Program-made: the position numbers and the translations under genes
The notes under the pieces: generated by a model
Told to the model about the DNA's origin: nothing
Seen by the model: the letters and a program-made list of their open reading frames with translations, nothing else
The model's database searches: none
Shown here: in pieces, positions 1 to 64,000 of the stretch
How the letters are laid out: the number at the start of each line of letters is the position of its first letter
Numbering within the stretch: position 1 is the first letter of the stretch
Origin: Balanoglossus misakiensis
Lineage: Eukaryota > Animalia > Hemichordata
DNA length: 64,000 nucleotides
Assembly: GCA_040954595.2 (NCBI GenBank)
Contig: CM082576.2
Span: forward strand, 17,345,028-17,409,027
Direction: 5' to 3'

Positions 1-1069
1 TTTCCAGTGATGAACAGCTATTCTTTATGTCAGTGATCGTAGATCGACAGACACTGAACAAAACCTATACAGTGAAGCTTAGGAATAGCTTTCCAACTGC
101 ACCAACACTGGGTCAACTCTGTTTAAACACTGGGTCAACTCTGGGTTAGCACCCTATTGGCGCTCTAATTAGCACCTATTGGGCTTGTGTTTAACTGGGG
201 TGTGCCAAAACAATAGGGTGCGCCAAGATTTCACACTGAACAATGCCAAGTGCCAGGGCCAACAGATTCACACCTTTGTAACACTTGGAACACATTGGCT
301 AACACTGTGTGCCAAAACAATAGGGTGCGCCAAGGTTTAACACCTTTGTAGCACATGCTAACACTGAACAATGCCAAGTGCCAAGGCCAACAGATTCACA
401 CCTTTGTAACACTTGTAACCCATGGGCTAACACTGTGCTGACCCATTATAAACACCATGTCAGCAAGTTGGTAGCAAATTGGAAAGCTATTCCTAAGCTG
501 TACTGTAACTTGCCTGCCTTCTCGCCACGGTCGAGACACCTGATGATCTCCTGCTCCTGCTCGATAGTAAGGACCTTGCGTTTTCTCTTGATCGGAGGCA
601 TTGTAGATGTGCTGTGATCGTTGGCATAAGATGGAATGATAACGTGGCTTTGCCATTGGACATTTATTTGTTTTACCATGCGAACATAATTTGCGAGTGT
701 GGATGAAATTTTTTTCTCTTTTATCATGCCGTTAAGTTAAGTGGGGGTAAGCATTTCTAGCCCACCTTACCGAAAAGACGTCGGTTAGCGGAAAAGGCGC
801 GTTGAACTTCTGTTGTTTTTACCGCCCTTCAATTGACCAAATAATTAAGTGTGAATGATAGAAGTTAATGTGTAAACAGTGTTAAAACTTTAGCGGCAAT
901 CAAGTTACTTTGTCGGCGATTATTTTTAATTGTGGATTCAAGAATATGTACTTGCCACGGCAGTGATTGACATCAGAACAAAGAATGGGGACTTTTGATG
1001 GGACCATGAAAATTTGTTCGGATAAACCGAATTTCGAATAATGGCTTCCGGATAATCAGCGTCCGACTG
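1..1069 (-). mobile_element. pogo/Tigger-like DNA transposon 5' part (HTH_psq coding remnant), interrupted by a MITE
   Basis: Minus strand MPPIKRKRKVLTIEQEQEIIRCLDRGEKAGKL (~601-507) resumes after the 70-505 insertion as FSVCRSTITDIKNS (~58-17), a Tigger/CENP-B psq-type HTH. A TA-CAGT terminus lies at ~1066-1071. Confidence 0.65.
70..505. mobile_element. Tc1/mariner-pogo type MITE with TA target duplication
   Basis: TA|cagtgaagcttaggaatagctttccaa ... ttggaaagctattcctaagctgtactg|TA terminal inverted repeats, with internal direct duplications (e.g. cactgaacaatgccaagtgcca..cacctttgtaacacttg x2). Confidence 0.8.
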
Positions 1070-2308
1070 TATCAGGTATGGTGCCTTATCAGCCTCATGG
1101 AGTTTCGTCTGCATAGTCTTTGTCTGGATCATGTTGCTGAAGTTGGCCGTCATCTGGAAATTTGAATGCCAATGTAAATGCCGTCTTAGCGCGTCTGACG
1201 TCATTTGATATCCATAATGTATGAGATGAAGCCGAATACATTATGGAGCACAATGTGTGCTTGAGTCCATTATGGGTCTTTGGGGCGTTCATTATTCTCA
1301 TTATTTTATAGTTTTGTCAATGCCAGTGAATTTGCAGACTTCAAAAAGTATAGGTGCGAACAATTCAGACTCGGACACGGAGATCGAGAACAGAGCAATG
1401 GCGTACGCGTAAACAAAAGGTCACCTGATCCCGGTGTGTCAGTGTACTGTACATTTCTAGTATCATATTCAAACATCAAGAAATAAATAATGAAGGTTTT
1501 TTAATGCATGTGAAAATTCACTTAAGTGTTCTGCTGAAATATATCTGAAATAGTTTTGATTTTTGTGAAATATTGCATTCGTTTGTGTTCTCAGGAAAAT
1601 TCACGTATACGGGCGCTCTGAAGGTTGCATGCAATACATAAACAAACTCACCCTCGATCGACCCTCCGTATCGCGTGGACAACATGACAGTGACACGGCA
1701 TAATTTTTTACGTATAGCTTCGTTGACATGACTACTTGGTACATGGTACACGGTATTTATGGTGAATCCAGCATCATGGAGAGGTTTGCTTTACGTGCGT
1801 GAGCGAGCCATGTTGACGACGCAGTAGGAAGAAAAAAATAAACAAATCGCCAGTCGAGGTCAGGTTTGGAAATTAATAAATATCGCCGTATTTATTATGT
1901 ATACGTTTGCATTTCTTTTTTAGCCCTTAAAATGTTCGCATTGTTTGAAAACCTCCTTTATTCTGTCAGAAATTGTACACGCCCAGCGCGTCGCACGTCC
2001 GTGTAATAACATTATCAATAATAATGAATAGCGATGACGTCACAAAATTCACTGGTATTGATAAAGCTATAATATAATTATTCACATCTTCATTAATTAT
2101 TCAATTATTAGCGAGGGGTCTTGATGGCCTCTGTAACTGTGGCTGGTGCAGGTGGTGGTGATGGTGCTGGTCACTCGTTTTCTTTGTTCGCTGAATTACT
2201 GCAATCATTATTGTCTTCATCAGTCTCGATGTCTGCAAGTGCAAACAATCCTGCAATACCATCATCGGAAAGCATTTCAAATGTTGGTACGCAGTCATCA
2301 GCTCCGAT

Positions 2309-2930
2309 TCAGTCTTGCAGAGTTGCTTCCGAAAATTCGCCGTGTAAACCATGTTCTGTCGCCGTGTTGAGAAGTTCTGTGACTGACTGTGCTTCTATAT
2401 CTGTGGGCATAACGTCGTCTTCTTGATCCTCGGTAAATGCAGAACCAAGGCCCTTCATCCAACACTTCTCAATTGACTCTGGCTTGATCTGTCTCCAGGA
2501 CTTCGATATGATGTAACGCATGTCTTTGATGTTGTACGTCTTCAAACTTGAAACTAAGGACGAGTTCTGTGGGTCGAGCAGCAACTGGAGAAGAAGTTCT
2601 CGGCGATAGTTTGCTTTGAAGGACCGGATGATTCCTTGGTCCATCGGCTGTAGCCGGCTTGTTGTGTTTTTTGGTAAGCTAAGAAGGGGGCCTTGATTTT
2701 CCCGTCTCTAGTCTTCAGATATTCTGGACAAGGGTGAGCTGGACATTGGTCGAGTAGTAGCAACGCTTTGGGCTCAAGTCCCCTAGCTGTCATGTGGTAG
2801 CGGACACTTGGAACGAAATGTTCGAAAAACCAGTCTTTGAAAAGAAACTGCATCATCCAAGCATTTGGTGAAGCCTTGTAGACAATGAGTAAGTCGGCCA
2901 TAGTGTGATGAAAGCAGCGTGGTTTCAAAC
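2309..2930 (-). pseudogene. pogo/Tigger DDE_1 transposase fragment, frameshifted
   Basis: Overlapping ORFs carry AWM..FKDWF, ALLLLDQCPAHP and QPMDQGIIRSFKANYRR, the typical Tigger/Jerky catalytic motifs. Frameshift near 2680. Confidence 0.85.
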
Positions 2931-3752
2931 TTCTCCCTATAAGCGAACAACTGCCATGGTCGACTTCACAATAGTCTAACTGACCGGAGGTAATAGGTTA
3001 CCTCATAAACATGCACAAAGGTCGCCACAGGGTGGCGCTTTTGAACGGTGTTTGTTTATCTTTGCGTTCTCACTGACTATTTGCGTCGGAGCGCTGGCCC
3101 AGCACTGGCCCTGACCCTCCACTCATCGCCGTCGCAAATTAACACCGGCGCAGTACTGGTGTAAAGCGTTCTCACTTTTTTTTCCCATCTGAGTCGAATC
3201 TGCACTGGTGTTGCACCGGTGTAAACGTTTCAGTGAGAACGCCCTTATAAACTTTGTGTGTGTGGACACAACACAACTCAAAGGATTAATACTCTGTGTT
3301 TACCATGTAGGCAAATCATACACAGGCTACACAGTGAACGCTCTGAGGTATTTGAATATTCACCATTGATAACGACTCATGATCAAATTTTAATATTTTA
3401 ACAATTCTCATTAATATCATTCGCATGAATAAATACTAATCTCCCTCATATTCGAATTAGATGACACAAGCAATAAATCATCCTTGTTTTAGAGAGAAAA
3501 AAATACTTACTTCAAAATGTCTCGTTTTGTTGTGCCGTCCTGAATTTTCCCAGTTAATGTTGCGTGTGGTTTTTATCAAATGTGACACATCACATGTGAA
3601 ACATACATGTATCAGGCGAGATTTGTCTTATGGATTTTCAGTGCAATGTGTTATATCAGCACCATTCTCATGATGAAGTCTGTAAAACTTCCTATTTGGT
3701 GAGGCTCCATGGGAGACAAATGCCCTGACTTTGAAATCGGCCCATTCCAGCA

Positions 3753-5221
3753 TAGCCCGGAGACCACGGTGTCAATTCTAGAATTCCAACGCCCGGTGAC
3801 CGTCTAGCAATGTCCTGCTGAGCTGAAAGATAGTAGCCCTGGCAACGATCAGGGTCGCTTAGTAACGAATGGATAACTAGTGATCTATCAAATGTTGACG
3901 GGCGCCAGTGGTTGGATGATATAATTAACAAAGCTTGGTTATGAATATTCATACACCTTCAAAACCACTCCCACATCCCCGTCGCGGGAATTTCACACAT
4001 GATAACATAGGATGCTTTGACAGTGTGTTTTTACATTGACCCATTATGGGAATCAGGGTCTGTTTCTTGTTCTACTGGTGGTGATCGCGAAGTTTTGCAG
4101 TTTTTTGATCTGGTGAAATCGTGGTAGAGGCAGTAATTCTAACAACATTTCACCATTAGAAGCCGTATGACTTGGGAAAAAACATTTAACGCTTCTAGAG
4201 ATTTCTAAATAAACTAAATACTAGTCGGGATACTAGTAATATTGTGAGTTATGTTTGTCTGTCTCCTACTTGAGTGAATGTTAGGCTGCATGAGAGATGT
4301 GGAAATATAATTGGTCTGGTTATAAATAAAATTCTCTTTTCTTTTGAAATAAAATTTTACTTTGCTGAAATGGTTACGATATGCGTAGAGAATTACTTTA
4401 CGACATTAGAATATAATCTAACAATAACAGGAAGGGAAGCGCAATCATTAAACAGATCAACTTTACAGTTTGTTACGAACAATGCCGATAACATTTTTTT
4501 GGTAGACTTCACTTCGGATGATGTCGATATATTTGGGTGTCATCCATTGTTCCGGATTACCAAAGACAAGTTCATAATATCCCTCGGCAACACCAGAGTT
4601 ATCATCTCCAAGTCGTGTGGCTCTCAGCCCAATGTTCTCGCAGCTCCGGACTTGGTCCTCGATGAGTGCGTTGAGTGGGCTGATCACCAACACGACCGAT
4701 TTTGAAACGCCTTCCAAATGTCTGGGAAGTCCTTTAATGTTCTTGCGATCTATCGTTGCCGCGATCCTTGCGGCCATTAGGTACACTATTGACTTGTCGA
4801 ACCCTGTTGGGAGAACACAAAATGTGTCTTCCCTGCTTAGAAATGAAAGTAGGGCCACTTCTTGCTCACTCTTTAGAGCTTTGATCGATGGCACAGTTTC
4901 TAAAAACTGCGTAGAAGCAGCACGTACTTCCAGTTTAAACGAGGAATCGCTAGCCATGGCCATGATCAACGCCAATATCGGAGTGAACAATGAATTTGTG
5001 TTATCTAGTTATGTAAATTAACTTTTGAAAACATACTTGGTGACTCCACCTCTATTTCCTTATTTAGAATGCGATGATGTCATTTGGTTTACATTGAGTG
5101 ACCAATTAGCTTACACGCAAGATTTACCACCCGTGTCGTTCTACGCACAGAATTCTGTGTGTAAATAGAGACTGTCACCGGGCGTCTCCTTTCTAGAATC
5201 GACACCCTGGACTCCGGGCTA
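3753..5221 (-). mobile_element. AcademH-like DNA transposon, internally deleted, carrying a RecQ-like SF2 helicase remnant
   Basis: TIRs tagcccggagacca.. / ..ggactccgggcta with TAG..CTA ends. Perfect 9-bp TSD attccagca at 3744-3752 and 5222-5230. Internal ORF 4463-4990 is RecQ-like. Confidence 0.85.
4463..4990 (-). pseudogene. RecQ-like DEAD/H helicase N-terminal fragment (transposon-borne)
   Basis: LKSEQ (Q motif), DTFCVLPTGFDKS (degenerate Walker A), VLVISPLNALIEDQV (motif Ia), LVFGNPE. Truncated just before motif II. Confidence 0.8.
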
Positions 5222-5419
5222 ATTCCAGCACTGCGACCACATCCCATACTGCCCAGTTGAGTTGTTGGCTATTGAATCCACAACAGGGAAAGTTTACCAT
5301 GCAAAAACTTCATGGAGTGGCGAACTACATGTACAGTGTATAAAGGTTAGAACATGAGTGGCCAATGGGCCACCACCATCATCACCTTGATGCATGTTAT
5401 CATCATCATCACCAGCCTG

Positions 5420-6215
5420 TTTCTCTACAAACTTCATTATTTCGTCGTTGACATTTCCAAGTTTGCAGAAACCAAGAAGATTTCCAGTGTCCTTCTTGTA
5501 GACAAATCCGCTCTTTATTCCAATCTAATCAAACACCCAGGGACTTGTTTCTTTGGTATTCGTGCATGTTCGATGCATCGCCTGTGTCAACGATGTTCTC
5601 AATGATGTCTGTGATGACTCCTTCAGTTGATGATGTGATGCGGGTATAGTCCCCTCAGTGTACTCTCACATTGCAGGAGTAGAGTTTGGTCTGTCTTACA
5701 AAGCGATGTGCTGCTGGTTATTTTGAATGAAGTGCAATACACCATTTAATCATTATAAGGTGCCATCTTCTTTGATGACTTGATCTTGACAAAGCTTCCT
5801 TTTGCTGCTGCCAAAATAAATGGTGTGGGCTCCCTGGTTTATGGGTTGACAGAATCTCATCATTCTTTTCATCCATGATTGTTGAAAATGATTTAGCGAG
5901 ATCATCACTTAGAATTTCACCCCTTTCTTCAATTACATTGCGTAACCGACTTTTCAGATCGTGTACTTTTTTTTTTCCAAGTCTTCTTCTCTCCTTGCAG
6001 GGTTCTTGTCTTGAGTTCAAGTGCAGATCTGCTCAGTGTGTCCTTTCTGATGCAGTTGTACTTTTCTGAATGACCAGCTGATGATGTCTTTTCAATTTCC
6101 CTCCTTGTTAAAATACTCAAGGTGTTATGGTGTATGGAGCAAACAGCACACCGTGATGTACTGTCTGAAGACAACAGGAGTTCACAGTTAATGTGTCTGA
6201 TACAATTTGGTCGAG
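5420..6215 (-). pseudogene. P-element/THAP9-like transposase relic
   Basis: Minus-strand pieces RCAVC, FWQQQKEAL..RRWHLIMIKWCIALHSK and VFD*IGIKSGFVYKKDTGNLLGFCKLGNVN match the P-transposase pattern. Stops and frameshifts present. Confidence 0.7.
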
Positions 6216-6365
6216 GGTCAGGTCTTCCTTGCAGTGCTTTCCGGCAAACCTTTTTGTTTCTCCCTCCTTGGACAATTTGGTGTTTTATTTCAACATCCTT
6301 CACAATTTGGTCGGTGAAATCACAATTAATCGCCAGTTTCTTTAGACGAGTCACAAACTGGTCAT
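6216..6365 (-). mobile_element. Short Ty3/Gypsy gag-like fragment
   Basis: DQFVTRLKKLAINCDF..EIKHQIVQGGRNKKVCRKAL resembles the K02A2.6-type gag signature (F+TRL+.LA..C.F...I+DQ++.G). Confidence 0.55.
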
Positions 6366-7968
6366 CATCAGTGAATTGAAGATCTTCTGGGACATACCGT
6401 TTCGCAGCTTGGTTTTCACTCGGGTCAGAGCGCTGAACCCTTTTTCAAAATCTGAAAACAATGCAAGAAAGTAAAACTTTAAAATTTATAAATCAGCTTC
6501 TGTTATTGTTTTCACCTTATTTTATTTAAAAGACAACATTATCTTCGTAGATAATAAAGTAATACTAACCAGTAGTAGGAACAGGTATGGTGAGTGAAAT
6601 TTCAGCCAACTTTGCCAGATTTGGAAATGTTCCTGACAGTTCATCAGTCATCAGATCGAGGGTTTCTTTCATGTTCATCGCTGTTGTCTTCCCATGGAGT
6701 GTGGGCAGGAGACACTTCCACTCCTCCCTGGCCTCGCCATCATCTACAATACTGCTGTACTGGTCCAAAAGTACCTATATGAAAGAAAAAAGAAACAATT
6801 ATTGAACAAAATTTGATTTCTGACAATATACTTATTGTATGAACACAATCGGCGTTGAGACAGAGGTTCAACTTCCATTTCAACAACGTTCCTCCCTCTC
6901 TATTAGTTGTACTGAAGGCAAATCGGTAAAGCCAGCTGCGGCTAGTTTGGACAATGTGTATGACATTATTCTATTTTCCGCTGCCCAATGCTGGACGTCA
7001 ATGGGAATGTCCGGTCCCATTTCTGTTGTCAATGTTCCTCGACTTGTACTCGCTGGAGTGATAGAGCCTGTATTCTGGAACATGTCTTGTAACGTTCCTG
7101 GTGTTAGTTGGTAGCTAGCGTCCATCGGTGGGTTCACGGCGGCAGGACGGAAATCAGGCTGCTGCTTGCCAGTTGCTAGCTGGAATTTTAAATTGGCTGC
7201 TGGTTGCCAAACACCATCGTCTGTTGCTGCATGTAAAAGGCTGACTGGCTATGCGTCTTAAAAACTCCCGCTTAAATACACTACTCGTTGTTGAGGCAAA
7301 TGTGACCTATAGCAGTAGCAAAGACGCATAGCCTCTGATAGGCCAGCAGCGATAAACTATTTAAATCTGACATTTCATTTCTCTCTGAAATAAACATCCA
7401 ACACTGTTACTATGTACAGGCAAATGTGACCTTTAAGAAATCGTGGGTTGTAGAGTCTCATTATGTAAAGTTACACAGCTTGAGAATAAACGAGTGACCC
7501 CCCCCCCCCCCCCCCCCCCTCTCAATGAGCTACACAAGAATTTGAAACACGTTAAATATTAAATATGCCTTAAAGTCAAACCTCTCTATAGTGGCCAGTC
7601 AAGGGACTTCCCTAAACTGGCCTTTATAGAGAGGTGACCTTTATATACTGCTATATTGTATGAACATATAGCAGTTTGTTTTAAAAGAATATAACTAGCA
7701 TTTTATCATACTTTGGGGAATCTTGCATGAAACTGCTGTTGCTACAAGGAAAAACAAATACTGAAAAATAGCCAAAAGTTGCAAATCTTGTGTCTATACT
7801 GTAACTACATACCTGTAAGTTCTCCTGCCCATAATCATCCATGATTTCACACAGGGATAGGTCAGGTATGTGCTTTGGATTGAATATTGAAAACCCATCC
7901 ATTATAGTTGCATCTGGGAATCAGGCATTGATGTTTTGGCAAACAGCGGTGTTGAACTTATCATGGAT
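6362..7968 (-). pseudogene. Intron-containing hAT (ZNF862-like) transposase relic, C-terminal hATC region
   Basis: Three GT-AG exons, 7968-7813, 6774-6570 and 6451-~6362, splice in frame to NA*FPD..YGQENLQ / VLLDQY..EEWK..FPNLAKLAEISLTIPVPTT / DFEKGFSALTRVKTKLRN. One premature TGA. Confidence 0.75.
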
Positions 7969-8518
7969 CTGGAAAGAGAAGACCACAAAAATGCTGTTCA
8001 CAGTTAGTATCAGCATATACTCTAAAGGTTTCTAAATTTAAACTTAACAGAGTCTTACTTTTGCTCAGTATATTGGCTGTGCTGCTGGGTGAAGTATCCT
8101 CGTCGCCAAATGCAGTGTTCAGGATATTGAGTAGAGAGAGAGAGCACATGACACCAGGATGGCTGAATACTGACTGACTGACTTTATTCAAATCAACCTT
8201 TAAATAGGTGCCATATAACAGGTGCAATAACACTGCTATATGCAAATACAATACTGTAGGTCACTACACACGCCATCCCACGCGAACAAAAATACTTGCA
8301 TCGGGAAGATTGGTTTTCAAAGAAAACCTAGGAACATATTGTTTTTTAGCGGAAGTTCGCGGAAAACTCAAAATATTCGTATTTATAGCTGTAACTGTTA
8401 GCTCAGCCTCTTGGATGAGTATAGTGAAAATGAATTATTTTGTTATTTCACTCTAAAAAATATTCAACACAAGGGTATAGTTTGGAATAAGGTGCTACAT
8501 ATAGTATATATGTAAACT

Positions 8519-8931
8519 TAGCCCGGAGACCAGGGCGTCGATCTAGAATACAACGCCCGGTGACAGCCTAGCAATGTCCTGCTGAGCTGAAAGATAGTAG
8601 CCCTGGCAACGATCAGGGTCGCTTAGTAACGAATGGATAACGAGTGATCTATCAAATGTTGATGGGCGCCAGTGGTTGGATGATATAATTAACAAAGCTT
8701 GGTTATGAATATTCATACACCTTCAAGACCACTCCCACATCCCATTGCGGGAATGTCACACCTCTATTTCCTTATTTAGAATGCGATGATGTCATTTGGT
8801 TTACATTGAGTGACCAATTAGCTTACACACAAGATTTACCACCCGTGTTGTTCTATGCACAGAATTCTGTTCGTAAATAGAGACTGTCACCAGGTGTCTC
8901 TTTTCGATGCCCTGGTCTCAGCTCCGGGCTA
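8519..8931. mobile_element. Non-autonomous 413-bp derivative of the AcademH-like element at 3753-5221
   Basis: Both arms are near-identical to the ends of 3753-5221. It has its own 9-bp TSD atgtaaact at 8510-8518 and 8932-8940. Confidence 0.9.
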
Positions 8932-9013
8932 ATGTAAACTCAAAACCCAAGGTGGATTTTCCATGTCTGTTGTATTAAAAATAATTGATTTCATACTTTT
9001 TTGTGTCTTTCAG

Positions 9014-9739
9014 GGGAGTGGTCCAGTTATTTAACGCAGTGAAAAAACAACAAACAACACTGGAAACTAAACTCAAAGATGCAGGTCCATCAGAGAGAAA
9101 AAAAGCTAAAGTAATGGTATCTCTCACAAAGGGTGACTTTGTAGACTTATTGAAGGGAGCTCCAGCTGATGTTCTCAAGAAATCAAAGCCAGACAGTTTT
9201 GGACACAGAAGTAAATCAATGGAAGCTGTAAGTACACAATGAAAGATAATTATCGGAATATAAAAGTAACAAAGTACAGTGTTGGATCTTGCAACGTCAA
9301 GAAAGACACTTTTAGAATCAATCAAATTCCTTAAAGGAACAAAGTCTCTCTCGCTGCCAATTTTTCACGCTTTTTGTTTGTTACAAGACACCGTTTTACG
9401 TTATTCTACATGTGAATATACCGGTATACTAATTCAATGTTCGACAACACACAACTTCCTTCCCGTTTGTAGGATATGAGAGTAAAAATCTCGTCAAAAT
9501 GAACAAACTATTCATTTTGGCAAGTTTTTCATTCTTGTGTCTACAAGTGGGATGGAAGTAATGTTATTCTACTGGTGATTTCTAACTTTGGTCTTGACTC
9601 AACTCTTCTTATGTTACAGACTAGTCAATCATCAGAAGAGAGAGAGAAGGGTGCGGCTTGGAATGTTTTACAGGAAGACTTTATGATGAGTGCCAAGATG
9701 AAGAATTGGGATCGAGAGAGTAACAGTGATGAAGATTGA
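9014..9739 (+). CDS. RRP15: RRP15-like ribosomal RNA processing protein, last two coding exons (9014-9227, 9620-9739); 5' exons not found in the window
   Basis: (R)GVVQLFNAVKKQQ..LKDAGPSERKKAK..KGDFVDLLKG spliced via gtaagt..ttacag to ..AWNVLQEDFMMSAKMKNWDRESNSDED*. Matches the conserved RRP15 C-terminus. AATAAA at 10243 and 10365. Confidence 0.93.
9331..9560. mobile_element. Truncated copy of the ~355-bp palindromic TTAA MITE (family A)
   Basis: ttaa-aggaacaaagtctctctcgctgcc.. left arm and centre are present; most of the right arm is lost. Confidence 0.75.
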
Positions 9740-12700
9740 AGATTGTGTAATGTCCTTCAGTCAGGGTTTGCGCTAAACGTTCGCCACATTCTCAAATTCA
9801 CAAATGAATCTTGAATGTGGCATGTACTGAACTGAACTGTGGTTTTCCAGTTGTGTGTCATTTTTGACATCTGGTCACACATACCATGTCCATCGTGATT
9901 GACGAACACTGACTCTGAAAGAATAATGCTGTTACGTACTGCTGCGATGCTAGTTGAACCACATTGAACAAAACAAATACTGCAGACTGAGTGACTTTGG
10001 CTCTTCACACATCAATAACACTGGATTAACTAAATATCTGTGAACTGCCGAACTACAACACATCCCCAAAGTGATTTCACAGCACCACATTTAAAGTGTG
10101 TGAAAACTGGTCACTACTAGCCCACAAGCGAGGACCGTGTCATCCATGACTTATAGAAGACCTGAAATGAGGAACAGTTTGTATTTGTATTTTGAATGAA
10201 ATACCTGCAGCTACCTAAGTTATGGTGCTGTTTAATTTTTTGAATAAAAACGACTGTCTCATTGCCATAAATTTGTGGAATTGTATCCTTGTGTATATGT
10301 TGTAGACCCCCATGTCTACTTTGAGAAAAAAGCCTACAGCTTTAGGAACAAAGCACTATGTTCTAATAAAATACTGCAATGAAGATGTACATAGGGATAT
10401 CACATTCATAATCTGACTAAAAATCATCAATGCTTGTCAAAGAGCTGATGATGTTATGCTTGTGTGAAGCATTCAAAATATGAATGCATAAACTTACAAA
10501 TTGTGGTTTTGCTGAGTAGATCTGGCCTGTTATCCTTTTATAGCCAGCAGCATAAAACACTCCCGTCAACCTCAGAGGATGTGTATCACATCTTCCCGAA
10601 GGAGTGTTTCACCTTCCTTTCATCTTACTGTCACTCTCACCACAAGGTCAAGGTCAAGGATGTTTATGTGGGTAGCGTCATTCGATGAATCAGCAAGCAG
10701 AAACCAAAAGTTGGGTCACGCCACACCCTCTAGGATTTCAGAAGGGTGGAGTCCCAGATTGACAGATTTCAATGGGTACAACATACATGTGGTATATCTA
10801 GAATACAGAGAACCTGAAGTTGCATGTGGCATTGTTCTATTAGCACTTTAAAAAAACATGCGCAACAAATATTTGCAGGGCAGAGACCAAAAGTGCTCAC
10901 TCCAAATCTCGTCGCCGTCACTTATTGACAGAATAAGCAATTGGTTAGTCTAAGGGAACTGTCAGTAATTAAAGGGGATTAAGGCCGGCGGGAGGGGGTA
11001 GATCGTAAACCACTACCTCTTTGACATGCTTAAGGCAACAGAAATTACATGCCATCACATGAGGCATTGATGAGAAATAATTAGAAAGTCAGACAACGTC
11101 TCTTCAATCAACATTTCAGTATAATAAGAGGAAATTAGATATTGTGAGCAATTTTGGCAAAGGAAAATATTGTATAGTTAATGAGAAGAGTGACTCTCCT
11201 GTAATTTTCTCTCACGAGGAAATGTGGCAATTGCACGAAATTCCCACAAGTTTCCAACTCCCCTTCCTCAATGCAAGTATCCTGAATCCAGGTACAATGT
11301 AGTCGGAATATCGTGAGAAGCGCCCTCACCGACCACATGGTTAATGTGAAATTTTGTCAGTTTTTCTCATTATTTCGCAAAGTTTCTGATAAAGTACGCG
11401 CGGCCTTTACATTTATATATTAGACAGTCACAAATTTGGCAATACTTTCACTGTTTTAAGTTCTCAATCAGGCCATTTTTCAAAACTTTTGATTTTACAA
11501 ATGTACTAGAAGTTGACCGAAAGTACGTCCTGTGACCGAATGAAAAGCTACATAATGTCTAACAACCTGAGAAAGGTATTGTATTGTAATTTTCAAGGCT
11601 CGCTGTCGTTCAACACTGAAGAGGTGTCGCCTTTTGAATCTGACGTCTGGTCCGATTAGTGATGCTTTCCCTGCATTCTTGTGTGGTGACGTCATGGCAT
11701 CCCCAGAAGCCTCGCCGTCTCTCTCTCTCTCTCACTCTGGCGTTTGCAGTCGTCGAGTGAACATGGACTGACACGCCTGGTCGGCTAAAAGAAAACCCCA
11801 GAGTCGCAATAAGGAACATTTCTACTAAATATGTTTGTTTGTCGGAAGAACGAGTGCTTCTGCCATTACTGGTGTGACTAGGCCGGGATACTATAGTATT
11901 TCGCAGAATATTCATTTTCCACGCTGTTCAACGTGCCCACACGTACAGCTGTCGAACTTTGCGAGGCTGACCGTTCAAGCCAACATGACGCTATCATATA
12001 TACGGACTTTTAGGCTTACAGAAAAACAGAAAATTGGTGGCAGTCTTTGCGGGGTGGGGGTGGGGGTGGGGTGGTTTCGACTCAATAGCGTCATTTTCCA
12101 CGGGGTTTCAGTGTTCTCGTGGGCAGTGAGTCGAGATTTTCGTGGCAGTCACTCTCAGGGCATGGTACTCCTTACCAGGTCACCGGAACGAATCTAGTAG
12201 TTCCATACAGTGATCAGAGTGCTGTGACGTTTAATATCGACTGTATTACTTAGATTAGCATGGGCCTATTGTGTTTTGCAGAGTTGAGTTCTACAAGTAA
12301 GTTTCAGTTCAGTTCCGCAGACAGAGTCATCAGTTGTCGACGAACGTTTCAAGAGAAAAATAGTAAGACTCTATACTAGAATTTCATTTAATATGCATCC
12401 AGCCACCGTTTCTCTTGTCCTTCTCAACAAACATTCCAACAAAAGACCAATATTCATGACTTACTAATTTGCATATTGTTTTCAACGCCTGTCTGCTCCC
12501 ATAACAGAAACGGAAGAAGCAGAGGGCTCTGGGTAGCCGAGACTACAGCTCCTAGGACTTGAAAAAAATTAGGAACAGTTTACCCAGAATTCAATTATTA
12601 TAATGTAATTTGACCCCCTAGCACGAAGTAAAAATCTATTTGAGGCAGCCGGAATCAGATAATAAGATGAAACTGGTGAAGATGCAGGCCACAGAAGACT

Positions 12701-12906
12701 CTATTAACAGTTTCCAGCATTCTTTCAACCCTTTCAACTTTCTCCATATCTTTAATTTCCTCCAACAAACCCTCTATTTATCACCCGATTGTCTTAGAGT
12801 TCAGAGACATAAGAGAAGGGGACATTAAAAGAGAGAAGAAAAGAAAGACTGTGCGGCAGAGATAAATTCACCTTTACGCAATTCTAGTTATATTGTGCAG
12901 ACATTG

Positions 12907-12912
12907 TTTATT
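12907..12912 (-). terminator. Polyadenylation signal of the BRICHOS gene
   Basis: AATAAA on the minus strand ~130 nt after the TAG at 13041-13043. Confidence 0.6.
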
Positions 12913-13040
12913 CATTGCTGACGAAAGTCATCTAATGGTGACAATCATATTATACAGACAAATCATCATTTAGATCTAAACTAGCATTAAGTTGGCCTCC
13001 TTCTTCTACCAACTTCATGGAGACTGTCATGCTAGGTCAT

Positions 13041-13162
13041 CTAACCAAACGAGATGCACACTTTTACTTTAACCCTAACTCTAATGTTAGAGCAGCCCCC
13101 GAGTCCACATGTCCATTTCCATTCAAACTTCCATTCAAACCCCCATGAAAGACAAAATCTCA
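13041..13162 (-). CDS. BRICHOS gene terminal exon encoding the putative mature beta-hairpin peptide
   Basis: Strong acceptor ttttctctttctctctttcag. Phase 1 matches the GAT G|gtgcgt donor at 13782. Open to the TAG at 13041. Confidence 0.78.
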
Positions 13163-15395
13163 CTGAAAGAGAGAAAGAGAAAACATTGGTTACAATATTT
13201 TAGGTTATCACATAGTATATACCATCATCAACAGTTGGGTTTTAAAGAAATTCATGGAGGCTGTCTGTACTGACCCCTCCCGGAGGTGGGGAGCAATATC
13301 AGTGTCGTCCTACATAGTGCTGCAAAACTACATTTAGGTTTTAAAGGCAATAGATCGTCTCACGCGCATGCGTATAGCCAGCAAATGTTCAGCAAATTTT
13401 CCGTTCGATGCATTCAAATAGTGGACTGCCTTCGCTTCCTTCCATATTTCATGTGCACCGTATAAGTAGATTATGGTGTTGTCCCTCCTTTTCACCCAAG
13501 CTGGTGTCTTTTCACGATCTCCGACACAGGTTATGGTCGCCGCCATCTTGTCTGTTGTTAGGACAGAGCACTGCCTTATGGGATTGACTGTTCACTAAAC
13601 GTCTGTAACCAGCGGCTACAGTTGGAACATGCGTGTGAGACGAGCCAGGCGCTTTTATTGCCAAAAAAACTTCCAGAAATTACTTGTCCATACAAGTTCT
13701 TTTGCGTAATTTACCCATCTTTCCTCGGACTTGAGGATCATGACCCTTTGTATCAAGAAATACAGTCAAAATGTTTACGCACCATCCCTTGACAGACCAG
13801 CTATTCCTTTCTGCAAATCGCATGGAGCTCCATCACATGTCGTTTCCTCTTCAGTGGTGACAGTCCAGTACGTTGTCTTGTCTGCGCAATGCTTGGCAAT
13901 CACGGTAGACACAGATGCTACATCTTCAATGGGGTCTCCCTCAATTGCCGTCTTCTGCATGTCAACAATGTCGATGTCATCTTGCGCTTTCACCTGCGAC
14001 CAAAATGAACATTTCCGTATGTATATGTAGTCATATCTAGCAGCGACTACAGATAACTGTACACGGTGGGATGACAATGGCGCTTGAAATATTTTATATG
14101 GATCTTAAAGGTCCATTATCTTTAACTGTTTATTTTTATTGTCAACCATAGTTTCTTCTGGGGCAGGGTTAAAGGCGCAGTGCTTATATTTTCAACATAG
14201 CCCCTGTGTGCACAACAAACATGATTGTTACAATAATTGTCCGGACTCAAAAATACCAATGATCGGTACACATACACACGACTTGTTCTCAAGCAGAATC
14301 ATCGGTGTGTTAGGATAATAAAGGGAACAGGACAAGAAAATGTAGCCTGCACAGAAGTTACAGATAATGGCCCTTTAAACTTTAGATATTATTACGAATT
14401 CGCTAAATGTAGAACATACCCCTTGTGATTCCAGGTCCTCTTTAAGATCCACTGGACTGACTTCTGTGTTAGCATCGTATGTAGACAGGTAACAAATGGA
14501 CTTTTGCTCATCGACAAAAGCGTCCAATTTCTGTTGACAAAAAGAGCAGATTGAAAGTTTTCCTTGGTCAGTACAATATTTTGTTGGAACCGACGACCAC
14601 GGTAATACTAAAAATATAAATTTAAATAAACTTTTCGGCAAAACAGATTGATGTGTAGATAATTTGTCTGATGAACATTGTCTAACTGCGAAGAGACGTT
14701 TCTCACTGTCTATTTGATTCACATTCCCCCATATATGTTGTGGGAGTGAAATGGTTGCGCTAAATAAACTAAGCTCTGGTTGCTTTCGAGTTTATCACGC
14801 ACATGTACTGACCTTATTGACATCGCGTACAGTGTACGCTGCATCCAGTCCAACATTTGGCTCAGACCCATCTTCTGCCACCGAGAAACCGGTCTTATAG
14901 ATCTCTTCTCCCTTTTGCACGTTGACTTCGACCAATCCGTCATAGATCTCGTCACCATGCTTGATCTTGACAGAGTATTTCTGCGGGATACAACAAGATG
15001 GTTCTTTCATCGGTTTTCCGTCCATTCGACAACGTGCATGGTATGAATTTTCAATAGTCGTTGTTCAAAGCGTCGCACACAAATGACAGAAACCACGAAA
15101 TGGTTGGGCCCCATGAGAACTTGAGAGACTGGGAAAAACATCTGAACGGCATCTACTTTTATGTGGTATTTTTTACTACAAAGCCCATCGTGACTAGCAA
15201 TTGACGAATGAGAACACAGTCTGCGGATGACTTGGGTTACAATGTGAAATGAACCTTTAATGTAGTACTGATTCAACCATTTATCGTTTGACCAATGTAC
15301 CTCTGGTTATTAAGAACAAGAACTTTCGTAGACTATACCTGGGCATGGCCGAGTGAGGCAAGCGACAGCAATACCAAAATGAGTCGAAAATCCAT
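13041..15395 (-). CDS. Secreted BRICHOS-domain precursor (222 aa) with a C-terminal Cys-bridged beta-hairpin peptide
   Basis: Five exons with canonical GT-AG sites and matching phases: 15395-15339, 14980-14813, 14530-14420, 13993-13783, 13162-13041 (669 nt). Signal peptide MDFRLILVLLSLASLGHAQ; BRICHOS-like pattern (TVRDVNKKL..SICYL..SPVDL..DPIEDVASVSTVIAKHCADKTTYW); tail RDVR|FCLSWGFEWKFEWKWTCGLGGCSNIRVRVKVKVCISFG*. Confidence 0.82.
13341..13657. mobile_element. TTAA-flanked non-autonomous element, family B (Kolobok-like), with mini-ORF remnant
   Basis: Homologous to 47576-47910 and 61939-62273. TIR core tcgtctcacgcgcatg / catgcgtgtgagacga. Confidence 0.7.
14105..14378. mobile_element. TTAA-flanked MITE (Kolobok-like) in a BRICHOS gene intron
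   Basis: ttaa|aggtccattatctttaact ... agttacagataatggccct|ttaa. Confidence 0.7.
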
Positions 15396-15953
15396 ACTGA
15401 TGAGAAGCCTCGAGCAAAATCGGAATCTGGAAATATGAAAAACAAATCGTAAAATGTGGGACATGTCTTTAGCCATTGTGGCGCTTATTTTTTGGTTTGA
15501 TTCTAAAAGAATATTTGATTTTCACTGGAATTCGTTTTCGCTGAAAACACTAGAAACATTTTTGAATATGGCTGAGAATTTATTTTCACTATTTCTTGTC
15601 AAAGAATAAGAAATAAGAATTTTTACTGGGATTTTATTTTAGCGGAAAAAATGAGTCCAGCGAAAAAAAGTGAAAATAAAGTCCTAGTGAAATTTAAGTA
15701 ATCTACGTAACAGTATATACGGTCACGTGTCAGACGAGAGCGTTTTCCAAATCTTAGCACAATTTAACCCCAGACTATACCGCACGCGTCCTACTAATCG
15801 ATTTCAAAGCGACGGCGTTGGCAAATTTTGCAGAGGTCTGAAACCTGTGACTCATACTTGTAAATATGGAGGCATATACAATTTGGAAGAACCTACGACA
15901 GCGTGAACACTGTAAGTAATAAGGGAGCCATGCATAGACGCGTTGCCACTTAC

Positions 15954-16040
15954 CTCGATGTCTGTGTATTCAGTTCCGGCACACCGAACGATTTGCGGGA
16001 GAATGGTGCTGAAACGTTACGAATGTACCAGTTATATACT
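15954..16040 (-). promoter_or_regulatory. Putative TATA box and non-coding first exon of the BRICHOS gene
   Basis: Minus-strand TATATAA at 16038-16032, then a ~55-nt exon ending gag|gtaagt (15953). Acceptor ttttcatatttccag at ~15427, 31 nt before the ATG. Confidence 0.5.
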
Positions 16041-16385
16041 TTTTTGCGATGCCCAAAAGCGACTCAAATTGCTAGCTGAAAGTGGACATTTCATCAAAAT
16101 TTATTATTGGCTTATGGTGTTCACCCCCGATGGGGTCCGCCTTTCCCATAGCAGGCGATATTGATAAACGTCCATGTTACATACTTCGTAGGGTTGAATT
16201 ATGTGAAATATATTTGCATTTCGCCCTACTGCTACGAAAAACAATCTTTGGGGCTATAAGCAAATGTTACGGGGTAAGTTATGTATTTGCAAGTCAATAG
16301 CTTATTCGTCCGGAAAATAAAAAAGAAATGTTCCTACGCTTTCCTTAAGTTAACAGACGAACAGCTTTTATATTGGAAAGACCAT

Positions 16386-16740
16386 TTAAAGGGACAAAGT
16401 CTCTCTCCAGCTGCCCCTTTTCCATTAATTATGTTTGATACAAGACACCATTTATGTTAATGTAAATGTGGATATATAGTGAATCAATGATCAACCACAC
16501 AAAACTTCCATCCCACTTGTATGATATGAGAGTAAAAACTCACTCAAAATGAATAAATGGTAAAGAACGATTATTCATTTTGGCGATTTTTTTCACTCTC
16601 CTGTCTATAAGAGGGATGGAAGTTGCGTGTGGTTGAATGTTCATTCACTATATATCCACATGTAGAATAACAAACGGTGTCTTGTATCAAATATAATTAA
16701 TGGAAAAAAGGGCAGCGAGAGAGAGACTTTGTCCCTTTAA
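16386..16740. mobile_element. Palindromic ~355-bp MITE, family A (TTAA target, AG..CT ends, Kolobok-like)
   Basis: ttaa|agggacaaagtctctct..agagactttgtccct|ttaa. The whole element is a near-perfect inverted repeat. Confidence 0.9.
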
Positions 16741-18962
16741 TTGAAAACTTTTACAACAACCAGCCTGATCGAAGACGTATGGTAGCAGTTTACTGCAAGT
16801 ACTTTAGCTCGGGGTTTTGCCTGGTATTGTGTGTTGACACCAAAACCATCTCACCAAATATTGAGATATTTTAATTTAAGCAGTTTAGGAGCAAAATTGG
16901 AATTCGGAAGGCGAATCGGCAGGGAAATGAAAGTCTGATATCCCCACGCAGAAAAAAAGTCCCCGGGCGCCCGAACAGAATCGCGTTCAATTATGCACGA
17001 AGGACCTGTAGCTCTGGTTTTCAGACAAAGACTGTTCAGATCAAATGCCATGAGGCTGATGAGGCACCATACCTGATACATATTACGTGTCTGGCGGTTC
17101 TAAAGTAAAAACATACTCGGAAAACCTTTACCTGGATGTCGAAATATTGCTTGCCCGTCATCTGAAAATGACAACGCCGTGGGTCACATGGCCAGATCAC
17201 GTTATTGATAGTATAGAATTGCTTCCGTGACGATTGATTTATGAAAGCTCGTGTATTGCTCAGCCTGGAACCGTTAGTTTTCGTTGCACATTTTGAGCAC
17301 ACCCACGCTAAATAGCCACACGTCATTCTAACACACACGGTGTCTTGTGTTGAGGTTAACATTTGCCTGAATTATGAAAGAAAATCCATCAATAGTGAAT
17401 CCACATTTCAATGTTCACTCATCCGCTCGGTAAATTTAATCGTATATCACAAAAAAGGAGGAAAAGCACAGGATACTGATAGGGGTCGATGGAACAGTTT
17501 TTGACAATGGTAGTTAGATTCTCTTGGATATTTTATGCCGACAATATATGCACAGGTTTCGGATTGAATTTTTTATCGAAAAATTGAAACGACCATTGGT
17601 ATTTGACGATATAGGAAGTTCACAAAAAAGAACATTCAATTGATATCTAGGTCTTTGGTGTGACAAAATAATATGACCAGAGCCTCTCTCGCTCGCGATT
17701 AAAAATGTATTGTCACGACCTCCACCATATGGGGCTGAGCCAATATACACACACCTTGTTAAGTCAATGTTCCCGACCAGGAATTCACAATTTGGTTGAG
17801 TTTATTACATATTCACGAATCGTAGACGAAAATGTGCATTTCAGGAAAGAGAATACTTCAAACATGGTCTCACCCAACCTCATTTCTTTACACCAACGAA
17901 GATACTTTGTATATCGTTTTGATATAGGATTAGGACCATGAAACTGAAATTTCTTGGCCCAACAGCGCCCTCAACCTTATTGTTCACAATCATGCAAAAA
18001 TCATGCGTGATTGATGACGTATTTATAACGATAATGATATGCATGATTAATTATCCCATAATCCTGTGTCTAGTGAGCTGATGCGACTGGTTACCATCCC
18101 GCCATTCTCAGGATGAGATGTGTCTCTATGATATTGACGGGCATCGAAATCTCGCTGTGCTGACGTCATCATTCTAGCAATTCTGTAGAATACATGAAAA
18201 CATGTATATAGAGCCTGTGTGTATGCATGCATGCATGATGTGTGTATCTATATTGCAGTTCGCCTGCAGTAGGCCTAATGTTTTAATGGACACAGACAGT
18301 TTGCAGACTCATTACAATATTCTCAGTCACATATTTTCACTTCGTTATGTAGTAGAGGCAAATCATCCACATCATGCATGTGAGTTACTCTTGAAATTAC
18401 ATGGAAAATGTGTGTTGGTACAATATCCATTTAAATAGTGACTTACTTCATTGCTTTGCACTTTATTGATGTTGATGAATGAATTCAAGCACGGACTAGG
18501 ATTCAGATTAAGACCCCAAATGAAAAGGTTCAAATATGGCCTCATTTAGTCAAACCGAAGTTTGTGAGAGAATGATTTTAAAATGGTTATAATATTTTCA
18601 CCCAGCGCCCTCGCTGTCGCACTCTGGCACGGGACTTCTAAACTGAAATTCACACAAGAAAAAAATCATCCTAATAAAGGTCATCGCAAATGCTGAAACA
18701 AACATGGCGTAGAGTGTGTGCCCATGGATTGAGAGTACTGAGTGTGAACATCTTGGATGCATGCTCTCGAACGATTCGATTCTGGAACGACAATTTGAAA
18801 GCAGGTGTTTTTTTGCGTTGTTAGTCTTTTATTATTGTAAAGTGGTCAAACACATTAAATCAATAGCTTGGACGATCTCCGGGTTACACGTCATATGAGT
18901 GCTTACGCGAGTTCCGAGGCCAAGCGATCACATAAAGAATAGGCCCAAAGGTTAATATCTTA

Positions 18963-19769
18963 GGCTGCATTCACAAACACCTCTAGAGGGGGGGGGGCGG
19001 GAGAATTGAGGGGGGGGATTTGAAAAAATTGAGGGTATGTAAGGGGGGGGATTTGAAATAATTTAGGGACTGAAAGGGGGGGACTTGAAAACTTTAACGA
19101 CTAAATATTTATTTTGAGTCCACAAAAATGCAGTTTCGCGCCCTTTATTTTACAAAATTTTCTAATGTGGGAGGGGGACACCCCCTCCCACACCCACCCC
19201 CTCCATTCATCAACACCTTTCAATCATTGACTGGTTTATCTAGTGTCCCAGATCAGGGGACTTGCCCCACCCCATGATAACTTTGAGCGGCCACGGTTAA
19301 ATTTGTCCTCCCCAACATACCGGTAGTTGAGTTAATTTGCTTTTGCCGGGTTCATTAAAATGCAACTTTGAGCTCTGTATTTTAGAAAATTTTCTTACGT
19401 GGGAGGGGGGACACCCCCTCCCAAACCCACCCCCTTCAATTCTCGGTTTACAATGTCTCCCAACACAGAATACAAATATATGTACTTAAAAAATAAAAAC
19501 AATGTTCAGTTTTAATACCCACTGATGAGGGGAAACATCAGCTTCAAATTCTTTTAATGGGAGCGCTGTTTTTCTTTTTACAAGATAGATAGGTGATGTG
19601 TTTTGCTCTGTGAAAGAAAATGGGGGGGGGGGTTTCAAAATTTTGGCAGTTCGGAAGGGGGGGGGGATTTGAAAATATTGGCAGTTCGGAAGGGGGGCGT
19701 GTGAAAATTAGCGGTAAAAAAAATTGAATTCTCCCGCCCCCCCCTCCAGAGGTGTTTGTGAATGCAGCC
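18963..19769. mobile_element. PIF/Harbinger-like MITE upstream of TGF-beta
   Basis: TIR ggctgcattcacaaacacctct.gagggggg / cccctccagaggtgtttgtgaatgcagcc; TTA target duplication; G-rich subterminal repeats. Confidence 0.8.
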
Positions 19770-20040
19770 TTAATAAAACCAATTTGGTGTAGAATTACGT
19801 GAGTACGAAACTTCTATGTTGCCCAAAAACCAGCTGTAACACCAATAAGTTTATCAAGTGATGGTTATTGGGGAAACTATTTTGCAAAAAATCGGCCGAA
19901 ATTTGAACAAAAAAGTGACGTGGTCGAAGTAGAAAATAAATTTATATATATGCCGAAAGGAATAGACAGTCGTCGATTACATGTTAATCTCTGGGATTAA
20001 CGCGACACAGATGGACAGTGGATGAACCACCATCCATCTT

Positions 20041-20119
20041 AGCTGTACCGTTGGGGGGGGGGGGGGCTGATTACCCCCACGGACATCAGCCGCCCCCCCC
20101 CCCCCCCATCGGTACAGCT
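20041..20119. repeat. Short G/C-run hairpin (mini inverted repeat)
   Basis: agctgtaccg(t)tg-polyG..ctgat / atcag..polyC-atcggtacagct. Confidence 0.65.
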
Positions 20120-21111
20120 GCGTACCACAGCTACATCCATCTGGGTATCGCATTCGATGATCCCGGAGATTTACATGTAATCCATTACTGCCTATTCCTA
20201 TGGTTATATATTATAATTTATTTTCTATCTTTTCTTTTTCTTTTTAAGGAAGTTCGTCATATTTGCTTCAGCATGGTGGTCCGAACAAGTCGATATGAGT
20301 GACGAACAGTGGAGTTGATTCTCGTCTCCAGGCTGGTGTCCATGGACCAACCCTTCCATTGGTGATGGGCCTAGGCCTATATGTCACACTTGTCAACCAT
20401 TCTTAAAACTGGCAGTCGCCCCGGCATTTTTGGCCCACGTCCCGCCTCACACGAGTCACAGTGCTAAAAGCGAGACACACATTCTTAACATCAAATTCAT
20501 TACTTTTAACGAGCTCCAACTTCCAAGCACGTTCGTCATGGACACAGCGTCAATGTCATATAGAACACAGAACGCGATGGGTCCCATGGGTCCCTCTCTG
20601 CATGCTCTGCTGCCCGCAAGGAAGCTTGATGATGGGCAGGAAGCTATGGCGTCAGAATCTTGGTTCCGCCACATCATGCATATATATACGTCAACGTCAG
20701 CCGCACCACCCTTTCGTGGCCCGTTTCCGTGAAGTATATACAGGTTTCGACGTCCGCCTTCTGCCAAGAAACCATATATAGCGAAATGATATTTTTAAAA
20801 GTCGACTGGTGTCATCCCCTCTGTAATTTAAGTTATGCTTTCTTGGCGCACTCCATTATCTGAGTGGGAAGTACGTAGTGGCACGAAGAGGGACGAACGT
20901 GAAAAAGTTCCATCACACTGCATGGACAGCTTGTAGATCAGAAATATCGAAATAGTTATACTTAAGATGATTCACGCATAAAAAGGAAATATTTACACTT
21001 TATAGTCAACGGTAGCTATTTTGTAGAAGCAACACTGTTTGTAACCTCAGACACTTACACGACAACGTAAACTTGTCCCCTTGCCGATTTCTGAGTAGTC
21101 ATACCCTAATT

Positions 21112-21119
21112 TGACGTCA
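21112..21119. promoter_or_regulatory. Perfect CRE/ATF palindrome 5' of the TGF-beta ATG
   Basis: TGACGTCA ~230 nt upstream of the start codon in a CpG-rich region. Function is unproven. Confidence 0.3.
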
Positions 21120-21347
21120 GACAGTTTAACTCCCACTTTGTACGTACACTGGTTGAGTCGTAAGGGGAGTGTTCCTTTTGACAGAATATGTCATGTACAT
21201 CATTCTGGACCATATATAAACACTGGAAGACGGCACAGTTTGTACATAGCTCAGGTCGTATGTATTTTGCTGGGATAGCGGAATCGACGATTGTAGCAAG
21301 ATTTCTCTAAAGTCTAACTCCACACATCACTACAGCTACACCAAAAG

Positions 21348-21702
21348 ATGGCTTCTCATCTCAAAACTGTAACAGGAATGTTACTTCTTCTTTCGCTGTC
21401 TCTACACGTCAGTAACACCAATGCTTCGGAGTGCAATGTCGATTTTGACCAGTATCGGACCAAACGCATCAACGCCATACGAGGACAAATTCTGAGCAAA
21501 CTCGGGCTGGACAAACCACCAGAAGGCGAAGTTCCAGCCACCGTCCCAGACGATGTCATGGCCCTGTACAACCACACAGTAGCTCTGCTCAAACAACAGC
21601 AAAGAGATCAAAAAGATGAATGTAGAAAGAACGAAGACGAAGACGATTATTATGCCACCGAAGTGACGAGGTGTGAGTCCGTGGAAGACTGGCCCCTTGA
21701 AG
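21348..21702 (+). CDS. TGFB: TGF-beta exon 1 (signal peptide, latency lasso)
   Basis: ATG at 21348; donor GAA G|gtaatt. Confidence 0.93.
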
Positions 21703-24700
21703 GTAATTCATACTTCGTAGTACTGAACATGTAGGTCTTTTTAGATAAGCTTATCTTCCAACATTGAGTAACGTAACTTAGAATAGATTGTTAGATTTAG
21801 ATACGGTTATACCACTAAACTGTGTGTCGATTCAGAAACGTGCTGCGAAATACATAGACTCATACAACTGTGTGCAAAGACATTTCAACATTAGGCCTTA
21901 TATATGCAATGGGCAAAATGGCTACAGAATCTGTTGTGCCCAGCCTGCTACATAAACTTTTTGATGCTTTATAGGGGTAGGGTACTGCTGACAATTGTAT
22001 ATTTGCTGCCTCCGATGCGGCCTCCCAACTCGCCACTCCTGCCATGGTCGGCGGTCGGCACAGACATATTACCGGATACTCTCACCATACATTACTACTT
22101 CTAATACTATTTAGGGCCTAGCGCTTGAGGTCACGCATCGCGTTTAAGGTTAGGCCGAGACTCAAAAAGTTATATTTGTTAAAAAGTATAAAACAAAGTC
22201 ACCACGAAGGATTCGAGTTTCTCCTCCTGTAAGGATGTGTTGCTGAGATAAACTTCTGTTTTTATTGGGTCATTAGTTTCAAACGTAGTACAAGGGTAGG
22301 ATAGAAAGTGAAGTGGAGAATGAAAAACGGACTGTTGACTACCGAACACTAAGAAATGACCAGAAAAATCCCATAGTTCACCATGCGCAGCACTGAATCC
22401 CACATTTGACTCTGCAAAACCTAGTTTACCTACAAAATGGCATAAAATGGCCACATGGGGGCGCTATAGCCAAAAACTTATCGCTCTCTGTAACTACTTT
22501 TCATTTGAAAAAAAAATTGATGAGACATTTTTGCTGAACATTTTCAACTGAAATTAAATGTAGTAATACCGAGCGCAATAATTTTTTGGTCAACAACGTC
22601 CTCAAGTGGCCATGTGATGCCATTTTGGTGGTCAACTGTGTGTTTCCCCAGAGTCAAATGTGGGATCCAGTGGGGAACTCTGGGATTTCTCTGGTCAACT
22701 TTTAGTCTCTAGCTGGTGGTCAACAGGCTGTTCCCATTCCTCATTTCACTTTCTATCCTAGTCAATTAGTATATTGGGGTTGATTGCAGACGCATGCATA
22801 CAGAGACATCTACTGCATACATACAACGATGCATGGTTGGGGATGGGAACCAGTGGTAACAGATCACACATCATTGTTTTTGTAAACTTACGCATAGAGA
22901 GGGGTCTGATGCTGCCCAAGCATCATTAAAAATAATCAGTGACGATATCAAAGAATAAATATTTTTTTGTCAGAGGTGCCCCAAACCAGCAAAATGGCAA
23001 TCACGCATTCATGTGACCTCGGGTACACTTCTGATGTTGGCATACTGTAGCATATTAAGAACCTGCGCATGCGTACTGGCCAGCAAGCCAATACACGACC
23101 TCTTTGGGAATATAGGTTGGAGAGAACTGTAAAACAGGGTTCTTACATCTCACAGAACCTGGTCATTCCAGTCTACCTCGCACTGTATAATTCCAGTGAC
23201 AAATGGCCTTAGCCTTTAGTAAAATGGTAAAAATTCCAAGGAAAGCATAAACAGTAGGAAAAGAGATACAGCTGTGGTTCAAGTTTGACATTTTCAACCT
23301 TGATAGATTAGAGGCCACAAAATGCTGTTAATTTACTGAGCAATAACGAAGTGTGGACACAAACCAAATTTTTTTGTCCCAGGGAGGATATTTCGGACCA
23401 GAGTCTAGTTTATAATTTATACAGGATAATAACAAAAGTTTTGGATTTCACTGCGAAATATAAGTGGCCAGAAATGTGTGTATATGTTTTCTCAAAGCAA
23501 TATGACCCCAGACAACATTTGATCTGCATTGAAGTAATAACAGCAGGGGTCAGAGGATTTTATGGCGGAATTTTAACCCCTAGTTGTGTGAAACATACTG
23601 AAAGAGAAATCACAGTTTGTATGATGCTTTTCTGTTGGAACCAACTGTGTATTTGATGTCACAGTTTAACTATTTAGTGGTGAGCTCAGATGTTTTTCCA
23701 CGGCAAATATCTATTATCATGTATAATCCAATAGAATGTAAATTTGGCATTTTTTCAAGAATGTTTTGCTCTGCAGTGAGGCTGTGAAAAGGAAATGTGA
23801 CATTGAACTGGTCTGTGGTGTAAAAGATTAAAGGTTCTCATATAATAGTATTTCATCTGGATAGAGTGAAGCCCTGTTCCTCACAGTTACTGCCAGAAGC
23901 AGGATTAATGAAGTGTGAAAGATTTGATATTGGAGCATTAAAGCCTCTAGAGCTGCCACTTTTTGCATTATTTTCATGATTTTATTTTCTAACTTAGATT
24001 GGTACATTGAAATAAGCTTACTGATAGGTATACATGAACATCTTATCGACACCAGATTGTGACTACTTGTTGCAATTTGATCACGCTATGTATTAAATAG
24101 GTGCCGCACCCATTTAATAAGCCTCTATACAAACAGGATGCAGCTGTCATGGTTTTTGTCGCCAAGAGATTACAAACTGATTGCAAATACGAGTAATATG
24201 GCTTAATGGTGAGGATTTTAGAGGATAGGAAATATATTTGAAGTTTTTTATTGTGGAAAAATATGTGATATTTGGCAGCTCCAGAGGCTTTGAGATATGT
24301 AGTGGGATAAAGTTTGGAAAGGCAAAATAAAATCAACTGAGCTTATAGGCTTTGGGGTGTACATACCAATCTGACACATGAGTTATCAAACCCTAGGGGT
24401 GCCTTTGGTATGACTTTCTAGACAGTAACAAAACTCAACTTCGATAACCCAAGAATGATTTTATGTGCTGTTGATTTGGGTGTGGCAAGACACCTCAAAC
24501 ATGTGACAAAACAGGTGTATTCAGGATTTAGATTTTTTGTGTCAAAAGTACATTTTTCTTAGATATTCAGTGGAATCTGATTGTGTAAAGTACACAGCGA
24601 TTATTTATACTTTAAAGTCCCAATATGAGATGCATTTTCATGGACATTGGAAAATTAATTGAACAAATGATTGAAATACAATGAAGGATTAATTACCCAT

Positions 24701-27700
24701 TTTGCTGCTGAAGGGGATGAATGGAATTTGCACTATCTTATCATTTATATACCTGGCTGGCGATCATCTACAGTGGCTTTAAGATGTCATCACAGCAAAT
24801 GCTGAAATGGTGTTTGCATTTGTTAGTATTGAGATCTGTCTCTTTTTATTTGGAAATAGTTAGAAGTTGGGTAATAATACATCTCGCTTAATTCCTCTCA
24901 CACTGAAAATGGCTGTGAAAGGGTTCTTTTGGCATACGACATATGAAGTGTCTGACAATCAGAAGGGTTGGACATAACTTGTCGTGGATTGATCGTAATT
25001 ATAACATTTTTTTGTTCTTCCCAACAGCTGATCCCTATGCCCAACCCAAACAAGATGCTGGCTACAGTGTTTTTATCAAGTTTGACCTAGAACCACTAGA
25101 CAACATTGACATGAGCGCAGTAACACAGGCTGAAATCCGCATGTATCAAATACCCAATGTGTCTCCCACAACCACAGAACAGAGAATAGAGTTGCATCAG
25201 ATACTTGGGCCACGGCGAGGAGACATCACCCCAGAACGCAAATATCTCCATAGTATGGTGCTTAATCCAATGCATGGTGGGTGGCTGTCATTTGATGTCT
25301 CAACTTTGGTCAAAGAGTGGATGATAAACCCAGGTAAGATGACACAATGGCTCATTTGCTTGTGGAATATACCGGTAATAATAATACAGTAAAACCAGTC
25401 TAAACCGAGTCCTGTCTAATCTGGAAACCTGTCTATAGCGAACACATTTTCCAGTCCCTTTCAAATAGAACCACATGTTAAAGGAAGTTTATAAACCAGA
25501 CATCTCTGCAAACCGAACAATTTCTTCAGTCCCTTTGGTGTTCAGTTTAGACAGGTTTTATTGTACATTTATTCAGTACCGTACTATTGGCCACCGGCCA
25601 TACTGTACGCAACAAAAAGATATCAAAGTTTACAGTCACCACAGTCTGCTGATGAAATAGGAATGCTACTTTATACAGCACAGTTTTATTCAATTCAAAC
25701 CCAGACCTACTGCACCAATTCACATTCATGTATATACTCTCTCAATCTCATCTGTACTGGTCACGTACGCCGTATTTGCCGCTGACCAGTTTATAGCTCA
25801 CCCAGTCACCAGAAAGTGATCAGTTCTTGTCACTCGAAAATAGAACCTGTGTATAACAGTTGGTGGATAATATCTGATCAGCCGTTCTTGAGATATCAAT
25901 CATGCTAATACACACACTCGTGCACACAGACAGACACACACACACGCACAAAAGAGGTAACAACAATAAACAGGAATGTTTGTTGGCATCAATCACCATT
26001 TTTTATAACCTATTATTTTCAACACCTAAAGTTGTTATGACAGGCAAAGTATCCATTGTGTAATGATAATCTAATTTATATTTGATGTCTTTCAAATGTT
26101 TTTAGATTAAAAAAATCTACAGAACCTTGGGGTACACTGCAGTATAAAAGATGATCTAAAATGGGTCTGAGAATTGAGCCAGGTTCACTGCAGTCCCCAA
26201 CACAGACTATGTTCGAACAAGCTAATAAGACATTAAAGTGAACCCGTCATTACGCCACACTTGCGCACTGAGTCTGTCGATAATTGATTGATTTTACCCA
26301 CGTTGCCAACGAGTCCCACACAACGACAGCACCAATCAACGGACTCAGTGCGCAAATGCGACGCAACGACAGGTTCACTTTAACCATTCCAACATTTCAC
26401 ACTAACCTGTGTTTTCTTCAGAAAAAGCTGACTGTGACATTTCTATTGTAGCATCCAATGAAGGAGTGGAGTTGACTGTCCACTGTCCAGGATTTGAATT
26501 TGATGTCGATACAAAGGACCTAGTCCATGGCCACGTAGATCCACTTCAGATAATTATAGCCGGTATGTATTCACACATCCTATCATTGAGTAATTTACAG
26601 AAAGTGCAATTTCAAACCCTATATAATCAAGGCCTGAAGGGGCAAATGTCATAACTGTATGTGCCTGTTTTTGTGTGCTCAGTCCGTCTGTCACTGTCTG
26701 TCTGTCTTTCTGTCTTAGCATCCCTTTGTGTTGAACCCTTTCACCACAATGGTTCAGTTCAAACCCATTTGTTTTCAATGATAAAGTTGGACCTCTAAAG
26801 AGGGAACTGGTGGTGAACTAGGGTAAAGGCAACACAATTTTTGAATGATTATTTGGAATTGAGTGATTTCTTAGAAGACATTGCTTTCTTTATTCAGGGG
26901 AAATGTTTTAAAGTATTGCATAATGTTGTAAAAAAGTTATATGGGAAATTCCAATTTCACAAACTTTCACTGATGTAAAGCAGAACCCACAAATATTATA
27001 ATTACACAAAAACTGGAAGTGACACAGAAAACTTGTCTTCAGCTGCAGCTGCAATTACAGTCATGCTTATGTGTTCTGTAACATCGAGATGACACATAAC
27101 TGGGTAGTGGGCTAGTCTTAGGCCAGCAATCCCCATCTATGACCAGGATGGCCAAGAAATGACCAAAAATGGCAGAGAAATGTGTGCTTAGAGCAGAACA
27201 GCATATTGGCTGCAGCAAAAGCCGTTAAAGTCTCTCCCAGTTCCATCGTATGTTACTCTCTATTCAAATGTAATAACATTATGAGGGAATCTGTAATATT
27301 CTACTTTGGGGGTATTATTACCATTTTTGGTCAAAAATCACAGAATCTGCTTGTCCAATTTCTTTGAAAATTAGAATGCAAGTCCCTGTTGTTATTTTGT
27401 TGTAAACATTTCGGACCATTTTGACGGGTTTTATAAAGAAAATTCATAGTTGGTATCTTCTCAGACTTCTAGGTAATACGATTTCCAGTCATAACAAATG
27501 ATTTATTACTCTCCAGTGACGAAGTGTTATTGGCATACCGGTATCATATAATATAAGAAAATGCTTGCTGTTACAAACAAGAATTTATACTGTGCTCATT
27601 TCATACAGGAATTGAAAAAGAGAAGAACACAGCCACAACACCCAAACCCAAAGAGGAAGATGGTAGTTATCGACCAGGAAGAGGAGACGTACCCCCAGAG

Positions 27701-28135
27701 GAAAGTCTTGAAGGCAAAAAGGCTCATCTCTTGGTTTCTTCCAAGACGGCCCGAACGACAGCTATAGAAAATGACTACCGGCGCAGAAAACGCAGCTTGG
27801 ATGCCAGTTTTTGCTTTTCACGGCCATCACAAACAAACTGCTGCCTCAGACAACTGTACATTGACTTTCAGCAAGATCTTGGCTGGAACTGGATTCACGC
27901 ACCCAAGGGTTACCATGCCAACTACTGCGGCGGTTCATGTCCCTATTTGTGGAGCGAAGATACACAACACACCAATGTTCTCAGTTTGTACAAAACTCTC
28001 AACCCTGATGCATCACCAGCACCTTGCTGCGTACCTAAAGATCTGGAAGCTCTCACCATTCTGTACTATGAGTCGAGAAGGCCAAAGATTTCCCAACTAA
28101 CAAACATGGTTTTGGCAACTTGCAAGTGCAGTTAA
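21348..28135 (+). CDS. TGFB: Transforming growth factor beta (sensu stricto; co-ortholog of TGFB1/2/3) preproprotein, 432 aa
   Basis: Exons 21348-21702, 25028-25333, 26452-26562, 27609-28135 (all phase-1 GT-AG introns, 1299 nt). Signal peptide; [16 protein letters not shown] latency helix; GWLSFDVS; RGD; RRRKR furin site; 113-aa 9-Cys mature domain [41 protein letters not shown]. Confidence 0.97.
22297..22760. mobile_element. Long-TIR MITE in TGF-beta intron 1; partial relatives at ~36905-37041 and ~53255-53330
   Basis: taggatagaaagtgaagtgg.. / ..catttcactttctatccta with degenerate inverted arms of ~150 bp. Confidence 0.7.
25028..25333 (+). CDS. TGFB: TGF-beta exon 2 (prodomain arm)
   Basis: ttcttcccaacag| .. 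[30 protein letters not shown] |gtaaga. Confidence 0.93.
25387..25563. mobile_element. Tigger/mariner-type MITE, TA target
   Basis: ta|cagtaaaaccagtctaaac ... gtttagacaggttttattg|ta. Confidence 0.7.
26233..26383. mobile_element. 150-bp palindromic TTAA MITE in TGF-beta intron 2
   Basis: ttaa|agtgaacccgtc..ttgcgcactgagtc / gactcagtgcgcaa..gacaggttcact|ttaa. Confidence 0.8.
26452..26562 (+). CDS. TGFB: TGF-beta exon 3 (bowtie region, VHCP)
   Basis: tttctattgtag| [20 protein letters not shown]|gtatgt. Confidence 0.88.
27609..28135 (+). CDS. TGFB: TGF-beta exon 4 (RGD, furin site, entire mature domain)
   Basis: tttcatacag|; RGD at 27680-27688; RRRKR at 27779-27793; TAA at 28133-28135. Confidence 0.96.
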
Positions 28136-29522
28136 GATCTATGAAAATGCATCCTCTTGACACAGGGGAACTTTGTAGGTTAAAACATTAGTGAACCTAT
28201 AGGTTTTTCAGCACAGTTTAAATAATTTTACTTGACTCTCTTTTTTTCTTATTTTTGGATCCACCCACTTTTTCTAAAACTAGGTTGATCACTGGTTTTC
28301 ATAATCTGTAGATACATAAAATGATGTGCGTTTATTGACATTTTGCTTCCGTGTATATAGATAATTGAAGGTATCAAGTTGCTGAACGATTGTAACAAGT
28401 TAAAAGGAAACAAAAGTCCAGTAAATGTTTTGATTTCCATATTCACCAGAAAACTAATTAGTAAATCATGATGTGAAACACTTGCATGCACGTGCACGCA
28501 TTGCAAAGAATGATGCTGCATAAAGCTCACTGAACAGCTGTAGAAATAGCCATACGAAAAGGCTCATGGGCGCTACTTGAGTGATGTCATTGGTGATATA
28601 GAAGTAGTCACCAGCCCTAGAACATAGAGCATGTATGTCAAGTTTGCCTAGTGTATTAGCAAAGAGTGTGCAAACTTTTATGCACACTTTGTGTCTTATT
28701 GCTACTCCTCAATTCTTATGTGCCAACAATGGTGTACTGTTGTGCAGTTGGACTCAGCAATTGCAGACAAAACAAAAACAGAGTAAATTTTTTGCAGTAT
28801 CCAAAGTTAGGTTAAGGAAATTGGGAGGAAAAAATCTGCTGCTTTTTACATTGAAATTGTGGGTCAGTCAGATGGATGGATGGACGTATGTGTATGTGTG
28901 TGTGTGCATTGGTATGTGCATGCAGATACTGTAGTTCGCACATAAAGAAAACCTTTTTTATAATTTCCTGGAAAATGTATTTTATGTGTGGTTCTATAAT
29001 TTTGAACAGTAAAAAACATTCACATCTGGATTATAATTGTTCTGTGTTTGTTGAGACTGTGCAATGGACATCGTCTGTAAATACCTCTACATGAATATAT
29101 TACTTAGTAAGAAAAATGTTTCTGTTGGCCTCATTGCTTATGGGAACAGCTAAAGGTGTGACACTACTAGTATTCACATACTTTGAAAAAGTATGGCTAG
29201 TGGGAAAGAACTCATGTCTCTGTGATACAGTATAAGGAAGTGTCAGAATGTTTCTTGCAAAGGTGGTTTGCTTCTCTTTGTAAATCATTAATTGTTGGTT
29301 TGGAAAAAATAAACTTTTTTTTGTGTATAAAGAGAAGAAAAACAGAACCCCACAAGAATGATACATTATTTTGTTTTGATTTGTCAGGCCTGTGTTGCTA
29401 CTTTTAGTTTTACTTTTGTTGTCAGTGGGGAAACTGGCCTATTGCCTGCTAATCAACATAATATTTTACACTGGAATATAAGAAACACACTACACACATT
29501 TAGATAAAGATTTATCTTTAAA

Positions 29523-29536
29523 AATAAATAAATAAA
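29523..29536 (+). terminator. Candidate TGF-beta polyadenylation signal cluster
   Basis: Overlapping AATAAA hexamers ~1.4 kb after the stop, followed by T/GT-rich sequence. Confidence 0.5.
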
Positions 29537-29875
29537 CAGCCAGCTAACCAACCAACCAAGTGGTCATTCAACTTAAATTGGTGTTTTTCATTTATACTTT
29601 TCCAGAGAAATTTTCATGTTTACTATTAGGTATATGAGGTTTAACTCTACTTTTTATTAAGTGCGGAATGAATTACCTATCAATGCAACTTGTATGTAAG
29701 AGATTGAATATTTGTGGAAGAAAGCATTGAGCTTTCTCCTCACACACTGCAGAGGTACTTTCAATAAAATTTCAGAATGTGAGAGATCAAACTTAGATGT
29801 GAAGTTAGTTATTAGCAAACAAACAAACAAATTTAACAAACAATCTTTCCGGGTTTCAAATGACTTTGTCTAGAA

Positions 29876-30474
29876 CAGACTCATGTGTTGTTGTTTTTTT
29901 CACTTTGCTCACTCCACACACAGTCCAGCATTTTGGTCTTCATTTTTGAAATTTCGTTATTTGCATATCAAAGGTCTCTAACCATGTGCGGCTCAGATCA
30001 CTGCTAACCATATGATCATGATCATGACATCTTAGAAGTCAATTATAACCTGATCTACTACTGATTGGCTGAATTAATGAGCAGAGGCATTGCTCAACAT
30101 CAGTGACCTAAGTTGCCATTGCTAGAGTCCTTTGACATGCAAAAAGCAAAATTTCAAACAAACAAATATACAATAAGAAATAAACAAACGGTGCTTGACA
30201 GGCCTGATATGCGAACAAATCAACTGTCAAAGTTGCAAAAGGTTGATATCAAGGTAGTATATGCCGCAAAAATCACTCCAACTTTTTTCTCGTATACTCT
30301 ATGTAAATTTACATAATTCTGTTTCAAAATTGAGAACACTAAGTGGGGGTGCCAGGTAACCTTGCACAATTTTGAAAGAGAGATTGAAATTCAAAGCAAA
30401 ATTTCAAAAATGAAGACCAAAATGCCAGGCTGTGTATAGCGTGAGTGCAAAGCCAAAAAAAGAACATGAGTCTG
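29876..30474. mobile_element. ~600-bp inverted-repeat element between the convergent 3' ends
   Basis: cagactcatgt..gcattttggtcttcatttttgaaattt / aaatttcaaaaatgaagaccaaaatgc..acatgagtctg. Confidence 0.65.
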
Positions 30475-30624
30475 GATGACTAAACTCGGAACTATTTTTT
30501 GTACAGGCTATATTCGCAGAAGAGAATTAGAGGTCAGGCACCACTCCCCCCCCCACACACACACAAATACACACTGATGAGAGCAGCCTGTATTTAGGTA
30601 CCCAAGGACTTATAAGATCAGATA

Positions 30625-30920
30625 GGGCATCATGGCGTAGTTCAGCAGGAGTATAAGGCTCTCATTCAAAGGATTGTAAGTTCGAGACCCAGACATGGCC
30701 ATAGCCTTTCTGTCAGAGGATTGAGACTCCATACATGTAGCTGCAATGTTTCGCCCTTGAGCAAAGCACTTTACTTCTCATTGCTTCATGTGTGTAAATA
30801 TGTGTGTTGATTCAAAAAGAATATGCAAATGGGGCGAGTGAGGGCACTGAGGGAGATACACTCTTCTCTCACACTTTACCAGGCTGCCTCATACGGTTTA
30901 AGAATTTAAAAATAAATAAA
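30625..30920 (+). mobile_element. tRNA-derived SINE with CORE-like central motif
   Basis: Box A tggcgtagttcag; box B gttcgagacc; cccttgagcaaagcacttta (resembles CORE ccttgggcaag.cactt); A-rich tail aaataaataaa. Confidence 0.6.
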
Positions 30921-31918
30921 TCAGGTGAACGCATTACTTTCATAAATTTAATGCAAATTATTAAAAAGTCAACCATTCTATCTTTACAAGATCAAAATGA
31001 TTAAAATAAGTCATCTTCTCTCCTTCAAGACTTCAATATCATTTAGTAATCAAACAATACAGACAATTCAATATATACATAGTAGGCTACCATAACAAAT
31101 AAACTGTACAGAACAACGGAAAATTTTCTAAGTACAAGTGTAAAAACGTACAGTGAGAAATTAAGGCACCTTTCATGTAAATAAAATCTGTGCATCAGCT
31201 AATAATTTTTGGCAAGACTTCTACTGCATTATTCTCATCAAAAATACAGAAAATGATCAATGATAAAACAGAAAAGACATCAGATGTGTACAAATGACCT
31301 GCATTCCCTGAATTTCTTTCAATGTCTTTGGTCTACAATGTGTTCTTATTAATATGTACTTTATGTTTTTCTATTTAAGTGTTGAAACAACATATTTTCA
31401 GAATAAAAAGCAATACATTTTTTCTAAAATTAATCTCATAAAAAATTATGTATGCCCCTTCAGAGCATTAGGTCAGAGAAAATGGTAGAAGGACAACAAA
31501 TTGTTTTTATGTTGACTGTAAACATCTCCCATATATACATTTGGTAACGGCTATTGCATGTACAGTTGAGCAAAGAAAAAGTTTAAACTTGAAAGTACAT
31601 GTAGTTTCTGTCATCAATAACCTACCTGTCACAATGCATTTACTATTAGGACATATATTCCCCTTGCTCATCACCCTGGCCATAGAAATATTTTTATTTA
31701 AATGCAACCATTACCCGCAAGGTAAAAATTTGAGTGCAATTACTATACACAAACTGCCGTAAACTACAGCGTTCAATTGTAACTTTAACTTTTGTACAGC
31801 ATGCGGAAACCCAATATGGAATGACACAGTGACGCGCATTTAGCTATTTGAGCTTTGACCGGCCAAATGTAATGTTTATAGACATGACAACAATTTTCCC
31901 GGTCATTCATACCACACA

Positions 31919-32011
31919 TTAACCCTTTCACCCCCAGTTCCCTTTTAAGAGGTCCAGCCTTACCATAGAAAAGAATGGGTTTGGACTGAACCATGGTGGT
32001 GAAAGGATTAA
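31919..32011. mobile_element. ~90-bp piggyBac-like MITE in the probable TTLL5 3' UTR
   Basis: ttaa|ccctttcacc ... ggtgaaagga|ttaa. Confidence 0.6.
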
Positions 32012-32675
32012 TGTGGACTTACGGCTATTAGCTGCAGCCAGAGTCAAGCAGGGATAAATATCCTACAGCAAAAACAAGAAACCGTGGCAGCAGGGTTATT
32101 GTCGACAGAATAACTCGTTTATGTAACACAATGTAATTGCATTATTTTTGTATGTGTAGTTTTACCAAATCCATTTGTTTCATTTTGTAGGGTTGATCTC
32201 TAGTTTAGGTTTGGCAGCATAAAAGAAAATGTGAGGAATATCACGGTGAAAAATACTTGAAATAACAGAAGGGATGAAATTCTGTGAGCTCAAAGTACAG
32301 AATGGTGTCATGAGTAGCATGCAGATTTCAGGTCACATTTGGCTTCAGTTCTGTTATGTAGAATACCATATGTCACTATCCACAGAACAAAATACATGGA
32401 CTTGTGCATTACATAATTAAACTGTTCTAGCATGTCTCCTTGACATTAATGTGCATCCTAGATGGCATCCTCATACAAATAATCTCAGGATGTAAAACCC
32501 ATAGAAGTGATGCCACAAACTGAAATGCCAGTGTCTGTTTACATTCCATCCCACGAAAAGAATTACTCGTAGTTTCCCAGTCTTGTGAAAGGTAGTATCA
32601 GTGTCATCTGATGTTCTTGTGATCAATTCTCCTGTCTTCAATGCATGGACTGCAGAGGTTCGTGCAGAGTGACTT

Positions 32676-62618
<29,943 letters not shown>

Positions 62619-62770
62619 CTACAAAAGATAAAAGAATATGCAATTTCAATAAATTGACAAGGTATTACAAGTGCCATTTTTGTGTGAAAGCAATGTTCAG
62701 TGTACAGCGGAAATGTTTCCAAACCATGTAATAGAGGGTGTGTGATTGAACTGACATGTGCTGACCCACA

Positions 62771-63941
62771 TTAAAGTGGAACGTTGTGATCCGTTTTTGA
62801 GCCATTCTGCGAAATGTGATTAAAAAGTACTATGAAAAAGGTTGGTTTCATTCACTTTCACTTAGGCATAACAGAGCTACAGCCAGCCAAAAACTGCGCG
62901 AACCCGGAAGTGAGTGACGTCAGCAACTTGTGGTACCGTTGTCCGCTGCCGACGCGTTGGAGCGAGCTTATGCTTATACACGCCTGCACTCACGCGACCG
63001 ACGACGTTAGCATGGCAACATATTCTCGGGTAGTAGGCTACAATTTTGAACCAGAGATTCCCTTCTACGACCAAGCGACTGAATTTTACAGAGGACAAAA
63101 ATTCATGCAGTTCTGATCTCCGATGTGTCCCGCTTGTCAAGGCTTACACTTGGTGTGGTTTCAGTGAAACCATAGACCCTAGGGTATATGGTGAAACAGA
63201 CAATGCTGTTATTAAACAATACCCTTCCTCGTTGTCTCTCCCTCGTTGTCACCTTTTCGAACCACTTTTCTTACAAAAATACTTTGTCACCTTTTATGGA
63301 GTTGAAAAGAATGCAGGTGCATCGTCCTGCTCTCCAGGGGTGTAGTACGTCCGTAGGATAATGGAAGCCAATACCATAGTTATTCTATGCATGTCTCGTC
63401 TCTTGAAATGTATTAAAACTGCCCTTTTTAGTTGCTTTCATTTGATAACTATGCGATCGTCAATAAATGGAAATTAAACCCAAATACATGTACCAAAAAA
63501 CGTGCAGGAAGGATTTAAAACGGTACGTTTATTATTATCAGCGGCAGTTAGAACAACTTTGTATAGGCCTTACGGTTTGTTCATAAACGTCGACATGCAT
63601 GGCATCGTGGACATTGCAGGGTCTATGTCTGCACGCATCGACAAATACAATACACGTAGACCATTGCCTTTGAAAGAAACATATCCCCGTCGATTTTCCG
63701 AATATGTTTTTAAAATCATGATCCGCGCAAAATGTGTCTGTTTATTGGAAACGACACGTCGAACGTGTAAGAGCGCTGCGCCTCGACTGCAACGCAAGTT
63801 GCTGACGTCACTGTAGTATTTTCAACTCGCGTCTTCTGCTTGCGCAGGAAGTGAAAGTGAATTAACCCATCGGAACGTTGCCGTTTTTGACACCCGGTTT
63901 GTACTTTGAAGCCCAAAATTGTGGGTGTCGTTCCACTTTAA
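62771..63941. mobile_element. ~1.17-kb Kolobok-like non-autonomous element
   Basis: ttaa|agtggaacg ... cgttccact|ttaa; CpG-rich; internal MATYSRVVGYNFEP remnant. Another ttaa|agcccc element appears to start at the same TTAA. Confidence 0.7.
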
Positions 63942-64000
63942 AGCCCCAGTACTTCTCGTGTTTATCCTTTTTTACCATCGAAAATTGCCCGTTTTCCCCG

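Follow-up and report, generated by a model that had tools for sequence, protein, structure and literature searches.

Hairpin clients carried by BRICHOS precursors are already known, as are BRICHOS-borne antimicrobial peptides (AMPs), and the chaperoning of aggregation-prone clients by the BRICHOS domain is established family knowledge (PMC9714404, PMC10182729). Human ITM2B/Bri2 combines the BRICHOS Asp and both Cys with a C-terminal hairpin client holding nested Cys (PMC9714404), and the ITM2 proteins pair an acidic domain with a basic tail (PMC2751770). In polychaetes, arenicin, alvinellacin, capitellacin, abarenicin, HfBRI-25 and nicomicin are BRICHOS-borne AMPs (PMC10745061, PMC5431198, PMC6265681), whose precursors have in common a signal or anchor segment, an acidic BRICHOS pro-region, a basic processing site, and a cationic, Cys-stapled tail encoded by the last exon. 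These AMPs form multigene families with varied tails; for Heteromastus, 13 BRICHOS-borne peptides of 18 to 91 residues in nine families have been described, from both secreted and membrane-anchored precursors, and two of them kill bacteria (PMC10745061).

The gene reported here lies in the window (the whole 64,000-nt stretch of DNA that was analysed) of an acorn worm, and its predicted protein shares with Bri2 the Asp, the Cys pair and a predicted nested-Cys hairpin client, and with ITM2 the acidic domain and basic tail. Unlike the window protein, Bri2 is anchored in the membrane (type II) and its client has 23 residues, and OAF carries a conserved 70-residue client with four disulfides; for neither is an antimicrobial role given in the portions of the BRICHOS literature consulted for comparison. 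The polychaete BRICHOS β-hairpins are 20 to 25 residues long, whereas the window encodes, in another phylum, a single predicted hairpin of 38 to 41 residues with full alternation; the longer HfBRI peptides (38, 54, 75 and 91 residues) are described as helix-plus-hairpin, hairpin-plus-coil or of unresolved structure (PMC10745061). The window tail also resembles MAX1, in which Val alternates with Lys/Arg on a hairpin with one hydrophobic and one cationic face. However, MAX1 is synthetic, has 20 residues, a D-Pro turn and no disulfides, while the window tail is twice as long, is much less densely charged and has a first strand that is aromatic and zwitterionic, and the likeness is one of analogy only, without homology. 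What is new is the phylum, a family of acorn-worm proteins whose cationic tails vary, and one predicted, fully alternating hairpin of ~40 residues. A search that lay mostly outside subscription journals found no papers joining BRICHOS with hemichordates or Ptychodera, and BRICHOS does not occur in the main text of the Ptychodera flava genome paper (PMC11175523). Chen 2022 (PMC9627735) defined a BRICHOS 'AMP' phylogenetic group, and its supplementary tree may include hemichordate domains.

The original prediction, made from the letters of the DNA, was a hidden five-exon gene with canonical splice sites encoding 222 residues. This was borne out: the minus-strand model has 669 coding nt in total (222 codons and one stop), all four introns are GT-AG, with phases 0, 0, 0 and 1, and a colinear P. 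flava protein was found (see below). Translation would start at an ATG at 15395, and the coding part of the first coding exon (15395-15339) encodes a 19-residue segment that is signal-peptide-like by hydropathy. Among the flanking signals, the proposed TATA-like box and AATAAA were present, as were a GTAAGT donor and an acceptor at 15426; the non-coding exon stays putative (Table 1). By tblastn, no second copy of the spliced model was detected within the 64,000-nt window, and an Rfam scan returned only sub-threshold miRNA matches, on palindromes.

Table 1. Positions of the features of the BRICHOS gene in the window
Feature	Position	Strand	Basis
TATA-like box, candidate promoter	16032..16038	-	motif scan
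Putative upstream non-coding exon (approximate 5' end), with donor GTAAGT starting at 15953	15954..16005	-	
Coding exon 1: short 5' UTR after acceptor 15426, and coding part	15339..15426	-	
Coding exon 2: N-terminal BRICHOS sheet strands and conserved Asp72	14813..14980	-	Asp aligns with Bri2
Coding exon 3: Cys88 and first helix	14420..14530	-	P0122 alignment
Coding exon 4: second helix, Cys148, last strand, linker Cys165/170, acidic linker, Arg181	13783..13993	-	
Dispersed repeat in last intron, outside the coding model	13382..13591	.	self-blastn; copies near 47643 and 62005
Coding exon 5: Arg184, hairpin peptide, stop codon	13041..13162	-	P0122 alignment
38-residue amphipathic predicted hairpin, Cys spacing x14, x4, x11, terminal Gly	13044..13157	-	
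AATAAA, candidate polyadenylation signal, 129 nt past the stop	12907..12912	-	

The counterpart in P. flava, an uncharacterized protein of 227 residues (XP_070547619.1, here P0122), was colinear with the window protein from end to end over all five exons, with 49.5% identity in a global alignment. Exon by exon, the identity was 47, 61, 65, 41 and 38% (9/19, 34/56, 24/37, 29/70 and 15/40 residues), and in a tblastn search P0122 matched four of the five coding exons, exons 2 to 5, in order. Its tail aligned locally with the window tail at a score of 113, which was reached by none of 5,000 shuffles, and when it was compared with 2,909 six-frame segments of the window, the last exon scored 109 and the next best segment 44. 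The two proteins share the Asp/Cys spacing, a Cys pair in the linker, a tail Cys spacing of x14, x3-4 and x11, four tail Trp, the alternation and an aromatic-plus-Gly end; they differ in that P0122 has R-G-V-K at the processing site, a tail net charge of +7, a Gln-rich polar face and a loop shorter by one residue. In trees that held only the window protein and the P. flava proteins, window and P0122 grouped with a support of 68/45, and in the pro-domain P0135, another P. flava protein, was at 59% identity to the window protein and P0122 at 55%. The pairing with P0122 is drawn from the tail and the linker Cys pair, not from the trees, which do not settle the orthology of the two proteins.

To this counterpart a P. 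flava family could be added. An exhaustive search with exon 4 only (70 residues; E up to 0.001) returned seven proteins, six of them P. flava uncharacterized proteins, and a cluster look-up added two more; the seventh match, P0126, is a 961-residue repetitive metagenome protein that had no BRICHOS match and was dropped. No Saccoglossus, echinoderm, amphioxus or polychaete protein was matched by this 70-residue query, which does not imply absence from these lineages. The relatives of P0122 are XP_070548773.1, XP_070551040.1, XP_070550136.1, XP_070557285.1, XP_070557354.1, XP_070558565.1 and XP_070558455.1. Against the window protein, the eight P. flava proteins showed 37 to 59% identity in the pro-domain and 0 to 37% in the tail. 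Six of the eight have Cys-containing cationic tails, and the five that were measured carry +5 to +12 and have unlike shapes: counted from the conserved Arg, P0122 has +7 and P0135 +5, and over the Cys-bounded stretch P0129 has +8, P0123 +12 and P0125 +10. P0127 resembles P0135 but has one Cys fewer, and the P0135 tail keeps the C-x14-C start with no alternation (moments 0.04 and 0.09). A 50.6-Mb contig carries four members, of which three begin with a signal-like segment and one is partial, and the other four, with a longer N-terminus containing a membrane-anchor-like segment, lie on a 47.3-Mb contig. As far as the sequences go, this conserved carrier with variable cargo is the same pattern as in Heteromastus.

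At the last intron, 12 donor/acceptor pairs were considered, four of which are in frame; one alternative in-frame pair, 13778/13158, would lose R-D-V-R. The locus might be expressed otherwise than modelled, by stopping at the in-frame TAA at 13775-13777, by using an R-D-V-R-dropping junction, or by being silent, and this would agree with the several in-frame pairs and with the two P. flava models out of eight, P0124 and P0128, that end without a Cys tail. We consider it very unlikely. The frame is unbroken, none of the six structural Cys in the domain and the tail has been lost, all 18 of 18 positions at the chosen acceptor (13162 side) are pyrimidines, and a RefSeq-named P. flava protein contains the same last exon. 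The short models of P0124 and P0128 are probably annotation gaps, because P0129, which falls in the same 90% cluster as P0124, has a tail. The 13783/13162 junction yields R-x-V-[K/R]-x-C, a motif also present in P0122 and P0135, and the splice to 13162 is supported mainly because the P0122 tail picks out the last exon. The junctions as modelled appear to hold, and they rest on homology.

The window protein has eight Cys (88, 148, 165, 170, 186, 201, 206 and 218). Its N-terminus is hydrophobic (Kyte-Doolittle 11-residue means of 1.6 to 2.9 across the first eight windows), and this, together with the nine of 19 residues that are the same in P0122, is in line with the signal peptide proposed at the outset. 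D72 and C88 lie 16 positions apart and C88 and C148 lie 60 apart, compared to 16 and 59 in ITM2A (PMC2751770). The two Cys ascribed to the pro-domain were found as C88 and C148, although the further pair in the linker, C165/C170, had been overlooked. Checked against Pfam PF04089 (cut-off 25 bits), exon 4 of the window alone scored 16.9 bits (E 0.0073), below the cut-off, and P0122 scored 27.9 bits, above it; the other three exons, tried singly, gave no BRICHOS match. Among five further P. flava proteins, P0128 reached 25.0 bits, P0123, P0125 and P0127 scored 12.8 to 23.6, and P0124 had no match. A profile of the family searched against the PDB had a single match under E 0.2, the human Bri2 BRICHOS domain (8RNU, E 3.7e-4), in an alignment that takes in the conserved Asp and both Cys. 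In the Atlas, the clusters nearest to P0122 were unnamed, cnidarian-rich BRICHOS clusters (0.92) and a BRICHOS/OAF cluster (0.91), and the Atlas model matched a BRICHOS cluster with a TM of 0.61. The AlphaFold2 model of full-length P0122 was of low confidence (pLDDT 46.6), with the tail unfolded; its best Foldseek match was Bri2 BRICHOS (E 0.01), and in VIA-align it gave Bri2 BRICHOS at Z 5.4 (rmsd 3.6, 78 aligned), proSP-C at Z 4.9, and LolA at Z 5.0, tied with Bri2. With shorter queries, a word-seeded search using exon 4 produced 13 candidates, none of them scored, and nothing for the tail, an Atlas search with exon 4 gave no match, and no PDB sequence matched exon 4 or the tail below E 0.4. 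Because the Pfam score of P0122, the Bri2 profile match, the Asp/Cys spacing, the Atlas result and the fold matches are taken together, we regard the BRICHOS membership of the window protein, reached via P0122 and the family profile, as secure, in line with the precursor type that had been predicted.

The tail after R-D-V-R was recounted as originally described, with 38 residues, 4 Cys, 4 Trp, a net charge of +4 and a terminal Gly, and its reading as a β-hairpin was backed by AlphaFold2. The calculated mass of the 38-mer, reduced and as the acid, is ~4.46 kDa. Given the tail alone (the 39-residue exon product), the program predicted one hairpin with strands at 2-15 and 25-38 (pLDDT 85.6), i.e., two 14-residue strands and a nine-residue loop that holds the inner Cys pair. 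The original prediction had singled out the alternating RVRVKVKV strand, which does alternate, but this was only half of the pattern, as both strands show strict hydrophobic/polar alternation, in runs of 16 and 15 residues. The 180-degree hydrophobic moment of the tail, 0.76, was equalled by none of 100,000 shuffles, and among 18,370 38-mers in the six frames of the window, the 11 that reached 90% of it all overlapped the tail exon. With Cys, Gly and Pro held fixed, none of 200,000 shuffles matched the both-strand alternation, for the window tail and the P0122 tail each; as a control, 23 of 47,234 16-mers from a redundant set of TGF-β precursors reached 0.8. Between window and P0122, the hydrophobic face of the first strand is identical at 8/10 positions and its polar face at 1/10, with charge swaps, compared to 3/8 and 3/9 for the second strand. 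Pairing of the outer Cys would bring Trp and Phe across from Val and Ile, and set Glu against Arg or Asn; the loop would have to bulge, because the two Cys pairs differ by three residues in register. When the tail model was compared with known folds, only long hairpins were matched, and weakly so, the stems of some pore-forming proteins among them (Foldseek E of at least 0.38; Z 2.9 or less); these were set aside as evidence since any long hairpin would give them. A four-copy complex prediction of the tail scored 0.02, against a mark of 0.32, and is used neither for nor against assembly.

Where the tail would be released is less uniform. The convertase site R-X-X-R that had been proposed is present in the window as R-D-V-R, but it is not conserved in two P. 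flava relatives, with R-G-V-K in P0122 and R-N-V-K in P0135, and the polychaete BRICHOS-AMP sites, unlike it, are mostly dibasic. Because R-X-X-R is not conserved and the first Arg is invariant, the mature peptide could have 38 or 41 residues; a cut after the second basic residue, giving the 38-mer, and one after the first Arg (Arg181), giving the 41-mer, are both possible. The 41-mer would have four residues flanking each outer Cys, with flush ends, and it places the conserved Val in hydrophobic register. The terminal Gly fits amidation, and the proposal that it serves as an amidation signal gained from its being kept in the P0122 tail.

Compared to the β-hairpin AMP class, the claim of a longer hairpin of this kind was supported in the predicted fold, charge and Cys, whereas length and composition depart from the class. 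The 27 families reviewed have lengths of 11 to 25 residues, net charges of +1 to +8, Cys pairs at least 3 residues apart, more Arg than Lys, and little Glu, Asp and Gln (PMC13001179). The window peptide falls within these bounds in charge (+4) and Cys spacing (14, 4 and 11) and outside them at 38 or 41 residues; it contains 4 Lys, 2-3 Arg and 2 Glu (3 Arg, 4 Lys and 3 acidic residues in the 41-mer), and the P0122 tail contains 5 Arg, 3 Lys, 1 acidic residue and 3 Gln. The natural β-hairpin AMPs listed in that 2026 review come from five phyla, with no hemichordates or echinoderms, and none is longer than 25 residues (PMC13001179).

The reading we favour, to which we would give an even chance, is that the gene encodes a BRICHOS precursor from which, once it is secreted, the tail is likely cleaved to serve in host defence as a membrane-damaging peptide. 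Judging from the family, the BRICHOS domain would keep the aggregation-prone hairpin in check during secretion, a convertase would cleave after Arg181 or Arg184, nested disulfides C186-C218 and C201-C206 would staple the hairpin, and the last Gly would be converted to an amide. Judging from the anatomy of the peptide, the Lys/Arg face could bind anionic bacterial membranes, the Trp/Phe/Val face could insert into lipid, and the bilayer-length hairpins might line up next to one another, forming pores or a carpet. Strands of 14 residues span ~45 angstroms, which, when tilted, is enough for crossing a bilayer. The window protein has a signal-like start, an acidic pro-region (net charge -19) and a cationic tail (+4, side chains), as have the polychaete BRICHOS-AMP precursors (PMC6265681), and the defence reading is supported because this layout and the pattern of conserved carrier and variable cargo match the polychaete families; the predicted single hairpin and its alternation in both species also speak for it. 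In the sheets of known β-AMPs, Val, Trp and Ile are preferred, and these peptides are often amidated (PMC13001179); arenicin-1 dimerises and acts via pores (PMC8953592). Against defence, the peptide departs from the reviewed class in length and composition, R-X-X-R varies, the full-length model of P0122 leaves the tail unfolded, and ITM2 proteins, with the same acid-base layout, are not known as antimicrobials (PMC2751770). Furthermore, the aromatic face is conserved while charges on the polar face change freely, which points to a surface made for specific packing more than to killing by charge.

Such a surface would also fit a released hairpin that forms a functional amyloid or gel, in which double-layer cross-β fibrils with buried hydrophobic faces, set off by seawater salt, would stiffen mucus or a burrow lining, with any antibacterial action being that of a cationic mesh. 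The strict alternation over 16 and 15 residues is kept at 37% tail identity, the Trp/Phe ladder is conserved, and the first strand of the window tail is similar to FKFE repeat peptides, which are of artificial design. In its Val/Lys/Arg strand the tail follows the pattern of MAX1, a designed gelator known to build cross-β fibrils of two layers and antibacterial gels (PMC12940918), and BRICHOS clients are as a rule aggregation-prone (PMC9714404). However, MAX1 variants of net +5 precipitate instead of gelling (PMC12940918), the tail of the closest paralogue, P0135, has the same first Cys spacing without alternation, the remaining paralogue tails resemble cationic defence peptides, and no natural BRICHOS client with a functional gel was found in the BRICHOS literature consulted; we consider this outcome unlikely. 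Rather unlikely, too, is that the tail is a BRICHOS client of the usual sort whose role is neither killing nor gelling, a ligand or mucosal factor like gastrokines, Bri2 or OAF, be it that the tail stays docked or that the BRICHOS domain itself is the working extracellular chaperone. The physiological function of most BRICHOS proteins is not known (PMC10182729), the Atlas clusters nearest to P0122 are the unnamed cnidarian-rich and BRICHOS/OAF ones, the convertase site is imperfect, and the conserved aromatic face could dock on the domain's own groove. On the other hand, the tails have changed faster than the pro-domain and are entirely different from one paralogue to another, with the five measured all cationic, whereas the non-AMP tails of ITM2, BRICD5, TNMD and LECT1 are well conserved, those of gastrokine-1 and group A not (PMC2751770). 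A further reading, which we hold to be possible rather than probable, is a self-assembling, bilayer-length stapled hairpin within an acorn-worm radiation of BRICHOS effectors, acting as a minimal β-barrel pore or as a natural MAX1-type antibacterial gel, with BRICHOS as a safety catch until secretion.

If active, the window peptide would extend the phylum range and the size limit of β-hairpin AMPs, the P. flava relatives would add four further candidate cationic tails, and BRICHOS would be a general carrier of defence peptides in deuterostomes, as has been proposed for polychaetes (PMC6265681). The window and P0122 tails, whose differences are nearly confined to a single face of the first strand, offer a ready test of client recognition by BRICHOS.

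Finally, a TGF-β gene lies 6 kb from the BRICHOS gene. Its mature domain was 86% identical to that of P. flava and 77% to that of Saccoglossus kowalevskii, and at most 70% identical to the other 118 proteins listed. This places the window among the hemichordates, most likely in an acorn worm, and agrees with the deuterostome host that had been proposed. In P. flava, P0122 is located on the 50.6-Mb contig and TGF-β2 on a 41.9-Mb contig, and because the two sit on separate contigs, the neighbourhood of P0122 differs from that in the window.

Within the precursor encoded by the BRICHOS gene, the linker that follows the BRICHOS domain carries a C-x4-C pair, which was also present in five of the eight Ptychodera flava relatives sharing the pro-domain and was missing in P0127, P0128, and P0135. 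Three of these relatives, P0129, P0123, and P0125, have cationic tails (charges of +8, +12, and +10, respectively) with a Cys spacing of x7-x10/11-x7, borne by membrane-anchored BRICHOS domains. The helical moment of the P0125 tail was strong, and all three tails are good antimicrobial peptide candidates in their own right.

The BRICHOS gene is oriented divergently from a TGF-beta gene, whose nearest relative among the matches listed was P. flava TGF-beta2, and whose first ORF is preceded, by approximately 1.2 kb, by a G+C-rich hairpin. The TGF-beta gene is in turn arranged tail to tail with a tubulin-tyrosine-ligase-like gene (nearest PDB match, TTLL6), a pairing that presumably resembles the vertebrate TTLL5-TGFB3 neighborhood.

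Features in and around the BRICHOS gene (window coordinates)
Feature	Position	Strand	Remarks
DDE_1 transposase pieces (two frames) and DEAD-box helicase fragment	2312-5008	-	
Dispersed repeat, last intron of BRICHOS gene	13382-13591	.	Copies at ~47570-47870 and ~61940-62220
Linker C-x4-C pair (residues 165-170)	13810-13840	-	
Self-complementary MITE-like element, 360 bp	16383-16743		Other copies within window
G+C-rich hairpin	20039-20121		Several Rfam miRNA matches, all sub-threshold
TGF-beta gene	21318-28135	+	Pfam matches to propeptide and mature domain
Tubulin-tyrosine-ligase-like gene, exons	~37500-56830	-	PF03133

Upstream of the BRICHOS gene, approximately 345 bp lie between the MITE-like element and the TATA-like box, the candidate promoter; the element has further copies near 41475, 43580, 45230, 50930, and 54500 and a partial copy at 9330. 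The transposase pieces and helicase fragment are probably transposon relics.
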